From Nocardioidaceae bacterium (lineage in GTDB: Bacteria > Actinomycetota > Actinomycetes > Propionibacteriales > Nocardioidaceae), in NCBI GenBank assembly GCA_030447585.1, contig JAUJOO010000002.1:199895-263894 (forward strand): a stretch of 64,000 nt of DNA. The letters run 5' to 3'. The notes beneath the pieces were generated by a model. It was not told the origin of the DNA, made no database searches, and worked only from the letters and a program-made list of their open reading frames with translations. A program made the position numbers and the translations under genes. The stretch's first letter is position 1. Each line of letters opens with the position of its first letter. Positions 1 to 64,000 of the stretch are shown here, one piece after another.

Positions 1-341
1 GCGACAAGCTCTTGCAGCAGATAACGCCAGGCGCCCTTCTCATACGAGCTGTCAGCGCCAAGGGGACGAGCCACCGGAACTCCGGCATCACTCGCCCGCG
101 CGACGACGGCGGCCGTCCGCTCGAAGTCGACGGGGAGCTCTGCCTCGGGACCCGCCAGCTTGATCGTCAGGTCCGGATGAGTCCCGCTAACCGTGCACCT
201 CAGTACCCAGTAGCCATGTCGTCGGCCGAGCAGGTGCACGTCCGCCGCTCTGATCCGGATGCCCGTGTGGTCCCAGACGCGATCGGCCGCGAAGTCCCTG
301 ACATCAGGATCGATGTCCGCGTCTGGACCGAGGGTGTTCAT
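1..341 (-). CDS. phosphotransferase (APH / choline-kinase-like fold) family protein, 5' part; continues past left edge
   Basis: Reverse-strand reading from ATG (341-339) stays open to the window edge: MNTLGPDADIDPDVRDFAADRVWDHTGIRIRAADVHLLGRRHGYWVLRCTVSG..LTIKLAGPEAELPVDFERTAAVVARASDAGVPVARPLGADSSYEKGAWRYLLQELV. This fits the N-lobe pattern of APH-type kinases. It is missing from the ORF track because it has no stop in the window. The start codon is uncertain because the frame is also open upstream of 341. Confidence 0.45.
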   Translation of the reverse strand, partial: MNTLGPDADIDPDVRDFAADRVWDHTGIRIRAADVHLLGRRHGYWVLRCTVSGTHPDLTIKLAGPEAELPVDFERTAAVVARASDAGVPVARPLGADSSYEKGAWRYLLQELV

Positions 342-577
342 GTTGCGGCCGGACACTACACGGCCTGGGTCACACAGCCCAGTGGTTAGGCCGTGCCGTC
401 CACCCCCGGCATCGGTGGTGAGCGCAGCAGACGCGCCACCGCCTTGGCGCAGCGAAGGTGTACTGATGTTCGAGTCACCGCCGGCACCTGCGGTCAGGCA
501 GCGGTACGCCGAGGTGCGCGACATGACAGCCAGGCAGGTACCGTCCGGTTGACACCGCACGCCAGGAGGCGACGCTG

Positions 578-763
578 ATGCAGCACAGAGCACGCAAGCG
601 GGCGCTCGTCGTCCGTGGTGGCTGGGAGGGCCACTGTCCCGTCGAGGCCACCGAACGCTTCATCGTCCCCTACCTACGCGACGAAGGATTCGATGTCGCC
701 GTCCATGAGGACATGGAGGTGTACGCCGATTCCCACGGCCGCACTCGAAAGCCCATGCCATGA
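578..763 (+). pseudogene. ThuA-like (class-I glutamine-amidotransferase-like) N-terminal fragment
   Basis: The 61-aa ORF ..KRALVVRGGWEGHCPVEATERFIVPYLRDEGFDVAVHEDMEVYAD.. looks like the first ~50 residues of ThuA-domain proteins, which are normally over 200 aa. It stops at 763, overlapping the next gene's ATG at 760. The family call is from memory of the motif only. Confidence 0.35.
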
Positions 764-1718
764 GACGGATCCTGCTGGACACGGATCTCGCCATGGGTAC
801 CCCCGGCTCGGACGTCGACGACGGTTTCGCGCTGGCGTTGGCACTTGCCGACCCAGCGCTGTCGGTAGAGCTGGTGACCACGGTGAACGGCAACACCGAT
901 GTCGACACTGCCACCCGTCTCTGTCTCGACATGCTGCAGCGGCTCGGCCACCCCGAGGTGCCAGTGGTACGCGGGGCGTCGCGCGCCCTGCGCGGTTGGC
1001 GTCATCCCACCGCTGACCTGCCCGCAGGGGCCGAAACGCAGCCTGCACGGGGTCGAGCGCAGGCTGGTCACGCGGCCCAGCACCTGGTCGACAGGATCAT
1101 GCAAGAACCCGGCGCGCTCACCATCGTGGCGATCGGCCCGCTCACGAACGTCGCGCTCGCGCTGGCGCTCGAGCCGGGCCTGGCGAGCCGGGTTCAGGAG
1201 ATCGTCGTCATGGGTGGCGTCTTCCTGCAGCAGACCAACCAGGCGCAGATGCCTGGCGAGTTCAACACCTGGGTAGACCCGCACGCGACCGGCATGGTTC
1301 TGAGCAGCGGCGCGCCCTTGAGGTTCGTCGGACTCGACGTGACGAGACAGGTCCGGCTCACTCGTGAGCAGGCGAGCGCGATGGCCTCGTCAGGCACCGA
1401 GTTCGGGCGCTTCGCAGCCGAGTGCGCCAACGAATGGATCAGCCAGGTCGAGCGGGACCACCCAGGTGATCCACGAGAGCACGGGAGCTGCGCCCTACAT
1501 GATCCACTCGCCGTCGCCGTGGTGAACCACCCCCACCTCGTGGAGTGGCGAGCCGCGGCCGTTGCCGTCGAGACAGCGAGCACCCTCACTCGCGGGGTCA
1601 TGGTCGCGGACTTCCTTGCACCTCCGCGCGGCCCCCCACTTCCAACTGCCAGGTGGCGACGGCAGTCGACAGCGACGCGTTCCTGGACCTGTTCCTCGAC
1701 CGGATCTCGCAGCTGTGA
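760..1718 (+). pseudogene. inosine/uridine-preferring nucleoside hydrolase, one apparent 1-nt frame change near its 3' end
   Basis: MRRILLDTDLAMGTPGSDVDDGFALALAL carries the DxDxxxDD signature. Frame 1 becomes nonsense after ..RGVMVADFLAPPRGPP. Frame 3 continues ..TSNCQVATAVDSDAFLDLFLDRISQL to a stop at 1716-1718, which is the expected C-terminus. The switch maps to the C6 run at 1632-1637. As sequenced, frame 1 reads on into ribokinase (634-aa ORF 760..2664). Confidence 0.75.
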
Positions 1719-1737
1719 GGACAGCCGGCCGAAGACG

Positions 1738-2664
1738 ATGCTGACCTCCACTGCCAGCGCAGACTCGCCACCGGCCGTCCTCGTCGTCGGGTCGCTCAAC
1801 CGTGACTACGTCTGCCGCGTGTCGGCCATACCGCAGCCTGGACAGACGGTGCTGGGCGGCGAGCTGAGCTTGGGCTGCGGCGGCAAGGGAAGCAACCAGG
1901 CGGTCGCCGCGGCAAGGATGGGGGTGCCCACCGCTCTGGTCGGTTGTGTGGGAGCTGACTCCGACGGTCGTGCGCTCGTCGAGGCGCTGGCGGCTTCAGG
2001 CGTCGACACCGACAGAGTCATCACCATTGACGGCGTCCGCACCGGGGCAGCCCTGGTGATTGTTGCAGATGACGGCGAGAACTCGATCGTCGTCTCGCCC
2101 GGCGCTAACGGTCGGCTCGACGGTGACCTCGCGCGAAGCGCCGCCGGACAGCGCCTGCGTGCCGGTGACGTGCTCGTGGTACAGGCCGAGATCCCGCCGG
2201 CCGCGATCATCGCGGCGGCGGAGGCGGCGGCACGGGTGGCGGCGCGCGTCGTCTTGAACCTCGCCCCGTACTGCGAGCTACCCACCGCGGTACTGGAGGC
2301 ATGCGACCCGTTGGTGGTCAACGAAGGCGAGGCGAGGGCCTTGCTCGCAGTCGCAGCGGGTGCTCGCGCAGATGCGCGCGACATGGCCGCCGAGCTGACC
2401 CGTCGAGTGCGAAGTGTGGTGATCACCGTAGGGGCTGCCGGCGCTATCGTCGCGCAGGGCCCCGACCTGGAGCACATTCCTGCGGACGAAGTCGAGGTGG
2501 TCGACAGCACCGGCGCCGGCGACGCGTTCACGGGCGCCCTCGCCGCAGGCCTGTGCCGCGGCGAGGACCTCCGAAGCGCAGCGCGGCTCGGCGTCGCGGC
2601 AGGCAGCGCCATGCCGTTCGCGGCCATGGGGCGCAGTCGAGCTTTCCCACCCTGGGCGACCTGA
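1738..2664 (+). CDS. rbsK: ribokinase (PfkB family)
   Basis: An ATG at 1738 lies 20 nt after the hydrolase stop. Motifs: VLVVGSLNRDYV, GGKGSNQAVAAARMG, ENSIVVSPGANG, DSTGAGDAFTGALAAGL. Confidence 0.85.
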   Translation: MLTSTASADSPPAVLVVGSLNRDYVCRVSAIPQPGQTVLGGELSLGCGGKGSNQAVAAARMGVPTALVGCVGADSDGRALVEALAASGVDTDRVITIDGVRTGAALVIVADDGENSIVVSPGANGRLDGDLARSAAGQRLRAGDVLVVQAEIPPAAIIAAAEAAARVAARVVLNLAPYCELPTAVLEACDPLVVNEGEARALLAVAAGARADARDMAAELTRRVRSVVITVGAAGAIVAQGPDLEHIPADEVEVVDSTGAGDAFTGALAAGLCRGEDLRSAARLGVAAGSAMPFAAMGRSRAFPPWAT

Positions 2665-2712
2665 CGGAGCCATGAGACGACGCGAGTGTCTCGCTGAGTG
2701 ACCGAAGGCCAG

Positions 2713-2739
2713 CCAACCTTTGTCCCGTCCAATAGCGTT
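2713..2739 (+). promoter_or_regulatory. candidate ECF-type autoregulatory promoter (CCAACC-N17-CGTT)
   Basis: ccaacc (2713-2718), a 17-nt spacer, then cgtt (2736-2739), about 30 nt upstream of the sigma-factor ATG at 2770. It is one mismatch from the GGAACC-N16/17-CGTT type ECF consensus. Motif match only. Confidence 0.25.
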
Positions 2740-2769
2740 CACAGGGGGAGAGCGAGGTGCAGCCGAGTC

Positions 2770-3297
2770 ATGGCGGCTATGTCGGAGGACGACAAGGCGA
2801 CGTTCACCATCTGGGCGCAGAGCCGGCTGGGGCGGCTGGTCCGTTCGGCCACCCTCCTGACCGGTGACCAGCAGCTGGCGGAGGATCTTGTTCAGGAGGC
2901 GCTGCTCAAAGTCGCCATGCGCTGGCCCCGGCTGCGGGACGGAAACCCCGAGGCGTACGCGCTGACCGTGGTGTTCCGCGACAACGTGTCGTGGTGGCGC
3001 CGCCGACGTCCGGTCATCGTCGAGGACGTGCCCGATGTGCCGACGCCGATCAGGCCAGATCTCACCGAGCATCGACTCGTCGTCCTGGCCGCTCTCGACT
3101 GCTTGACGGTCAAGCAGCGGGCCGTGCTCATCCTGCGCTTCTACGACGACCTGAGCGAGCGGCGTACGGCGGAGATCCTCGGAGTGGGCGTCGGGACTGT
3201 GAAGAGCCAGACGGCCGCGGGCCTGGCCCGCCTCAGGGCTGTTCCGGAACTCCTTGCGACGCTCGACAACGAAGGAGGACACGATGGACGAAGGTGA
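2770..3297 (+). CDS. ECF (sigma-70 family, SigE-like actinobacterial subgroup) RNA polymerase sigma factor
   Basis: Region 2: LLTGDQQLAEDLVQEALLKVAMRWPRL. Region 4: LDCLTVKQRAVLILRFYDDLSERRTAEILGVGVGTVKSQTAAGLARL. The ATG at 2770 is preferred over the GTG at 2698. Confidence 0.85.
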   Translation: MAAMSEDDKATFTIWAQSRLGRLVRSATLLTGDQQLAEDLVQEALLKVAMRWPRLRDGNPEAYALTVVFRDNVSWWRRRRPVIVEDVPDVPTPIRPDLTEHRLVVLAALDCLTVKQRAVLILRFYDDLSERRTAEILGVGVGTVKSQTAAGLARLRAVPELLATLDNEGGHDGRR

Positions 3298-4609
3298 CGT
3301 GCGGCGTCTCCTCGAGGTGGCGGTGGAGGACACCCGTCCGAGGGGTCTGGCTGACGGCATGTGGGAACGAGCGCTGCATGCGCAGAAGCGGCAGCGGCTC
3401 AGGGCAGGACTGTCGGCCGTTTGCGTCGGAGCGCTTGTCGTTACGGCGGTGGCCACCACCGGATCACTGAACGGCGACCGTGCGGGCCGTCCGGCCGGCC
3501 CCATCACCTCGTCCAGCGACACCACCCAGCCAACCCGCGGACCTCAACGTCCCCCGACGACCACCTTCGCCCCCTCGGACTATCCATTCGCGGAGTCCCC
3601 GGCCGGCTTGGTGGACGCGAGTGTGGTGCAAGACCTATGGACGGCAAGCCGGGCCGAAAGCACACCGTGGGTCCACTCTCCGATTCCTCGATCCATCAGC
3701 GTCGGTGGCGCCACCGATCTCTCCACTGATCCCGTGGAGCACGCGTTGATGGCTGTCCAGGTGAGCCTCGACCGGCCCGACACCGACGACATCTTCGTGC
3801 TGGGCGACGACATGCGGTGGCGTCGCGTCGAGGTCCCCGGCCTGGAGCCGGTGGCAGATCAGGCAACGCACTCCCTCGAGTTGTTGCGTCCCACCTCGTT
3901 GACCCGTGACGGCACGATGCTCGCGCTGCCCCAACCGGGCGAGATCGTCGTGGTGGACCTACTGACTGGGCAGGTCGAGCGGTATGAGGTGCCGGGTCTG
4001 AACGGGAGTGTCATCTGGTCTGCCGACGGGACGCAGATACTGACAGGTAATCAGGGCCGCGCCGGCGGTCGCCTGCTGAGCCTGGACGACGGGTCTGTCC
4101 AACGCACACAGCAAAGTGGCATGGTGTTCGACACCACGTTCGCTCCGGACGGCGCCTTGATCGAGTTGCACAACGTGGAGACGACCAAGGGGTACCACTT
4201 CGAGATCCGCACCGACGGCGGGCTCGAAGTTCCACCAGTTCGGTTGACGGTCGACGTGAGTGCCGGCGTCTACCAGCAGTCGGTCCACGCAACGGACAAC
4301 GCCATAGCCTTCGTCAGAGCTGTGTACGGCTGGAGCAGTCCCCGCGAACGCGACGAGCGGCACGGGGTCGTGGTGGTGGATCGCCTCACCGGCAAGGTGC
4401 TCGCGCAGCTGCCGATGCTCAGCGATGTCTTCCTGTACGAGTCGAGCCCGATGGGCTGGCTCGACGATGAGACGCTGCTGCTCCGGCTCGGCAGCGACGT
4501 CGTCTCCTGGCACTATCCCTCGGGTGACCTGCGACGGATCCTCACGACCGAGGGTGAACCGGTTGGCCTTGCCTTCGCGCCCGCAGCGGTCGCCGCGGTC
4601 ATCGACTGA
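3284..4609 (+). CDS. single-pass membrane protein coupled to the ECF sigma (putative anti-sigma/sensor) with a beta-propeller-like extracytoplasmic region
   Basis: GGAGG sits 6 nt before the ATG at 3284, and the gene overlaps the sigma stop by 14 nt. A short cytoplasmic N-terminus is followed by a TM segment (LSAVCVGALVVTAVATTGSL) and a Pro/Thr linker. The ~330-aa C-terminal region has repeated ..DG..L....G.I.VVDL.TG.. strands. It is a paralogue of 41593..42792. Confidence 0.6.
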   Translation: MDEGDVRRLLEVAVEDTRPRGLADGMWERALHAQKRQRLRAGLSAVCVGALVVTAVATTGSLNGDRAGRPAGPITSSSDTTQPTRGPQRPPTTTFAPSDYPFAESPAGLVDASVVQDLWTASRAESTPWVHSPIPRSISVGGATDLSTDPVEHALMAVQVSLDRPDTDDIFVLGDDMRWRRVEVPGLEPVADQATHSLELLRPTSLTRDGTMLALPQPGEIVVVDLLTGQVERYEVPGLNGSVIWSADGTQILTGNQGRAGGRLLSLDDGSVQRTQQSGMVFDTTFAPDGALIELHNVETTKGYHFEIRTDGGLEVPPVRLTVDVSAGVYQQSVHATDNAIAFVRAVYGWSSPRERDERHGVVVVDRLTGKVLAQLPMLSDVFLYESSPMGWLDDETLLLRLGSDVVSWHYPSGDLRRILTTEGEPVGLAFAPAAVAAVID

Positions 4610-4842
4610 CCAGCCGGCGAGGGACGGGCTTTCCACGTTGCTCTCGGGGCGGTTGGCGCGGCGGCGCAGCCCACCAACAGGCGCGCCGGTAGGGACTGTG
4701 AAACGACGCAAGCGCGGAGTCGCCCGCGTAGGCACATCACTTTCTGTGATTATCCGCATACGGATAGACACCAACTCCCCGAGATGGGACGCTTCGCTGA
4801 CAGCCGTTCACCGGGTTCGGCGTAGCAGGAGGGTCCTAGCTT

Positions 4843-5727
4843 ATGAACGTACTAGTACAGCGTGGGTCACTGAAGCGAGTCACGTCCGTGCTCGCCGTGA
4901 CCGCACTGACGGCGGGGGTCGGCATTCTCGGCACCGCCCAGCCAGCCTTGGCGAATCACGGCACCGTCGACACCAAGGCGTTCGGTGTGGACACGAACGG
5001 CTTGGTCAACACAGCCCCGACGCCCTTGTGTCCATTGGTGTTCGGCGAGCGTTTCTGCGAGAAGGAAGTTGCCGGCGTCGACGTACCTGGAGTCCTGACG
5101 ACAGGTGTGCTCAAAGTTCGGGCGGAGGGGACGCACGACCCGCTGAAGGCAGACAGCGAGGCGACGGTGGCCGAAGTAGTTGCGCTCCCCGGGACCGCAG
5201 GCAGCCCCGCGCTCACGGCGAATCTGGTCACGAGCCGGTGCACGGCCGACGAGATGGGCCTCGTCGGTGACACGGTCATCGCCGACATCGACATCCTCGG
5301 CGTCGAGCCCACGGAGACCGAGCTGACCGATCCGCCCCCCAACTTCGAAGTGGTTGACATACCCGGGGTGCTGTTCATCATCCTCAACGAGCAGATCATC
5401 AGCCCTAACGGGGAAAAGATCACCGTCAACGCGATCCGCATCGTGGTCGCTGAAGGCACTGACCAGGAGCAGGAGATCATCATCTCCCAGTCGGTGTGCT
5501 CGTTCCACCCGGCCGATGCGCCCCCGCCGGCAGGTACCGGCTTCTTGGAGATCTGCAAGCGGGCCGACAACGGCAACGGTGCGGTGACCGGTAGGTTCCG
5601 GTTCCGCTTCGACGGCCGCGGCGTCACCGTCCCGGTCGGTTCGTGCTCCGGCCCGATCGAGGTACCGGCTGGACGGTTGACCGTGCGTGAGGTGCAGAAG
5701 GACGGCGTCCGAATGGTGGCTGCCTGA
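4843..5727 (+). CDS. secreted protein, copy 1, N-terminal part (signal peptide; LNEQ-motif domain resembling choice-of-anchor-type proteins; start of a prealbumin-like domain)
   Basis: AGGAGG lies 10 nt before the ATG. The signal peptide is MNVLVQRGSLKRVTSVLAVTALTAGVGILGTAQPALA. The motif is GVLFIILNEQIISPNGEKITVNAIRIV. The ORF ends ..REVQKDGVRMVAA-stop, where copy 2 reads on (..GVRMSGCLTRPVQRLL..). Copy 1 lacks 1 nt there (atggtggc versus atgagtggc). Confidence 0.6.
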   Translation: MNVLVQRGSLKRVTSVLAVTALTAGVGILGTAQPALANHGTVDTKAFGVDTNGLVNTAPTPLCPLVFGERFCEKEVAGVDVPGVLTTGVLKVRAEGTHDPLKADSEATVAEVVALPGTAGSPALTANLVTSRCTADEMGLVGDTVIADIDILGVEPTETELTDPPPNFEVVDIPGVLFIILNEQIISPNGEKITVNAIRIVVAEGTDQEQEIIISQSVCSFHPADAPPPAGTGFLEICKRADNGNGAVTGRFRFRFDGRGVTVPVGSCSGPIEVPAGRLTVREVQKDGVRMVAA

Positions 5728-5735
5728 CCCGACCG

Positions 5736-6176
5736 GTGCAGCGGCTGCTGTTGTGTGACCCGATCGACCGCAGAGCAGTGGTGCGGATCGTGGAAGGCGG
5801 GGTCGGCAAGGAGACCCAGCTGTTCGTCACCAACAAGCGCATCGTCATCGGTGACAACAAGGGTGCGATCAAGGTCTGCAAGATCGCCGGTGCCGGGGTT
5901 AAGGTTGGCACCAACTTCAACTTCACCGTCGGCGGCAGGAACGTCACGGTCGCTGCCGGTCCCCGGGACCAGGGTGGTTTCTGCAAGCTCCTTCGTGGCT
6001 TCGACCGTGGCAGCAACGTCAAGGTGACCGAAGCCTTCCGCTCCGGCGTGCGCGTGTCGCGGATCGTGGTTCAGCCGGCAGACCGCAAGGTGTCTTCCAG
6101 CAAGGCCAACCGCACCGCCACCGTGCGGGTCGGCAAGGGCACCACCGTGGTCAAGTTCACCAACACCCGCAACTAA
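5736..6176 (+). CDS. C-terminal part of secreted protein copy 1 (separate ORF only because of the 1-nt difference at ~5712)
   Basis: ..QRLLLCDPIDRRAVVRIVEGGVGKETQLFVTNKRIVIGDNKGAIKVCKIAG..VVKFTNTRN. It is nearly identical to 7316..7760 of copy 2, where it is contiguous with the upstream domain. Confidence 0.5.
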   Translation: MQRLLLCDPIDRRAVVRIVEGGVGKETQLFVTNKRIVIGDNKGAIKVCKIAGAGVKVGTNFNFTVGGRNVTVAAGPRDQGGFCKLLRGFDRGSNVKVTEAFRSGVRVSRIVVQPADRKVSSSKANRTATVRVGKGTTVVKFTNTRN

Positions 6177-6180
6177 CACT

Positions 6181-6204
6181 CAACACAGCAACACAGCGAC
6201 ACAG
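6181..6204 (+). repeat. octanucleotide microsatellite (CAACACAG)2 + CGACACAG
   Basis: Read directly. Three units sit immediately after the copy-1 stop codon. Copy 2 has five units at the same place. Confidence 0.9.
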
Positions 6205-6205
6205 C

Positions 6206-6236
6206 AAGCCCCCAGCGCCACTCGGCGCTGGGGCTT
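6206..6236 (+). terminator. stem-loop terminator candidate after copy 1
   Basis: ccccagcgcc (6210-6219), loop actc, ggcgctgggg (6224-6233). This is a perfect 10-bp GC-rich stem with no strong U-tract. Confidence 0.55.
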
Positions 6237-7753
6237 CGCTCGTGTGCGGCGGTTACACGCCTGGTGTGCGCTGCTACCCCCATCCGTGACGTGTCGAAAC
6301 ACGGAGGAAGCGGACAATCTGGTACCTGAGCCCGCCCCTGTGATTACTTTCCGTGATCTTTTCCATACCGGTGGACACGGCCTGTTCGGGATGGCACGCT
6401 TCGTTGACAGCCGTTCACCGGGTTCGGCGTAGCAGGAGGTTTCCAAGCTTATGAACGTACTAGTACAGCGCCGGTCGCTGAAGCGAGTCACGTCCGTGCT
6501 CGCCGTGACCGCACTGACGGCGGGGGTCGGCATTCTCGGCACTGCCAGCCGGCCTCGGGCCAAGCCGGAACCGTTGACCGCGCCGCGTTCGGTGTGGACA
6601 CGAACGGGCTGGTCGACATCGAGCCGACGCCGAACTGTCCTTTGACGATCACATTCGGTGTATGCGAAGAAGAACTGACCGAGGTTCCCGAGGAGCTCGC
6701 GGGCCTGCTGGAGGCTAGCGTGCTCAGGGTCCGCACCGAGGGGACCGCCGACCCGCTGCGCGCAAGGAGCAGGGCCGCGGTGCTCGACGCCAACGTGGCT
6801 GACGGCCTGCTCACGGCCGAGGCGATCAGGAGCTCGTGCACAGCTGACGCGGGCGGGATCACCGGCCAGACGACTCTCCTCAACGCCGTCCTCGAAGGCG
6901 AGACGGTGTTGGACCTGCAGCCGGAGCCCAACACGGTAGTTCTCGACATAGAAGGAGTGGCGTTCGTCATCCTCAACGAGCAGATCATCAGCCGTTCTAA
7001 CGGCGACGAAGATCACCGTCAACGCGGTGCGCATCGTCCTGCTCGAAGGCAGTCCGCTGGAGCAGGAGATCATCCTCTCCCAGTCGGTGTGCTCGTTCCA
7101 CCCGGCCGATGCGCCCGGCACCGGTTTCTTGGAGATCTGCAAGCGGGCCGACAACGGCAACGGTGCGGTGACCGGTAGGTTCCGGTTCCGCTTCGACGGC
7201 CGCGGCGTCACCGTCCCGGTCGGTTCCTGCTCGGCCCGATCGAGGTACCGGCTGGACGGTTGACCGTGCGTGAGGTGCAGAAGGACGGCGTCCGGATGAG
7301 TGGCTGCCTGACCCGACCGGTGCAGCGGCTGCTGTTGTGTGACCCGATCGACCGCAGAGCAGTGGTGCGGATCGTGGAAGGCGGGGTCGGCAAGGAGACC
7401 CAGCTGTTCGTCACCAACAAGCGCATCGTTATCGGTGACAACAAGGGTGCGATCAAGGTCTGCAAGATCGCCGGTGACGGGGTTAAGGTTGGCACCAACT
7501 TCAACTTCACCGTCGGCGGCAGGAACATCACGGTCGCTGCCGGTCCCCGGGACCAGGGTGGTTTCTGCAAGATCGAGCGTGGCTTCGACCGTGGCAGCAA
7601 CGTCAAGGTGACCGAAGCCTTCCGCTCCGGCGTGCGCGTGTCGCGGATCGCGGTTCAGCCGGCAGACCGCAAGGTGTCTTCCAGCAAGGCCAACCGCACC
7701 GCCACCGTGAAGGTCGGCAAGGGCACCACCGTGGTGAAGTTCACCAACACCCG

Positions 7754-7793
7754 CAACACAGCAACACAGCAACACAGCAACACAGCGACACAG
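7754..7793 (+). repeat. octanucleotide microsatellite (CAACACAG)4 + CGACACAG
   Basis: Read directly. It has two more units (16 nt) than copy 1 and replaces the TAA stop used in copy 1. Confidence 0.9.
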
Positions 7794-7794
7794 C

Positions 7795-7825
7795 AAGCCC
7801 CCAGCGCCACTCGGCGCTGGGGCTT
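7795..7825 (+). terminator. stem-loop terminator candidate after copy 2
   Basis: The same hairpin as at 6206-6236: stem 7799-7808 / 7813-7822, loop actc. Confidence 0.55.
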
Positions 7826-8025
7826 CGCCCGCTAGAAGCGTGTGCGCGCCGCAGCGGACATCGACGGAGTCGCGCGCACCAAACGCGCCGGCGGCGTACC
7901 GGCCCAGCACGGAGCTGCGGATATACGGAACTGCGGATTTTTAGTCGATGACTCGCGTAACCTCATGCGGGCATCGTCGTTATCAGCGGTGAGCACATTT
8001 CGGCCGCCCCATGGAGGCAAACCCA

Positions 8026-10114
8026 ATGTCACGTCCCCACACGCGCGCCAGGATCCTCCTGGCAGCGACCGCCTCAGCGGTCTTGCTGACCACCTTCACC
8101 CCGGCCGGAAACGGCGCTGCAGAAGGTGAGCCACAGTTCCCGGTGCAGCTGGTCACCGTCGACACGCCGACCCGTGCCGACAAGGACCGGCTGCAGACTC
8201 TCGGCCTCGACCTGACCGAGCACGCAGGTCACGACTTCGTCGAGGTGGTTCTGCACACGGCGACCGACGAAGCGCTGCTGCAGAGCGCCGGCTTCACCTG
8301 GGACGTGCGAATCGCCGACCTCTGGCAGCGCAACGCCGAGATCCAGACCCTCAACCGCGCCTACGCCGCCCAGACGGTCACGTCGCCGCTGCCGTCAGGC
8401 CGCGACGGCTACCGGCTGCTTCGTGACTACAACGCCGACATGGTGGCGCTGGCCAAGAAGGTACCCGAAGCTCGTCAAGCGGTTCGCGCTGCCTCGCAAG
8501 AGCCTCGAGGGCAAGACCGTCTACGGGCTTGAGATCGCCTCCAACGTGCGCGGCAACGACGGCCGTCCGGTCTTCTTGCTGATGGGGCTGCACCACGCCC
8601 GCGAGTGGCCGTCTGGCGAGCACGCGATCGAGTTCGCATTCGACCTGGCAAAGAACTTCGGCCGCAGCGACCGCATCACCGCCCTGCTGAAGCGGGCTCG
8701 GGTGATCGTCGTGCCGGTAGTCAACGTCGACGGCTTCCAGAAGTCGGTCAACGACGGCATGCTCGTCGACCTGCGCCCGGTCGACGATGGCGGGACTGTG
8801 TCGATCCTGGGCACCCCGGCCAACACCTACAAGCGCAAGAACTGCCGGGTCGTGGACGGCCAGCGCCCGGCTTGCGGGCGAATGCGACGCCGCGAAGAGC
8901 CCCGGCGGATTCGGGATCGGCGTCGACCCCAACCGCAACTACGGCGGCTTCTGGGGCGGGCCCGGCGCATCGTCCGACCCGTACGACCCGACCTACCGCG
9001 GCGCGTCGGCGTTCTCAGAACCAGAGACCAAGAACATTCGCGCCTGATCAGCCGGCGGCAGGTGCGATGATGATCAGCAACCACACCTTCTCCAACCTGG
9101 TCCTGCGTCCGAACGGCGTCGCGCCGGACACGATCGGCCCGGACGGTGAACCGATCGGCTATGCGCCCGACGAGCAGGCCATGAAGCAGCTCGGCGCGCG
9201 GATGGCCGCGCAGAACGGCTACACCAACCAGCACGGCTGGGAGCTCTACGACACCACCGGCACGACCGAGGACTGGTCGTACAACGCCACCGGTGGCTTC
9301 GGCTACACCTTCGAGATCGGGGCGAACGAGTTCCACCCGCCGTACCCGGAGGTCGTCGACGAGTACCTCGGGACCCCGGGTACGCCGTACGAGGGCAAGG
9401 GCAACCGCGAGGCGTTCCTGATCGCGCTGGCGAGTGCGGCCAACACCGACGCTCACTCGGTGATCGGTGGCAGGGCACCGGCCGGAGCAACCCTTCGGCT
9501 GCAGAAGACCTTCGGCACGCCGACGTGGGAGGCACGATCAGAGACACGCTGGAGTCAACGCTGCGCGTCGGTGCGAACCGGCGGTTCACCTGGCACATCA
9601 ACCCTCGACCCGCCCGGTCGTACAGGCGCGGCAGATCGAGGTGCTGGCCTCCAAGCCGCTCGCGACAAAGTCGTGGACCGGGACGACGCTGCCCGCCCAG
9701 CACACGGACCAGAAGTACGTCGTCACGAAGTCCGGGGTCGACCTTCTCGAGGTGAAGCTCGACTGGCCGACGCCCGACGACCTGGACCTGTACGTGTTCC
9801 GCAAGAAGGCCGACGGCTCGCTGGTGCAGGTCGCCAGCTCCACTGGGTTCGTCTTCGAGAAGGAGCGGGCGCTGGTGCAGAACCCACGGCCGGCCACCTA
9901 CATCCTGCGCGTCGAGAACTTCGCCTCGGCAAGCCCTCAGTGGACGTTGACCGCGTCGCAGTTCGACACCACCATGGAGACGCTTCCGGGTCTGATCGAG
10001 AACTACACGCTTTCCTGCGAGAAGAAGGGTCGCGTTCTGCAGCAGACGCCGGTCATCGTCGACCGCGGACAGCAGCTGAAGGTCGATCTGAGCAAGTGCA
10101 TCCGCCGTTGGTGA
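8026..10114 (+). pseudogene. secreted M14-family zinc carboxypeptidase with C-terminal pre-peptidase-like domain, multiply frameshifted
   Basis: GGAGG precedes the ATG at 8026, followed by a signal peptide. Homologous segments switch frame: frame 1 to about 8460; frame 2 (..VYGLEIASN..VFLLMGLHHAREWPSGEHAIEFA..VVPVVNVDGF) to about 8870; frame 3 (GFGIGVDPNRNYGGFWGG..SAFSEPETKNIRA) to 9047; frame 1 (MMISNHTFSNLVLRPNG..TGTTEDWSYNATGGFGYTFEIG) to about 9530; frame 2 to the stop at 10114. Confidence 0.75.
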
Positions 10115-10258
10115 GGTGAGACCAGCTCGCCGGCCGGGTGGGTGCGGCGCTCTCCTGGGTCAGCAGTCACTGCTGCAAGGGTCATGGCGGCCATCGCAAC
10201 CGCCGACCTGAGGAGATCCGTCACTTTCAGCGAACGGTCCGGTTGCCGGACGACGTAC

Positions 10259-10291
10259 GCAGAGCCCGAGACGACGTCTCGGGCTCTGCGC
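10259..10291. terminator. bidirectional stem-loop between convergent genes
   Basis: cgcagagcccgagac / loop gac / gtctcgggctctgcg. This is a perfect 15-bp stem between the ends of 8026..10114 (+) and 10327..10866 (-). Confidence 0.65.
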
Positions 10292-10326
10292 TTGGACCAG
10301 CCTTCCTGACTGTGGTGCCGAAACGG

Positions 10327-10866
10327 TCAGCCGCGCGCCACCGGCGGGGTGAAGTTGCGGCGCCCGTCGAGCCAGTCGCGGACGGTGTTGTCGCCGACCG
10401 TGCCGGTGGTCCGAACCGCCACGGCGACGGCACCCGGCCTGCCCAGGCAGTCCCGGTCGATGGTGACCGTGGCCGTGTCAGCCTGGTAGTCGAGGCGCAT
10501 CCCGTAGTCACACCCCGGTGAGTTGACCCGCCTGCCGACATCCCAGCCGTCGGCCCTCACGAGTGCGTAGTCGGTGCCGGAGAATGTGCCGCCTACCAGC
10601 ATGTACTCGGGGCCGGGCTTTTGGCGGTTCGTGTCCAGGAAGACGGTCAAGGTGCTGCCGCTTCTGGCGGAGCGGACCAGGTCCGCATGCTTGATCGTTA
10701 CCCGGACTGAGTCCTCGTTGGTCACTTTGACTCGGTGGATGTCGGCGCCGTGGTTGATGTCGCCACGGGCGTCGTCGAAGCTGTCGGTTTGTGCAAAGGC
10801 GGGACCGCCCAGTGCCAACGTGGCCACGGCCCCGACGCCGGCGAGCCCTGCAGTGATGCTGTTCAT
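10327..10866 (-). CDS. secreted hypothetical protein
   Basis: Signal peptide MNSITAGLAGVGAVATLALGGPAFA, then 150 aa of balanced composition (..DINHGADIHRVKVTNEDSVRVTIKHADL..). No family recognised. Confidence 0.6.
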   Translation of the reverse strand: MNSITAGLAGVGAVATLALGGPAFAQTDSFDDARGDINHGADIHRVKVTNEDSVRVTIKHADLVRSARSGSTLTVFLDTNRQKPGPEYMLVGGTFSGTDYALVRADGWDVGRRVNSPGCDYGMRLDYQADTATVTIDRDCLGRPGAVAVAVRTTGTVGDNTVRDWLDGRRNFTPPVARG

Positions 10867-11129
10867 TCTTTACTCCCTATCTGTGAGGCGTCCCCTGCGG
10901 AGCCGCTCGAGCGCGACCCTTGTGGCGCGCTGATGGTGAGACGCCACGCCACACCCAGCGCGTTGCATGCACAGGCGCATCGATAGCTCTTAGTTATGGC
11001 GAGGGACAGACTCCCTCAGCAGCACACCCCACCCGGACTTGACCGCCACGGCCCAAGCAGCGCCCGGGCGCCGGCGAGGACGGGCATCGGTCAGACGCCG
11101 AAACCTCAGATTCGTGGCCAGTTCCCGGT

Positions 11130-11465
11130 TCAGGCCGCCGACTCCTCGCCCGCGTGCTTGGCCAACAGATCAGCCAGCTCGGCCAGCCCGCTGTACGACG
11201 AGGACTTCCCGGTACCTCCCGTACCACCTAGCTGCACGGTCGGCTCAACAGCACCCAAGATGACCACCGATGCGCCGGGAATACTCACAGGCTCCGACAC
11301 CAGCACCACGCCGGTGACATCAGCGCAGTCCGACACCCTTCCTTGCTGCGGCACCAGCACTGCGTCGAACCGGTCGTCGCGCGACAGTGCGGCATACACA
11401 GCCGAACGCAGCAGGTACGGCTCGACCGCCACGAGAACGCGCAACTGGGCGGGGACGCGGGCCAT
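11130..11465 (-). CDS. hypothetical protein, possibly a degenerate receiver-like domain
   Basis: 111 aa downstream of the response regulator on the same strand. The LRVLVAVEPYLLRSAVYAALSRDDRFD..VVLVS pattern resembles a CheY-like fold, but no acidic pocket was recognised. Confidence 0.4.
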   Translation of the reverse strand: MARVPAQLRVLVAVEPYLLRSAVYAALSRDDRFDAVLVPQQGRVSDCADVTGVVLVSEPVSIPGASVVILGAVEPTVQLGGTGGTGKSSSYSGLAELADLLAKHAGEESAA

Positions 11466-11592
11466 GCCAATAACCTACGAGAGCCAGTCCAGGTAGCGCA
11501 TCGACTGTTCGGATGATCTTTCCCTACCCGGATTTACGTATCTGAGCTGGCCTCCTGACACCGGCTGATGGCTCTGGTTGCGCAGGGTGAGT

Positions 11593-12282
11593 TCAGGCTC
11601 CGTCGCTGGGGCCGCCTGGCTGGAGCTCTAGGTGCTGGGCGGCGAAAGCGACTGCTTCGAGTTGAGAGTGCACTTCCAGCTTGGCGAGGATGTTGGAGGT
11701 ATGAGTTCTCGCCGTAGCGGGACTGATGAACAGCTGCTCCGCGATCGCTTCACTGCGGTAACCCTGCGCAAGCAAGCGCAGGATCTCATGTTCGCGCCGG
11801 GTCAAGCGGTCGAGGCGCATCTTTGCGTCCATACTGTTTTGGCGTTGGGCTGCCAGCGCCGGCAGCAGGCGGGCCAGCTCCCGAGGGTCGATGAGCGTTT
11901 CACCAGCGGCGACCGCGCGAATGCCCTGCAGGACCTCGGCGATGTCGGAGCCTTTGTCCAAGAAGCCGGAGGAGCCGGCCTCGACGGCTTCCACCATGAT
12001 CGCCGGCCGGCGGTTTCCGGATACCACGATCACCCGTATCTTCGGCGAGATCGCCGTGATGTGTCGAGTGGCCTCGATCCCGTTCACGGGCCCGTTGAGG
12101 TCGATGTCCATCAGCACCACGTCGGGGCAGTGGTCCTGGCTGAGAGCGACCGCGTCTGCCGCCGTGTGGACTGGGTCGGCTATCAGCCGCATTCCCGGCT
12201 CGCTTTGAATCACTGTGGCCAGCGCGTCAGTGAGAACCTTGTGGTCGTCGCAGATCAGGACCGAGATCTCGGCGTCAGTCAT
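11593..12282 (-). CDS. two-component response regulator, NarL/LuxR family
   Basis: REC domain: [39 protein letters not shown]. LuxR HTH: [45 protein letters not shown]. The ATG at 12282 overlaps the kinase stop by 8 nt (ATGACTGA). Confidence 0.85.
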
Positions 12283-13924
12283 TCGGCGCTCCTTTGAACG
12301 GTAGCTCGACCTTGAATAAAGCGCCTCCTGCAGCGCTGCTCTCCACCCAGGCTCTTCCACCGTGCAAGTCGGCGAGCCGAGCTACCAGCGACAGTCCCAA
12401 GCCCGTACCGGAACCGTGTTTGCCGGCGACCTGATAGAACCGTTCGAAGACTTTGTCGCGTACGTCGTCCGGTATTCCTGGACCCGCATCCTCCACGGAG
12501 ATCACGGCTGCGTGGTCGGTTGCCGTCAGCGACACCCGGATGTTTGTCCCCGGCGGGGTATGGCGGACGGCGTTCAGCAGCAGGTTCTCCACGATCCGTT
12601 CCACCTTCGGCGCGTCAACGTCAGCCTTGACCGGGGCGAGATCCAGGTCGACCTGCCGGCCGGTGAGCGCCTCTGCGTGTTCCAGTACTACCGCACGCAC
12701 CAGTTCGACAAGGTTTGTGTCTCGACGCCGCAGCGGGAGCGGATCGGATGTCAACCGTTCCAGGTCCAGCAGGTCATCCAGCAGTCGGCGCATCTTCTCA
12801 GCACTCGACTCGAGCCCTGCCAGATGCTCCTGGCGCTGTTGCGGCGACAAGGTAGGTGAGTGGGCGTCGCGCTTCAACACACCGGCCACTGCCCGGATCG
12901 CCGCCAATGGGGAACGCAGATCGTGCGAGACAGTGTCCATGATCGTGTTCTTCAGATGATCCAGCTCGATCAGCCTCGCTGCCGTCTCACGCTCGTCGGC
13001 GAGAGAACGCTCGAGTTCTTCCAGGACACGCTCACGTTCTGACACGTCGCGGACGATGGCAGTGAACGACTGCTCCTCGTCGACCTTCCACGCTGCTAGA
13101 GAGAGCTCGGCAGGGAACTCGGAGCCGTCTCGTCGTAGCGCAGGCACCACGACGGTTGTCCCGACGATGCGAGGCTCTTCTGTTTCCAGGTAGCGTGCGA
13201 ACCCTTTCCAGTGAGCCGACCGTAGCCGCTCCGGAATGATCACCGCCACAGGTGAACCGACCAGGGCCTGCACGTCGTGGTCGAACATGTGGCTGCTCTG
13301 CGGGTTCGCGTACTGGATGTCACCGTTCGCATCGATGGTGATGATGGCATCGGTCGCGGTGTCAGCAACGGCCCGAAAGAGTGCCTCACTGCGACGTAGA
13401 TCCCACTCGGCCTGCTGCTTAGCCATCTGCGCCCCCAGCTGAGCCGCCACAGCCATCAGCAACTTCTGTGCCCCGACATCCACCGGCCTGCTGTCACCGG
13501 TAAAGAACTCCAAGATGGCAATCACCCGCGCGTCTGACGTCACCGGCACCATCAGCGCGGTCCTCAAGCCAGCCTCAGCGGCGCTCTGTGAGCGATGGAA
13601 CTGGCTTGCGTCGGAGGCGATGTCGTCCAGCCACTGCACCTCAGGGTTGACCCACACCTCACCAAGCACCGGCATTCCCCGCGTGAACCGCACTGAAGCG
13701 CTGGCCTCGTGAAAGGCCTCGTTTCCAGGACTGGCCTGGTGCCAGACCGGACTACATTCCAAGAAGCGGTCATGCTCGTCCGGGATCCACACTTGGCCAA
13801 CCGACCAACCGCCCGCCGTGCAGAACGATCGCAAGATGGTGGTCAGTGCCTCTTCGGAGGTCGCCGACCTGGAGACGGCCAAAGACAGGTCGAGCAGCAG
13901 CCTCAGCAGGCTTCCTGATTCCAT
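12275..13924 (-). CDS. sensor histidine kinase, GAF-PAS-HisKA-HATPase_c (cytoplasmic)
   Basis: N-terminal GAF-like region. PAS: [42 protein letters not shown]-box: [16 protein letters not shown]-boxes: [19 protein letters not shown]. No TM segment was seen. Confidence 0.85.
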
Positions 13925-14153
13925 ACGCCGTCAACATCCCTCGGACCGAGCCAAACACACGAAGAACCGCCCAGGACGCCAGACTCGACACCCGGTGGGC
14001 GATGAAAGTATGGCCATCGGCGGCGGGACTTATCCAGGAAATGACTGAATAGGACCTAAGCGGCCACGCTGCGTATCGGTGATGTCGGCACCGGCCGCAC
14101 CGTCGTGCCGTTAGCTGCGCCCGACTCGTCTCTCCGGCGCTTATTGGGACCGG

Positions 14154-14340
14154 CTATTCGTGTGCCTGCTGTGAGGATCGGCGGCGACGGTGGTTGCTGA
14201 CCCGCGTCCGGGTGGCGCATGTGGTGGAGCAGAAACGTCGGGGGCGCCACTTGTCGACAGCAGGAACGGTTGGGCGCATCCGTGTGCGGCGCATCGTCGC
14301 ACGGGGGGCTGGCCGTTGCGGGTGAGCAGCAGGGCGAAAG
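14154..14340 (-). pseudogene. CGNR zinc-finger (ABATE-family C-terminus) remnant with a frame change
   Basis: One frame gives ..VRRCAAHGCAQPFLLSTSG.. and the adjacent frame gives ..RPRRFCSTTCATRTRVSNHRRRR-stop. Joined, they mimic C-x4-C..F.D.S...RR.CS..C.nR. The N-terminal domain is not detectable. Confidence 0.35.
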
Positions 14341-14376
14341 CCATGGCGCTGGACGAGGCCAACCATTCGGCCAGGG

Positions 14377-15210
14377 ATGCGTTCTGGTGCTGTGGCCGGT
14401 CCCGCGGTGGGGGCCGTCCTGGACCGTTCCCGCCGTACCGCTGCCGTGCTCAGCGGTGCCATGTTCTGCATGGCGGGCGGTTTCCTGGTCCTTCTCGCAG
14501 AGCTGCCACGCGCGTTGGCGCTCGAGGCCGGTTCCTACAACGCAGCGGGCATCGTTGGACCAGCCCTCATCGCTGCGTTGGCCATGGCGCTGACGCCTCA
14601 GTGGGCAGTGGTCAGCGCCGCCGTGCTGCTGGGTCATCTGTGCATCCTCGGCGTTCAGGATGCCGCTCGAGGCTGTCGCCGCACGACAACACCGCCACGT
14701 ACTCGATGATCTGCGCAGCGGGCTAAGCGCCATGTGGTCGACCATAGGGGCTACGCCAGGTCGTGCTTGTCAGCACGATCGCCCACGCCGGCTTCGGCGC
14801 CTTTGTGGTCGCGACACCGCTTGTGGCGCACCGGTGGACCGGTCATGCGGAAGCGGGGGCCTGGCTCGCCGCCCGATCCGACATTCGCCAGAAAGGGTTG
14901 TTGCCTGGGGGGCCGCAGCCGTCGGACTTTGCCTGAGTGTGGCCGCGGGGTCTCCGAACATCGTGGTCGCGACCGTCCTGTACGCCATGGCGGGTGTCGC
15001 TGACGGCTCGTTGCTGGTTGGGACGTTCGCTGTTCGGCACAGAGACGCACCAGTTCCGTGCGGTCTCAGGTCTTCGTTACCGCCGCCAGCCTGAAGATCG
15101 GTGCGTACGCCGCTGGGGTAGCCGCCGCCGGCATGTTCTCAGCGGGAGGCGTGGAACTCCTCCTGCTCGCTGGCGCGCTGCACCTGTGGCCGCAGCCGCT
15201 ATCTGCCTGC
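14377..15210 (+). pseudogene. MFS-transporter C-terminal half, frameshifted
   Basis: TM-rich pieces lie in three ORFs and frames: GPAVGAVLDRSRRTAAVLSGAMFCMAGGFLVLL.., ..AAVGLCLSVAAGSPNIVVATVLYAMAGVADGSLLVGTFAV.., and ..VFVTAASLKIGAYAAGVAAAGMFSAGGVELLLLAGAL. No N-terminal half is present. Confidence 0.4.
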
Positions 15211-15552
15211 GAGGACCGCGCATCAGCAGACGCTTGGCCGTGTCGTGTCTGCCGGCCGCCCATCCGGGCGGCGATCGACGACCGGTTCGCAGCGGCCGCG
15301 CTCGTCGATCTGGGAAGCGGCTCACGGCGGCTCCTGCGCGCCAGCCTCCTGGAAGCCGTCGCGGTGCTGAGCGGCCTCGCCCGCACCCGCCGGTATCCTG
15401 CTCGCCGCGTAGCCCTCTTGGGTGAAGGCATCGCTGAGGAAAGCCGCGCTCGTGCCATTCTGGGCCACCCCGCGACGGGGCCGCCGAAGGCTTTGGCGGC
15501 TCTCGGATGCGCAGCAAGATCACCCCGGCATCCGGCGGGGTATCGTCGCCGC

Positions 15553-15786
15553 ATGCAAACAACTGAGCTGCGCCCCGGGCGGCTCGTCCTGCTGTTCGTC
15601 CTCGTGGCCTTCACCTCCGGCGCTGCGGTCCAGGCGGTGCGCACGGTCCCCGATCCGAACCTGTTCACCTCGGCGACGGGGACGATCGTCTCCATCACCG
15701 TGACCGCCGCCGTGATGGCGGCCGCCGTCCTGCGCCCACCGTCCTGGCTGACTCGCCCGACCGGGCCCAACACTACGACGGACTGA
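15553..15786 (+). CDS. small hypothetical membrane protein
   Basis: The ATG at 15553 gives MQTTELRPGRLVLLFVLVAFTSGAAVQAV..TGTIVSITVTAAVMAAAVL.., with two hydrophobic helices. It lies within a longer doubtful ORF. Confidence 0.3.
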   Translation: MQTTELRPGRLVLLFVLVAFTSGAAVQAVRTVPDPNLFTSATGTIVSITVTAAVMAAAVLRPPSWLTRPTGPNTTTD

Positions 15787-15845
15787 GCCTCTGGTCCGTC
15801 TCGTCGGGGGCAACGGATACGTCGATCAGAGGAGCTGCTTCCTCT

Positions 15846-16176
15846 CCACCGCTCTCCCTCGTGGCGCTCCAGCGCGAGCGTAACGAGGCGGTCGAGCAGC
15901 TGCGGGCCCGCTCGCCTCGAAGACTCTGGCGTAGCACTCGTCTCGGTGGACCCCGGGATCGTGTTGAGCTCGTCAGGAGTACCTCGCCACCGTCCTCCGC
16001 GAGGAAGTCGCAGCGCGCCATGCCCGCGCAGCGCAGCCGCTCGAAGACGTCGATCGCCATCTCCCGCACGCGTCTTTCATCTGCTCGGGAAGCCGAGCCG
16101 GCACCACGAGCTCCATTCCCCCCGGCTCGTACTTGGCGCGCTGGCAGCCGCCTGTGTGCTCGCTGCTCGGCAACGA
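15846..16176 (-). pseudogene. ddl: D-alanine--D-alanine ligase C-terminal fragment, frameshifted
   Basis: Reverse-strand pieces: ..KYEPGGMELVVPARLPEQMKDA.., VREMAIDVFERLRCAGMARCDFLAEDGGEVLL, and (after a shift) ELNTIPG.TETS...PQLLDRLVTLALERH. The N-terminal half and natural stop are missing. Confidence 0.5.
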
Positions 16177-16329
16177 GGCACCGGGTCGTGACCGGTACTA
16201 GTCGCCGACCTTGATCACTCTGCTGAATGCAACCGGATCGGTGCGGACCTCATGCCCTATGGTCCAGGTCCAAACGTCGTCCTAGACAGAGTCACCGCTC
16301 GAGCCGAGGCAGTTGAGGAGAGGCAGGAG

Positions 16330-17268
16330 ATGACTAACCAGCCGACAAATGCCCCGAGCTGGGTGTCGTCGTTCTACGACCGCAAGGGGCAAGTGTCAGG
16401 TCCATCGGGCGTGTTGGACCACCACCGGGAGAGAGCATCAGCGATCAAACGGTTCGGTGGAAAGAGCCAGGGCCGAGTCCTCGAGATCGGTGCGGGAGCC
16501 GGTGGCAGTGCCGTCGCGACGGCCGAGCTCGGATATCGGGTCGTCGCCGTGGGGCTGAGCCCCGTGCGAGCGGGATTCGCCAACGACCTCACGCGGGGCA
16601 GGGCTGACCTTGCGATAGAGGTACTGGAAGCCGACTTCATGACCGTCGCGCTCGTTGACAAGTTCGACGCGGTGACCTGCTGGAACGGGTTCGGCGTAGG
16701 AACCGACGCCGACCAACGAAAGCTGCTGAGGCGGATCAACCAGCATTGGCTGGCGGAGGACGGGGTAGCCATCCTTGACATCTTCAACCCCGTCGGCTGG
16801 TCCCGGCTCGCCGGTGAGAGGTCTCTCGATGAAGAGACGGGACTGCGTTCCGCACTCGACTTCGACGCTGTGGAAAACCGGCTCCTGGACAATTGGTGGT
16901 TCGATGGCGACACGCAACCACCCATGGCGCAGTCCATCCGTTGCTACTCGCCGCCAGACTTACGTCTTTTGCTAGAGGGGACAGGACTCCGCCTGGCGGA
17001 TGCGGAAGTCGAGGGCATACCGCTCACAGAGGTGACCCCAGGAGTTGACGGCCCCATGGCCAGTGCGTGGGGTTATCGAGTTCTGATCATCCCTCGACTG
17101 TTGAGTGTGCACACGCTTGGTGCATGCGCCGCTCCGAGAGGTAGGGCGACTTCTAACTCGCTGGCCGTACAAGTTCACATGACAGGCAAGCCATGCCGGG
17201 TTAAACGTCACAGGGCACGAGCGTCGAGAAGCGCGTCAGTTCGTACCGTTGTAGCGGAAGGTGTCTAG
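16330..17268 (+). CDS. class I SAM-dependent methyltransferase
   Basis: GGAGA RBS before the ATG at 16330. Motif I is RVLEIGAGAGGSAVATAELGYRVVAVGLS, followed by ..FDAVTCWNGFGVG..LAEDGVAILDIF. The last ~60 codons look non-native and run 33 nt into the convergent gene, so the true stop may have been lost. Confidence 0.7.
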   Translation: MTNQPTNAPSWVSSFYDRKGQVSGPSGVLDHHRERASAIKRFGGKSQGRVLEIGAGAGGSAVATAELGYRVVAVGLSPVRAGFANDLTRGRADLAIEVLEADFMTVALVDKFDAVTCWNGFGVGTDADQRKLLRRINQHWLAEDGVAILDIFNPVGWSRLAGERSLDEETGLRSALDFDAVENRLLDNWWFDGDTQPPMAQSIRCYSPPDLRLLLEGTGLRLADAEVEGIPLTEVTPGVDGPMASAWGYRVLIIPRLLSVHTLGACAAPRGRATSNSLAVQVHMTGKPCRVKRHRARASRSASVRTVVAEGV

Positions 17269-18636
17269 TCCTCTGGCCATATCGCCGACGTAAATGAAGT
17301 CGCCGTTCCACCAAGCGCCCCAGGCCGTCGTACCCGGTGCAATGCCCTGCGCCACCCGCGCCGGCGCCGCTGGATCGGCATAGTCAACTATCTGCAGGCC
17401 GGCGTTGTACGACCCGAACGCGACGAGGCTGCCCCGAGAGGAGAACACGTGCACCGAACAGACCGGCGCGAGTGTGTCGGCTGGGATGAACCACTCGCTC
17501 AGCTCCGTGGCCTGCGTCAGGGTCGCGTCGAGGCGTACTGCGGCCACGCCACCGCCGGCGGTGTCGACGGTATCGGCGCCGTCGTCTTCGCCGCACGGGT
17601 GGTGTAGGTCCTCGTCGGCGACCAACATGACCCGTGGGTCGCTGGGGAGGAACTGCGCCTCGTGGTGGTACCGGATCGGGTGGTGCGAGGGACCGCGTTC
17701 GTGCAGCCAGCGCAGCAGGACCACGGGGTTGCGGGGATCGGTGATGTCGATGACGAAGATGCTGCCGGTGTTGCCCGCCTCGTTGGTGTAGTTCCCTCCC
17801 TCGGCCAGCAGAATGATGTCGCGTTTAGCGGTGCTGCCGTCGGCCTGCTGGACCACGTAGTTCGGATACGCCGTGATGTCGTGAGTGTGCGTGAAGGCTG
17901 CGCCGACAGGCTTGTCTCCCCTGTATGGGGACGCCTCCCAGAGCGCGGCCGGGTTTCCGTGGAAGAGTCGCACTGGTGCGCAAGGGTTGTCGGCAGCCTG
18001 CGGCCGGCACCGCCCCGGCGAGGTCTTGATCAGCGGCTGGATGTCATAGATCCGCAGGCCCCAGCGGCCGTCTCCGCTGACCCCAGAGCCACCCGACGGA
18101 AGCCACAGCCGACGGCTGTCAACGATGTCGCCGTTGTGCGCCTCCCCGTGCTCCTGGCCGACAAACTCCGCCAGCTTGACCGGGGCAGCCGGGTTTGTCA
18201 CGTCGAAGAATTCCGACCTGTCGGTCCGCGTCTCCTGGGTGGCGGTCGTGCGCCGGGTGCCGTTGAGCACGGCGAAGTGCCGAGGTGACCGCTTGCTGCC
18301 GTACACCGCCGCATCCGGTACGGCGTCCGCCCGGTTCCCCGGCAAGTAAGCGCCAATCTGGCGGGGATCCGCGGGCCGCGAGATGTCGAAGATGCGGAAG
18401 CCCTCGCCGTACGCACCGACGTAAAGGCGGCTGCCCTCGGCGACCACGTGACCACCCGTGGCCCCCCCATCGTTGCCCAAGTACTCGACGCCATGCTCGA
18501 CCGCGACCGCTACCGGGTTACCCGGAACATCATGCACCGCATGGCCGTGGTCATGCTCTTCGGCTCCAACAACAGCGGCCGAGGCAACCAACAGGGGAGC
18601 TGCGGCCACCGAGGCCAACCCGACAGAAACGCGCAT
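17236..18636 (-). CDS. secreted LVIVD-repeat beta-propeller protein (paralogue 1) with His-rich N-terminus
   Basis: The signal peptide is followed by AEEHDHGHAVHD. Repeats of the LVIVD type: GFRIFDISRPADPRQIG, GLRIYDIQP, SIFVIDITDPRNPVVL, GLQIVDYADPAAPARV. Confidence 0.75.
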   Translation of the reverse strand: MRVSVGLASVAAAPLLVASAAVVGAEEHDHGHAVHDVPGNPVAVAVEHGVEYLGNDGGATGGHVVAEGSRLYVGAYGEGFRIFDISRPADPRQIGAYLPGNRADAVPDAAVYGSKRSPRHFAVLNGTRRTTATQETRTDRSEFFDVTNPAAPVKLAEFVGQEHGEAHNGDIVDSRRLWLPSGGSGVSGDGRWGLRIYDIQPLIKTSPGRCRPQAADNPCAPVRLFHGNPAALWEASPYRGDKPVGAAFTHTHDITAYPNYVVQQADGSTAKRDIILLAEGGNYTNEAGNTGSIFVIDITDPRNPVVLLRWLHERGPSHHPIRYHHEAQFLPSDPRVMLVADEDLHHPCGEDDGADTVDTAGGGVAAVRLDATLTQATELSEWFIPADTLAPVCSVHVFSSRGSLVAFGSYNAGLQIVDYADPAAPARVAQGIAPGTTAWGAWWNGDFIYVGDMARGLDTFRYNGTN

Positions 18637-18972
18637 TGGTCAATCCTCCAGTCGGCCGAAAACTAGCGCGATAGTAGTCAAAAATGCGACGCCCGTCCAG
18701 CACCAGAACACCTGTGAGATGGCAGCCGGTCTGGCTGGTCGTCGGCGTTGCGCAGTCACAGGCCTGCGCCGGTGACAGCGCCGCACCGGTAGCCCAAATG
18801 TTCTCGTCTCGTTGGGCAAGATCAGCGGCGCGTCCACCGCAGCAAGGTCGACGTAGTGGTGCCGCGCTCCCTGTCGACGTTCTGCCGGTGTTGGTGTCCT
18901 TCCTGTGAACCGTTCGGCGATCGTCGTGCGACAAGAGGGATGAGAGTTCGACTCGCATTCAAGGAGCCCGTC

Positions 18973-19530
18973 ATGCGTCACTGGATCGCCCAGCGCCAGT
19001 ATCCCGTCCTCCCCATGGCCGCCATCGTGTCCGCAATCGGCCTTTTCGCGGCCTCTCCGGCTATCGCTGGCGCGGAGCGGGCGCGGGCGGAGGGGACGCT
19101 CGTCCGCTACGACACTGCAGTCGTGCCGGAGAATGCCAGAGCCCGCGTCCAAGCGGTGTACAACGCTGCGGGCGACTCGATCATCACCTTGCACGTGTGG
19201 GGCATGAAGCCGCACACCGAGTACGGCGCGCATGCGCACGTCAACGCCTGTGGCCCCACCGGCCTCGACGCGGGACCACATTTCCAGAACGTGATCGACC
19301 CCGTTCAGCCGTCGACGAACCCCTCCTACGCCAACCCGACCAACGAGATCTGGCTCGACCTGATCACCGGCGGGAGCGGCAACGGGGTCGCTCAGGCCAA
19401 GGTTCCGTGGCAGTTCTCCCCCGAGCGGCGCGCGCACTCGGTCGTCATCCATGCAGAGCACACCCACACCGGTCAGACCGACTCTGGCACCGCAGGAGCC
19501 CGGCTGGCGTGCTTGACCGTGGGCTTCTGA
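18973..19530 (+). CDS. Cu/Zn-superoxide-dismutase-like (SodC-fold) secreted protein
   Basis: AAGGAG RBS and signal peptide (..AIVSAIGLFAASPAIAGA). His cluster: TLHVWGMKPHTEYGAHAHVNACGP..GPHF..HSVVIHAEHTHTG. Enzymatic activity is not inferable. Confidence 0.55.
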   Translation: MRHWIAQRQYPVLPMAAIVSAIGLFAASPAIAGAERARAEGTLVRYDTAVVPENARARVQAVYNAAGDSIITLHVWGMKPHTEYGAHAHVNACGPTGLDAGPHFQNVIDPVQPSTNPSYANPTNEIWLDLITGGSGNGVAQAKVPWQFSPERRAHSVVIHAEHTHTGQTDSGTAGARLACLTVGF

Positions 19531-19546
19531 GCAGTCCAGCGCGACA

Positions 19547-20092
19547 ATGCCTGACATGGACGATTTCCGGACCGACGGCGAGCTTCTCGCCGCGGTCGCC
19601 GACGGGAGTGCAGCCGCCCTCGAGGTCCTCTACCGTCGTCACGCCTCCTGGCTGGTGGTCCGGTTGGGGCGACGATGTGCCGATCCCACGGTCGTCGACG
19701 AGGTGCTCCAGGACACGTTCGTCTCGGTCTGGAAGGGCGCCGGAAACTACACCGGACAAGGAGATGTCGCCGCCTGGGTATGGGCGATCGCCATCCGCCG
19801 TCTCGTCGACGCGTTCCGCCGGCGGCCACCGGTGTCTTACCCGCTCGACGAGTTCACGTCCGAGCTCAACACGCTGGAGTCTGCCGAGGACCGGGTCCTG
19901 CTCGGTATCGAGCACGGTGACCTCGCCGGCGCCCTGGAGCGGCTCTCCCCGGAGCTCCGCACCGTGGTGCAGGCCACGGTGCTCGATGGGCTGACGACGC
20001 GGGAGGCAGCCCGCCTGCTGGGTCTCCCGGCGGGAACGGTCAAGACACGCATGATGCGCGCGCGGCGCGCCCTGCGGAAGGAGTTGGCATGA
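19547..20092 (+). CDS. ECF RNA polymerase sigma factor
   Basis: Region 2: VVDEVLQDTFVSVWKGAGNY..AWVWAIAIRRLVDAFR. Region 4: LSPELRTVVQATVLDGLTTREAARLLGLPAGTVKTRMMRARRALR. Confidence 0.85.
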   Translation: MPDMDDFRTDGELLAAVADGSAAALEVLYRRHASWLVVRLGRRCADPTVVDEVLQDTFVSVWKGAGNYTGQGDVAAWVWAIAIRRLVDAFRRRPPVSYPLDEFTSELNTLESAEDRVLLGIEHGDLAGALERLSPELRTVVQATVLDGLTTREAARLLGLPAGTVKTRMMRARRALRKELA

Positions 20093-20919
20093 CCAACACT
20101 GAGTGGCATCTCGATACCGAGCTGGCGGGTCGGTACACCCACGGCAGGGTGACCAGCGTGCTTGCGACCTCGATCGAGCAGCATCTGCTTCGCTGTGAGG
20201 TATGTCGTCGACTGCTGCAGGCAGCGGTTCAAACAGATCGCCTCGACCGGGTCTGGGCGGAGATCATCGAGCGGGTGGAGACGCCCAAGCGGAGCTTGCT
20301 CGAGCGGTTGCTGCGCCACGTGGGCGTCGACGAGGCCACCGCCCGGCTGGTGGCGGTGACGCCCTCACTAAAGGGGTCATGGCTGACCGGGACCACCGTC
20401 GTACTCGTGCTGGCCCTCCTCGCTGCCCAGACGAACCCACAAGGCGTGTCCGTGTTTCTCCTGATGGCACCCGTACTCCCCGTTGCCGGGGTAGCTCTCG
20501 CCTTCGGACCTGCTGCGGACCCCGCCCACGAGATCGTGGCGAGCACCCCGCATTCGGCCGTGCACCTGCTGGCGGTCCGCACGGCCGTTGTGGTCAGCAG
20601 CTGTCTCCTGCCAGCCGCCGTCGCATCTGCGTTCCTCCCCGGGGATTTTTGGGTCGCGATGGCCTGGCTCGGGCCGGCTCTGGCCCTGACCGTCGGCACC
20701 CTTGCGCTGTCCACCCGTGTCGCCCCGCATGTTGCCGCCATCGCGATGACAGTCCTGTGGATGACGGTGGTAGTGCGGGGATTGGTCCGCAATCACGACC
20801 CGTTGTTCGCCGCCACCCTGTCGGTGCAGCTGGCCGCCATCGCTGTCTTGGCCATCTCTGCCGCCGTTCTGCTCATCCAACGCCGTGACCTCGGCGAGCT
20901 CCTCAGGAGGGTCTCATGA
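20089..20919 (+). CDS. membrane anti-sigma factor (zf-HC2 type N-terminus, polytopic C-terminus)
   Basis: ATGA overlap with the sigma gene. HLLRCEVCRRLL zinc-finger-like motif, followed by about six hydrophobic segments. Confidence 0.7.
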   Translation: MTNTEWHLDTELAGRYTHGRVTSVLATSIEQHLLRCEVCRRLLQAAVQTDRLDRVWAEIIERVETPKRSLLERLLRHVGVDEATARLVAVTPSLKGSWLTGTTVVLVLALLAAQTNPQGVSVFLLMAPVLPVAGVALAFGPAADPAHEIVASTPHSAVHLLAVRTAVVVSSCLLPAAVASAFLPGDFWVAMAWLGPALALTVGTLALSTRVAPHVAAIAMTVLWMTVVVRGLVRNHDPLFAATLSVQLAAIAVLAISAAVLLIQRRDLGELLRRVS

Positions 20920-21806
20920 CTTCCCACACCACAGTCCGCGCCGAAGGGATCGTTAAGGCCTACGGCCGTCAGCGGGCCCTGGACGGATTCGACCTGGCCG
21001 CCACCACGGGCGTGACGGGGCTGCTGGGTCCCAACGGCGCCGGCAAGACCACCTTGCTTCGCATTCTCGCCACGGTGTTGGCTGCCGACGAGGGTTCCCT
21101 GCGCATCCTCGAGCAGGACCCGCTGGAACCCGAGGGTCGACGCCACATCCGCCGCCGGCTCGGGTACCTGCCGCAGGACGCCGGCTTCCATCGCGGCTTC
21201 ACGGCCTTCGAGGCGGTCGACTACGTGGCGGTGCTCAAGGAGCACACCAAGGCCCGTGCTCGCCACGACGAGGTGCGCCGGGTACTGGACCTCGTCGGCC
21301 TGTCCGGTGTGGCCGGCAAGAAGGTGCGGGCGCTGTCCGGCGGTATGCGGCAGCGTCTCGGCCTGGCCCAGGCTCTGCTCGGTCGGCCCCAACTGCTCGT
21401 CCTCGACGAGCCGACAGTCGGGCTCGACCCGGAACAGCGGATGCGGTTCCGCGACCTGGTGTCCGAGGCGGGACATGGGCGGACCGTCATACTGTCCACG
21501 CACCAGACTGAGGACGTGGCTGCGGTGTGCTCGCAGGTGGTGGTCGTCAACCGCGGCCGTGCCTTGTTCACCGGCGGTGTGGACGAGCTCGTCAAGCTGG
21601 CCGAGGGTCGGGTATGGGTCGACAGCGACCGAGACCCGCGTGCGCTGGCCGGCTGGCGGCTCGGAGCCCATCGCTACCACCACATCGGTGACCCACCCGC
21701 AGGAGCTGAGCTGGTCGAGCCCGGCGTCGAGGACGCCTACCTGCTGCTGGTGGGTCCGCAGGCCGCCACCTCGGACGGCGCCGACCAGGAGCGTGACGCG
21801 GCATGA
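20916..21806 (+). CDS. ABC transporter ATP-binding protein (ABC-2 exporter type)
   Basis: Walker A GPNGAGKTT, signature LSGGMRQRLGLA, Walker B LLVLDEPTVGLD. ATGA overlap upstream. Confidence 0.9.
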   Translation: MTSHTTVRAEGIVKAYGRQRALDGFDLAATTGVTGLLGPNGAGKTTLLRILATVLAADEGSLRILEQDPLEPEGRRHIRRRLGYLPQDAGFHRGFTAFEAVDYVAVLKEHTKARARHDEVRRVLDLVGLSGVAGKKVRALSGGMRQRLGLAQALLGRPQLLVLDEPTVGLDPEQRMRFRDLVSEAGHGRTVILSTHQTEDVAAVCSQVVVVNRGRALFTGGVDELVKLAEGRVWVDSDRDPRALAGWRLGAHRYHHIGDPPAGAELVEPGVEDAYLLLVGPQAATSDGADQERDAA

Positions 21807-22624
21807 GCATCGCGATCACCCGCAGTCCGATGGCCACTGCCGCTCCAGTGGCATCGGTAGTCCCGGTGCTGGCGCGGCAGGAGGCTCGACGTCTGGTCCG
21901 CCACCCGTTCATGCTCTTCGGCTTCGCGCTCTTCATCGCCACCACGGGAGGGAGCCTCATCGCGGACACCTCGGCGACCACGGCATTTTCCTTGGTCGAT
22001 TCCTTCCCGAGTTTCTATCCCGGCGTGTTCACAATCCTGGCCGGAGGTCTGGTGGCGAGCCGCGACCACCGGGCTGGGTCCGACGAGCTGGTGGCGCCAC
22101 TGCCGGGACGGGCGTTCGAGCGAGTTCTCGCCCTATGTGTGGCCTCCGTCGCTCCGGCACTGTTGACCCTTGGGCTGATCCTGCTTCTGCACGCCGCCTA
22201 TGTACTGCAGGGCGTCTACGTCGAGACGCCGAACGTCTGGCATCTCACGCAGGGACCTGTCACGGTGCTGGGCGGTTGCCTGTTCGGGATCATGGTCGGT
22301 ACTTGGGCACCGACCCGCAGCGCCGTCCTGTTCGCACTGGTGCTCATGGTGGCCGCCAACCTCTGGGTGAACGGCGACGAAGGCCCGCAAAACCTGTTCG
22401 GCCTGTCGATCGGCTGGGGAGAGTGGGGCTCGCCCGACGGCCGGGTATGGGGCGGCCTCGCGCCCGGGTCGCCGATGGGACACGTCTTCTACCTGCTCGG
22501 ACTCTGCGGGATGGCCGCGAGTGCCGCCCTCCTGCGGGTCGCGGACCGTCGTACGCCGGTGATCGTGGCCGGGTTCCTATCCGTCGTAGTTGCCGTGACC
22601 GGCGGAATCGGGCAATTGCCGTGA
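21803..22624 (+). CDS. polytopic membrane protein (putative ABC-2 permease component)
   Basis: ATGA overlap with the ATPase. 273 aa with about six hydrophobic segments. Confidence 0.6.
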   Translation: MSIAITRSPMATAAPVASVVPVLARQEARRLVRHPFMLFGFALFIATTGGSLIADTSATTAFSLVDSFPSFYPGVFTILAGGLVASRDHRAGSDELVAPLPGRAFERVLALCVASVAPALLTLGLILLLHAAYVLQGVYVETPNVWHLTQGPVTVLGGCLFGIMVGTWAPTRSAVLFALVLMVAANLWVNGDEGPQNLFGLSIGWGEWGSPDGRVWGGLAPGSPMGHVFYLLGLCGMAASAALLRVADRRTPVIVAGFLSVVVAVTGGIGQLP

Positions 22625-23355
22625 ACGCTTCGATGCTCCTCGCGTCCTGGACCGTCGTACGACGAGCGGGACTGCTGGCGCCGGTGGCTGTGGTGGTTGT
22701 GCTCCTAGCGGGGACCGCGCACCTACTCGACGACGGATACGGCATGCAGGTGCTGCGTGGAGTCGGGGTGCTCCTTGCGTGCGCATGGGTGACCACCATG
22801 GACGACCCGATGGGTGAGGTCGCCGCCGGATCGCCGTACCCGAGGAGTGTGCGGACGGTGACCCGCGCGGGGGTGGGGATGGCGATCGTGTTCTCGGTGT
22901 GGGTCGTCTGCGCGGTGCTGGTGGAGGCGCGCGCGGAGACCGTTCCTGTGCTACGGCTCGGTCTCGCAGCCTTGGCGCTCGGCTTCGCCGGGCTCGCCAT
23001 GGCGGCGGTCGTCCGGTTCTGGGCCGGACACCACCAGCCCTCGTACGTGGCCGTCGCCAGCCTCGTCGTATTCGTCGTCGCGCTCGACGCGCTGCCGCGT
23101 GGATGGGAGATGCTGCCGCCACAGAGCTGGGGACCGCCGTGGGAGGCCGCACAGATCCGCTGGAGCGCCCTGCTGCTGTTCGGTGTCGGAGTGCTCGCGC
23201 TGGCGCTCAGAGATCCGCTTGCCGGGCTGAAAACTGGACCGGCTCACGCTCCGGCTCTTGTGCCGGGGATCGTGGATAACGACCTCGGAGCAGGTGGGAA
23301 GGGAACATTTCGAACCCGGCCAGTGCCGGCTGGTAGTCGAAAGTCACGTCTCTGA
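22621..23355 (+). CDS. polytopic membrane protein (second permease-like component)
   Basis: The GTG at 22621 overlaps the previous stop (GTGA). The protein is hydrophobic to about 23230. The tail after that is non-membrane and may be read-through. Confidence 0.5.
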   Translation: MNASMLLASWTVVRRAGLLAPVAVVVVLLAGTAHLLDDGYGMQVLRGVGVLLACAWVTTMDDPMGEVAAGSPYPRSVRTVTRAGVGMAIVFSVWVVCAVLVEARAETVPVLRLGLAALALGFAGLAMAAVVRFWAGHHQPSYVAVASLVVFVVALDALPRGWEMLPPQSWGPPWEAAQIRWSALLLFGVGVLALALRDPLAGLKTGPAHAPALVPGIVDNDLGAGGKGTFRTRPVPAGSRKSRL

Positions 23356-23640
23356 CCCGATACGCGCCTGTCGGTCGTAATCCGGTCGTCACGCGTTGCC
23401 GCTTGTCTGGCGGGTTGGCGCTGGTCGGCCTGGCGCAGCATGCGCTCGCCAAGACTGCGCAAGACGGCACCACGGACCGGCAGATAACAGCGACACCAGA
23501 ACGATTCGGCGGTGTCGCGCCGCAGGCACGTGCGGGTGTGGCGTTGATGACTTATGCTTGGCTCAATTGTCTCCGGTCAGTGTGCGTTGACCCCAGGCCC
23601 GGAGACCCTCCGACAAGAACGGCATCAGGTGAACAGCATC

Positions 23641-25068
23641 ATGACCCAACCTTCGTCCATCCCCCGCGCGGACAAGGCCCGCCGCACCCATCTCACCCTC
23701 CTGGGTGTGGTCGCGCTCTCTTTCGGTCTGGTCGCTTCGGGACCGGCGGTGGCTGTTCACAACGACGACTTACACTCCGCAAACGTCCGCAAACTCGACC
23801 GTGAGCCGTTCCACGCGGGTAAGGACAGCCACGCCAAAGGCAGTGACCTTGCCTTTCAGGGTCGGCTGGTGGTCGCCGGGGCCTACGAGGGTGTTGGCTT
23901 CTTTAGGCGGGTGGACGGCGGAAATGGCCTGGAGCAAGTCTCGTTCTATGACTGCCCCGGTTCCCAGGGTGATGTCTCGATCATCGGTGACTACGTCTAC
24001 GTGTCGATCGACTCCCCCGGGTCCAACAACAAGAAGACCGCTGTCTGCAACAACACCGGAACCAACTTGAGCGACAGCTCGCTGGGCAAGGAGGGCATCC
24101 GGATCGTCGACATCTCCAACATTCGAAACCCCCGTCAGGTGGCGTTCGTGGAGACTGAGTGCGGTTCACACACCCACACCCTCATCCCCAAGGGCGACAC
24201 GACATTTATGTACGTCGACTCCTACCCGATCGTGCAGACGGCGAGTTGCAACGACGTCAACCACCCGGAGGGGGAGTTCTCCGTCCTGCGGTTCCCGACC
24301 GCCGACCCCACGCGGGCGCGGATCGTCAGCACTCCCGACGTCATCCCGCCGACCGCGACCGATGCCGTCGGATGCCACGACACTGGGGTGCTGATCCGCT
24401 CGAACAAGCGCGACTTGGCGGTGGCCGCCTGCCTGGGGGCCTTCGCGATCCTCGACATCGAGCGCCCGGCCTACCCGAAGGTGCTCTCGGTCGTACAGAA
24501 CCCGTTCATGGAGCTTGACCACTCGGGCGGGCTGACCTGGGACGGGCAGGTCGCCATCGTCAGTGACGAGCACGCCGGAGCCGCCGGGGGTGGTGGCTGT
24601 TCACCGGACTCCGACAGCCAGGTCGGCGCCATGTGGTACTACGACATTTCCCGGCCGAGTCACCCCGAGCTGAAGGGTCACTTCTCGCTGCCTCGGGTGC
24701 CCCCGGCCGACAGCCTGGAGGAGCTTGAGCGCTTCCGGTGCACCACCCACAACTGGAACGTCCTGCCCACCAGGGACCGGTCCCGTTACGTGGCGGTGTC
24801 GGCCTACTACTCGGGCGGCCTGGCGGCAGTGGACTTCAGTGATCCGACCAACCCCAAGGAGTACGCCCACTACCTTCCCCAGGTGGGGGGCGAGAACCCC
24901 GACATGTGGTCGGCGTACTGGTACAACGGCCGGGTCCACAGCAACGAGCACGCATCGCAGCTGGGTCTCAGCCTGTTCCAGATCGATGGATTGGGAAGCG
25001 GGAATGTCCGTTTCTTCGAGGACCGGATGAACCCGCAGACGCAGGTGGTCGCCGGGCTGGCGCGTTAG
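23641..25068 (+). CDS. secreted LVIVD-repeat beta-propeller protein (paralogue 2)
   Basis: N-terminus RRTHLTLLGVVALSFGLVASGPAVA. Repeats: GIRIVDISNIRNPRQVA, FAILDIERPAYPKVL, GLAAVDFSDPTNPKE. The ATG at 23641 is preferred over the upstream alternative start at 23554. Confidence 0.75.
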   Translation: MTQPSSIPRADKARRTHLTLLGVVALSFGLVASGPAVAVHNDDLHSANVRKLDREPFHAGKDSHAKGSDLAFQGRLVVAGAYEGVGFFRRVDGGNGLEQVSFYDCPGSQGDVSIIGDYVYVSIDSPGSNNKKTAVCNNTGTNLSDSSLGKEGIRIVDISNIRNPRQVAFVETECGSHTHTLIPKGDTTFMYVDSYPIVQTASCNDVNHPEGEFSVLRFPTADPTRARIVSTPDVIPPTATDAVGCHDTGVLIRSNKRDLAVAACLGAFAILDIERPAYPKVLSVVQNPFMELDHSGGLTWDGQVAIVSDEHAGAAGGGGCSPDSDSQVGAMWYYDISRPSHPELKGHFSLPRVPPADSLEELERFRCTTHNWNVLPTRDRSRYVAVSAYYSGGLAAVDFSDPTNPKEYAHYLPQVGGENPDMWSAYWYNGRVHSNEHASQLGLSLFQIDGLGSGNVRFFEDRMNPQTQVVAGLAR

Positions 25069-25212
25069 CCGACTTGGCAGGTGTTGGCTCCGTCGGCGGG
25101 TTCCTGATGGCCGACGGGACCCTGCAAGGCGCTTACCGGCATCGATGACCGCTCCGGGTTCTGCGTGTCAGCCAGGCCGATGGCCGAGCGGGCCCGCCCG
25201 GTCTGCGACCGC

Positions 25213-25488
25213 CTAGCTGCGTCGATGCGCACCCGCGGCTTTTCTTCGGCGTCGCAGCGAGCGGCCGCCCAGCAGTCCTAGGACGGCAATGGCCAGCAGG
25301 AGAAGGTTCACCGGCACTACGTAGGAAAGGAGATCGTTCCCAGCCCGGCCGGTGAGCAGGCTCAGGCCGAAGTGGGCGACCGGCAGGGACAGCGCGAGGA
25401 ACCAGGCGATCGATCCGGACAGGAAGCGTCCTGCCACAACACCCACGAGCAGGAAGACCACGAAGGGCGCGACATCGACGACAGCCAC
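25213..25488 (-). CDS. small hypothetical membrane protein
   Basis: 91 aa, three hydrophobic helices, basic C-terminus (RRRRKAAGAHRRS). Confidence 0.45.
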   Translation of the reverse strand: MAVVDVAPFVVFLLVGVVAGRFLSGSIAWFLALSLPVAHFGLSLLTGRAGNDLLSYVVPVNLLLLAIAVLGLLGGRSLRRRRKAAGAHRRS

Positions 25489-25600
25489 GGTGGCTGACCC
25501 CCGCCCAGTCCAGGCTTCGGCGGCGGCCGAAACGCCTGGTCAGTCTACCGTGAGGGAACCGTGGTCGCCGCCTGGAAACTCGGTGACGCCACCCACCATA

Positions 25601-26179
25601 ATGACCCACGGTGGGCCACGTGACGACGAAGAACCGTTACGCAAAGGCGTCCGTGGTGGGAGGCACCGCGGCGATCTGGTGGCACCCAAGGCCCTGACGG
25701 TCGCCGGCCGGTCGGAGCGAGCGGGGCTCATGGCTGCCGCCGTCGGAGTTGGCCTGCTCCTCGCCGGTAACGTCGTGGAGTTCTACGGCGTACTCCTGCA
25801 GGAGAAACCGAACGCCTACGCCGCCGCCGGTGAGAACGACCACTGGGTGGGCTCGGATATCGGCTGGATCATTTTCGGGATCGGCATGCTCACGCTCCTC
25901 GTCGGCGGGCTGACCGCCGCCGTAGGCATGCAGAGGCACCGTGTGCGGCCGACCTGGGTGATCGCCTTCATCGCTACTCTGGGCGTCGGCGTCCTGGCCG
26001 CTAACCTGCTCGCGCTCCAATCGGTGCTCCTGAGCGTCCCTGTGCTGGCTCTCTACGCCGTCGGATGGATCGCCTTCGGTCTCCTCACCCGCCAGGCGGC
26101 GTCTCACGACCGGCCCAGCGTGCCGCGGCTGGAACGGCTGCAGAAACCCCATCGCCGCGTTCCGCGTTCCTACCAGTGA
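25601..26179 (+). CDS. hypothetical membrane protein (4 TM)
   Basis: ..LMAAAVGVGLLLAGNVVEFYG.., GWIIFGIGMLTLLVGGLTAAVG, TWVIAFIATLGVGVLAANLLAL, VPVLALYAVGWIAFGLL. The start is uncertain (25601 or 25730). Confidence 0.5.
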   Translation: MTHGGPRDDEEPLRKGVRGGRHRGDLVAPKALTVAGRSERAGLMAAAVGVGLLLAGNVVEFYGVLLQEKPNAYAAAGENDHWVGSDIGWIIFGIGMLTLLVGGLTAAVGMQRHRVRPTWVIAFIATLGVGVLAANLLALQSVLLSVPVLALYAVGWIAFGLLTRQAASHDRPSVPRLERLQKPHRRVPRSYQ

Positions 26180-26239
26180 CTGTTTTGCGCTCCCTAGAAA
26201 ACGGCACTAGACCCGTGCGCACGACAACCGGGTGCTTCG

Positions 26240-26470
26240 TTAGCTCCTGTATCGGCCACGAGAGAGTTGGACCCCGAGCACCATCCAGGCCGCGCCGAGT
26301 GCCACCAGAGGCAGTTCCAGTGCTCGCCCGCCCATGAGTTCTGCGGCAAGGCCGCCGGCCAGCACTGCGGGAAGGGTGACCAGGCCCAGCACCAGCGGTA
26401 CATGTGCATCAGGCGCCGACCCCGTCAGCGGCAACAAGGCGCCAGCACACGCGGAAACGCGCCCGATCAA
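26240..26470 (-). CDS. small hypothetical membrane protein
   Basis: 76 aa, two or three hydrophobic helices. No family recognised. Confidence 0.35.
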   Translation of the reverse strand: MIGRVSACAGALLPLTGSAPDAHVPLVLGLVTLPAVLAGGLAAELMGGRALELPLVALGAAWMVLGVQLSRGRYRS

Positions 26471-26519
26471 GCTGAGGAGCCCGTCAGGCGCGAATTTCGT
26501 GAGTATGCACGGCCCAAAA

Positions 26520-26581
26520 CCGTGAACACCCTGAGTGAGTGAGTCGAGTGAGTGAGTGTGAGTTGAGTGGGGTGTTCACGG
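26520..26581 (-). terminator. 12-bp perfect inverted repeat enclosing a (TGAG)n-rich 38-nt loop
   Basis: ccgtgaacaccc (26520-26531) pairs with gggtgttcacgg (26570-26581). The loop is tgagtgagtgagtcgagtgagtgagtgtgagttgagtg. It lies 17 nt downstream of the minus-strand ORF ending at 26598. Confidence 0.45.
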
Positions 26582-26597
26582 TAATCGACGTGCCAGG

Positions 26598-27137
26598 TCA
26601 AGACGGCAAAGTCGCCAGGCAACCAATCCGGTGCACACCGAATTGCAGATCCTTGCACACCTCGTAGTCCGGCGGTTGACCGGATGTGACCTCATTTGAC
26701 CAGGAGGACGGACCGTGATCGCCCTCCCACCCAAGGGCTACAACAGCCCGGTCAAGCTCTGCAAGCGAGACACCGTCGGGCCCAACCGCGATAGCGCCAC
26801 TCTCGACCGCCCGGGTCACGCGATCGCCCAGGCCCAGCAGAAGATCGACCTCACCTGGAGATAAAAAGGTGTTGGCTCCACCAGCCAAGGCAGCATCGGA
26901 CATGACCCACTCATCCCCAACCATGCGCCAAACCCGCCGACGAAGGGCCATCCCGTGAAGGTCGCCCAGGGCCAGCAATATGCAGGCAGCCTCCAGTCTG
27001 TTAGCGGGTGCATCAAGTCTGACCGCGGTTGCGGCAAGGGCAGCCCGCAACCGCAGCTGTCTCACCCTCGGTCGCGGAGGCTCCTTCACCTTGCCCTGGG
27101 TCGCGGTCGCCTGCAGCTGCATAATGCGCGCCTGCAC
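26598..27137 (-). CDS. hypothetical protein (may be the C-terminal part of one gene with 27086..27415)
   Basis: 179 aa with native-looking composition (..ACILLALGDLHGMALRRRVWRMVGDEWVMSDAALAGG..). The GTG start overlaps the upstream ORF by 52 nt, and that ORF's last ~20 codons are Arg/Cys/Pro nonsense. This suggests a 1-nt frame change near 27150. Confidence 0.45.
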   Translation of the reverse strand: MQARIMQLQATATQGKVKEPPRPRVRQLRLRAALAATAVRLDAPANRLEAACILLALGDLHGMALRRRVWRMVGDEWVMSDAALAGGANTFLSPGEVDLLLGLGDRVTRAVESGAIAVGPDGVSLAELDRAVVALGWEGDHGPSSWSNEVTSGQPPDYEVCKDLQFGVHRIGCLATLPS

Positions 27138-27415
27138 CGACTTCGCAAGGCCACGTCGGGTGGATACCCGAGTGCTGCCGGCCAGGAATCATCACCTTTG
27201 CGCAGACGCGCCAACGTGACTAACCACACCGTGTCCTGCGCCACCCTATCTCGCAAGGCACTGGCCACCTCCTGGTAGAGGAACCGGTACTGGTCCATCG
27301 TCGCCGTCCCACGATTAACAGCCTCTTCTGCCTTCTGGATCTGGTCCGACCACTGACGGTTTCGACGTAGCCGAGCCCGCGACAGAGCTTGGATCCGAGA
27401 CTCAACCGACATCAT
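27086..27415 (-). CDS. hypothetical protein
   Basis: MMSVESRIQALSRARLRRNRQWSDQIQKAEEAVNRGTATMDQYRFLYQEVASALRDRVAQDTVWLVTLARLRKGDD.. ATGA overlap with the upstream ORF. Confidence 0.45.
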   Translation of the reverse strand: MMSVESRIQALSRARLRRNRQWSDQIQKAEEAVNRGTATMDQYRFLYQEVASALRDRVAQDTVWLVTLARLRKGDDSWPAALGYPPDVALRSRCRRALCSCRRPRPRAR

Positions 27416-27924
27416 TCACCGCACCATCCCCCGGCTTCGGCGGCAACATCCTCAGCGGCACCCTCCCCGGCGGCGCCATTCCCCGGCTCGACTGCACTAT
27501 CCCCGGCGGCAACATCCTCAGCGGCACCCTCCCACGGCTCGAGCCCATCCTCGGCGTCGTCGATGTCCTCGTCGTCGAACTCCTCTTCGAGCGCAGCGAG
27601 TCTCTGCTCAACGTCAAAGGCGAGATCGAGACGACCCGAAGTAGTGAGGATCAAGGGGATCGCCCGCAAGGCGATGCTGGGGTCTGCGTCGTTCACGAGC
27701 TCCCCGAGCCGCTTGACGCAGGCCGTACGCAACTGGCTGAACTGTGCCAGCGTCTCCTGCCGCTGCCGTGACCGCTCCTGCTTGACCTCGGCGATCACCT
27801 CCGGGTCTTTGAGGCGCCGCTGTACGGAGCTGACACTCAGGTCAGCCAACGCTGCCACCTCGTGAAGGGGTCGCCCCGCCACCACCGCGGCCACTAACAC
27901 CCCACGGTTCCCTGCTTCTGTCAT
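27412..27924 (-). CDS. HTH-domain protein with acidic repeat-containing C-terminus
   Basis: GGAGA RBS before the ATG at 27924. HTH-like segment: VVAGRPLHEVAALADLSVSSVQRRLKD. The C-terminus is EEEFDDEDIDDAEDG plus two copies of GAAEDVAA, encoded by a 30-nt direct repeat (27438-27467 and 27504-27533). Confidence 0.5.
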   Translation of the reverse strand: MTEAGNRGVLVAAVVAGRPLHEVAALADLSVSSVQRRLKDPEVIAEVKQERSRQRQETLAQFSQLRTACVKRLGELVNDADPSIALRAIPLILTTSGRLDLAFDVEQRLAALEEEFDDEDIDDAEDGLEPWEGAAEDVAAGDSAVEPGNGAAGEGAAEDVAAEAGGWCGE

Positions 27925-28434
27925 GTCGCCATCTCCTCTGCTTTCCGTTCGCTCTCTCGTCGCCGCTGAAGCAACGAGGCGGAGAATCCGCTCCTCAGCC
28001 CTTCTCCCGCCGTTAACCGACATCCGACAGGTCTGGTGCGTTCAGGGCGGCGAAGGGCCACACAAGCAAGCACCTCATCTTGATGGTGCCGACGCTCAAC
28101 AGCTTCACCGTCCGCAGAACCCTCTTCAGACATCTCAGCCACTCTCCGTCGCTGTCTCCAGCCGCTTAGGTCCCTTCACCCCTTCCACACGCAGGCAGTG
28201 CTAGTTAGACAGGTCAGCCCTGCGAGGGAAGAAAATGCGTTCCGCTGACGTTGAAGTTGAAGGCCGGGGATCGCCAGAACTACGCCGAAGAAGAATTTGC
28301 GGTTGGTCGCTGCATCGGAGAGGTGCCGACGGCCGGTTCCGGTATCCCAGACACAACGAGCGGACGATGTGTCAGCGACTCAAAGCGGTCGAACGGCTCA
28401 CAGCCGGCACGGCACTCGAGATGACGCGCGCTCG

Positions 28435-29199
28435 CTAGCCAACGACCGCCAGTGCCTCGGAGTAGATCGCCTCCAAGACCTTGCCGGTGAGCGCGCTGAA
28501 TTCGGGGGATGCGGCCAACGAGTGGTCGCGCGGCCGCGGGAGGTCGACGCGGAACTCGGCCTTGACGTGCCCGGGACGATTCGACATCACCACGACGCGG
28601 TCAGAGACGAAGACCGCCTCTTGGACGTCGTGCGTGATGAATACGACCGTCAGCTTGTGCTGTTCCCAGACGTTGGTGAGGAGTTCTTGCATCACCCGAC
28701 GTGTGAGCGCGTCGAGTGCTCCGAAGGGCTCGTCCATCAACAAGACCTCGGGTCGATAGGCCAAGGAACGCGCAATGGCTACGCGCTGCTTCATGCCGCC
28801 CGACAAGGCCACCGGATACGAATCCGCGAAGTCGGTGAGGCCCACCAAGGCAAGCTGTTTCCGGGCGCGGTCGGCCCGCTCCTTGGCGCTGAGCGAGCCG
28901 TCGCGCAGGGCGAACTCGACATTCTGTTGGCATGTCAGCCAAGGCAGGAGGGAGTGGCTCTGGAACACAACGCCCCGGTCTCGGCCCGGCCCGATGATGT
29001 CCTGGCCATCCAAGGTGACGGAGCCGGAGGTAGCGCTTTCCAGGCCGGCGAGAATCGACAGGAGAGTGCTCTTCCCGCAACCTGACGTCCCGACGATGGA
29101 GAGAAACTCGTTGGGGGCGACGTCAAGGTTGAAGTCTTCAAGCGCGACGAGAGCACCAAAGTGCTTGTCCAACTTCTCGACGTGGATCTTGCTCGTCAC
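28435..29199 (-). CDS. ABC transporter ATP-binding protein, NitT/TauT (nitrate/sulfonate/taurine-type) family
   Basis: Walker A GTSGCGKST, signature LSGGMKQRVAIARSL, Walker B VLLMDEPFGALD. The GTG at 29199 overlaps the permease stop (GTGA). Confidence 0.9.
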   Translation of the reverse strand: MTSKIHVEKLDKHFGALVALEDFNLDVAPNEFLSIVGTSGCGKSTLLSILAGLESATSGSVTLDGQDIIGPGRDRGVVFQSHSLLPWLTCQQNVEFALRDGSLSAKERADRARKQLALVGLTDFADSYPVALSGGMKQRVAIARSLAYRPEVLLMDEPFGALDALTRRVMQELLTNVWEQHKLTVVFITHDVQEAVFVSDRVVVMSNRPGHVKAEFRVDLPRPRDHSLAASPEFSALTGKVLEAIYSEALAVVG

Positions 29200-30014
29200 G
29201 ATGACCCCTCCTGGTAGCGGAACATCCTGCGACCGGCCGCCTTCATCACCTGATCCGAGATGAGGCCGAGGAGACCCAGGATGATGACGTAGCCGATAAT
29301 GATGTCGGTGTTGAAGTAACGCTGGCTGACCGTGATCCGGTACCCGAGTCCTGAGGACGCTGCGACCAGCTCGGCGAGCACCAGCCACGTCCAGGCCCAG
29401 CCGAGGGAGATCCGCAGGGCGTCCCAGATTCCCGGCGCCGACGCAGGCAGGACGATCCTGCGGAGGATCGTCACGTCGCTGAATCCGAGCGTGCGTCCCA
29501 GGTTGACGAAGTCTTTGGGGACTCGCTTGGACGCGTCCATGACGAGGAGGACCTGCTGGAAGAAGGTTCCCAGCCAGATGATGAGGAATTTCTGCGGGTC
29601 ATCGGTGCCCACCCAGAGGATGCTCAGCGGCACAAAAGCGACGACTGGCATGTAGCGGATGAAGTCCACCAACGGTTCGATCGCCGCTTCCCATACCCGA
29701 AACGACCCCATCAGTATCCCGAGCGGAACAGCCATGGCCGTTGCGATGGCATACCCCACGGCGATTCGGTAGATGCTCACGGAGAGATCAGATGCGAGCT
29801 GTCCGTTCTGCCCCTGTTCGATCAGGCTGCTCCCAACCGCCCAAGGAGAGGGCAGGAACAGTGGGTCAACGAATCCCGTCGAGGTCACCACGGCCCACGC
29901 GACCAGAAGCATGACGAAGGTCCCGGTTGCGATCAGCACGAAGGCCCGCCTCGTGAGCGTGCCCCCGATCCGTACCCGGCTGGGTGCGGATCGGGGGCGG
30001 GCAAGCGTGCTCAC
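29196..30014 (-). CDS. ABC transporter permease, NitT/TauT family
   Basis: 272 aa, about six TM segments. EAA-like loop: ..GRTLGFSDVTILRRIVLPASAPGIWDALRISLGWAW. The GTG at 30014 overlaps the binding-protein stop. Confidence 0.85.
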   Translation of the reverse strand: MSTLARPRSAPSRVRIGGTLTRRAFVLIATGTFVMLLVAWAVVTSTGFVDPLFLPSPWAVGSSLIEQGQNGQLASDLSVSIYRIAVGYAIATAMAVPLGILMGSFRVWEAAIEPLVDFIRYMPVVAFVPLSILWVGTDDPQKFLIIWLGTFFQQVLLVMDASKRVPKDFVNLGRTLGFSDVTILRRIVLPASAPGIWDALRISLGWAWTWLVLAELVAASSGLGYRITVSQRYFNTDIIIGYVIILGLLGLISDQVMKAAGRRMFRYQEGSS

Positions 30015-31018
30015 TCAGAACCAGACCCTTCGACGAAGGACGCGTCGATCACATTGTCCACCTCAAGCTCTCCGGTCAAGACCCCAGCATGCACGGCCGC
30101 CTCCTTGACCATCGGCAGGACGGTGTCAGCGAAGTCCCCTGTCAGCTGCTCGCGGTTCTCATCGGCGCCGTAGAACTCGACCCCGTCGAACGCGGAGATC
30201 AGGTCCTCACGCTTGGACCCGACGCCGGTGCTGATGATCTCTTGGCCGGACTCGGTGTCGGACTGGTAGTAGGCGACGGAGTCCATCCACGTGTCGACCA
30301 CGGCCTGGACTGTGTCGGGGGCTTCCTCGATCAGGTCGTTCCGCACGACCAGCACATCGCTGATGATGCCCGGGTCCTCGGCTGCTGTGTAGATGAGCTC
30401 CACGCCGTTGCCGGCCTTCAGCGCCTCGCTGAGGTACGGCTCGTAGGTGACAGCGACCTGCGTGCGGCCCGCCAGCAGTGCACCACCGGCGTCCGATGCT
30501 GGCAGCGGCACCTTGGTGATGTCGTCGATCGTCATGCCTTCCTTTGCCAACGCGGACTGCAGGAGGATGTCACTGGTGGTGCCCTCTTCGTAGGCGACCT
30601 TCTGGCCTTCCAGCTCCGAGACTTGCGTCAGACCAATCGCCGCGATCGCATCTGCTGTCGTCGAAACGTCCTGAACAAGCACGATGGAGATTTCGACCCC
30701 AGCCTCGATGAGCTTCAGCGCCGTATGGGTCGCGACGTTCGCCGCGTCAAGCTTGCCTCCCGCGAGGGCGGCCGTCACCTCAGCGTCGGTGCTGAAGTTC
30801 GTCAGTTCCACGGTGATGCCGTGGTCGTCGTCGAAGCCTTGGTCCTGGGCGATGTACCAGGGCCCGTATCCAAGCCACGGCTGGGTGCCGATCGTGAACG
30901 TGGAGTCAGCGTTCGCTTCCGACTCCCCCTCGCCCGAGCAGCCCGCAAGCGCGATGCTGGCTGCCAGGACGGCGGCAAGCGCGACAAGCCGACGGGTCCG
31001 CGTTGTTGGTGTTGCCAT
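30011..31018 (-). CDS. ABC substrate-binding lipoprotein, NMT1/THI5-like (NitT/TauT family)
   Basis: The ATG at 31018 follows GGAAAGGA. Lipobox: LAASIALAGCSG. Also ..FTIGTQPWLGYGPWYIAQDQGF.. Confidence 0.8.
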   Translation of the reverse strand: MATPTTRTRRLVALAAVLAASIALAGCSGEGESEANADSTFTIGTQPWLGYGPWYIAQDQGFDDDHGITVELTNFSTDAEVTAALAGGKLDAANVATHTALKLIEAGVEISIVLVQDVSTTADAIAAIGLTQVSELEGQKVAYEEGTTSDILLQSALAKEGMTIDDITKVPLPASDAGGALLAGRTQVAVTYEPYLSEALKAGNGVELIYTAAEDPGIISDVLVVRNDLIEEAPDTVQAVVDTWMDSVAYYQSDTESGQEIISTGVGSKREDLISAFDGVEFYGADENREQLTGDFADTVLPMVKEAAVHAGVLTGELEVDNVIDASFVEGSGSE

Positions 31019-31062
31019 TGTGAGGTGTCCTTTCCGGTTGGTGAAGTGGCCCCCGAGGGGTG

Positions 31063-32091
31063 CTAGGAGCATGCGGATCCGACCCGTCCCGCGAGCAAGG
31101 CGAGGGCGTTGCCGGCTAGTTGGGCGCGCACATCGTCGGGTGGCACGCCTGCTGCGGACAGGAGTCCAGGCAGGTGGTCCGGAATGTGAGCGAACCCGGG
31201 GCCACCAAACGCCGCCAGTTGCGACTTGGTGCAAATGTCCTGAGAGTGCACCAGACGGTTCCCGTAACCGTCCGCGATCAGGGCCGCGGTCGCGGTGGCT
31301 CGCTCGAGGTCAGTCGGCATTCCCGCACCCCCGTACTCGTCCTCGTCTCCCCAAACGTCGAACGCGATCACGCATCCTCGCGCTAAGACGGACCGAACGA
31401 GGTCCAAACCGCTGCTTACCGAGACGTCCAGATGGCACAGGACGGTCGTCGAAAGGTCGCCACCAGCAGCCTCGACGATGTCCAGGGCCGCATGTCCTTG
31501 CGGACGCCATGGGTCGAGGTGCACGTACATCGGGACCCCACCGAGTCGCCGTTGTGCCCGCGCCGCTCCCGTGAGGGAACGGCGCTCCGCCGGCGTGATC
31601 GGGGCACTTGTTCCGATCTCGCCGATAACGGCGGCGGGCCGAGGATCGCAGAACCGTCGCAGAATGTGACCCGCGAAGTCGTCAATGGTCCATCCGTGCA
31701 GTTCTGCGGGCCAAGCGGCCTCGATGTAGGACCCGCATCCGGTGACGATGTCAACGCCAGCCGCCCTGCTCACGCGGGCCAACCGCGCCGGCCGGCGGCC
31801 GATGAAGTCGGGCGTCACGTCGACGATGAGGGCTCGATGGCCGCCCAACCGCTCCAACTCCGCAAGGATCTGGGTCTCGTCGTCTAGGAGCAGGTTGTCT
31901 CGGCAGGCGAACGGGTTCTTGCGGATACTGGAAATGGTTTCCGGTCCAACCTGCGCGTCGCGCAGGGTCTCGTGCGAGGCGTCGGATGTGTCGAGCCAGC
32001 ACGTCAGATCGATGAACAGATGTTCGTGCGCGAGCACGACGTCGTAGTCAGGCGCCAGTTCGCGACCGTCAACCGTCCATGGTGTCGGCAT
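31063..32091 (-). CDS. phosphotriesterase-family (PTE/PHP, amidohydrolase superfamily) protein
   Basis: VVLAHEHLFIDL (HxH metal site), ..VIGEIGTS.., ..VHLD.., ..LVHSQDICTK.. 342 aa. Confidence 0.8.
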   Translation of the reverse strand: MPTPWTVDGRELAPDYDVVLAHEHLFIDLTCWLDTSDASHETLRDAQVGPETISSIRKNPFACRDNLLLDDETQILAELERLGGHRALIVDVTPDFIGRRPARLARVSRAAGVDIVTGCGSYIEAAWPAELHGWTIDDFAGHILRRFCDPRPAAVIGEIGTSAPITPAERRSLTGAARAQRRLGGVPMYVHLDPWRPQGHAALDIVEAAGGDLSTTVLCHLDVSVSSGLDLVRSVLARGCVIAFDVWGDEDEYGGAGMPTDLERATATAALIADGYGNRLVHSQDICTKSQLAAFGGPGFAHIPDHLPGLLSAAGVPPDDVRAQLAGNALALLAGRVGSACS

Positions 32092-32097
32092 GGCACT

Positions 32098-33411
32098 CTA
32101 GCCGGCGTCCGCGAGCCGCAGTCGAACCGCTTCCCCGTGGGCTGGCAGGTCCTCTGCCTCGGCAAGCGCCATAACTGACGGCCCGATCGCCTGCAGAGCC
32201 GCCGCTTGGTAGTTCACAACGTACACGCAACGCAGGAAGGTCTGGACCGATAGTCCGCCCGTGTGTGCCGCTCCCGCGGTAGTCGGAAGAACGTGATTCG
32301 AGCCCGCGCAGTAGTCCCCCAGCGACACCGGCGAGTGCGCACCGACGAAGATCGCTCCGGCGCTGCGGACCTCCGCCGCCACGCGCTCCGCATCAGCAAG
32401 GTGGATCTCCAGGTGCTCTGCAGCGTATGCGTTGACCAGTTCCAAGGCCTTGGCCTCATCTTCAACGATCAGGATGACCGACTGCTGACCCGCGAGCGCC
32501 TCACGTACGCGCTCCTTGTGTCGCGTTTCAGCCCACTGCTTTGCGACATGCTCAAGTACCTCGCTCGCGAGGGAGGTACTTGTCGTGACCACGACCGCCG
32601 CTGCCATCGGGTCATGCTCGGCCTGGCTGATGAGGTCGGCGGCTACCCACGCCGGGTTGGCAGTCTCGTCGGCGAGGATCAGCACCTCCGTTGGACCCGC
32701 CTCGGAGTCGGTGCCGATCGTTCCGCGGAGCTCTCGCTTGGCTGCGGTGACCCAGATGTTGCCTGGGCCTGTGACCATGTCGACCTTTCGACAGATAACA
32801 CCTGATTCGTCGCTGACTCCGTAGCCGAACATGGCGATGGCTTGCGCCCCACCTGCCGCATATACCTCTTCGATGCCCAGCAGGGCGGCGGTGGCAAGGA
32901 TGACCGGATGGGGTAGCCCATCGTGGTCCTTCTGCGGCGGAGACGCGATCGCGATCGAGTTGACCCCCGCTTCAAGCGCGGGTACCACGTTCATGATCAC
33001 CGAACTCGGGTACACGGCTCGGCCCCCGGGAATGTATAGCCCCACCCGGTCGACCGGGAGCCATCGAGTGGTGACGACCGCGCCATCGTCAAGTTCGGTC
33101 CGGACGTCGCGGCGACGCTGCGCCCCGTGGACGAGCTGCACCCGCTCCACCGCCGCCTCGAGAGCCGCCCGAACCACCGGCTCGAGCGCCTCGAGGGCCG
33201 TACGCAAAGCCTTCGCCGTGACACGCAACTGCCGAGGCCGGATCCCGTCGAACTTCTCCGACGCCTCGAGGACGGCCGCCACTCCGCGTCCTCGGACATC
33301 TTCCAACAGTGGGCGAATCATGGCTGCTGCCTCTTCGACGTTCATGCCTCCCCGAGGAACGACTGTGGCGGCGTCGTACTCGGAATTGCGCAGGTCTTCG
33401 ACGCGAATCAT
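32098..33411 (-). CDS. histidinol dehydrogenase family protein (HisD paralogue in a catabolic-looking operon)
   Basis: LISQAEHDPMAAAVVVT, GAHSPVSLGDYCAGSNHVLPT, GLSVQTFL. GGAGG lies 5 nt before the ATG at 33411, and a GTG at 33417 is also possible. No other his genes are nearby. Confidence 0.8.
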   Translation of the reverse strand: MIRVEDLRNSEYDAATVVPRGGMNVEEAAAMIRPLLEDVRGRGVAAVLEASEKFDGIRPRQLRVTAKALRTALEALEPVVRAALEAAVERVQLVHGAQRRRDVRTELDDGAVVTTRWLPVDRVGLYIPGGRAVYPSSVIMNVVPALEAGVNSIAIASPPQKDHDGLPHPVILATAALLGIEEVYAAGGAQAIAMFGYGVSDESGVICRKVDMVTGPGNIWVTAAKRELRGTIGTDSEAGPTEVLILADETANPAWVAADLISQAEHDPMAAAVVVTTSTSLASEVLEHVAKQWAETRHKERVREALAGQQSVILIVEDEAKALELVNAYAAEHLEIHLADAERVAAEVRSAGAIFVGAHSPVSLGDYCAGSNHVLPTTAGAAHTGGLSVQTFLRCVYVVNYQAAALQAIGPSVMALAEAEDLPAHGEAVRLRLADAG

Positions 33412-33440
33412 CGGCACCTCCGGGGAGTTGGGCCAGCATG

Positions 33441-33480
33441 CTAAACATTTGTTCAGGCGCTACTCTAAACACATGTTTAG
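33441..33480. promoter_or_regulatory. two operator-like palindromes in the hisD-like/tetR divergent region
   Basis: ctaaaca-tt-tgttcag (33441-33456, one mismatch) and ctaaaca-ca-tgtttag (33465-33480, perfect 7-2-7). They lie between the divergent starts at 33411 and 33580. Confidence 0.5.
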
Positions 33481-33579
33481 TCACCCGCGCAAGACTCTTC
33501 CGAGAGGTTCCACTGGGACCTGTTCAGGGCCCCTTAAAGCCACCATCGCGACCGCCGCGGTGAAGGGTCTCTGAGCAGC

Positions 33580-34185
33580 GTGGCGACCAAGCGCTCCGAC
33601 ATCAGTCGACGTTCGCTCGTAGCAGCAGCGAGTGACGTGATCAGCGACCGCGGAATCCAAGGCGTCCGAGTGCGGGAGATCGCCGCGAAAGCGGGGCTGA
33701 GCCCGGCTGCGGTTCTGTATCACTATCCCGAGAACGGCGACTTGTTGCTGGCAGTGCATCAGGCAGTCGTAGAGGATTACCTCGACCTGCGGCACAGCGC
33801 ACAGCAGGCCCACGCAGATCCAAGGGTCCGGCTCACGAGCGTGTTCAGATCAGGACTGCCCTCCCTCACGGAGTCAAAGGCCATCCGTTTGCTCTTCGAG
33901 TTGCACGGACTCGCCCGTCAGGATGCCGCGCATGCAGAGCTCATGACTCTGCTGTGGCAGCGCGAGATCGCCCTCTACGAAGAGATCATCACTGCAGGGC
34001 AGGAAGTGGATCTGTTCGCCCCTGCCCAAGGTGCGCACGAGGTGGCGACCGCACTGCTCGGCCTCGAGGATGGCCTGGCGCTGCACCTCACCAGCGACAA
34101 CCGGGCGCTGTCCGACGCGACGTGCCTGAACATCCTCCACTACGCGGCCGCTGAGTTGTTACGCTGCTCCCGCTGGGACAGTTAG
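33580..34185 (+). CDS. TetR/AcrR family transcriptional regulator
   Basis: HTH: RRSLVAAASDVISDRGIQGVRVREIAAKAGLSPAAVLYHYPENGDLL. Divergent from the ABC operon. Confidence 0.85.
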   Translation: MATKRSDISRRSLVAAASDVISDRGIQGVRVREIAAKAGLSPAAVLYHYPENGDLLLAVHQAVVEDYLDLRHSAQQAHADPRVRLTSVFRSGLPSLTESKAIRLLFELHGLARQDAAHAELMTLLWQREIALYEEIITAGQEVDLFAPAQGAHEVATALLGLEDGLALHLTSDNRALSDATCLNILHYAAAELLRCSRWDS

Positions 34186-34492
34186 CCAGTACCGTGTCGA
34201 GGTGCTCTACGAGGTCATCACCACGCCCGAACATCTGCGGTAATGTTGGCCGGATGAGGCGGAGCTCCTGCCGGCGCGGGCGCCACCGACGTACCTCGAC
34301 GCCTTAGACAGGACCCGCAACCAACACGAGACGCCGGGAGCGAAGAGCACTCCGACACCGGCCCACCCAAGCACAACGGCGACGACTCCTAGGACCTCGA
34401 GGCGCCACTCGACGTAGCCCATTTCGCCCACAAAGACGCACCCGCTGACAACATGTACGACGCCCCGGTGGGGCGCTCAGCCCCTTACCCAA

Positions 34493-34600
34493 ATGAGTTC
34501 TTGACGCGCGCGATGGAGGACACGGTGCGCAAAGTTTCCCTCGTGGATGAGTTCTTGACGCGCGCGATGGAGGACACGGTGCGCAAAGTTTCCCTCGTGG
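34493..34600 (+). repeat. perfect 54-bp tandem duplication
   Basis: atgagttcttgacgcgcgcgatggaggacacggtgcgcaaagtttccctcgtgg occurs at 34493-34546 and again at 34547-34600 with no mismatch. Confidence 0.95.
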
Positions 34601-34792
34601 CACACACGGGCGTCCGAACGAAGGCCAGAAGACGGCCACAGTGCAGAAGGGCACGTGTGGTTCAAGACCTTGCGAAAGGGCCGTGAAAAGGCCAGACGCG
34701 GAGACCCGCCCCTACCCGACGGTGATGTGCGTTCTCGGACAAAACGGGGGGTATTCCCCTGACACCTGACCGTCCGGCGGATAGTTTGCACC

Positions 34793-36034
34793 ATGGACAC
34801 ACTTCCCCGTGGCGTGGCGGACAACGGCCAGTCGATGTCTCCTGACCAAACGCCGGATGATGGCCGGCTGGAGCGACGTGCGATCTTGCGGGCTGCGGCA
34901 ATGGGCGCAGCGGCGCTTGCGTTGCCCTTCACGACGTGGTCGGAGGCGTACGCTGCGCCGGCGCAAGCCGTCAAGAGTCCTTACGGGCCGCTGCTGCCGG
35001 CCGACGCTAACGGCGTGCAGCTGCCCGCTGGTTTCACCAGCGCGGTGGTCGCGCGATCCGGCATGCTGGTGCCCGGCACGTCCTACAGATGGCACTCGGC
35101 GCCGGACGGCGGTGCCGTCTTCGGAAACGGCAGCGGTGGGTGGGTCTACGTGTCCAACTCCGAGATGAGTCCCAGCGCCGGAGGCGGTGCATCGCGGATC
35201 GTGTTCGACTCCACGGGCACCGCGGTCTCGGCGAATCGAATACTTGGCGGCACGAGGCGCAACTGCGCCGGGGGAAAGACCCCGTGGAACAGCTGGCTGT
35301 CGTGTGAGGAAGTCGGTCGCGGCCGCGTGTGGGAGACATACCCCCTGACGGGCGCGGCAGCGGTCAGGCGACTGGCGATGGGGCGGTTCAAGCACGAGGC
35401 GGCCGCAGCGGACCCGGTGCGCCGGGTCATCTACCTGACTGAGGACGAGCCAGACGGCCGCTTCTACCGCTTCGTCCCCACCACCTGGGGCAACCTATCC
35501 CGCGGAAAGCTGCAGGTCTTGCGCGCAGGCACACGAACGTCCGGCACCTTCAGTTGGGCGAACGTGCCCGATCCGGAGGGGTCCCCCACGCCCACCCGCT
35601 TCCAGGTGTCGGGGGCGAAAGCCTTCAATGGCGGGGAGGGTTGCTGGTACGCGAATGGCACGGTCTGGTTCACCACCAAGGGCGACGGGCGGATCTGGCA
35701 GGTGAACCTAGCCGCGGGAACGTACGAGCTGGCCTACGACGACGGGCTGGTCAACCCTGCACCGGCGCCGCTGACCAACGTCGACAACATCACTGGGGCC
35801 GCCAACGGCGACTTGTTCGTCGCCGAGGACGGCGGCAACATGGAGATCTGTATCATCACCCCAGATGACAAGGTGTTCTCGTTCTTGCGGCTGGTCGGCC
35901 ACGACGCGTCCGAGATCACCGGTCCGGCCTTCAACCCGGCTGGCAACCGGCTCTACTTCTCCTCTCAGCGCGGGACCGCAGGAGTCTCCACATCTGGCGT
36001 CACGTTCTGTGTCACAGGGCCCTTCCGCTCCTGA
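34793..36034 (+). CDS. Tat-exported PhoX/DUF839-family phosphatase-like beta-propeller protein
   Basis: Twin-arginine signal: LERRAILRAAAMGAAALALP. Family motif: RNCAGGKTPWNSWLSCEE. Also FKHEAAA, VIYLTEDEPDGRFYRF, FNPAGNRLYFSSQ. Confidence 0.8.
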   Translation: MDTLPRGVADNGQSMSPDQTPDDGRLERRAILRAAAMGAAALALPFTTWSEAYAAPAQAVKSPYGPLLPADANGVQLPAGFTSAVVARSGMLVPGTSYRWHSAPDGGAVFGNGSGGWVYVSNSEMSPSAGGGASRIVFDSTGTAVSANRILGGTRRNCAGGKTPWNSWLSCEEVGRGRVWETYPLTGAAAVRRLAMGRFKHEAAAADPVRRVIYLTEDEPDGRFYRFVPTTWGNLSRGKLQVLRAGTRTSGTFSWANVPDPEGSPTPTRFQVSGAKAFNGGEGCWYANGTVWFTTKGDGRIWQVNLAAGTYELAYDDGLVNPAPAPLTNVDNITGAANGDLFVAEDGGNMEICIITPDDKVFSFLRLVGHDASEITGPAFNPAGNRLYFSSQRGTAGVSTSGVTFCVTGPFRS

Positions 36035-36189
36035 TCTAGGTGTGATGCCCAGGCAGGATTGTTCAGCCTGGCGACTGGTAAGCACTTTCCGATTGGGCAA
36101 TGGGACCAAAACCGCGAGCTTCCCTGTAGCCCTCGACGAAGGCGGTAAGCGCCTCGACGGCCGCTGGCCCCGTGACTGCGCTAGGCGGC

Positions 36190-36589
36190 AACGGCTGCGG
36201 ACCGTCGGCGCCTACCACGCGTCCAAGTGGGCTTTGGAGGGGCTGTCACAGTCGCTCGCTCAAGAGGTCGCCGGTTTCGGGATTCACATCACCTTGATCG
36301 AGCCGGGCGGGTACTCCACCGACTGGTCCGGCCCATCCGCAGTACACAGCGACGAAAACCCGGCCTACGCCGACGTCCGCGAGGCCGCCAAAAACCGTCC
36401 ATCGGCCGCGACCCCGGCGACCCCCCGCGCCACCCGTCAGCCGATCCTGAAGGTCGTCGACGCCGACGAGCCGCCGCTGCGAGTGTTCTTCGGCGAGCGC
36501 CGCTGGGCATAGCAACCGAGGACTACGAGTCCCGACTCGCCACCTGGAACGAGTGGCAGTCGGTCTCCCTGCAGGCGCAGGGCTCCTAA
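36190..36589 (+). pseudogene. short-chain dehydrogenase/reductase C-terminal fragment, frameshifted
   Basis: GAYHASKWALEGLSQSLAQEVAGFGIHITLIEPGGYSTDW carries the YxxxK active-site region. No Rossmann N-terminus is present. The C-terminus continues in another frame (..LGIATEDYESRLATWNEWQSVSLQAQGS). Confidence 0.55.
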
Positions 36590-36639
36590 CAGTATGACGA
36601 TCCGCTTGCGGTGCCCGCACACGCCGAGATCCTTCGCTG

Positions 36640-37433
36640 TTGCTCGTGCACGGTCTGGGCGCAGGGTGGCGATCTTGGACCCCGATTATCGAGCAACTGG
36701 CGGAGCGCCGTGAGGTGATCGCTGTCGACCTACCGGGGTTCGGCGAAACGCCACCTTTGACCGGCGAGGTCTCGATCGCCACCCTGACCGACTCCGTCGC
36801 GGACTTCATCCGCGAACAGGGGCTGGACGGGGTCGCCACTGTCGGCCAATCGATGGGCGGCCGAATGGTGCTCGAGCTCGCGCGGCGGGGAGTCGGCGGC
36901 GACACCGTGGCTTTAGACCCAGGCGGCTTTTGGAGCGACCGCGAGCTCTTCGTCTTCGGTGCCACGCTGCGGCCGTCGATTACTCTGGTCCGGGCGCTGG
37001 GCGGCATGTTGCCGTCACTGCTCGGCAGCCCCGCGGGAAGGACCTTGCTGTTGGCGCAGTTATCGGCGCGGCCCTGGGCGCTCTCGCGCGAGACCGTGCT
37101 GCCGGACGTGCGCGGGCTGGCCGACGCCCCGGCGACTGGCGCCGCCAGGGTGCTGTACGGTCGCATCTCTTCCATTCCGCGCCATGGACGCCCTGACCAA
37201 AGGGCCCATGCCCTCAGCAACTGTGGGGCGCCCCGGCAGGGAGCGCGCCGGTGCCCGGCCGGGTCACGATCGGTTGGGGGCGTCGTGACTTGGTGACTGT
37301 GCCGAGGCAGGCCGCACGTGCTACGGAGCTGTTCCCCGACGCGGTGCTGCACTGGTTCGAGCGGTGCGGTCATTTTCCACAATGGGACGCACCGCACGAA
37401 GCGACCCGACTGATCCTGGACAGCACCGATTGA
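36640..37433 (+). pseudogene. alpha/beta-fold hydrolase, frameshifted near its 3' third
   Basis: LVHGLGAGWRSWTPII, ATVGQSMGGRMVLELA (GxSxG nucleophile elbow). After about 37150 the frame is lost. The C-terminus resumes in ORF 37251..37433 (VTIGWGRRDLV..FERCGHFPQWDAPHE). Confidence 0.6.
37155..37184 (+). repeat. 30-nt direct repeat, copy 1 (inside the hydrolase pseudogene)
   Basis: gtacggtcgcatctcttccattccgcgcca. It is identical to 37486-37515. Confidence 0.95.
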
Positions 37434-37485
37434 GGCGGTTGCTCCGTCCAGCCGACGACAGCACCCGTCGCCGTAGGCGGATCCC

Positions 37486-37515
37486 GTACGGTCGCATCTC
37501 TTCCATTCCGCGCCA
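37486..37515 (+). repeat. 30-nt direct repeat, copy 2 (53 nt after the hydrolase stop)
   Basis: Identical 30-mer located 331 nt from copy 1. Confidence 0.95.
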
Positions 37516-38147
37516 GTCGGCTGACCCAGGCGGAGGAAGACCTCGGGACTTGCCGCGATCACCGCGAACATACTCGCCGGCAACGCGCGATAGCCGCGTC
37601 ATACCGCTTATGACCTGTCAAGTCGTAGAGCTGGCGATTCTCAGCCGGTCTCTCAGGCTGACGTCCTGGTCGGAGCCGAGCGGCCACATGCCCTCATGCA
37701 TGTGCGGGCTCAGCGTCCCTGTGGGTGTCGCCGGCGAGCATGCAATAGAGAGCGCAAGCCGGTTTCCAGACAGCTGGACCCGCCGCTTCGAACGAAGATC
37801 GCGGTCGGCACCTATGGCCGCACGCTTGTGGCTGGGAATCAAGGTGGCCGGAGTGAGGTTCTCGGCTGATCTTCATCCGCTCCGTACGAGGGACCCTTGT
37901 GAGAAGCGCCTGCGGACGGGTCATGTGGGACGTCCGGAGATCGGCAGGCCCGCTGATCTGCACCGTTTCCGCATTGGGTTGGTCTACGGGACGGGGATGG
38001 CTTGGAGCTGTCTGCCTGGTGTCGACGCTCGTCTTCGGGAGAGATGACCGGCCCTGCACGCCGCCACGGGGTCGGATCGTCTGGTTAACGTGCTGGAGCA
38101 CGACCGCGGCGTAGTGGGTGGGTTTCGGCAATCGATTTGGTCGCCGC

Positions 38148-39470
38148 TCATGGCGCCTCCGACTGAGTCTGGCTGCTGTCGTCGCCTAGCGTTTCGTCGC
38201 GCGCGACATCGGCGGCAGTCTCGGCGCGGCTCATCGAATGCTCGTTCACGATTCGGACTCCGAGGAGCGGCAGTAGCGCCAAGGCGGCCAGCACAGCGAA
38301 CATGACCTGCATCCCGAGTACCTCTGCTAAGGCTCCACCGAGCAGCGCCCCCAGCGGCAGGGTGCCCCACGCGATAAGTCGGTAGAAGCTGTTGACTCGC
38401 CCGAGCACGGTGTCTGGGGTGACGCGCTGGCGGAACGTCAGGGTCACCACGTTCCACGAGGCGACAGCGAAGCCTCCGACGAAGAAGGAGATGAGAATCC
38501 ACCAGTAGTTCGAGGTCACGGCGGGGAGTCCGACGAACAGCCCCATCGAGGCGAGTGTGGTGGCCAGGAGGCGACCGCGCCCGATCATGCCTGCCAGGCC
38601 GGTTGTGGTCATCGATCCGACCAGGCTGCCTGCACCTGCCGAGGTCAGCAGCGCCCCGTAGCCGGTGTCGCTCAACGCCATCGCTGACCCGGAGCCGACC
38701 GCGAACACGACGAAGGTGCCGAGGAACGCACTGGTCGCGATGTTGCAGACCGAGACCATGAGCGCCATCGCCCGCAGGACATGGTTGTCCCAAACGAACC
38801 GGATACCCCCTAGGAGGTCTGGTCGCGATTCCTCGAACTCGGATCGATCGGGACGGAACCGGCCAGGCAGCAGGACCAATGCGACCAGGGCGACCCCCCA
38901 CAGTCCAGCTGAACCGGTGACACCGAGAACGATGCCTGTCGCGACCAGGAACCCACCCAACGGAGGGCCGACGAAGAGGTTGGTCGAGATCTCCGCCGCA
39001 GACAAACGTCCGTTGGCTCGCCCGAGGGCCTTGACTGGGACCACGCTCGGCAGCAACGACTGCGCGGCCGTGTCGTACACGGTCTCCACGATCCCGAGCA
39101 CGAACGCCACTAGGTACAGCACCCAGATCGACTCGACCCGGGTCGAGATCGCCACCGCGAGTGCCAGCAGTGCGCCCACACGTACCAGGTTCGCGAGCAT
39201 CATCGCCAACCGGCGGTCGACGGAGTCGACCAACACACCCGCCGGGATGGCGAACAACAGCCACGGAAGCGACAGCGAGACCAGGATCCCACTGACCAGC
39301 ACCGGCGAGTCAGTCCAACGGACGGCGATCAAGGGCAGGACGACTTTGACCACGCCGTCGGCCAGATTCGAGGATGCGGAGGACACCAACAGCGTCCAGA
39401 AGCGATACCCCAAAGACTCCTGGGAGGGCGCGGTCTGCCCAGGCGGTCGTGAACGTTTCAGCATGGGCAC
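38148..39470 (-). CDS. MFS transporter
   Basis: 440 aa with about 12 hydrophobic segments. MFS loop motif: GVLVDSVDRRLAMM. Confidence 0.8.
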   Translation of the reverse strand: MPMLKRSRPPGQTAPSQESLGYRFWTLLVSSASSNLADGVVKVVLPLIAVRWTDSPVLVSGILVSLSLPWLLFAIPAGVLVDSVDRRLAMMLANLVRVGALLALAVAISTRVESIWVLYLVAFVLGIVETVYDTAAQSLLPSVVPVKALGRANGRLSAAEISTNLFVGPPLGGFLVATGIVLGVTGSAGLWGVALVALVLLPGRFRPDRSEFEESRPDLLGGIRFVWDNHVLRAMALMVSVCNIATSAFLGTFVVFAVGSGSAMALSDTGYGALLTSAGAGSLVGSMTTTGLAGMIGRGRLLATTLASMGLFVGLPAVTSNYWWILISFFVGGFAVASWNVVTLTFRQRVTPDTVLGRVNSFYRLIAWGTLPLGALLGGALAEVLGMQVMFAVLAALALLPLLGVRIVNEHSMSRAETAADVARDETLGDDSSQTQSEAP

Positions 39471-39479
39471 GTGCCAGAC

Positions 39480-39880
39480 GCTACGAGATCACCGACAGGC
39501 CGCGACCCGTAGTCCACGTCGTTGAAGAAGCGTGGGAACCCTCTCATCATCTGCTTCAGCTGGTCCGGTTCCATCATCTCCCTCAAGGCCCGCAGGGACG
39601 CGACCCATACTCCATCTAGCACCGCCAGGGGCTCACCATCATGCGGCGCGAACGCCCCTCGGTCGTGAGACTCGATCCTGGGCCCCGCAACTTGTCGACC
39701 GGGGTAGCCCCACGCGTCCATCGAACCGCGCAACGTTGCGGGGAACCCCATCGATGTCGTCGTACCCACGATGCTCACCAGGCCCCTGGGCAAAGTCTCG
39801 GTCGACCTCAGACGCGATTGACGAGTAGCCAAGTCCAGCCACACGACCCCTCGAACCCGGGGATGCTCCCTCATTCGCGA
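39480..39880 (-). pseudogene. fragment resembling the C-terminal part of a family-2-like glycosyltransferase
   Basis: ..GEPLAVLDGVWVASLRALREMMEPDQLKQMMRGFPRFFNDVDYGSR.. (compare ..DG..l..rr.....FDe...gFh.YD.D). There is no N-terminal catalytic region. Weak call. Confidence 0.25.
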
Positions 39881-39884
39881 GTCC

Positions 39885-40166
39885 GCGCAGGCAGCACCAG
39901 CACCCGCTGGCGGGAGTAGCGATCGGAGAGCACTCTCCCGACCAGCAGCAGGAGTACGTGAGGGATGCCGCGGGCAGCCAGCACCAGCCCGAGCTCTGCG
40001 CCTCCACCGCCGAGCTGCAAGACGGCGAAGGCGATCGCCACGGGTCGCCAGCGTGTTTCCGAACAGGCTGATGGTGCGGCCGGCCGCGAAGACCAGAAAG
40101 CCCGGGCTTGCGCAGCGGCGCCCACGGCCCCGCACCCCGCTCAGACAACGTCGCGTCGTCGGTCAT
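39885..40166 (-). pseudogene. MFS-transporter N-terminal fragment, frameshifted
   Basis: Pieces in different frames: MTDDATLSERGAGPWAPLRKPG.., FLVFAAGRTISLFGNTLAT.., VAIAFAVLQLGGGGAELGLVLAARGIPHVLLLLVGRVLSDRYSRQRVLVL. Confidence 0.4.
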
Positions 40167-40213
40167 GTGGCTTCCTTTCGTGAACCCGGGCCGCCCGCAC
40201 TCGTGACTATGGG

Positions 40214-40230
40214 CTGTACGTTATGTACAG
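40214..40230 (+). promoter_or_regulatory. palindromic operator candidate upstream of the antitoxin gene
   Basis: ctgtac-gttat-gtacag, a perfect 6-5-6 palindrome in an AT-richer patch (..atgtatcattttgactatg..) just before the ATG at 40247. Confidence 0.45.
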
Positions 40231-40246
40231 ATGTATCATTTTGACT

Positions 40247-40507
40247 ATGACGATGGAAGTGCCGGTCACAGAGGCCCGTGCCGCCTTCTCCGAGTTGATC
40301 AACCGTGTCGGCTACGGGGGAGAGCACGTCATCCTCACCCGCCACGGCAAGCCGCTGGTGGCGCTCGTGCCCGCCGCCGAGGTCCAGGAGACGGCGACCG
40401 AGACCGAGGGGATCACCGTGCTGGACCTCGCCTCCACGACACGCGAACACCAAACACCGCCTGGCATCGCCGCGCGCTACTCCACCGATCCCCAGGCGCA
40501 CGACTAG
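40247..40507 (+). CDS. type II antitoxin, Phd/YefM family
   Basis: MTMEVPVTEARAAFSELINRVGYGGEHVILTRHGKPLVALVPAAE is the canonical Phd/YefM N-terminal fold signature. The C-terminal 40 aa are low-complexity. Confidence 0.8.
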   Translation: MTMEVPVTEARAAFSELINRVGYGGEHVILTRHGKPLVALVPAAEVQETATETEGITVLDLASTTREHQTPPGIAARYSTDPQAHD

Positions 40508-40655
40508 CCAGCACAACACCGGTCTGCGGTCCGAGCAGCCGTAACTGGCGCCGTACTGTTACCCGCAAGCGTTCGGCTAACGGCGACTGCAGAGGACGGC
40601 GAGCGAGTTGCATCATCGCAAGAGCGATGTCGCTGGTGCTGGTTACCATCGCGTT

Positions 40656-41351
40656 ATGAGTAGATGCACAGCACCGGTACAGGGCCATCGCACAGCGAGC
40701 GGTCGCGCCGCCTGCCCTGCATGCGGGGACGGCGGCTATGGTGCATACTCGCCTCGGTCCTACTACCCGCCGGTCTACCAGCCGCGGAGCAGTGTGGGCG
40801 GCACGAGCAGTGGGGGCGGGTCGGGCAGCAGCGCGCGGCCGAGCTGGTCGTCGAGCAGCTCCTCCGTGACCTACACGCCTGCCGAAGTGCGGACGCTGAC
40901 TCCTATTCGCCGCGAGGTCGAGGCGCGAGCGCATGCCTACCCTGACCTTCGCGACGTCTTCCTCTGCCACGCTTGGGATGACCGGCGCGGTGCTGCCAAG
41001 GAGTTGCACGACCTGCTCGAGTCCAACGACGTGTCGGTCTGGTTCAGCGAGAAGGACGTCATGCTCGGCGTGCCGCTGCTCCGCGCAATCGACAAGGGCC
41101 TGGCGAAGTCGCGTGCGGGGATCGTGCTCGTCACCCCTGCGCTGCTGACCCGCCTCGCGTCGGAGGGGATCGCTGACAAGGAACTCTCGGAGCTCTTGGC
41201 GCGCGACCAGCTCATCCCCGTCGTGCACGAAACGACGTACGAGGCTCTCCGGGAGGTCAGCCCCTTACTCGGCTCGCGAAGCGGCTTGAGCACTGCAGAA
41301 GATTCGATGGCAGACATCGCCGCCAAGATCGGCGAGCTGGTCGACGTGTAG
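40656..41351 (+). CDS. TIR-domain protein with Cys-pair / Ser-Gly-Tyr-Pro-rich N-terminal region
   Basis: C-terminal ~140 aa: DVFLCHAWDDRRGAAKELHDLLESNDVSVWFSEKDVMLGVPLLRAIDKGLAKSRAGIVLVTPALLTRLASEGIADKELSELL, a TIR beta-alpha pattern with a candidate catalytic Glu in ..KELSEL. N-terminus: ..AACPACGDGGYGAYSPRSYYPPVY..SSGGGSGSS..SSSSSS. The start is ATG 40656 or TTG 40608. Confidence 0.75.
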   Translation: MSRCTAPVQGHRTASGRAACPACGDGGYGAYSPRSYYPPVYQPRSSVGGTSSGGGSGSSARPSWSSSSSSVTYTPAEVRTLTPIRREVEARAHAYPDLRDVFLCHAWDDRRGAAKELHDLLESNDVSVWFSEKDVMLGVPLLRAIDKGLAKSRAGIVLVTPALLTRLASEGIADKELSELLARDQLIPVVHETTYEALREVSPLLGSRSGLSTAEDSMADIAAKIGELVDV

Positions 41352-41592
41352 GACCTCGTGTGGGGTGGCCGAACCGTTCTCGCTGGGCGGTCCCGTTCTG
41401 GTCACGCTCCGCGTGACGATCCTCGCCTCGAGGAGGAGTGGGAGCACCACCGTCCCGGCATGGTCTATGACCCGTCTGTCACCGAGCGGTGAGCCCAGTT
41501 CGTAGGAGAGTTTGGCATATAGTGCTACCTCGGGATCCTCCCCCGAGTCGTTCTGTGCCGATGATTGGACGTTGTCTGCGTAGGCTGACGGG

Positions 41593-42792
41593 ATGAGCGG
41601 CGAGAACAGGAACTTCGCTGGAGCCGACGCCGCGCGGCCCCGGCCAGTACGTTGCTGGCCGCTGGTACTCACCGTTGCGGTTCTAGGCCTCGCCTCTGGG
41701 TGCACCTCCCAGCAGCAGACACCATCGACGGTCACGCACCCTGAGCCGTCGGCCACAACTTCCACCCGGTCCGACCCTTGGCCCGCGCGGGACACGCCCC
41801 CTCCGACGGCTCCTCCCGCCGAGGAACTCCCGCAGAACTGGAAACAACCCGCCTTTGACGATTACGGGTTTCCTCAAACCGCGCTGCTTGACAGTGGGGG
41901 CTTGACGCGGCTCCTCGACGATCCGATTGCTGCCAGGCTGGTCTTCCACCCGATGGAGCGCTTCACCGACCAGCCCGGGTGGGGTTCTGAGCAGTTGTTG
42001 TTCTTGGGCGTGGATGACCGGTGGCGGGCGCTTGACATGTCGGACCTCGGCCTTGCCGAGGCGTGGTGGCCTGGGCCAGACACCTACGGTTCTGGTGCGC
42101 TCTCTGCCGACGGGCAAACCTGGGCAGCGCACACCAACGCCGGGGTCGTCTTTGTCGACCTCGCAACGGGCAACGTCCGTCACGTCGAGTTTCCACGCAG
42201 TCACCCAATGGTGCGAGACGTGGTTTGGGTGCCAGGAAGGGACGTGGTTTCGGCATATTCCAGGGCACCGACCGGACGGGTGTACCGAACCTTCCATGTC
42301 GCACCCGAGGGGAGGATCTCACCGGTTTTCTACGACGGAAGCCGCACACGATTTGACGTTGACGGCACCCCAGTCGAGATACGGCGCTCCGGAGGCGGAG
42401 AGTTGACTATCACTCGATGGAAAGACAACAACCCGCAACCGACAACTTGGCATACTGCCGTCGACTGGCGGCCCAAGGGAACGTCTTGGGGCGTCTTCGG
42501 ACAGACAGGGGTAGCGCTGTACAGACCAGGCGGCACGAAGTCGCCCTCGGAGCAGAACATGGTGTGGGTCTTCGACAAGGGCACCGGCGAACCACAGGCC
42601 AGGCTGCGTGTTCCGGCAGCAACCGAGATCGAGGGTTGGGCCGATGAGCGAACTCTGCTCCTGTTCATCGACAGCCGACACCTCATCGCGTGGAAACCGG
42701 GCACGGAACGGGTGCAGAGGCTCATCGAGCTGCCGAGCCCTTACCCCGAACAGGGTGAATGGGCTGCCGCCACCGTCTCAACTCCCGGCTAG
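41593..42792 (+). CDS. lipoprotein with beta-propeller-like domain, paralogue of 3284..4609
   Basis: Lipobox: LTVAVLGLASGCTS. After a Pro/Thr linker comes ..LLFLGVDDRWRALDMSDLGL..ALSADGQTWAAHTNAGVVFVDLATGNVRHVEFP.., which parallels ..IFVLGDDMRWRRVEVPGLEP..LTRDGTMLALPQPGEIVVVDLLTGQVERYEVPG. Confidence 0.65.
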   Translation: MSGENRNFAGADAARPRPVRCWPLVLTVAVLGLASGCTSQQQTPSTVTHPEPSATTSTRSDPWPARDTPPPTAPPAEELPQNWKQPAFDDYGFPQTALLDSGGLTRLLDDPIAARLVFHPMERFTDQPGWGSEQLLFLGVDDRWRALDMSDLGLAEAWWPGPDTYGSGALSADGQTWAAHTNAGVVFVDLATGNVRHVEFPRSHPMVRDVVWVPGRDVVSAYSRAPTGRVYRTFHVAPEGRISPVFYDGSRTRFDVDGTPVEIRRSGGGELTITRWKDNNPQPTTWHTAVDWRPKGTSWGVFGQTGVALYRPGGTKSPSEQNMVWVFDKGTGEPQARLRVPAATEIEGWADERTLLLFIDSRHLIAWKPGTERVQRLIELPSPYPEQGEWAAATVSTPG

Positions 42793-43667
42793 GTCCGGAC
42801 CTGCCGCAGTGCGGGCGGCATCGGGACGGGGCAGGACGATCCGCCCAGCGGTTCGAACGCACTCTCATGGCTCCCTTCTGTGTCAAGACGCGGTCGAGAG
42901 GGCGGATTTAGGCTTTGGTCTGGCGGGTCCGAGGAGTGGCTTGTCCGAAGAGCCGGTGTGGGGATGTGAGCCGGTCGCGCTGGAGTCAGAGTCGTTTCCT
43001 CGTTGCCCCCCGGACCCGTCCCCGCGTTAATCGCGTGCGCGGCGAGTTCGGCGAGCATTGTGCGGTAGACGGTGTCGGAGAGTCGGCGTTTGAGGCAGCG
43101 CATCGCTTCCATCGAGCTCTTGCCGCTGGCTTTCTTTCGGTCGAAGTAGGACCGGCCGTCGGTGGGGTTGCGGAGCTGGACGGTGGCCATCGTGTGAAGG
43201 ACCCGGTTGATCTGCCGGTTCCCGCCGCGGGATAGCCGATGCCGGACGTGGTCACCGGAGGATGCGTCGATGGGTGCGATGCCGGTCCACGAGGCGAAGT
43301 GGTTGCGGTCGGGGAAACGAATGATGTCTCCGGCCTCGACCAGCAGCTGTGCCGCACCGGACGGCCCGACGCCGTGCAGGTCGAGGAGACCGGTGCCTGT
43401 GGCCTTCACTAGCTCGGTGAGCTCTTTGTCCGCGGCCTCCTTGCGGGCGTAGATCTGCTCGAGGTCACCCACGAGCTCGGCGGCGAGCCGACGGCGGGTC
43501 TTGCCCACCGCGTCACGCGGTCGCACCCGCGCCAGCAGCCGCTTGGCCTGGGCGGCGGAGAGGGCCTTCTTCGCCCCGCCTGGGATCAGCTCGAGCAGCT
43601 GCGCAGGAGGCGCTCGAAAGTGGGCTGCGCATCCGCGTGGGGTCGCTTCAGCCACCCACTGCGGCAA
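42789..43667 (-). mobile_element. IS110-family transposase, 5'-truncated remnant
   Basis: Transposase_20-type C-terminal domain: LLDLHGVGPSGAAQLLVEAGDIIRFPDRNHFASWTGIAPIDASSGDHVRHRLSRGGNRQINRVLHTMA. The N-terminal DEDD catalytic domain (over 100 aa) is absent. Confidence 0.8.
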
Positions 43668-44106
43668 ATCGCGCCACGGGCGATAGGTCCATGAACGGAA
43701 TCGCCCGCGGATCGGGCGGGGTTGTCTGAAGAAGCTCTACGAGTTCGTCGGCCGAGGCACCCCACACAGCCCGCCGAACAGCGCTGAGCTGGTAGGAATC
43801 GCCTAGCCCTGGAATCTCTTCCCCGTCGCCAATCGTGCCGCCGTCGTAGGGTAGAACAGTTTCCGTGGACAGTGGACTCCACTCGCTCGGATACTTCCCG
43901 TGTGCAGGCAGAAGGACGATCTGCACCAGGAACGTGTGCCCCTGCGTCTGGCGTGGATAGCCCGCGATGTTGAACTCTCCCTGGCGGTCTTGGCCGTCAT
44001 AGGTCCAGCCAGGGGCTTGCCAGTGAAGACGAGATGGCACCTCAGGGGCACCCAGCCGCGACCACAGCACGTCATCCACGACAAGACTCACCTCGCGGCC
44101 TGTCAC
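43648..44106 (-). CDS. hypothetical protein
   Basis: 152 aa of balanced composition (..HWQAPGWTYDGQDRQGEFNIAGYPRQTQGHTFLVQIVLLP..). The GTG at 44106 overlaps the upstream stop (GTGA). It could instead be one gene with 44103..44353. Confidence 0.45.
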   Translation of the reverse strand: MTGREVSLVVDDVLWSRLGAPEVPSRLHWQAPGWTYDGQDRQGEFNIAGYPRQTQGHTFLVQIVLLPAHGKYPSEWSPLSTETVLPYDGGTIGDGEEIPGLGDSYQLSAVRRAVWGASADELVELLQTTPPDPRAIPFMDLSPVARFAAVGG

Positions 44107-44353
44107 ACCCTCCCCGACCCGACTTCTTCTTCCGTCAGCTCGGTTTCCTGTTCGTCGACGGAACGAACCACAACGAGATGGTCACCGTAGGTGACCCAGT
44201 CCTGGGCAGTGTCGGCCGGCAGCAGGTTCCCACCGGAGCTGCTAGATCGCCTGCATCCTGTTTCCACGGGTACCACAGGGCAATAGCCGCAAGGGCGCCC
44301 ACTAGCAGCAACACGACAGGCAACCCAGGCGGAAGATGGCGACGACCGGTCAT
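44103..44353 (-). pseudogene. small membrane-anchored hypothetical protein with one frame change
   Basis: The N-terminus with TM helix (MTGRRHLPPGLPVVLLLVGALAAIALWYPWKQDAGDLAAPVG) is in one frame. The continuation (NLLPADTAQDWVTYGDHLVVVRSVDEQETELTEEEVGSG) is in another. The switch is near 44225. Confidence 0.35.
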
Positions 44354-45536
44354 CGTGCGCCTCCTCCGTCAATATGCAGCATCTGGTCCTTCTTGTCATT
44401 CACAGTATGCGCGCACACACCGAGATGGTCATCCGCGTTCGCTGCAAGGCAGCCACCAGTCCACGCACGCACCGAGATGTCATCACCGCGAGCGCATGAG
44501 GCAGCCCCACCACCGAGCCGCCTAGGTTCACTTGCTGGTGCGACCCCCGGCGGCCCGATTCCGACCGTGGCGACCTTGGTGGCGATTCGCCCCGCGGACT
44601 CGTCGGCTCCAGCGGGGACCGTGGCGACCGACGTCAACGCGGGCGGTCGACGGTCACGCCATCGCCCATAGACGACCGCCGTCGAGGTGTCTGGTGACTC
44701 CGCGGCGGATGCGGTCGTCCCGTCGGCTCCCATGTCGCGGGACACACCGCCGTCAGTGGTGTCGAGACACGAGCATGCTCCGTTCTCGACCTGCGACCTG
44801 GCGACTTCCTCCGTCCTGTCCGTCGCGGCCCAGCGACGTCGGTGACGCGGGCGACGTCGGTGACGGACACGCCGTGGACGAGGGTCTCGCCATAGACGAC
44901 CGCCGGACCGGGTCACCGAGAGCGTCGGATGTCTGCCAGTGGACTCCGCGGCGCGGATCGTTCTCCTCGGACCCGTATCCCGACAGTGCGCTACCGCCGA
45001 CACCGAGGCATGGGAGTCCTAGCGCAGACAACACCGGCCTGGCGACTGTCTCTGGAACCGGTCATGTCGCGGATGATCAGGCCGGTCATGCCAGTCCGTG
45101 GTGTCACCATCCTTCGACGCCGGGAAGCCGGTTCGACGATGAGTCCATCAAGCGGGACCTTGCAGTTGCGAGTGGAACGTCTCGCGACCTGGCGATCATC
45201 TCTCGCCTTGAACTGTAGGCGTTTGCGGGGTCGGTCGGGGCGGACCAGCCGTCCTGTCCGTCGCGGGTCTGTGGTCGCCCGCTGCCAGGGCGGTCGGTGA
45301 CGTTCCGGCGTAGCCGATCCTGTTGCGGTGGTCGCGGACACGTCCGGCGCAGCTGATCGGGCAGGGTGTTGATCTTCGCGGCCAGTGCGGGTGGGTGCTG
45401 AGCACCCGCTAGATGCCGGACTCACCAGGGTCATCGCCGAGAGCGTCGAATTCATCCTGAGGGGTCGGAACGAGAGCGCGGCCGCTTGTCGTGAGGTAGA
45501 CATGCCTGGGGAGTACCCCCGTGCGCGGACGAGCAG

Positions 45537-46830
45537 ATGCCCAACGACGACGACTGGTCGCGGTCGCCTACCGCCGCCGGCGAGCTCGAGGCATGGTCAG
45601 GCGGGCCGAGCACCTGTTGGTCACCTAGCGCAGACGTTGGTACACCAACCCTGGCGAGTTACCCGTCTCTGGAACCTCTCCGTGGGGTCGTCACGAAGCG
45701 AGCAGTGATCAGGCCGGTCATGCTCGGCAGAGCCGCCGGGTTACGTCACCATCCCGCTGACGCCGATGGGTGTCCGCCACCGCGGCATCGATCGACGATG
45801 AGTCCATCAAGCGACCTTGCAGTTCATCGAGTGGAACGCCCTATGGGACGCCCATGGGAGGCCGCGCAGTTTCGCCGCAGGTTCTTCGACCAGGAGGAAG
45901 ACCTCACACCGGACTTGGCCGAGATCGCGGACCGAGGCGACATCAACATCATGTTTGTGCCGCGCACGCCGTCTCGATACTACGAGTACGCGCCGCTGTA
46001 CCATCTGCTGCCACGGGACACATGCGAGCGCTTCGGCCTTCCGCTTCTGGGGGAGGGCAATGGCCGTTCGGGATCGAGCGTGCGGACGTGTCGAAGTACT
46101 TGCCGATCGATTTCGTGGATCGGCTGGCTCGGGCTTGGGCCTCGACGGTGTGGAGGCACCTGGACTCCGGGTCTGGAATTGCAGCCTTCCGAAACACCGA
46201 GCCCATCCGGCTTCTGGCCCACAACCTCGACTACTGGATCCCGCCGGTTACTGCTGTCCTCCAGGAGACACTGCGCGGCTTTCCGGTTGTCGTCGGCGAG
46301 GTGAGCTGCCAGAGGAGGTCCGCCTCGAGGACGGCTCCGTGCTTGAGGGTGTGGTACCTGGCTGGCCCCGTACTGGCGGGGACCTGTGGCGCGGAGCCGA
46401 GGAGGCGGCCCAGTTTATCGGCCTGACCGTCGAACGGGCCGACGGCACCGGGAACCTGCGGGCGATCCTGGACGCCGTACGGTCGCACCGTGTCCAGGAC
46501 GACTTCTCCGACCGTTGGAGCAACGCCCGCATCGACTTCGAGCGGAAGCTATACCGCACGCGCAACAGGGTCAGCGTGAAGTTCGTGGAACTGACGGACA
46601 CCATCCCAGTGCAAGGCCCTGAGAGCGAGGTCGTGGGCAAGCTCGTCTGCTCGGACTTCATGGCGCTGCTCAACGAAAGGGAACGCGAGATCGTTGTGCT
46701 GCTGTCTAGCGGCTACACAAAGCTGCAGGACATCGCCGAAGTGATGGGATACGCCAACCACAGCCCCGTCTCGAAGAAGCTCGCCCGCATCCGGCAGCAG
46801 GCCGCCAGGTTCTTCGACGAGCGGGGGTAG
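45537..46830 (+). pseudogene. hypothetical protein with C-terminal sigma-70 region-4 / LuxR-like HTH, at least two frame changes
   Basis: Pieces: 45537.. (..FDQEEDLTPDLAEIADRGDINIMFVPRTPSRYYEYAPLYHLLPRDTCERFGLPLLGEGNG), 45770-frame (..DVSKYLPIDFVDRLARAWASTVWRHLDSGSGIAAFRNTEPIRLLAHNLDYWIPPVTAVLQETLRGFP), and 45817-frame (..LNEREREIVVLLSSGYTKLQDIAEVMGYANHSPVSKKLARIRQQAARFF). Confidence 0.45.
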
Positions 46831-46928
46831 TCGGCAGCCATCGTTGCGGGGACTGGCGGTGGGGTCAGGGGGAGCGGCTCTCGCTGACGGATCCCCAAGC
46901 ACGCTCGACGGCTCCTATCAAAAGCCTA

Positions 46929-47390
46929 TTAACGGGCGAGGGTGTACGACTGCTCCCGTACAACAACTGTGTCCGGAGTGATGCGGATCATCGGGACGTC
47001 CTCCTCGCCGTGGACGGAGGGCAGGAACCGCGGATCCCAAGCATTCTGGTCGTCTCCCATGTATTTGACGAAGATGAGCGTGACGACCTGAGGCTCGAGC
47101 GGGAGTACGGCGGCCGTTCCGCGAAGTCCGACGTGCTGAACCAAGCCGGTTGTGGGGTCGAAGTCCACAATCCCCACCGCGCACCGTGGGTCGCGTTCAA
47201 GGTTTGTAGGGAACGACGTTCCGCCGATGACCCACAGCGCCTCGTCTTTCCACAAGAACCAGACTGGGGATTCACGTGGTCCGTGCTCCGAGTTGGTCGC
47301 TAGGTGCGCGAACAGTGGCCTGCCGAAGAACTCGTCGAGCTCAAAGAGGGCTCGGTCGCCACTTGTCACCTTCTGCTCGACGATCTGCAT
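46929..47390 (-). CDS. pyridoxamine 5'-phosphate oxidase (PPOX / FMN-binding split-barrel) family protein
   Basis: MQIVEQKVTSGDRALFELDEFFGRPLFAHLATNSEHGPRESPVWFLWKDEALWVIGG.. The ATG at 47390 is chosen. The upstream part of the ORF is IS-derived sequence. Confidence 0.7.
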   Translation of the reverse strand: MQIVEQKVTSGDRALFELDEFFGRPLFAHLATNSEHGPRESPVWFLWKDEALWVIGGTSFPTNLERDPRCAVGIVDFDPTTGLVQHVGLRGTAAVLPLEPQVVTLIFVKYMGDDQNAWDPRFLPSVHGEEDVPMIRITPDTVVVREQSYTLAR

Positions 47391-47498
47391 AGTCTCACTC
47401 TTCCACGCTGCTGCGAGATGGTCCCAGCGAGGAGGACGACAGCGCCGCCCGCAGCTGGGACACGTCGCCGGGCGACTCCGGGAGCGGTCCTGTTTGGG

Positions 47499-47553
47499 GA
47501 TCCCTATCTGGGGCGAAGCCGTCCTCACCATCCCGGTCCCGGCGATCTCCTTG
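47499..47553 (-). repeat. solo 55-nt copy of the 3' end of the IS5-family element at 54444-55237
   Basis: gatccctatctggggcgaagccgtcctcaccatcccggtcccggcgatctccttg is identical to 54444-54498. Confidence 0.9.
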
Positions 47554-47591
47554 GCGTATGTCCGCCTGTAGGCGTCGACTCGGGGCAGTCG

Positions 47592-48065
47592 CTAGAGGTT
47601 GAGGATCCAGTTCTGGCCGATGAGGTCGTGGCCGAATCTGCGGTGCGGTTCCTCGTCGGCGAGGACGAACCCGAAGGCGTCGTAGATGCGGCGGGCCGAC
47701 ACCAGCACGTCGTTGGTCCACAGCGTGACCTGCCGGTAGCCGGCGGCTCGTGCGAAGGCGAGGCACTCGGAGACCAGGCGGGTGCCGATGCCCAGGCCGC
47801 GGGCGACCGGAGTGACCAAGAGGATCCGCAACTTGGCCATGCCGGGCTCTTCACCGGCCACCAGGAAGATGCATCCCGCCCGTTCGCCGTCGACCTCGGC
47901 GACCCAGGCTGCTTCCCGTGCCGGGTCATGGTCGGTGGCGTAATCGGCCACGATCCTGGCGACCAGCGCCTCGAAGTCGGTGTCCCACCCGAACTGCTGA
48001 TCGTAGACCTCGCCGTGGGCCATCACCACCCAGCCCAGGTCGCCGGGACGATCGGCCCGGCGCAT
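47592..48065 (-). CDS. GNAT family N-acetyltransferase
   Basis: LLVTPVARGLGIGTRLVSECLAFARAAGYRQVTLWTNDVLVSARRIYDAFGF carries the acetyl-CoA motif A. Confidence 0.8.
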   Translation of the reverse strand: MRRADRPGDLGWVVMAHGEVYDQQFGWDTDFEALVARIVADYATDHDPAREAAWVAEVDGERAGCIFLVAGEEPGMAKLRILLVTPVARGLGIGTRLVSECLAFARAAGYRQVTLWTNDVLVSARRIYDAFGFVLADEEPHRRFGHDLIGQNWILNL

Positions 48066-48157
48066 GACAACTGCAGGCGGTCTCTGGTCCTCTCGTGAAT
48101 CCCGGTGACTCCTAGCTCGACTGACACAACTGTTTCAGTAGCGGTTAGACTAGCTTC

Positions 48158-48775
48158 GTGCCCCCGGAGACGACAACTCCCGCTGCTCCCTCTGCGCGGC
48201 AGACCGAGCTGCTCGAGGCCGCCTACCGATACGTGCTCGACCACGGTTTGGCCGACCTGTCGCTGCGTCCGCTGGCCGCGGCGATCGGCTCCAGCCCGCG
48301 GGTGCTGATGTTCTTGTTCGACAACAAGGACGGCTTGGTGCGGGCGCTGCTGGCGCGTGCCCGCACCGACGAACTGACGATGCTGGACCAGGTCGGGCAG
48401 GCCAGCGACGGCGCGGCGATCGGGCTGGTCCCCGCGCTCGAACGGGTGTGGGCATGGCTGGCGGCCGCGGAGCACCGGCAACTACTGCAGCTGTGGGCCG
48501 AGGCCTACGCCCGATCCCTGGTCGAGCCCAACGGTGCGTGGGCGGGTTTCGCCAGTACGACCGTGGACGACTGGCTCACCGTGCTGGCCACGTGCCAGCC
48601 TTCGGCCGAGAGGGACAGCGCCGAGGGTGCCGTCCGCCGCACCCTCGCCCTCGCCGTGCTCAGGGGCGCCCTGCTAGACGTCCTGGCCACCGGAGACGAG
48701 GCCCGCGTCACGGCTGCGGTCCGCCACCAGCTCGCCCTACTGCGTCACTCCGATCCGAGCACCACCCGACCATGA
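48158..48775 (+). CDS. TetR/AcrR family transcriptional regulator
   Basis: RQTELLEAAYRYVLDHGLADLSLRPLAAAIGSSPRVLMFLFDNKDGL. Divergent from the GNAT gene. Confidence 0.8.
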   Translation: MPPETTTPAAPSARQTELLEAAYRYVLDHGLADLSLRPLAAAIGSSPRVLMFLFDNKDGLVRALLARARTDELTMLDQVGQASDGAAIGLVPALERVWAWLAAAEHRQLLQLWAEAYARSLVEPNGAWAGFASTTVDDWLTVLATCQPSAERDSAEGAVRRTLALAVLRGALLDVLATGDEARVTAAVRHQLALLRHSDPSTTRP

Positions 48776-48824
48776 CCGCGGAAGCCACCTGGCGGTCGCC
48801 GATGAGACCGAGGAGCACACCAAC

Positions 48825-49259
48825 ATGCGCACCACCCTCCAACCCGGTATCCAAGCGCAGTTGAGTTACACCGTCGGACAGGACCGGACCGTCCCTGAAC
48901 TGCTACCCGAGTCCTCCGACTTCGCCGCACTGCCACCCGTGCTCGCGACCGGATACCTGGTCGCCCTCGTCGAGTGGACTTGCATGAAGGCGCTCGACGG
49001 GCACCTGGACGCCGACGAGCAGACCCTCGGCGTCCACGTCGACCTCAGCCACGCCGCAGCCACCCCGGTAGGCAAGGGCGTGAGCATCGACGTCCGACTC
49101 GAGACCGTCGAGGGCCGCCAGCTGACCTTCGCCGTCGACGCCTGCGATGACGCCGCGACCATCTGTCGGGGAACACACCGCCGCGCTGTCATCAACCGCC
49201 CCCGATTCGACGCCAGCCTCGCCGCACGCGACGCCAACCCTGCGGCCAACCCAGAGTGA
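48825..49259 (+). CDS. hotdog-fold thioesterase (FlK-like family)
   Basis: ..LATGYLVALVEWTCMKAL..LGVHVDLSHAAATPVGKGVSIDVRLETVEGRQLTFAVDACDDAATICRGTHRRAVI. Confidence 0.65.
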   Translation: MRTTLQPGIQAQLSYTVGQDRTVPELLPESSDFAALPPVLATGYLVALVEWTCMKALDGHLDADEQTLGVHVDLSHAAATPVGKGVSIDVRLETVEGRQLTFAVDACDDAATICRGTHRRAVINRPRFDASLAARDANPAANPE

Positions 49260-49739
49260 CCGGCATGAGGACTCCCCGCCGCCGCTGTTGCGACGTCCAG
49301 CCGCCGCTCGACACCCGGCAACGGCAGCAGCGTAACTGGACAAGTCAGGGGCTAGGCCTCGACGAGGAGGCCGACGGGTGCGGCAGCCAGAAGCGCAGCA
49401 AGCCGCCGAGGTAGTAGACGACTTGGGACCCCGTACAGGTCGGCGAGCGCGCCACCGACCGAGTGAGACGAGCCTGTCGCCCCGCGAGCGCAACGAAGTA
49501 CGACGCGTCACCACAGCCCGGGACTCAGCGGGAGGATGACCGCAGGCGGATCCCCTGCGGGACGCCTCGTGCCGGCCCGTTCAGCCGCGTTGACGTGGCC
49601 GTAGCGCGTTCCTATACGACACACGAGATTGACTCCGGCGGAGCCGGCTGGCGTCGCTCGAGTCAACCGTCCGGAGGGCGGTGCGACTCGGCGGCTCAGA
49701 TTCATGAGTGTCAGGCTGGCGGCATGAGTCGGCTACTGG

Positions 49740-50335
49740 AGAGTCCCAGTGCGCTGCCAGGGCGTCCCGGCTGTCTCGTCGACGGTACGGGCGCCGTCGA
49801 CAACCACTGCAACGTGCTCAGCCCGTGTTGCGCGGCGTCCACAGCGACTTCACGGGCGAACATCTCGTCGCGTTCAAGCAGGTTCCCGGAAACCTGGTGC
49901 GGGTCCGTTGTGCCCAGCCAGAAGGCCTCTGCGCCATCACGCGCGGCGAGCCTGCGGAACTCCGGCGTCGGAACCAACCACACCGTGCCGGGGTCGGCGA
50001 GATGCGGGCGCACGAGGTGCGGGAGCAGCCGAAGCCCTCGACGAGGGTCATGGTGCCTGTCGGAAGTGACCGCGGGTCCTCGAGCAACAGGTCGAACCCT
50101 TCTCTCCCGTGGAACCGAGCACGTCCGGTACATCGTCGTCGGGTGCCGTAGTGCCCACCAGTCGTCCATGCTCATGCGACGGAAGCATTCGAGTAGAGGG
50201 CGTGGCGGCACTCAGTCGGGCGGCGTGGGCCCCGATCGTCGCGTCGCTGCTGTAGACGGCAAGCCCGAACCGGTCGGCCAGACGGCGCGTCACCGTTGTC
50301 TTGCCGGCACCGGTCACCCCCACCTACGGATGTGA
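49740..50335 (-). pseudogene. P-loop NTPase / kinase-like (AAA_33-type) gene, frameshifted
   Basis: Walker A: VGVTGAGKTTVTRRLADRFGLAVYSSD. Later pieces in another frame: ..WLVPTPEFRRLAARDGAEAFWLGTTDPHQVSGNLLERDEMFAREVAVDAAQHGL. Confidence 0.5.
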
Positions 50336-50589
50336 TCCAGTGAGCTCACGACGCAAGTGTCCAACGCAGATCTTCTCCACCGGCCGCGCTAGAACCGCTC
50401 ACATGCCCGCTCCTGTCCGGTAGACGATCCATTTTGTGAACAGGTCTCTGTACCTCGGCGCCACATACGTCGCGGGTGACCGCTCCCCGTTCGGTTTTCT
50501 GGGGCTGCTGTCTGTCGTGCTCGGGCGACGACCAGGTTCCCAGCGGAGGGCGATCTCGATCCCGGGTCGGATGCGGGTCATCATGGAGG

Positions 50590-51250
50590 GGTGAGCGGCG
50601 TCGCGGCTACCTGGCCTGGCACGAGCTGTACGACGACCCGCGCTCAAGCCTGCCGCGCCGCCTCGCGTTGGTGCGGGAGGTGCTCCACGCCGAGCTCGAC
50701 GCCCGGCCGGGACCGGTCCGGGTCGTCAGTTGTGTGCGGGCGACGGGCGCGACATCCTCGGGGTCCTCGCGGAGCGGGGACGCGGCGCGTGTCTGTGACG
50801 CTGGTGGAGGTGCTGCCGGAGCTGGTCAAGCGCGCGGGAACGCCGCGCGGATGTCGCCGCCGATGTGGTGGTGGCCGCGTGCGCTGGCTGCTCAGGGCCT
50901 ACGTGGGTCTCGCCACGGTGCCCGCCGATGTCGTGCTGCTCGTGGGCGTGCTCGGCAACGTCAGCGACGCCGGCGTCGCCGCCACCGTAGCCGCGATGCC
51001 TCGCCCTCCTGTGCGTCGGGGGCCACGCTGGTGTGGAGCCGCGGGCGCAGCCTGGAGGGCGCCGACGACTTCGTGACGCCGGTTCGCAAGGCGTTCTCCG
51101 CCGCCGGGTTCGCCGAGGTGTGCGTCCGTTCGTTCGACGTCGAGGACGACCGCACGGCGCTCGGCGTTGTTCGCTTCGATGGACAGCCGGTGCCGCTCGG
51201 GCGGAGAGATGTGGTTTACCTTCGTGGGCTGAGCGGGTCGGTGGCCGAGA
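50590..51250 (+). pseudogene. SAM-dependent methyltransferase-like gene, several frame changes
   Basis: Pieces: YLAWHELYDDPRSSLPRRLALVREVLHAELDARPGPVRVVS.., ..RVSVTLVEVLPELVKRA.., VPADVVLLVGVLGNVSDAGVAATVAAMP.., ATLVWSRGRSLEGADDFVTPVRKAFSAAGFAEV. Confidence 0.4.
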
Positions 51251-51398
51251 TGGGTTGTGCCACGCGGATCCGCATGCGGTGATCCGTTGGGCCGTTACCC
51301 GTCGGCAGTCGCCCTAGGTTGTTGGGCTTGCGGAAGCCATTGCCGTCGACAAGCGCCTGACTCGCGATCTGCTGCCACCTGGTGGCACTAGTGGCAGG

Positions 51399-52003
51399 GT
51401 GCTGTCCATGATCGACGACGCCGCGAAGGCCAACCTGTACGACTACCTGAAGCACGAGCGCGAGGCGGTGCTCGCAACCAAGCTCGACGGGCTCTCCGAG
51501 TACGACGTCCGTCGCCCGTTGACCGTCACCGGGACCAACCTGCTGGGCCTGGTCAAGCACCTGGCGACCTGGGAGGCTAGGTACCTCGGCGAGGTCTTCG
51601 ACCGTCGTTTCCCGAACCTCTGCCTCGGTGGGACGTCGAGGGCCGAGCGACTTCGCCGACATGTGGGCGAGCGAGCACGAGTCCCGCAGCGACGTTGTCG
51701 GCCGCTACCGACGCGTGTGGGACCACAGCGACGCGACGGTGGACGCCCTCGCCCTCGATGCCACCGGCCGCGTGGCCCTGGTGGCAGGACGCCAGTGCTG
51801 TTCCCGCTGCCCTCGTTCATCTGCTTGCCGAGACCAGTCGGCACGCCGGCCACGCTGACATCCTGCGCGAAGAGCTCGACGGAGCGGTGGGAACCGACGC
51901 CGAGGCCATGGCCGTGGAGCACGACCCAGCCTTCTGGACGAAGCGGCGCGAGGAGATCGAGGCGAGCCGCCAGGTCAGCCGGTTGACCCAGATCGCGAGC
52001 TAA
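51399..52003 (+). pseudogene. DinB/DUF664 (mycothiol-transferase-like) family gene, copy 1, frameshifted
   Basis: LYDYLKHEREAVLATKLDGLSEYDVRRPLTVTGTNLLGLVKHLATWEARYLGEVF.. then frame loss. The C-terminus is in another frame: ..LVHLLAETSRHAGHADILREELDGAVG. Confidence 0.6.
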
Positions 52004-52009
52004 GACTCA

Positions 52010-52560
52010 GCATCCGCGGGTGCCGCCACCATGCGGCCCGTCCGGTCGGGCGCGAGCCGATCCATCTACGGGACGCCCGCCAGCCGCGCGGAATGCGGGC
52101 AGATCCGGACGTTCGCCGCCCGGTCGAGCAGCCGGGGGCGGCAGATCGTCGTGGCTCAGTCGCTCGTGCAGTTCCCACAGGGCAGTCCCGTTGCTTTTGT
52201 GGCCAGGCGAGTCGCCCCTTTGCCTCGGCGTAGTCGAGCCAGTCGAACTGCGTGTGCTCGTGCGAGGTCACGGAAATCCACGCCCGTAGAATCAACCCGC
52301 AAAAGCCTGCGGCACGACGTACAGGTCAGATGGCCACGAGTCGCGGGCACGGAAATGGAACGCCGGAACGGTGTCCATGGCATGCAGTTTGGTACAAGGT
52401 TGGTGGTCGGCAGGCTCGCCTCCCTTATTGCCTCGCGGCGAGCGGGCATGGGCGCAGTCTCCGACGCCTTGGCGCCACCCCGCGATGGGAGTTGCCACTT
52501 GGCATCGTCGGAACGCGGAAAAGCCCGTACTCCCGCTCCCCATCTGCGCGCATGCGGAAC
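52010..52560 (-). pseudogene. NUDIX-hydrolase-like remnant, frameshifted with an in-frame stop
   Basis: Reverse-strand pieces: ..FHFRARDSWPSDLYVVPQAFAG-stop, LILRAWISVTSHEHTQFDWLDYAEAKGRLAWPQ.., ..ALWELHERL. The NUDIX box itself was not identified, so the call is tentative. Confidence 0.3.
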
Positions 52561-52933
52561 GGGATCACGACGACTTGCATGGGGGCTCTGGACACGGACA
52601 GTTGGCAAGAGTCAGCCGTAGGACAAGTTCGTCCGACATGCCTATGTTCGGTCGCGGCTCGCCAGCAAAAGAGGCTCGCACATCGGCATGACCGCGCGGA
52701 CAGCGGCAGTTCCGGGCGTTTCCGAGGCTCGGCAGCGCGGCTCACAACCGGACCTTTCCTGAACACGACGTATGCGGACAGTTGTCCGCTTCAAACCGTG
52801 GCAGAACCAAACAATGAAGAGCGCACATCAGGTCGTGTTGTGGTTGCCGAGTGGCCATGACCCCCACTCACCATGCAAAAAAAGTGCCCACCGCTTGCAG
52901 CGTTTGGGCTACCTGGCCATGTAGAGGGGAAGG

Positions 52934-53440
52934 ATGGAAACAGCCGTACGGATGGAGTTCACGCCATGCGACGATGACTTGGATTTGCTTCTTGATGCCA
53001 CTCGGAAGGATGCGTCAGGGCTTGCCGCGGCGCTCAGCCGGGAGGTTGCTGCTGAGATTGCTGCGGAGCATCGCGCGAGGTCAACGTGGCGGCGTCGATG
53101 GTTGCGAGCAGGGTGCTCCGACCTGCCGGTCGGCATGGCGTTCTGGCCGTCATGGGAGCGGGCACTTACGCCGCCTACCAGCTGTCAGTCCCACCGTATC
53201 AGCGACCGAACCTGCTGGAGTGGAGCGCGTTGACCAACCGATCTCCGTCGACTACCGGACCGATGCAGGCACTGTCCTGGATTGCGATCTCTACTTGGAG
53301 TTTCGTGACGTGACAGCGGACCAACGAGTCTCCTTGAACGCGCTCAGCAAAGATTCCATGTGGCAAAGGCTTTGGGCAGAGGGTCTACAGCTCCCTACCG
53401 GAAAGCCGCGCGGTACAAGACGGTCCCGAGCCGCTGTGGG
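52934..53440 (+). pseudogene. hypothetical gene in a lower-GC patch, at least two frame changes
   Basis: METAVRMEFTPCDDDLDLLLDATRKDASGLAAALSREVAAEIAAEHRA.. / ..VLAVMGAGTYAAYQLSVPPYQRPNLLEWS.. / ..VDQPISVDYRTDAGTVLDCDLYLEFRDVTADQRVSLNALSKDSMWQRLWAEGLQLP. These lie in three frames. Confidence 0.3.
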
Positions 53441-53829
53441 CCGACCGCGTCGACGAGCGGGTGCGCGGAGGCTCTACGCGCCGTCCCAGGTCTGACCTTC
53501 CACGGACCTGCAGGCGCCCCGAGCCTCGAAGGGTCCACGACTCGCTGCGAGTACCCGGACGCCGAACGTTGACCAACAGTGCCAACACACGAGTCAGGGC
53601 TCTCTCGTGCGAGACGTAGCACCTGATCTCTTAGACTATTTCCTTCGCCGGGTAGAGGACTCAGCGGATGCCTGGACCTCCTTGGCGACACCCTGCTCGT
53701 AGTCTGTCGACGCGCTCAGTCTACCTGTCCCTTCCACAGAAGCGAGGTTGTGGGCATTCGGAGTAGCACGTAAGACCCTCGCAGGCCGTCGTCGCGCGAG
53801 TCGACGCCGGACGGCCCCTGGAGGAACGG

Positions 53830-54043
53830 TTGCGCAATGAGCTTGCCCTCGAGCAGGTGGGTTCGCCGCAGCCCAGCGCAGCTCTCGACATCGCGTTGAC
53901 AGACCTCGATCAGCTAGATCGCGAGATCATCCGTCTCTTGCATTGGGAGGGCTTCTCTCGGAAGTGGCATCGATCCTCAAGAAACCTGCTGGCACCGTTC
54001 GCAGTCGGTACGCACGCGCGGTCGGCGCTGAGCTCAGCTAAAT
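53830..54043 (+). pseudogene. ECF sigma factor region-4 fragment, frameshifted
   Basis: ..LDQLDREIIRLLHWEGFS, then (other frame) EVASILKKPAGTVRSRYARAVGAELS-stop. No region 2 lies upstream. Confidence 0.5.
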
Positions 54044-54443
54044 GACCTGCGCTCAGGGACCGAGTGCCAACGATTCGCCACGCGGCCGCCGGCGCCCGCA
54101 AGCGGAGGATTCAAGACACGCCCGGAACGCTAGCTTCATCGCATGGAGATCATCGGCGCATGCTGGCTTCGTGACAACCATGAGGAACCGGTCGTTCTGA
54201 ATCAGAACGCATGACGCCGACCGGCTAGAGAGGTGTGCAAGATTCACGAGGTTAGGGACGGCACACGAGAGCGCAACAGACCAGAACGAACCCGAGAAGC
54301 GCACGTCAATGGGCGGAGATGTCACCGCTGGACGAGCCGGAGGTTGTGCGCTGATCGTCGAAGATCAGACGTCCCGATTGGCGAACGTCACACGGACGCC
54401 TCCGCTGAGCGGGCCGGTTTCAACGGGACGATCACCGTATACC

Positions 54444-55237
54444 GATCCCTATCTGGGGCGAAGCCGTCCTCACCATCCCGGTCCCGGCGATCTCCTTGAA
54501 GCCGATCGAGATGATCGGACCACTGCTGTTGCGATGACCGCGAGAATCCGCCGGATCCCCTGCGGGACGTCGGCGACTCGCCGTTGGTCTTGGTCTGGCG
54601 ATCGCCGCAACCGGTTGTCGACAGGCGTCGGGGCGAGGCGCGGGTGACCAGGTCCGATGCGCTGGACTGCAAGTTGAGACAGCCACGGCTCGAGCATGGG
54701 TGAATCGCCACACTGGCCGGGTGTCAGAGCGAGGACCAGCGGGCGCCCACGGCCGTAGACAAGCTGGTGGTTCTTGGTCGACATCCCGCCGCGCGTGCGG
54801 CCCCAGCGCGTGATCCGGCGGCTCGGTGCGCGGATCCCTGTAGTTCAGGTCAGCCCCCTGTGGATGCCTTGGGCGGCCGGCGGGCTCTTCGATGCGGCTC
54901 AGGGTGGTGGCTTGATCATGGGCGGTTGACCGGGGAGTCGACCGAGACCTTCCAGACGAGCCCGGCCGTGGCGTCCGGGCTTCGGCCACCAGTCGGGAGT
55001 GGATCTTGTCCCAGGTGCCGTCGGTGCTGAACCGCTTGTGTCGCTTACAGACCGTCTGCCACGGCCCGAACGAGTTCGAAAGATCCCGACACGCGACCCT
55101 GGTCCGGAAGCGATAGACGATGCCCTCGACCACTTGGCGGTGGTCACGGAAGGGCCGGCCCCGCTGGCCCTGGGGGACGGCACCAACGGCTTGATCCGGG
55201 GCCACTGGGCGTCGTCCAGCACGGCAGAACGCGACAT
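54444..55237 (-). mobile_element. IS5-family (IS427/ISL2-like, DUF4096 N-terminus) transposase, multiply frameshifted
   Basis: MSRSAVLDDAQWPRIKPLVP.. / ..QRGRPFRDHRQVVEGIVYRFRT..FGPWQTVCKRHKRFSTDGTWDKIHSRLVAEA.. / ..MSTKNHQLVYGRGRPLVLALTPGQCGDSPMLEPWLSQL. These lie in different frames. No terminal inverted repeats were identified by eye. Confidence 0.75.
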
Positions 55238-55285
55238 GAGTGAATAATCCGAGCCCCCACCGGCGAACCGTGGGAGAGGCGCTAG

Positions 55286-56275
55286 CTAGGTTGCGCGCGG
55301 ACCTGTCGGCTGGTGGCTGCGGTACAGCGGCCCGGCCGCAGCGGCCGAGGGTCCACGCTTCTCGGTCATTGACTCGGCCGAAGGGGGTTCGCCCCAGGGG
55401 AGTTTGCCGACGACCAGCTTGGGGATGTTGACGTAGACACGCCCCTCATTGCGATGAGTCACCGCATCCAGCGGAATGTAGGTCTCCTTGTCGACGACGA
55501 TCCCGCGCGCAACCCGGAGATAGCCGGGGGAGCCGCCCTGCGCAGGCACGACCTGTTCCACCTCGCCAATCTTGCCGCGGTCGGACCCGATGACCGTGTC
55601 GCCGAGCTGCGCGACCTGCGAGGCGGGGCCTCCGGCGGTGATGGCGGCGAGGAACTCGTCGACCTCCATGACGGCGTTGGCGATGAGCGGGTAGTTGACG
55701 TGGATCGAGGCTTCATAGGCGGGCAGGCTCTCGGCGCCGATCGCGTTCGAGAGGAACGTGACGTGGTAGCCGTGCTCGGTCGCGTGCCGGCCGGTGGACT
55801 CGACGCACAGGTTCGCGGTCATCCCGGCGATCACGAGCTGCTCGGTGCCGAGCCGTTCGAGATGCTCGGGCAAGTCGGTCTCGAACACGTCGGTGCCCTT
55901 GTGCGGCTGCAGGACCACATCGGCATCGGTGGGCTGGATGTCGGGATGGAAGTCGGCGCCCCACGATCCGGCGAGGAACATCTTCGTCTCGAACATCAGC
56001 CGGTTGATGCCGCTGCGTCGCTGGAGGCCGTGATCGGCGTAGTCCTCCTGCGTGTAGGCCATCGGCCCGAACAGCACCGGTACGCCGGCCTCTCGCGTCG
56101 CGCCGACCAGTCGCTGGAGCTGGGCCACCACGTCGTTTTTCTTGACCGTCGACTTCGTCATCTCCCAAGCGGCTCCGCCCTCGGAGAGGAAGTCGTTGAC
56201 CGGGTCGATCACCAGCAGAGCGGTCCGAGCCGGGTAGAACGCCGCGGGCGCTGTGAACTCATTGGGCAGACTCAT
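55286..56275 (-). CDS. isochorismatase-family cysteine hydrolase fused to a C-terminal PRC-barrel/DUF2171-like domain
   Basis: ATG at 56275. TALLVIDPVNDF, ..LQPHKGTDVF.., QLVIAGMTANLCVESTGRHATEHGY (Cys nucleophile). The C-terminal ~110 aa read ..VIGSDRGKIGEVEQVVP..GYLRVARGIVVDKETYIPLDAV. Confidence 0.75.
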   Translation of the reverse strand: MSLPNEFTAPAAFYPARTALLVIDPVNDFLSEGGAAWEMTKSTVKKNDVVAQLQRLVGATREAGVPVLFGPMAYTQEDYADHGLQRRSGINRLMFETKMFLAGSWGADFHPDIQPTDADVVLQPHKGTDVFETDLPEHLERLGTEQLVIAGMTANLCVESTGRHATEHGYHVTFLSNAIGAESLPAYEASIHVNYPLIANAVMEVDEFLAAITAGGPASQVAQLGDTVIGSDRGKIGEVEQVVPAQGGSPGYLRVARGIVVDKETYIPLDAVTHRNEGRVYVNIPKLVVGKLPWGEPPSAESMTEKRGPSAAAAGPLYRSHQPTGPRAT

Positions 56276-56479
56276 CGTGTAACCCTCGTTTTCCTCGTGG
56301 GATCGGACATCATCATCTGCATCTTGTTCCCCCGGGAGGTGCTGCGGCAACCGCGGACTGTCATGGGAAGCACACACTGGAAGGACGGCGCCGCGAGTCA
56401 GCAGCGGAGGAGGCGTGGAAGCGCGCAAGCGAGAGGAACAGGTCCGCCGCATTGCGTGAGGCGTTGTGGGTCTGCGGAG

Positions 56480-56640
56480 ACCACCCCGCTGCAAGCAGGC
56501 GACGTCAACGGCCTGGCGCCTCACCTCAAGGTGCGCACGCTCGAGGCAGGCGAGCCCTTGCAGCACGCGGGTGCGGCACCGACGGCGGTGTACATCGTTC
56601 GCGAGGGGTGCCTGGAGCTCGCTGTCGCGACGATGTGGAC
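56480..56640 (+). pseudogene. cNMP-binding-domain fragment (Crp/Fnr-type N-terminus)
   Basis: ..LAPHLKVRTLEAGEPLQHAGAAPTAVYIVREGCLELAV.. on the plus strand, at the end of an otherwise antisense ORF. Confidence 0.4.
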
Positions 56641-56800
56641 CTTGCCATAACTGATCTCCACGAGGCCGCTTCTGGCGAAGCGGCGCAGGACGCGGTTGAC
56701 CGAGGTCGTGCGGCAGCCCGAGCAGCGTCGACAAGGGGCCCACCGCGAAGCTCTGCGCGTGGTTGCCGCCGAGCCGGGAGGCCTGCGGGACGGGCTGACG
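56630..56800 (-). pseudogene. Crp/Fnr-type HTH fragment on the opposite strand
   Basis: ..LSTLLGLP / RTTSVNRVLRRFARSGLVEISYGKVHIV. There is one frame change within the fragment. Confidence 0.4.
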
Positions 56801-56968
56801 CTCTCGGGGGCGCCCGACATCCTGATGGTCCTGTTCAGCTCCGACGTGTACCAGGCGCTCCGCGCCGGGCGCGGCTGGTCAAGGGCGCGGTGCACCAAGT
56901 TCCTGGCCGATTTGGTGCAGGGACAGTTGCTGGCTCCCTCCCCTCAAGGGCCGGGAGCACTCAGGTAG
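56800..56968 (+). pseudogene. regulator C-terminal fragment (TetR-like ligand-domain tail)
   Basis: ..GAPDILMVLFSSDVYQALRAGRGWSRARCTKFLADLVQGQLL.. has native-looking helices without an upstream HTH. The family guess is weak. Confidence 0.2.
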
Positions 56969-57495
56969 CCACGTTGGAAGGACCTCATTGCCGCGTTCCG
57001 CGCGGCCATCCGAAACAGTTGGTCGCGGACAATGCGGTGACCAATGAGGGGCGTCGTGTGACCGATGAGGGATGCGCTTGCGGTGATGGCTGAGTCTGAC
57101 GTCGTCGGCGGCCCGAGCTTCAGCTGCTCGCCGCATGTGGTTCGCCTTGCGGAACGGCTTGAGGGAACCTGGATGCCGGCGCCCGCGCCTCTGGGTGGAA
57201 CATCGCCGGCGTGGCGACCGGCGCCGGGGAGTTCGGTCCGGGCCGTCCCATGGTCCGCCCTTCGGACGAATTATCAACGCGATGCCGGTAGCGCCGGCCA
57301 TTACCCAGCTCACTTCGAGTAGGTCCGCCCACGCGTACATCCTGCGTCGCCCCGGCGACTCGACCCACAAGCCCTCGTCAGAGAGAGCTTGGTCATCAAC
57401 ACCGCGAAGTCACAGCCGGTTGTGCAGGTGAAGCTCAATTCTCCATACTCCGCGGAGGCTCCCACGGCTCAGCCGTGACGCTCACCACCGTCGAT

Positions 57496-57518
57496 ACACT
57501 AATGGCATCATTTAGTGT
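57496..57518 (+). promoter_or_regulatory. 7-9-7 inverted repeat upstream of the recombinase-like gene
   Basis: acactaa-tggcatcat-ttagtgt, 12 nt before the ATG at 57530. Confidence 0.4.
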
Positions 57519-57529
57519 AAGGTTCCGCC

Positions 57530-58204
57530 ATGGCGGTCACGCGGGTCATCGGATACCTCCGGGTCGCGCCGCGCGAGGATAGCTCCGCGCGACCTGGGAT
57601 GGACGACCAGCGCCGGACGATCGAGGCGGATTGCCGGCGGCGCGACTGGGAGATCGTGTGGTTCGAGCAGGACGTGCGCTCCGGCCGGACGATGCGGCGA
57701 CCCGGCCTGCACGCCGCGCTTGACGCCTGCCGAGCGGGGCGGGCGGACGGCATCGTCGTCGCCCGGCTCGACCGGCTGACGTATTCGGTCGAGGACCTCG
57801 CGTACCTGATGCACCGTGCGGTCCGGGACTGCTTCATGATCGTGGCGCCGGACGTCGAACTGGATCTCGGCACCGAAGCGGGCGCCCACCTCGCGCAGGT
57901 GCTATCGCAGGCCTCCCGATGGAATCCACGAAGCGTCGGCCGCCGGACCCGGCTCGCGCTCGAGCACCAACGGGAGCACGCCGGTCGCGGCCGCCCGTCG
58001 TCCACCCCGCCGGACGTCGCCGAACGCATCCGCGCCCTGCGTGACGGCGGCTGGACCCTGCAGGCCATCTGCGACCAGCTCAACGCAGAGGGCGTTCCGA
58101 CGCCTCGCGGCGGCACCCACTGGAGACCTACGTCGCTGCGGGCGATCGTCCCGCCGCAGACCAAGTCGGCTCCTCGTACTTCGAAGCGGACGGTGACGCA
58201 ATGA
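57530..58204 (+). CDS. serine-recombinase (resolvase/invertase) family protein lacking the nucleophile serine
   Basis: VIGYLRVAPRED aligns to the Y-x-R-V-S motif with Ala in place of Ser. ..DVRSGRTMRRPGLHAAL..GIVVARLDRLTYSVEDL has Tyr where the second Arg of DRLxR sits. The C-terminus is ..GWTLQAICDQLNAEGVPTPRGGTHWRPTSLRAIV (recombinase-domain start). Confidence 0.75.
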   Translation: MAVTRVIGYLRVAPREDSSARPGMDDQRRTIEADCRRRDWEIVWFEQDVRSGRTMRRPGLHAALDACRAGRADGIVVARLDRLTYSVEDLAYLMHRAVRDCFMIVAPDVELDLGTEAGAHLAQVLSQASRWNPRSVGRRTRLALEHQREHAGRGRPSSTPPDVAERIRALRDGGWTLQAICDQLNAEGVPTPRGGTHWRPTSLRAIVPPQTKSAPRTSKRTVTQ

Positions 58205-60264
58205 CTCAGAACTTGGAAGAGCGCGTCCGGTTTCTCGAGCACCAGGTGGCCTTCCTCACCTACCAGGTCCAAACCCGCGGTCAACCCGCTCCGCAACCGC
58301 CCCCCTTCGTCACGCGTCCTCCGGTGCAGCCCGATCCTCCGGTGCAGCCCGACTGGTCCGGGGAGCAGCAACCCGTGGCGCCGACCGTGGAGCCACCGCC
58401 CCTCCGTCCGGCATTCCAGGCGAGGGAAATGCAGAGCGGACGGCTGCTCGCCATCGTCGGCAGCATCGCGGTCATCCTCGGGATCGCCTTCCTCGTCGCG
58501 CTGGCTATCGAGCAGGGCTGGATCGGCGAGACGGCGCGCGTCGTCATCGCGGCGGTCGGAGCCAGCGCCCTGGTGGCTGGCGGCGCGTGGCTCTACGAGC
58601 GTAAGGGCAAGACGCAGGCAGCGCTGGCCATGGTTGCCACCGGGATCGCGGGCCTCTACCTCTCACTGACCGCCGCAACAGTCCTCTACGGCCTCGTTCC
58701 CAGGCCCGTCGGGCTTCTGCTCGCCCTCTTCATCGGTGTGGCGGGGACCGCAATCGCGGTTCGAGTCAACAGGCGAACCGTGGCGGCCATCGGCATCGGC
58801 GGAACCCTGCTTGCGCCGCTGCTCGGCAACTCAATCACCGTCACCGGGATGGGATTCCTCGCACTGGCCAGCGGCGCGGCCGCCGCCGTCCTGGTTTGGC
58901 GCCGGTGGCCCTGGCTCATGGTTGCCGCCTCCGCGGTGAGCCTGGCGCAGGTCGCGCTCTGGGCGATGAGCGGACGACCCGACCTCCGGCTGATTGCCGT
59001 GCTAACCGTTTTCGCCGGTCTCAATCTCGCCATCGCGCTCGGGTACGACTGGCGTACGCGGGGATCGGCCCACCCGGCAGCGTTGCTGCTCGTGCCCTTC
59101 GGGACGTTGCTGCTGGGCGCCCTGGGCTACTTCGGACTGCCGCACGGCGACGGCCAGGTGGCCGGGGGAGTGTGGCTGGTGGCGCTCGCTGTCGGGCATG
59201 CGGTGTTGGCCGGCACCGCCCTCATCCGGCGGTGGGGGAGCGCGGAGGTCGCGCTGCTGATCTTCGGCACCGCGCTTCTCGTCGGCGATGTCGCCTTCGG
59301 GATGCTCGCCGGCGGCTGGGTGCTCGCGGTGGGCTGGGCGGCGTCGGCCACCGGCTTCGCGGTCGTCGCGCAGCGATACAGGACGCGGCGCGAGCTCCTG
59401 GAGCTGACCGTCGGGGGACAGCTGGCCCTCGCGATCGGGCACGTATTGCTGTTCCAAGCACCGCCGGGGCTGCTGTTCGGGGATGGCGTGTCGGGACCGG
59501 GTTCTGTTTCCGCGTTGGTGGCGGTCGTCGTCGGAGCGTTCGCGAGTGCACGGCTCGTCGCTCCGGAGCGACCGGTGGTCCGCGAGGCGCTCGACGCGCT
59601 CAGCATGCTGGCACTCGCGTACGCCACCGCCGTGTCGCTGGACGGCATCGCACTGCTCATCGCCTGGGGCGGCGCGACGCTGACGCTCGCCCGGGCAGCC
59701 GCACTGGTCGCCGACCGCGCAGCGAGGTGGGGGTCGCTGGGATTCCTGGCCTTCCTCGCGGCGCACGTGATGGTGTTCGAGGCGCCGCTATCCGCGCTGG
59801 TCTACGGGGTCGACGACCTGTTGGCGGCTGCCTTCGGACTCGCCCTCTTCGTGGTGGTCGCGGTCATGCTGTGGCGGGACCTGCCGTTCGGCTCGAAGGT
59901 GCGTGCCGTTCTGGCGGCGGCCGTCGCTGTGGCACTCGTCCACCTCGGGTCCGTGGCGATGGTCACGGCGGTCGACATCCGCCAGCAGGGACAGGCGCTG
60001 CTCTCGGCCTACTGGGGCGTGTGCGGTTTCGCCGCCCTCTGGATCGGGCTACGGACGCATACGCCGCTGATCCGCGTCGGTGGGCTGGGTCTGCTCGCTC
60101 TGGCGACCGGGAAGGTCTTCGTGTTCGACTTGGCGGCGCTCAACTCGATCTACCGGATCGGCTCCTTCATCGTGTTGGGACTCCTGCTGCTCACCGCTGC
60201 GTTCGTCAGCCAGCGCGCCGCTGGCCGGGAATCCGAGCGTCCGCCCTCCGGCAGCCCTTCGTGA
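58201..60264 (+). CDS. DUF2339-family polytopic membrane protein
   Basis: ATGA overlap with the recombinase-like gene. N-terminal coiled segment LEERVRFLEHQVAFLTYQV, a Pro-rich linker, then about 20 hydrophobic segments over 687 aa. Confidence 0.7.
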   Translation: MTQNLEERVRFLEHQVAFLTYQVQTRGQPAPQPPPFVTRPPVQPDPPVQPDWSGEQQPVAPTVEPPPLRPAFQAREMQSGRLLAIVGSIAVILGIAFLVALAIEQGWIGETARVVIAAVGASALVAGGAWLYERKGKTQAALAMVATGIAGLYLSLTAATVLYGLVPRPVGLLLALFIGVAGTAIAVRVNRRTVAAIGIGGTLLAPLLGNSITVTGMGFLALASGAAAAVLVWRRWPWLMVAASAVSLAQVALWAMSGRPDLRLIAVLTVFAGLNLAIALGYDWRTRGSAHPAALLLVPFGTLLLGALGYFGLPHGDGQVAGGVWLVALAVGHAVLAGTALIRRWGSAEVALLIFGTALLVGDVAFGMLAGGWVLAVGWAASATGFAVVAQRYRTRRELLELTVGGQLALAIGHVLLFQAPPGLLFGDGVSGPGSVSALVAVVVGAFASARLVAPERPVVREALDALSMLALAYATAVSLDGIALLIAWGGATLTLARAAALVADRAARWGSLGFLAFLAAHVMVFEAPLSALVYGVDDLLAAAFGLALFVVVAVMLWRDLPFGSKVRAVLAAAVAVALVHLGSVAMVTAVDIRQQGQALLSAYWGVCGFAALWIGLRTHTPLIRVGGLGLLALATGKVFVFDLAALNSIYRIGSFIVLGLLLLTAAFVSQRAAGRESERPPSGSPS

Positions 60265-60281
60265 CTCCTTAGCGGCCCAAT

Positions 60282-60455
60282 ATGCCGATGAATCTCGGTG
60301 GCATGCTTGTCGGGCTACTCGTGTTCTTCGCGTTGCTGTTCGGCTTCCCGTCAGGCACCGGTCCCGGCGAACTCATTCTATGGCTCGCCGTAGCGATAGT
60401 TGGTGGTGTGTTGGTCGCGGTGCTCCTCAAGCCCGCGGAGGACCGTTCGAGGTAA
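60282..60455 (+). CDS. small hypothetical membrane protein (57 aa)
   Basis: MPMNLGGMLVGLLVFFALLFGFPSGTGPGELILWLAVAIVGGVLVAVLLKPAEDRSR has two hydrophobic helices. It is below the ORF-track length cutoff and was read directly from the sequence. Confidence 0.35.
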   Translation: MPMNLGGMLVGLLVFFALLFGFPSGTGPGELILWLAVAIVGGVLVAVLLKPAEDRSR

Positions 60456-60477
60456 CCGATCGGTGGGCTGCTCGGTG

Positions 60478-60660
60478 AGGCGATTGCTCTGTATGGGCGG
60501 GCCTCACCCATCGCACACGGGTGCTGGGCGAAGACCACCCGCAGACGTTGACCTCGCGCAACAACCTCGCCGGCTTCTATGAGCCGGCGAGGCGGATCGA
60601 CGGTGCGATTCCGCTGGACGAGCAGCCGCACCGAGTCTACGCCGGGTTCCGGACCAGACC
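60478..60660 (+). pseudogene. tetratricopeptide (TPR_10/12-type) repeat fragment
   Basis: EAIALY.. / RVLGEDHPQTLTSRNNLAGFYEPA.RIDGAIPLDEQ.. is about 1.5 TPR units with a frame change. There is no associated NTPase domain. Confidence 0.45.
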
Positions 60661-60833
60661 AGTTGAGTCGCCTTGCAAGCCGCCCGGGCGGTCCGGAGAG
60701 GCCGTCTGTGCCGCGGCCGGGACACCGGACCTGCTTCCCCATTGACGGAGGGAGGTGTCCCATAGCGGGATCGCTGTTCGGTCTGTATGGGCCGACGCAG
60801 ACATGCTGCAGACGTCTGGCATCGTGGTGCGCC

Positions 60834-61336
60834 ATGAAGACGGAGACTTCGCCCGAGCGCGACTTGTTGCTCGACCACCTGTCGGGTCAACGTCGCCATA
60901 TTCTCGACCAACTCGTGGACTTGAGCGAGGACCAGCTGCGCCGGCCGGTCCTGCCGTCCGGGTGGACGTGTCTTGGTTTGGTGCGGCACCTCACCGTGTC
61001 GGACGAACGATATTGGTTTGAGGTCGTCATGGCCGGTCAGCCGCTGGACTTCTGGCCCGAAGGAAGAATGCCGACTGGAACGTTGGTGACCAGGAGCCGG
61101 CTGAAGGGGTGATGGAGGAGTACCGCGCCGCGGCTGATCGCGCCGACGCGATCATCGCCGACATGGGGCTCGATGACCCGCCGCGCCAGCCGGAGAAATG
61201 GTGGGCGGAAGCGGGATTGTCTTTCCCGAACCTCCGCGCGGTGCTGGTACACGTCATCGTCGAAACCGCTACCCACGCCGGTCACCTCGATGCCGCACGC
61301 GAGTTACTCGATGGAAAGCAGTACTTGGCGTTGTGA
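60834..61336 (+). pseudogene. DinB/DUF664 family gene, copy 2, one frame change
   Basis: MKTETSPERDLLLDHLSGQRRHILDQLVDLSEDQLRRPVLPSGWTCLGLVRHLTVSDERYWFEVV.., then (frame switch near 61100) ..EYRAAADRADAIIADMGLDD..LRAVLVHVIVETATHAGHLDAARELLDG. Confidence 0.6.
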
Positions 61337-61439
61337 GGTCGGCTGCCCACGCTAGGACGGGCGAATCGTGACCCGGGAGGTATTCCAGCTGCTCGGCGCG
61401 ACGACGCGAAGCAGGAGCAGACACACATGACCCAGGACG

Positions 61440-61848
61440 CGTGGCCGGGCCACATTACGCACTGACTTGTTCGCCGAGGATCTAGCACGGTCAAGAGTTC
61501 TACCAGCAAGTGTTCGATCTCCCGGACTGCTTTGCAGACGACGACTCCGTCGTCTACCGATTCGGTGAACTGCTTTTCAATCTGCTGAATACGACCGTGG
61601 TGGCGGAGTCATCGGCCCCGAGTGCGCTGCTACCCGATGCCGGACCCCGTTGCCAGCTCACTCTCGAAGTGGACGACGGGGACGGCATGTGTGAGGAGTC
61701 GATTGCGCGTGGGTGGACTTGCGCAACGGCCCATGGAACCGGGCTTGGGGAGTTCGGACCGCCAGGGTTCCGCCATCGGGCGGCCATTCTGGGAGGCCCG
61801 GGCCGTGAGGAGCAGGGAGACACGCGACGCCCTTTTTGCATCCCGTAA
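61440..61848 (+). pseudogene. glyoxalase/VOC-family gene, frameshifted
   Basis: ..FAEDLAR / QEFYQQVFDLPDCFADDDSVVYRFGELLFNLLN..PRCQLTLEVDDGDGMCEESIARG.., then loss of frame before the expected C-terminal beta-strands. Confidence 0.45.
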
Positions 61849-61983
61849 GGCGGGAACGGCTCACGGTCTCCCCTGCCCGCGCTGACGACGGTAGCGGGGG
61901 AAGCGTGATTCCACCACCGCAAGCGGATCTCTCATCGACGACGTGTGACCAGACGCGCTACAGCCGGCCCCTATCATCAACGA

Positions 61984-62503
61984 ATGACCTTCACTCCGCC
62001 GCTGGAGCGCGCCACGCCGGATCGTCTGGCAGGCGAGCGAGACGCGCTTGCTCAACAACTCGACTACCAACGCGCCACCCTGCTCCGGAAGATCGACGGG
62101 CTCGACGACGAGGCCCTCCGGCAGCCGAGGACCGGCTCCGGCCTGAGTTTGCTCGGCCTGGTGAAGCACTTGACCGAGACGGAGCGTGGCTGGTTCCTTG
62201 AGATCTTCGCCGGAGTGTCAGACCAGGACTCACCGGCCCACCGACACAGATCAAGATTCAGACTCTGACTTCCGGGTGAGTCCAGAGGAGACCGTCGAGG
62301 TTCTTGTGGGTCGGTACGTGACGGTATGCAACCGGGCGCGTCAGGTCGTTGCCGGCGCGGAGCTTGATCGCGTGGTCAGCACCCCTTGGCGTGCCGAGGT
62401 CAACCTCCGAGCCATATTGCTGCACATGATTCAGGAGACCGCGCGGCATAACGGTCACGCAGACATCATCCGAGAGGGCATAGACGGCGCAATCGGGCAG
62501 TAG
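61984..62503 (+). pseudogene. DinB/DUF664 family gene, copy 3, one frame change
   Basis: MTFTPPLERATPDRLAGERDALAQQLDYQRATLLRKIDGLDDEALRQPRTGSGLSLLGLVKHLTETERGWFLEIFAG.., then (other frame) ..VNLRAILLHMIQETARHNGHADIIREGIDGAIGQ. Confidence 0.6.
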
Positions 62504-62716
62504 CCCGGGTGCGGTGCCATGCGGGGCATCTTCTAGGCAAGGCACCTGACACCAGGACGCGTACGCCCCTCCGGGCCTAGGCAGGATGCGGGAGCGAAAG
62601 GCATGCATCGTAGACGGATCCGCCTACGGCCATCGCAACTACCATGCTCGGCTCTTGGACTTCGCCTGGATGACCGCGATGGCGAAGTTCAGTCGCTCGT
62701 GACAGGCTTTGGGGAC

Positions 62717-63101
62717 ATGGCTGGGATCACTGGACTGACCGGATGGGTCGGCATTGTGCTCAACGCGCCTGACGCGCGAGCTCTGGCGTACTTCTACCGG
62801 GACTTGTTCGGCTGGCCGCTTGCCGACGACGAGCCGGACTGGTGCACGATCCGTGTCCCTGGTGCGCCCGCCAACCTGGCGTTTCAAACCGAGGATCTAC
62901 GAACGGCCCACCTGGCCGGCGACCTCAGGCAAGCAGCAGATGATGCTCCATCTGGACATCGGTGTCAGAGACCTTGCCGCCGCGGTCGAGGACGCGGTCG
63001 AGCTCGGCGCTGGCCTACCCAGTCATCAACCTCAAGACGACGTGCGCGTCCTACTCGACCCTGCCGGTCACCCGTTCTGCCTCTACATCGACCGCGATTA
63101 G
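62717..63101 (+). pseudogene. glyoxalase/VOC-family gene, one frame change
   Basis: MAGITGLTGWVGIVLNAPDARALAYFYRDLFGWPLADDEPDWCTIRVPGAPANLAFQTED.., then (switch near 62895) ..ERPTWPATSGKQQMMLHLDIGVRDLAAAVEDAVELGAGLPSHQPQDDVRVLLDPAGHPFCLYIDRD. Confidence 0.6.
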
Positions 63102-63388
63102 GAAGCATCCATTGCCGCAGGCCGATCCGTTTCGGAACGGGATCGCCGCCAACTGGCCTTATGCGACGTCCGCCGCCGCTTACGTTCCGCATATGGTCAT
63201 CTTCAGGTTCCGGGCCGCAAGGCCATGGTCCCAGGCTCAGTCGCCGCGGGTCTCGTCTCGGCCCGGCCTCTCCTCGGGGCGAGGGGACTCACGGATGTCC
63301 GGAACCACGGGATCCGGAAGCGGCTCCAGTCGCGGCCGCTCCGGCGGGTCTGGACGCTCCGGAGGCGCGGTGTCCTCACTCATGTGGA

Positions 63389-63784
63389 TCATGAAAGCAC
63401 GAGCCGGGCCACCAGTGCGAGAGTCTCGATCGACAGCCCCAGCACGCCAACCGCGATCGCCGTCTGCATGCGCTCGAGCTTCCGATAGTTGTAAGCGTGG
63501 TGCTGGTCGTGACGGATAGCCAGGCTGTAGTGAAGGTGATGGATGCCCTTATAGCTCGGCAGGTCGAGAGTCGACTCTATGCGTCGTGCGCTCAGCTCGA
63601 ACTTGAACACCCGGGGCCTCAAGATGTACAGCGCGCTCCCAGCGACAATGACGAACCCCAGGAGAGCAACGATGCCGGCGACACCGACACCCCGCGCGCG
63701 GGTGTCACCGAGGCCGAACGCGGCCGCCACTACGGCGCCGAAGCCGACTAGGCCGATCCGCGCGCTCCCGAACCGTCTGCACAC
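63389..63784 (-). CDS. hypothetical 2-4 TM membrane protein; a helical leader (63705..63896) may belong to the same gene
   Basis: ..RIGLVGFGAVVAAAFGLG..GVAGIVALLGFVIVAGSALYIL..HYSLAIRHDQHHAYNYRKLERMQTAIAVGVLGLSIETLALVA. Upstream, in another frame: DPEYRLMLEEARRSIDRQSERVQTVRERA. Confidence 0.45.
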   Translation of the reverse strand: MCRRFGSARIGLVGFGAVVAAAFGLGDTRARGVGVAGIVALLGFVIVAGSALYILRPRVFKFELSARRIESTLDLPSYKGIHHLHYSLAIRHDQHHAYNYRKLERMQTAIAVGVLGLSIETLALVARLVLS

Positions 63785-64000
63785 GCTCGCTCTGTCGATC
63801 GATCGATCGCCTGGCCTCTTCCAGCATCAACCGATACTCCGGATCCCAATCGCGCGCCGCCATGCGGACGGAGCATACTTCCAGCACGCGGAACATCAGG
63901 TGACCAGAAGGTACTGTCCCGCAGCTGCGTCGCTCATCGCCACAAGGGATCTCCTTGCGGCGACCATCTTGGACAGTGGGCGGGTGAAGATTGGGAACCG

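Follow-up and report, generated by a model that had tools for sequence, protein, structure and literature searches.

A highly conserved TIR gene and a solo Phd/YefM-type gene are independent neighbours in a decaying Nocardioidaceae locus

In the 64,000-nt stretch of Nocardioidaceae DNA analysed here (the window), a small gene of the Phd/YefM type, phd, is followed on the same strand by a gene coding for a protein with a C-terminal TIR domain (Table 1), and both open reading frames lie where the preliminary description of this DNA had placed them. That description had interpreted the two genes as a possible toxin-antitoxin or abortive-infection pair or, alternatively, as an orphan ThsB-like sensor gene that had landed beside a solo antitoxin-like gene. 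Our results support this interpretation in part, as no evidence for a heritable pair was obtained and the second reading turned out to be essentially right. No non-coding RNA or tRNA landmarks were found within the 64 kb.

Table 1. Features of the phd-TIR locus (nucleotide positions in the window, residue numbers for the TIR protein)
Feature	Position	Strand	Remarks
MFS_3 remnant (pseudogene)	39878-40166	-	two frameshifts within the initial ~45 codons, truncated after ~90 codons
Palindrome	40214-40230	none	probable operator in the phd/MFS divergent promoter region; putative function
-10-like TATCAT	40234-40239		ends 7 nt 5' of the phd ATG
phd	40247-40507	+	intact, 86 aa, Phd/YefM fold
Junction	40516-40570		~55 nt, in neither homology block
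TIR block	40571-41421	+	horizontally shared, 851 bp: 85 nt 5' flank, TIR gene, 70 nt 3' flank
TIR gene	40656-41351	+	231 aa, start 148 nt after phd
TIR protein, N-terminal motif	C4, H11, C20, C23		CHCC, zinc-knuckle-like
TIR protein, linker	residues ~25-62		S/G/Y/P-rich, disordered
TIR protein, helix	residues 75-94
TIR protein, TIR domain	residues ~97-231		candidate catalytic residue E176

As had been proposed, the two genes are located in an island of gene debris. On the strand opposite to phd lies the remnant of an MFS_3 transporter gene, the three-frame translation of which matches the MFS N-termini of three related MFS-phd loci (L086, L095 and L096) in a piecewise manner; blastn homology to the same loci begins at positions 39878-39886, and the open reading frame at 39871-40125 gives weak matches to Pfam MFS_1 and MFS_3. 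The debris also includes an alpha/beta-hydrolase fragment. The nearby IS110 transposase ORF (42789-43667, minus strand) matches only the C-terminal Pfam domain Transposase_20 (residues 94-173 of 292 aa) and is therefore truncated, as the earlier reading of the sequence had suggested. That reading had also noted the lack of a small toxin gene, and indeed a Pfam search with nine alternative ORFs, taken from either strand of positions 39458-41795, gave no match at E <= 1. A tblastn comparison of the window with the genes located 3' of phd in its relatives gave nothing convincing either, and on these two grounds a hidden toxin remnant beside phd or the TIR gene was rejected.

The N-terminal domain of the Phd protein matches both Pfam PhdYeFM_antitox (PF02604; 2.5e-11, 43.6 bits, cut-off 29.8) and TIGR01552 (1.9e-12, 46.3 bits, cut-off 20.8) above the curated cut-offs, which places it in the Phd/YefM family. 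The palindrome CTGTAC-GTTAT-GTACAG upstream of phd occurs once in the window, in an AT-richer patch (48% GC, with flanks of 73% and 67% GC), exactly as described. The window contains 33 perfect 6-5-6 palindromes, compared with 29.2 +/- 5.6 in shuffled sequence. Such a palindrome is therefore not rare by itself, and it gains significance only from its conservation upstream of phd orthologues: the sequence (C)TGTAC-GTTNT-GTACAG, followed by GATGTAnCAT, is present at the same position 5' of phd in all eight distinct loci compared. The short distance between the TATCAT element and the phd start codon suggests that the phd mRNA may be leaderless.

An MFS_3 gene is encoded divergently from the phd orthologue in nine of nine related loci. 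Among the orthologues, which are 52-86% identical, this holds wherever upstream sequence exists (L086-L093, L095 and L096), and the MFS 5' end is retained in L094, whereas the gene 3' of phd is a different one at each locus compared. L093 is the locus of Intrasporangium calvum, in which the pair is intact. Genomes of the Propionibacteriales and Micrococcales types have retained the divergent MFS_3 gene together with the operator-bearing intergenic region, while the identity of the MFS proteins has dropped to 25-33%. An arrangement that joins a local regulator to its target gene would be expected to persist in this way despite such divergence. As the MFS start lies ~50-110 nt away on the opposite strand, Phd would repress the transporter gene as well as phd itself, a control that is read from just two features, synteny and operator position. 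We therefore propose that Phd probably controls its own expression and that of the divergent MFS_3 gene and is not an antitoxin of the TIR protein. The assignment of the palindrome as an operator is credible, whereas its assignment to a toxin-antitoxin operon containing the TIR gene is not, since it belongs to the phd/MFS_3 divergent promoter.

One might also regard Phd as a true orphan antitoxin, the toxin of which is encoded in trans, with a merely positional association with MFS_3. Such genes are widely reported, membership of Phd in the Phd/YefM family is clear, and the C-terminal motifs TVLDL-S and GIAA, which are conserved among the orthologues, could be a toxin-binding segment. However, the MFS_3 partner and the shared operator region were kept across genomes while the MFS proteins diverged, and no toxin gene adjoins the phd orthologue at any locus, which makes this explanation unlikely in our view. 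Phd resembles the antitoxins of the type II systems Phd-Doc and YefM-YoeB in its N-terminal fold, its small size and its palindromic promoter element, but differs from them in that its partner is a divergent MFS_3 transporter and no toxin gene follows it or its orthologues. The combination of a Phd/YefM protein, an MFS_3 gene and an operator looks like an antitoxin fold that was co-opted for ordinary, local control of transcription, and this pairing bears on the reading of "orphan antitoxins" in genome annotations.

At the DNA level, the locus falls into two blocks of homology, a phd block spanning positions 39878-40515, the homology of which stops at 40503-40515, and the TIR block. The latter is 97.3% identical over 852 nt to a sequence in an Actinomycetales MAG (L001), which shares only positions 40571-41421 with the window and has a different context with a resolvase upstream. 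The 3' flank of the TIR block terminates in the hairpin GTCACGC-TCC-GCGTGAC; apart from this hairpin, no terminal inverted repeats or target-site duplications were seen by eye at the ends of the 851-bp block. In the 5' flank, a -10-like TACCAT ends 6 nt before the TIR ATG, the start of this gene being predicted to be leaderless, too, and a TACCAT/TACAAT element upstream of the TIR gene is common to the loci L001, L002, L003, L020, L033 and L041.

These observations bear directly on the idea of a type II toxin-antitoxin or abortive-infection pair made up of Phd and the TIR protein, in which Phd would neutralise a TIR NADase and autoregulate the operon through the palindrome. In its favour, both genes are read from one strand, the 148 nt that separate them contain no terminator-like site, the operator of phd is plausible, a further toxin ORF is lacking, and the TIR protein carries a predicted catalytic Glu and could be toxic. 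However, the pair was found nowhere else: a phmmer search with the window Phd as query detected no relative within 3.5 kb of the TIR gene in any of 80 TIR loci, and neither a toxin gene nor this TIR gene is located downstream of phd in any of the nine phd loci. In addition, the boundaries of the homology blocks fall between the two genes, the conserved upstream element of the TIR gene travels with the TIR gene, and the conserved partner of phd is the divergent MFS_3 gene. The gap of 148 nt and the separate homology blocks are at odds with the compact operon and the inheritance as a single unit that characterise type II systems, and the two genes do not form a conserved adjacent pair. The preliminary description had made its main proposal dependent on the occurrence of the pair in other genomes; due to the absence of such synteny, the proposal fails, and we consider a functional Phd-TIR pair highly improbable.

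The two genes are independent and their juxtaposition is an ordinary one. As the TIR family persists without a partner in hundreds of genomes and plasmids, it does not appear to need an antitoxin. Variable small antitoxins upstream of the TIR gene were considered and dismissed, as ten small same-strand upstream ORFs at 10 loci have no RHH, HTH, AbrB or Phd domain. A terminator was not detected in the phd-TIR interval, so that transcription may read through from phd into the TIR gene. The proposed TIR-based toxin-antitoxin system is a positional accident and of little significance as a finding on this window, and we suggest that synteny be checked before experiments are based on gene neighbours.

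The TIR domain of the second protein is recognised by Pfam TIR_2 (6.9e-14, residues 101-194), and the CPAC motif and the Ser/Gly/Tyr/Pro-rich linker described for its N-terminus are both present. In an AlphaFold model, residues 75-231 have pLDDT values of about 65-90 per 10-residue block and the N-terminal 62 residues are modelled at low confidence. Foldseek comparison of the model with BtpA/TcpB, PdTIR, BtTir and AbTir gave TM scores of 0.78-0.87 (E 6e-10 to 1e-7), and a profile of the TIR family matched the PDB sequences of BtpA, PdTIR, BtTir and AbTir with E values of about 1e-16, whereas SpbK had no entry among the PDB matches listed for either search. The predicted TIR fold is thus of the BtpA/PdTIR/AbTir type.

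The WxxxE Trp of AbTir, W204, has been linked to the production of cADPR. In our alignment, this position is occupied by I172, which is invariant in 25 sequences, so that the family has an Ile in place of the Trp of the AbTir/BtpA clade and the reaction product of the TIR protein may differ. The search for a catalytic Glu, suggested in the preliminary description, had a positive outcome, as E176 aligns with AbTir E208, a residue required for NADase activity (PMC10641520). E176 is invariant in the same number of sequences as I172 and at least 97% conserved in an alignment of 81. Based on sequence and model, the TIR protein is probably an enzyme, and it is our guess that its N-terminal part binds zinc and mediates self-association.

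The Tcp-type TIR proteins, comprising Brucella BtpA/TcpB, Paracoccus PdTIR/PdTLP, BtTir and AbTir, are the best matches in structure and sequence (25-28% identity in the Foldseek comparison). They share with the window protein the position of the catalytic Glu, the C-terminal motifs P-I/V-x-H ... SP-x-L ... L-x-T, the single-gene organisation and a helical segment before the C-terminal TIR domain. In contrast, the Trp is replaced by Ile, and the N-terminal CHCC knuckle and the S/G/Y/P-rich linker are specific to the family of the window protein, which is also far more conserved and widespread and has no virulence context that we could see.

The PADLOC model PDLC00424 ('ThsB1/ThsB') recognises the TIR protein over its full length (3.6e-115, 381.7 bits). 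This likeness to Thoeris ThsB would fit an orphan sensor whose signal, of the cADPR or His-ADPR type, is received by a ThsA encoded elsewhere, and TIR proteins from the AbTir clade are reported to produce isomers of cADPR (bioRxiv 10.1101/2022.05.07.491051). Nevertheless, no Pfam or PADLOC match to SIR2, SLOG or Macro was found within about 5 kb of the TIR gene in the window, and SIR2, SLOG and Macro, like PhdYeFM, are absent from the 25 families listed for the 143 ORFs nearest to the TIR gene at the 80 loci. The family also occurs as a lone gene on plasmids of 10-15 kb without an annotated ThsA-like gene, and the Trp tied to cADPR in AbTir is an Ile. To our knowledge, ThsA and ThsB are adjacent in the known Thoeris systems. 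Since there is no adjacent ThsA, the window TIR gene is not a Thoeris system as defined; Thoeris was thus rejected for the window and, as no ThsA was seen among the neighbours listed, for the related loci, and we regard an orphan Thoeris sensor as quite improbable.

Clustering of the ORFs within 3.5 kb of the TIR gene did not reveal a conserved neighbour, with no cluster represented in more than five of the 80 loci, and by Pfam, no family among the 143 nearest ORFs is found at more than three. The neighbours are often mobile-element or defence genes, such as those for a resolvase, an integrase, TrwC, OLD/GajA/AriA-type ATPases, RmrA and PDC candidates. The absence of a partner gene at these loci and on the 10-15 kb plasmids is a trait of single-gene TIR systems. 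Among these, B. subtilis SpbK and E. coli TIR-V and TIR-VI as well as TIR-IX resemble the window protein in being stand-alone, borne by mobile elements and equipped with a short non-catalytic N-terminal part; they are reported to require the catalytic residue of the TIR domain and to be triggered by phage portal or tail proteins (PMC11350192; PMC12847820). In sequence, no link between the family and these proteins emerged.

The TIR family is very widespread and far more conserved than usual defence sensors. Its homologues number more than 8000, and matches come from more than 500 species (at least 503, counted from the first 600 candidate stretches) that belong to many phyla. It is found on 356 plasmids, and 109 (2%) of the 5426 complete E. 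coli genomes carry it. The corresponding numbers for viruses are 24 of 2.9 million IMG/VR contigs, with many of the matches at contig ends, and two distant matches (28-30% identity) in 50,697 phage genomes, which are too few for a phage origin of the gene. Pairwise protein identity is 55-100%, with a median of 71% across phyla, and the synonymous sites have adjusted to the host (GC3 0.15-0.81; correlation with the GC of the flanks, r = 0.82). Phage sensors usually evolve fast, and the extreme conservation of the family, which is atypical of such sensors, may indicate that its target or role is another, more universal one. The architecture does not vary, and shuffling of the N-terminal module onto other effectors does not occur. 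Matches of odd length, namely one fusion with TamB, another with a beta-propeller, and a truncated TIR protein, look broken or chimeric, and the module was therefore dismissed as a portable sensor. We found no experimental study of any family member in the literature, and the searchable papers make no mention of WP_001389195.1, the member from E. coli. Knowledge of the trigger and the product of the family would give TIR biology a new example.

We propose that two unrelated genetic units have become adjacent by accident in a decaying, rearranged actinobacterial stretch. The first would be the MFS_3/phd divergent pair with its small DNA-binding protein of the Phd/YefM fold and its palindrome-bearing promoter, of which the transporter gene is dead in the window and phd survives solo. 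The second would be a horizontally acquired segment of ~850 bp with one gene and its own promoter-like element. The encoded protein is, most likely, an NADase that stands alone, regulates itself and travels on mobile elements, as far as sequence and model allow one to say, and Phd would have no part in its control. On its own, the TIR protein would be inactive until a trigger, for example a phage or another invading element, leads to its self-association through the N-terminal part and the helix. The TIR domains would thereby be brought together and cleave NAD+, resulting in growth arrest or abortive infection. The NADase activity, the toxicity and the defence role of the family are all predicted here, and we hold the account as a whole, accidental neighbours with Phd as a local regulator and a trigger-activated TIR NADase, to be likely.

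Rather than in antiphage suicide, the TIR protein could act in the service of the mobile elements on which it resides, for instance in the competition or stabilisation of plasmids, in interference with NAD-based immunity of the host or in signalling, and its target would then be one shared by all bacteria. The strong enrichment on plasmids compared with phages and the fixed architecture are consistent with this. In addition, purifying selection has been extreme across phyla despite saturated synonymous sites, and a universal cellular target fits such selection better than a fast-evolving phage trigger does. On the other hand, several loci have defence genes among the neighbours, other single-gene defences are likewise plasmid-borne, and the closest stand-alone bacterial TIR proteins with experimental data act in phage defence (PMC11350192), so that we give this role a small but real chance compared with a trigger-activated NADase in defence. 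Somewhat more daringly, one might speculate that the family is a pan-bacterial class of self-contained TIR enzymes, in which the zinc-knuckle and the Tyr/Ser/Gly-rich, prion-like linker drive trigger-dependent assembly or condensation in response to a universal rather than a phage-specific cue. If this doubtful idea were true, the family would be a bacterial counterpart of the condensation-activated plant TIR-only proteins and of SARM1, and its near-ribosomal conservation would reflect a universal cellular or mobile-element cue and not a phage-specific protein.

The preliminary description had interpreted a palindrome, a Phd/YefM-type gene (phd) and a TIR-domain gene as a possible toxin-antitoxin or abortive-infection pair, lying close to a truncated IS110 element and lacking any small toxin ORF. 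The palindrome and both ORFs are indeed present, as judged from the sequence, Pfam and TIGR01552, and the IS110 gene is truncated (see table). In addition, nine alternative ORFs on both strands near the two genes gave no Pfam match at E <= 1, in agreement with the reported absence of a toxin. The phd and TIR ORFs are 148 nt apart, and the palindrome sits within a patch of 48% GC in a window of 66% GC.

Features surrounding the phd and TIR genes in the window
Feature	Position	Strand	Remarks
Intact MFS_3 gene, 440 aa	38148-39470	-	adjoins remnant of the phd-partner MFS gene
MFS fragment ORF	39871-40125	-	
Palindrome CTGTAC-GTTAT-GTACAG	40214-40230		perfect, single occurrence in window
phd, 86-aa Phd/YefM protein	40247-40507	+	Pfam PF02604, 2.5e-11; TIGR01552, 1.9e-12
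TIR protein, 231 aa	40656-41351	+	TIR_2, residues 101-194, 6.9e-14
ORF, 399 aa, lipoprotein-like signal 'LGLASGCTS'	41593-42792	+	no Pfam or PADLOC family
IS110 ORF	42789-43667	-	only C-terminal domain retained
Sizeable ORF	43648-44106	-	no Pfam or PADLOC family
Sizeable ORF	45817-46830	+	no Pfam or PADLOC family

The proposed pairing did not withstand comparison with other genomes. No relative of the window Phd was detected by phmmer near the TIR genes of the 80 best loci carrying TIR-family members, and, while Phd homologues are plentiful in protein searches, neither a toxin family nor a window-type TIR gene is found 3' of phd in any of the phd-orthologue loci compared (homologues at 52-86% identity). 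The homology of the window DNA to the phd loci extends from 39878 to 40503-40515, ending at the phd stop codon. The closest copy of the TIR gene, found in an Actinomycetales MAG with a resolvase gene upstream (L001), is 97.3% identical over a block confined to 40571-41421, in which the TIR ORF is preceded by 85 nt and followed by 70 nt. The phd and TIR blocks thus represent distinct DNA segments with approximately 55 unrelated nucleotides between them, and they have come to lie side by side by accident, in a region undergoing decay. As neither co-occurrence nor operon unity of the two genes was found, we reject a type II toxin-antitoxin module. The second suggestion made for this locus, an orphan sensor of the ThsB type beside a solo antitoxin, comes close, except that the 'solo antitoxin' is what survives of a conserved regulatory pair of MFS_3 and phd. 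The main interest of the locus lies in an uncharacterised, hyper-conserved family of stand-alone TIR proteins and in a regulator with a Phd fold.

In several actinobacterial lineages (Microlunatus, Intrasporangium, MAGs), phd is divergently oriented to an MFS_3 (PF05977) gene at a distance of 45-110 nt, namely in the phd-orthologue loci L086/L087, L088-L091, L092 (Microlunatus), L093 (Intrasporangium calvum), L095 and L096. The locus of the closest phd relative (L094, 86%) is cut by a contig end, with the 5' end of the MFS gene still present. In the window, translation of the minus strand splits the N-terminus of the partner MFS protein over three frames, with divergence setting in beyond about 90 codons, which marks the partner gene as a pseudogene. 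The neighbouring intact MFS_3 protein, whose gene is separated from this remnant by approximately 400 nt of unassigned DNA (39470-39878), is 32% identical to the Phd-partner MFS protein of L088. Short C-terminal motifs (TVLDL-S and GIAA) are kept in the Phd proteins, and identity between the partner MFS proteins has fallen to 25-33%. Chance alone yields many perfect 6-5-6 palindromes (33 in the window versus 29.2 +/- 5.6 in shuffled sequences), so that the palindrome is meaningful only if conserved. The arrangement (C)TGTAC-GTTNT-GTACAG followed by GATGTAnCAT was found directly 5' of phd in all eight distinct loci, with the TAnCAT box ending 7 nt before the phd ATG in most of them, and the TGTAC-N7-GTACA element is located in the short intergenic region common to phd and MFS_3. 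It looks like a putative operator overlapping the promoter of a leaderless phd mRNA. Judged from gene order and sequence, the MFS_3-phd pattern points to a local regulator acting on a neighbouring target gene rather than to a toxin-antitoxin module, and the Phd/YefM antitoxin fold appears to serve here as an ordinary local regulator.

The genes 3' of phd differ between loci and code for unknown proteins of 62, 97, 174 and 180 aa, a TENA/THI-4 protein, a glyoxalase, an APH-like kinase or, on the opposite strand, a PDC-S35 TIR-like protein. The latter gene (L096:2128-2856, minus strand; PADLOC PDC-S35, 6e-83) lies directly 3' of phd, is convergent with it and encodes a CAP12/Pycsar-type TIR-like domain. 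As this is a second, independent TIR-type gene in this position, the site 3' of phd may represent a minor hotspot for insertions.

The assignment of the downstream protein as a TIR protein was upheld. In Foldseek searches its TIR domain groups with BtpA/TcpB, PdTIR, BtTir and AbTir (TM 0.78-0.87, E down to 6e-10), and the family profile recovers the same proteins by sequence (E about 1e-16). In the family-profile alignment, E176 matches AbTir E208, mutation of which abolishes NADase activity (PMC10641520), and I172 aligns with W204 of the WxxxE motif; with Ile in place of the Trp, the reaction product may differ. By its fold and catalytic Glu, the window protein belongs to the enzymatic bacterial TIR clade. 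The PADLOC ThsB model PDLC00424 matches it from end to end (3.6e-115), so that the family has already been modelled as 'ThsB', but no ThsA was seen among the ORFs within about 5 kb of it, and a Thoeris system was rejected for this reason.

Any two of the 81 aligned family members are at least 55% identical (median 71%). At the N-terminus, C4, T5, A6, P7, G10, H11, S15, C20 and P21 show little or no variation, and C23 of the 'CPAC' motif is replaced only by His ('CPVHG'), in three actinobacterial members (L004, L008 and L069). This change preserves the putative fourth metal ligand and hence supports a putative CHCC/CHCH zinc knuckle. The motif leads into a linker of 24-48 residues (80% Ser/Gly/Tyr/Pro, about 5 Tyr), and then comes a conserved segment, 'RPxWS ... 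YTPAEVRxLTPxR', with a modelled helix at residues 75-94. In the AlphaFold model, pLDDT is about 65-90 per 10-residue block for residues 75-231, and residues 1-62 score low. The N-terminal module is never joined to another effector, and the few matches of odd length appear to be broken or chimeric genes. In the metagenome proteins P0404, P0371 and P0338, the module continues as TamB, beta-propeller or unrelated sequence, with the break within or just past the pre-TIR helix; these are probably disrupted genes or assembly chimeras.

The family has at least 8000 homologues, the best 120 of which align over 84-100% of the query and are 68-94% identical to it, with Rhodococcus, Chloroflexota, Pseudomonas, Planctomycetota, Thermoanaerobaculia and Xanthobacteraceae among the named best matches. 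Scanning one genome per species, at least 503 stretches were confirmed among the first 600 candidates; the best 80 loci come from Actinomycetota, Bacillota, Bacteroidota, Pseudomonadota, Acidobacteriota, Verrucomicrobiota and others. Members are present on 356 plasmids, including 140 from Klebsiella (a number that includes more distant matches below 60% identity), 41 from Escherichia, 10-kb plasmids of Acinetobacter, and plasmids of Bacillus and Enterococcus. Among 5426 complete E. coli genomes, 109 have a member, in 104 cases on the chromosome. The family is essentially absent from the phage genomes searched; only 24 IMG/VR contigs carry it. The GC3 of the window gene and its relatives in L001-L080 lies between 0.15 and 0.81 and correlates with the GC content of the flanking DNA (r = 0.82). 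Together with the conservation of the protein, this indicates very strong purifying selection while the gene moved between phyla. In about eight loci (e.g. L050, L057, L077, L031 and L052) the gene lies 15-25 GC points above its host, suggesting that it was recently transferred from one GC class to another.

No conserved neighbour accompanies the TIR gene: when ORFs within 3.5 kb were clustered, no family occurred in more than five of the 80 loci, and no Pfam family was found in more than three loci among the 143 nearest ORFs. SIR2, SLOG, Macro and PhdYeFM were not among the 25 families displayed for these ORFs, and small same-strand ORFs upstream of the TIR genes contained no antitoxin-type domains. 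The neighbours are often mobile-element and defence genes, coding for resolvases, integrases, a relaxase, OLD/GajA/AriA-type ATPases, RmrA and PDC candidates. A -10-like TACCAT/TACAAT box 6-7 nt before the TIR ATG accompanies the gene in a number of actinobacterial loci. Established for the TIR protein are its fold, its catalytic Glu and its occurrence as a solitary gene carried by mobile elements.

AbTir, SARM1 and plant TIRs are activated by self-association. The most likely reading is that the window protein is an auto-inhibited NAD+-cleaving enzyme, which would likewise be switched on when its TIR domains self-associate; sensing or assembly would fall to the N-terminal knuckle, linker and helix, and growth arrest would be the outcome of activation. 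No connection to described single-protein TIR defences was found, including by Foldseek. The unusual conservation of the family and its plasmid bias are also compatible with a role that benefits the mobile element instead of the host.

Three unrelated loci have IS110-family sequence close to the TIR gene, namely the window (42789-43667), L008 (251-616) and a Rhodococcus plasmid (L099), and DNA approximately 200 nt upstream of the L008 TIR gene is 67% identical to window positions 42909-43286. This recurrence could be due to chance, or hint at how the gene moves. The E. coli member WP_001389195.1 (L084/L085 chromosomes, 6456-9129) is located in an island with YagK/YfjJ, DUF905, DUF932 and antirestriction genes, flanked by unannotated DNA of approximately 1.5 kb upstream and 0.4 kb downstream. 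On the Klebsiella quasipneumoniae plasmid pA708-2 (L082, 4498-8316), the TIR gene is flanked by two ISNCY transposase genes of the same orientation and equal length, an arrangement resembling a composite transposon.
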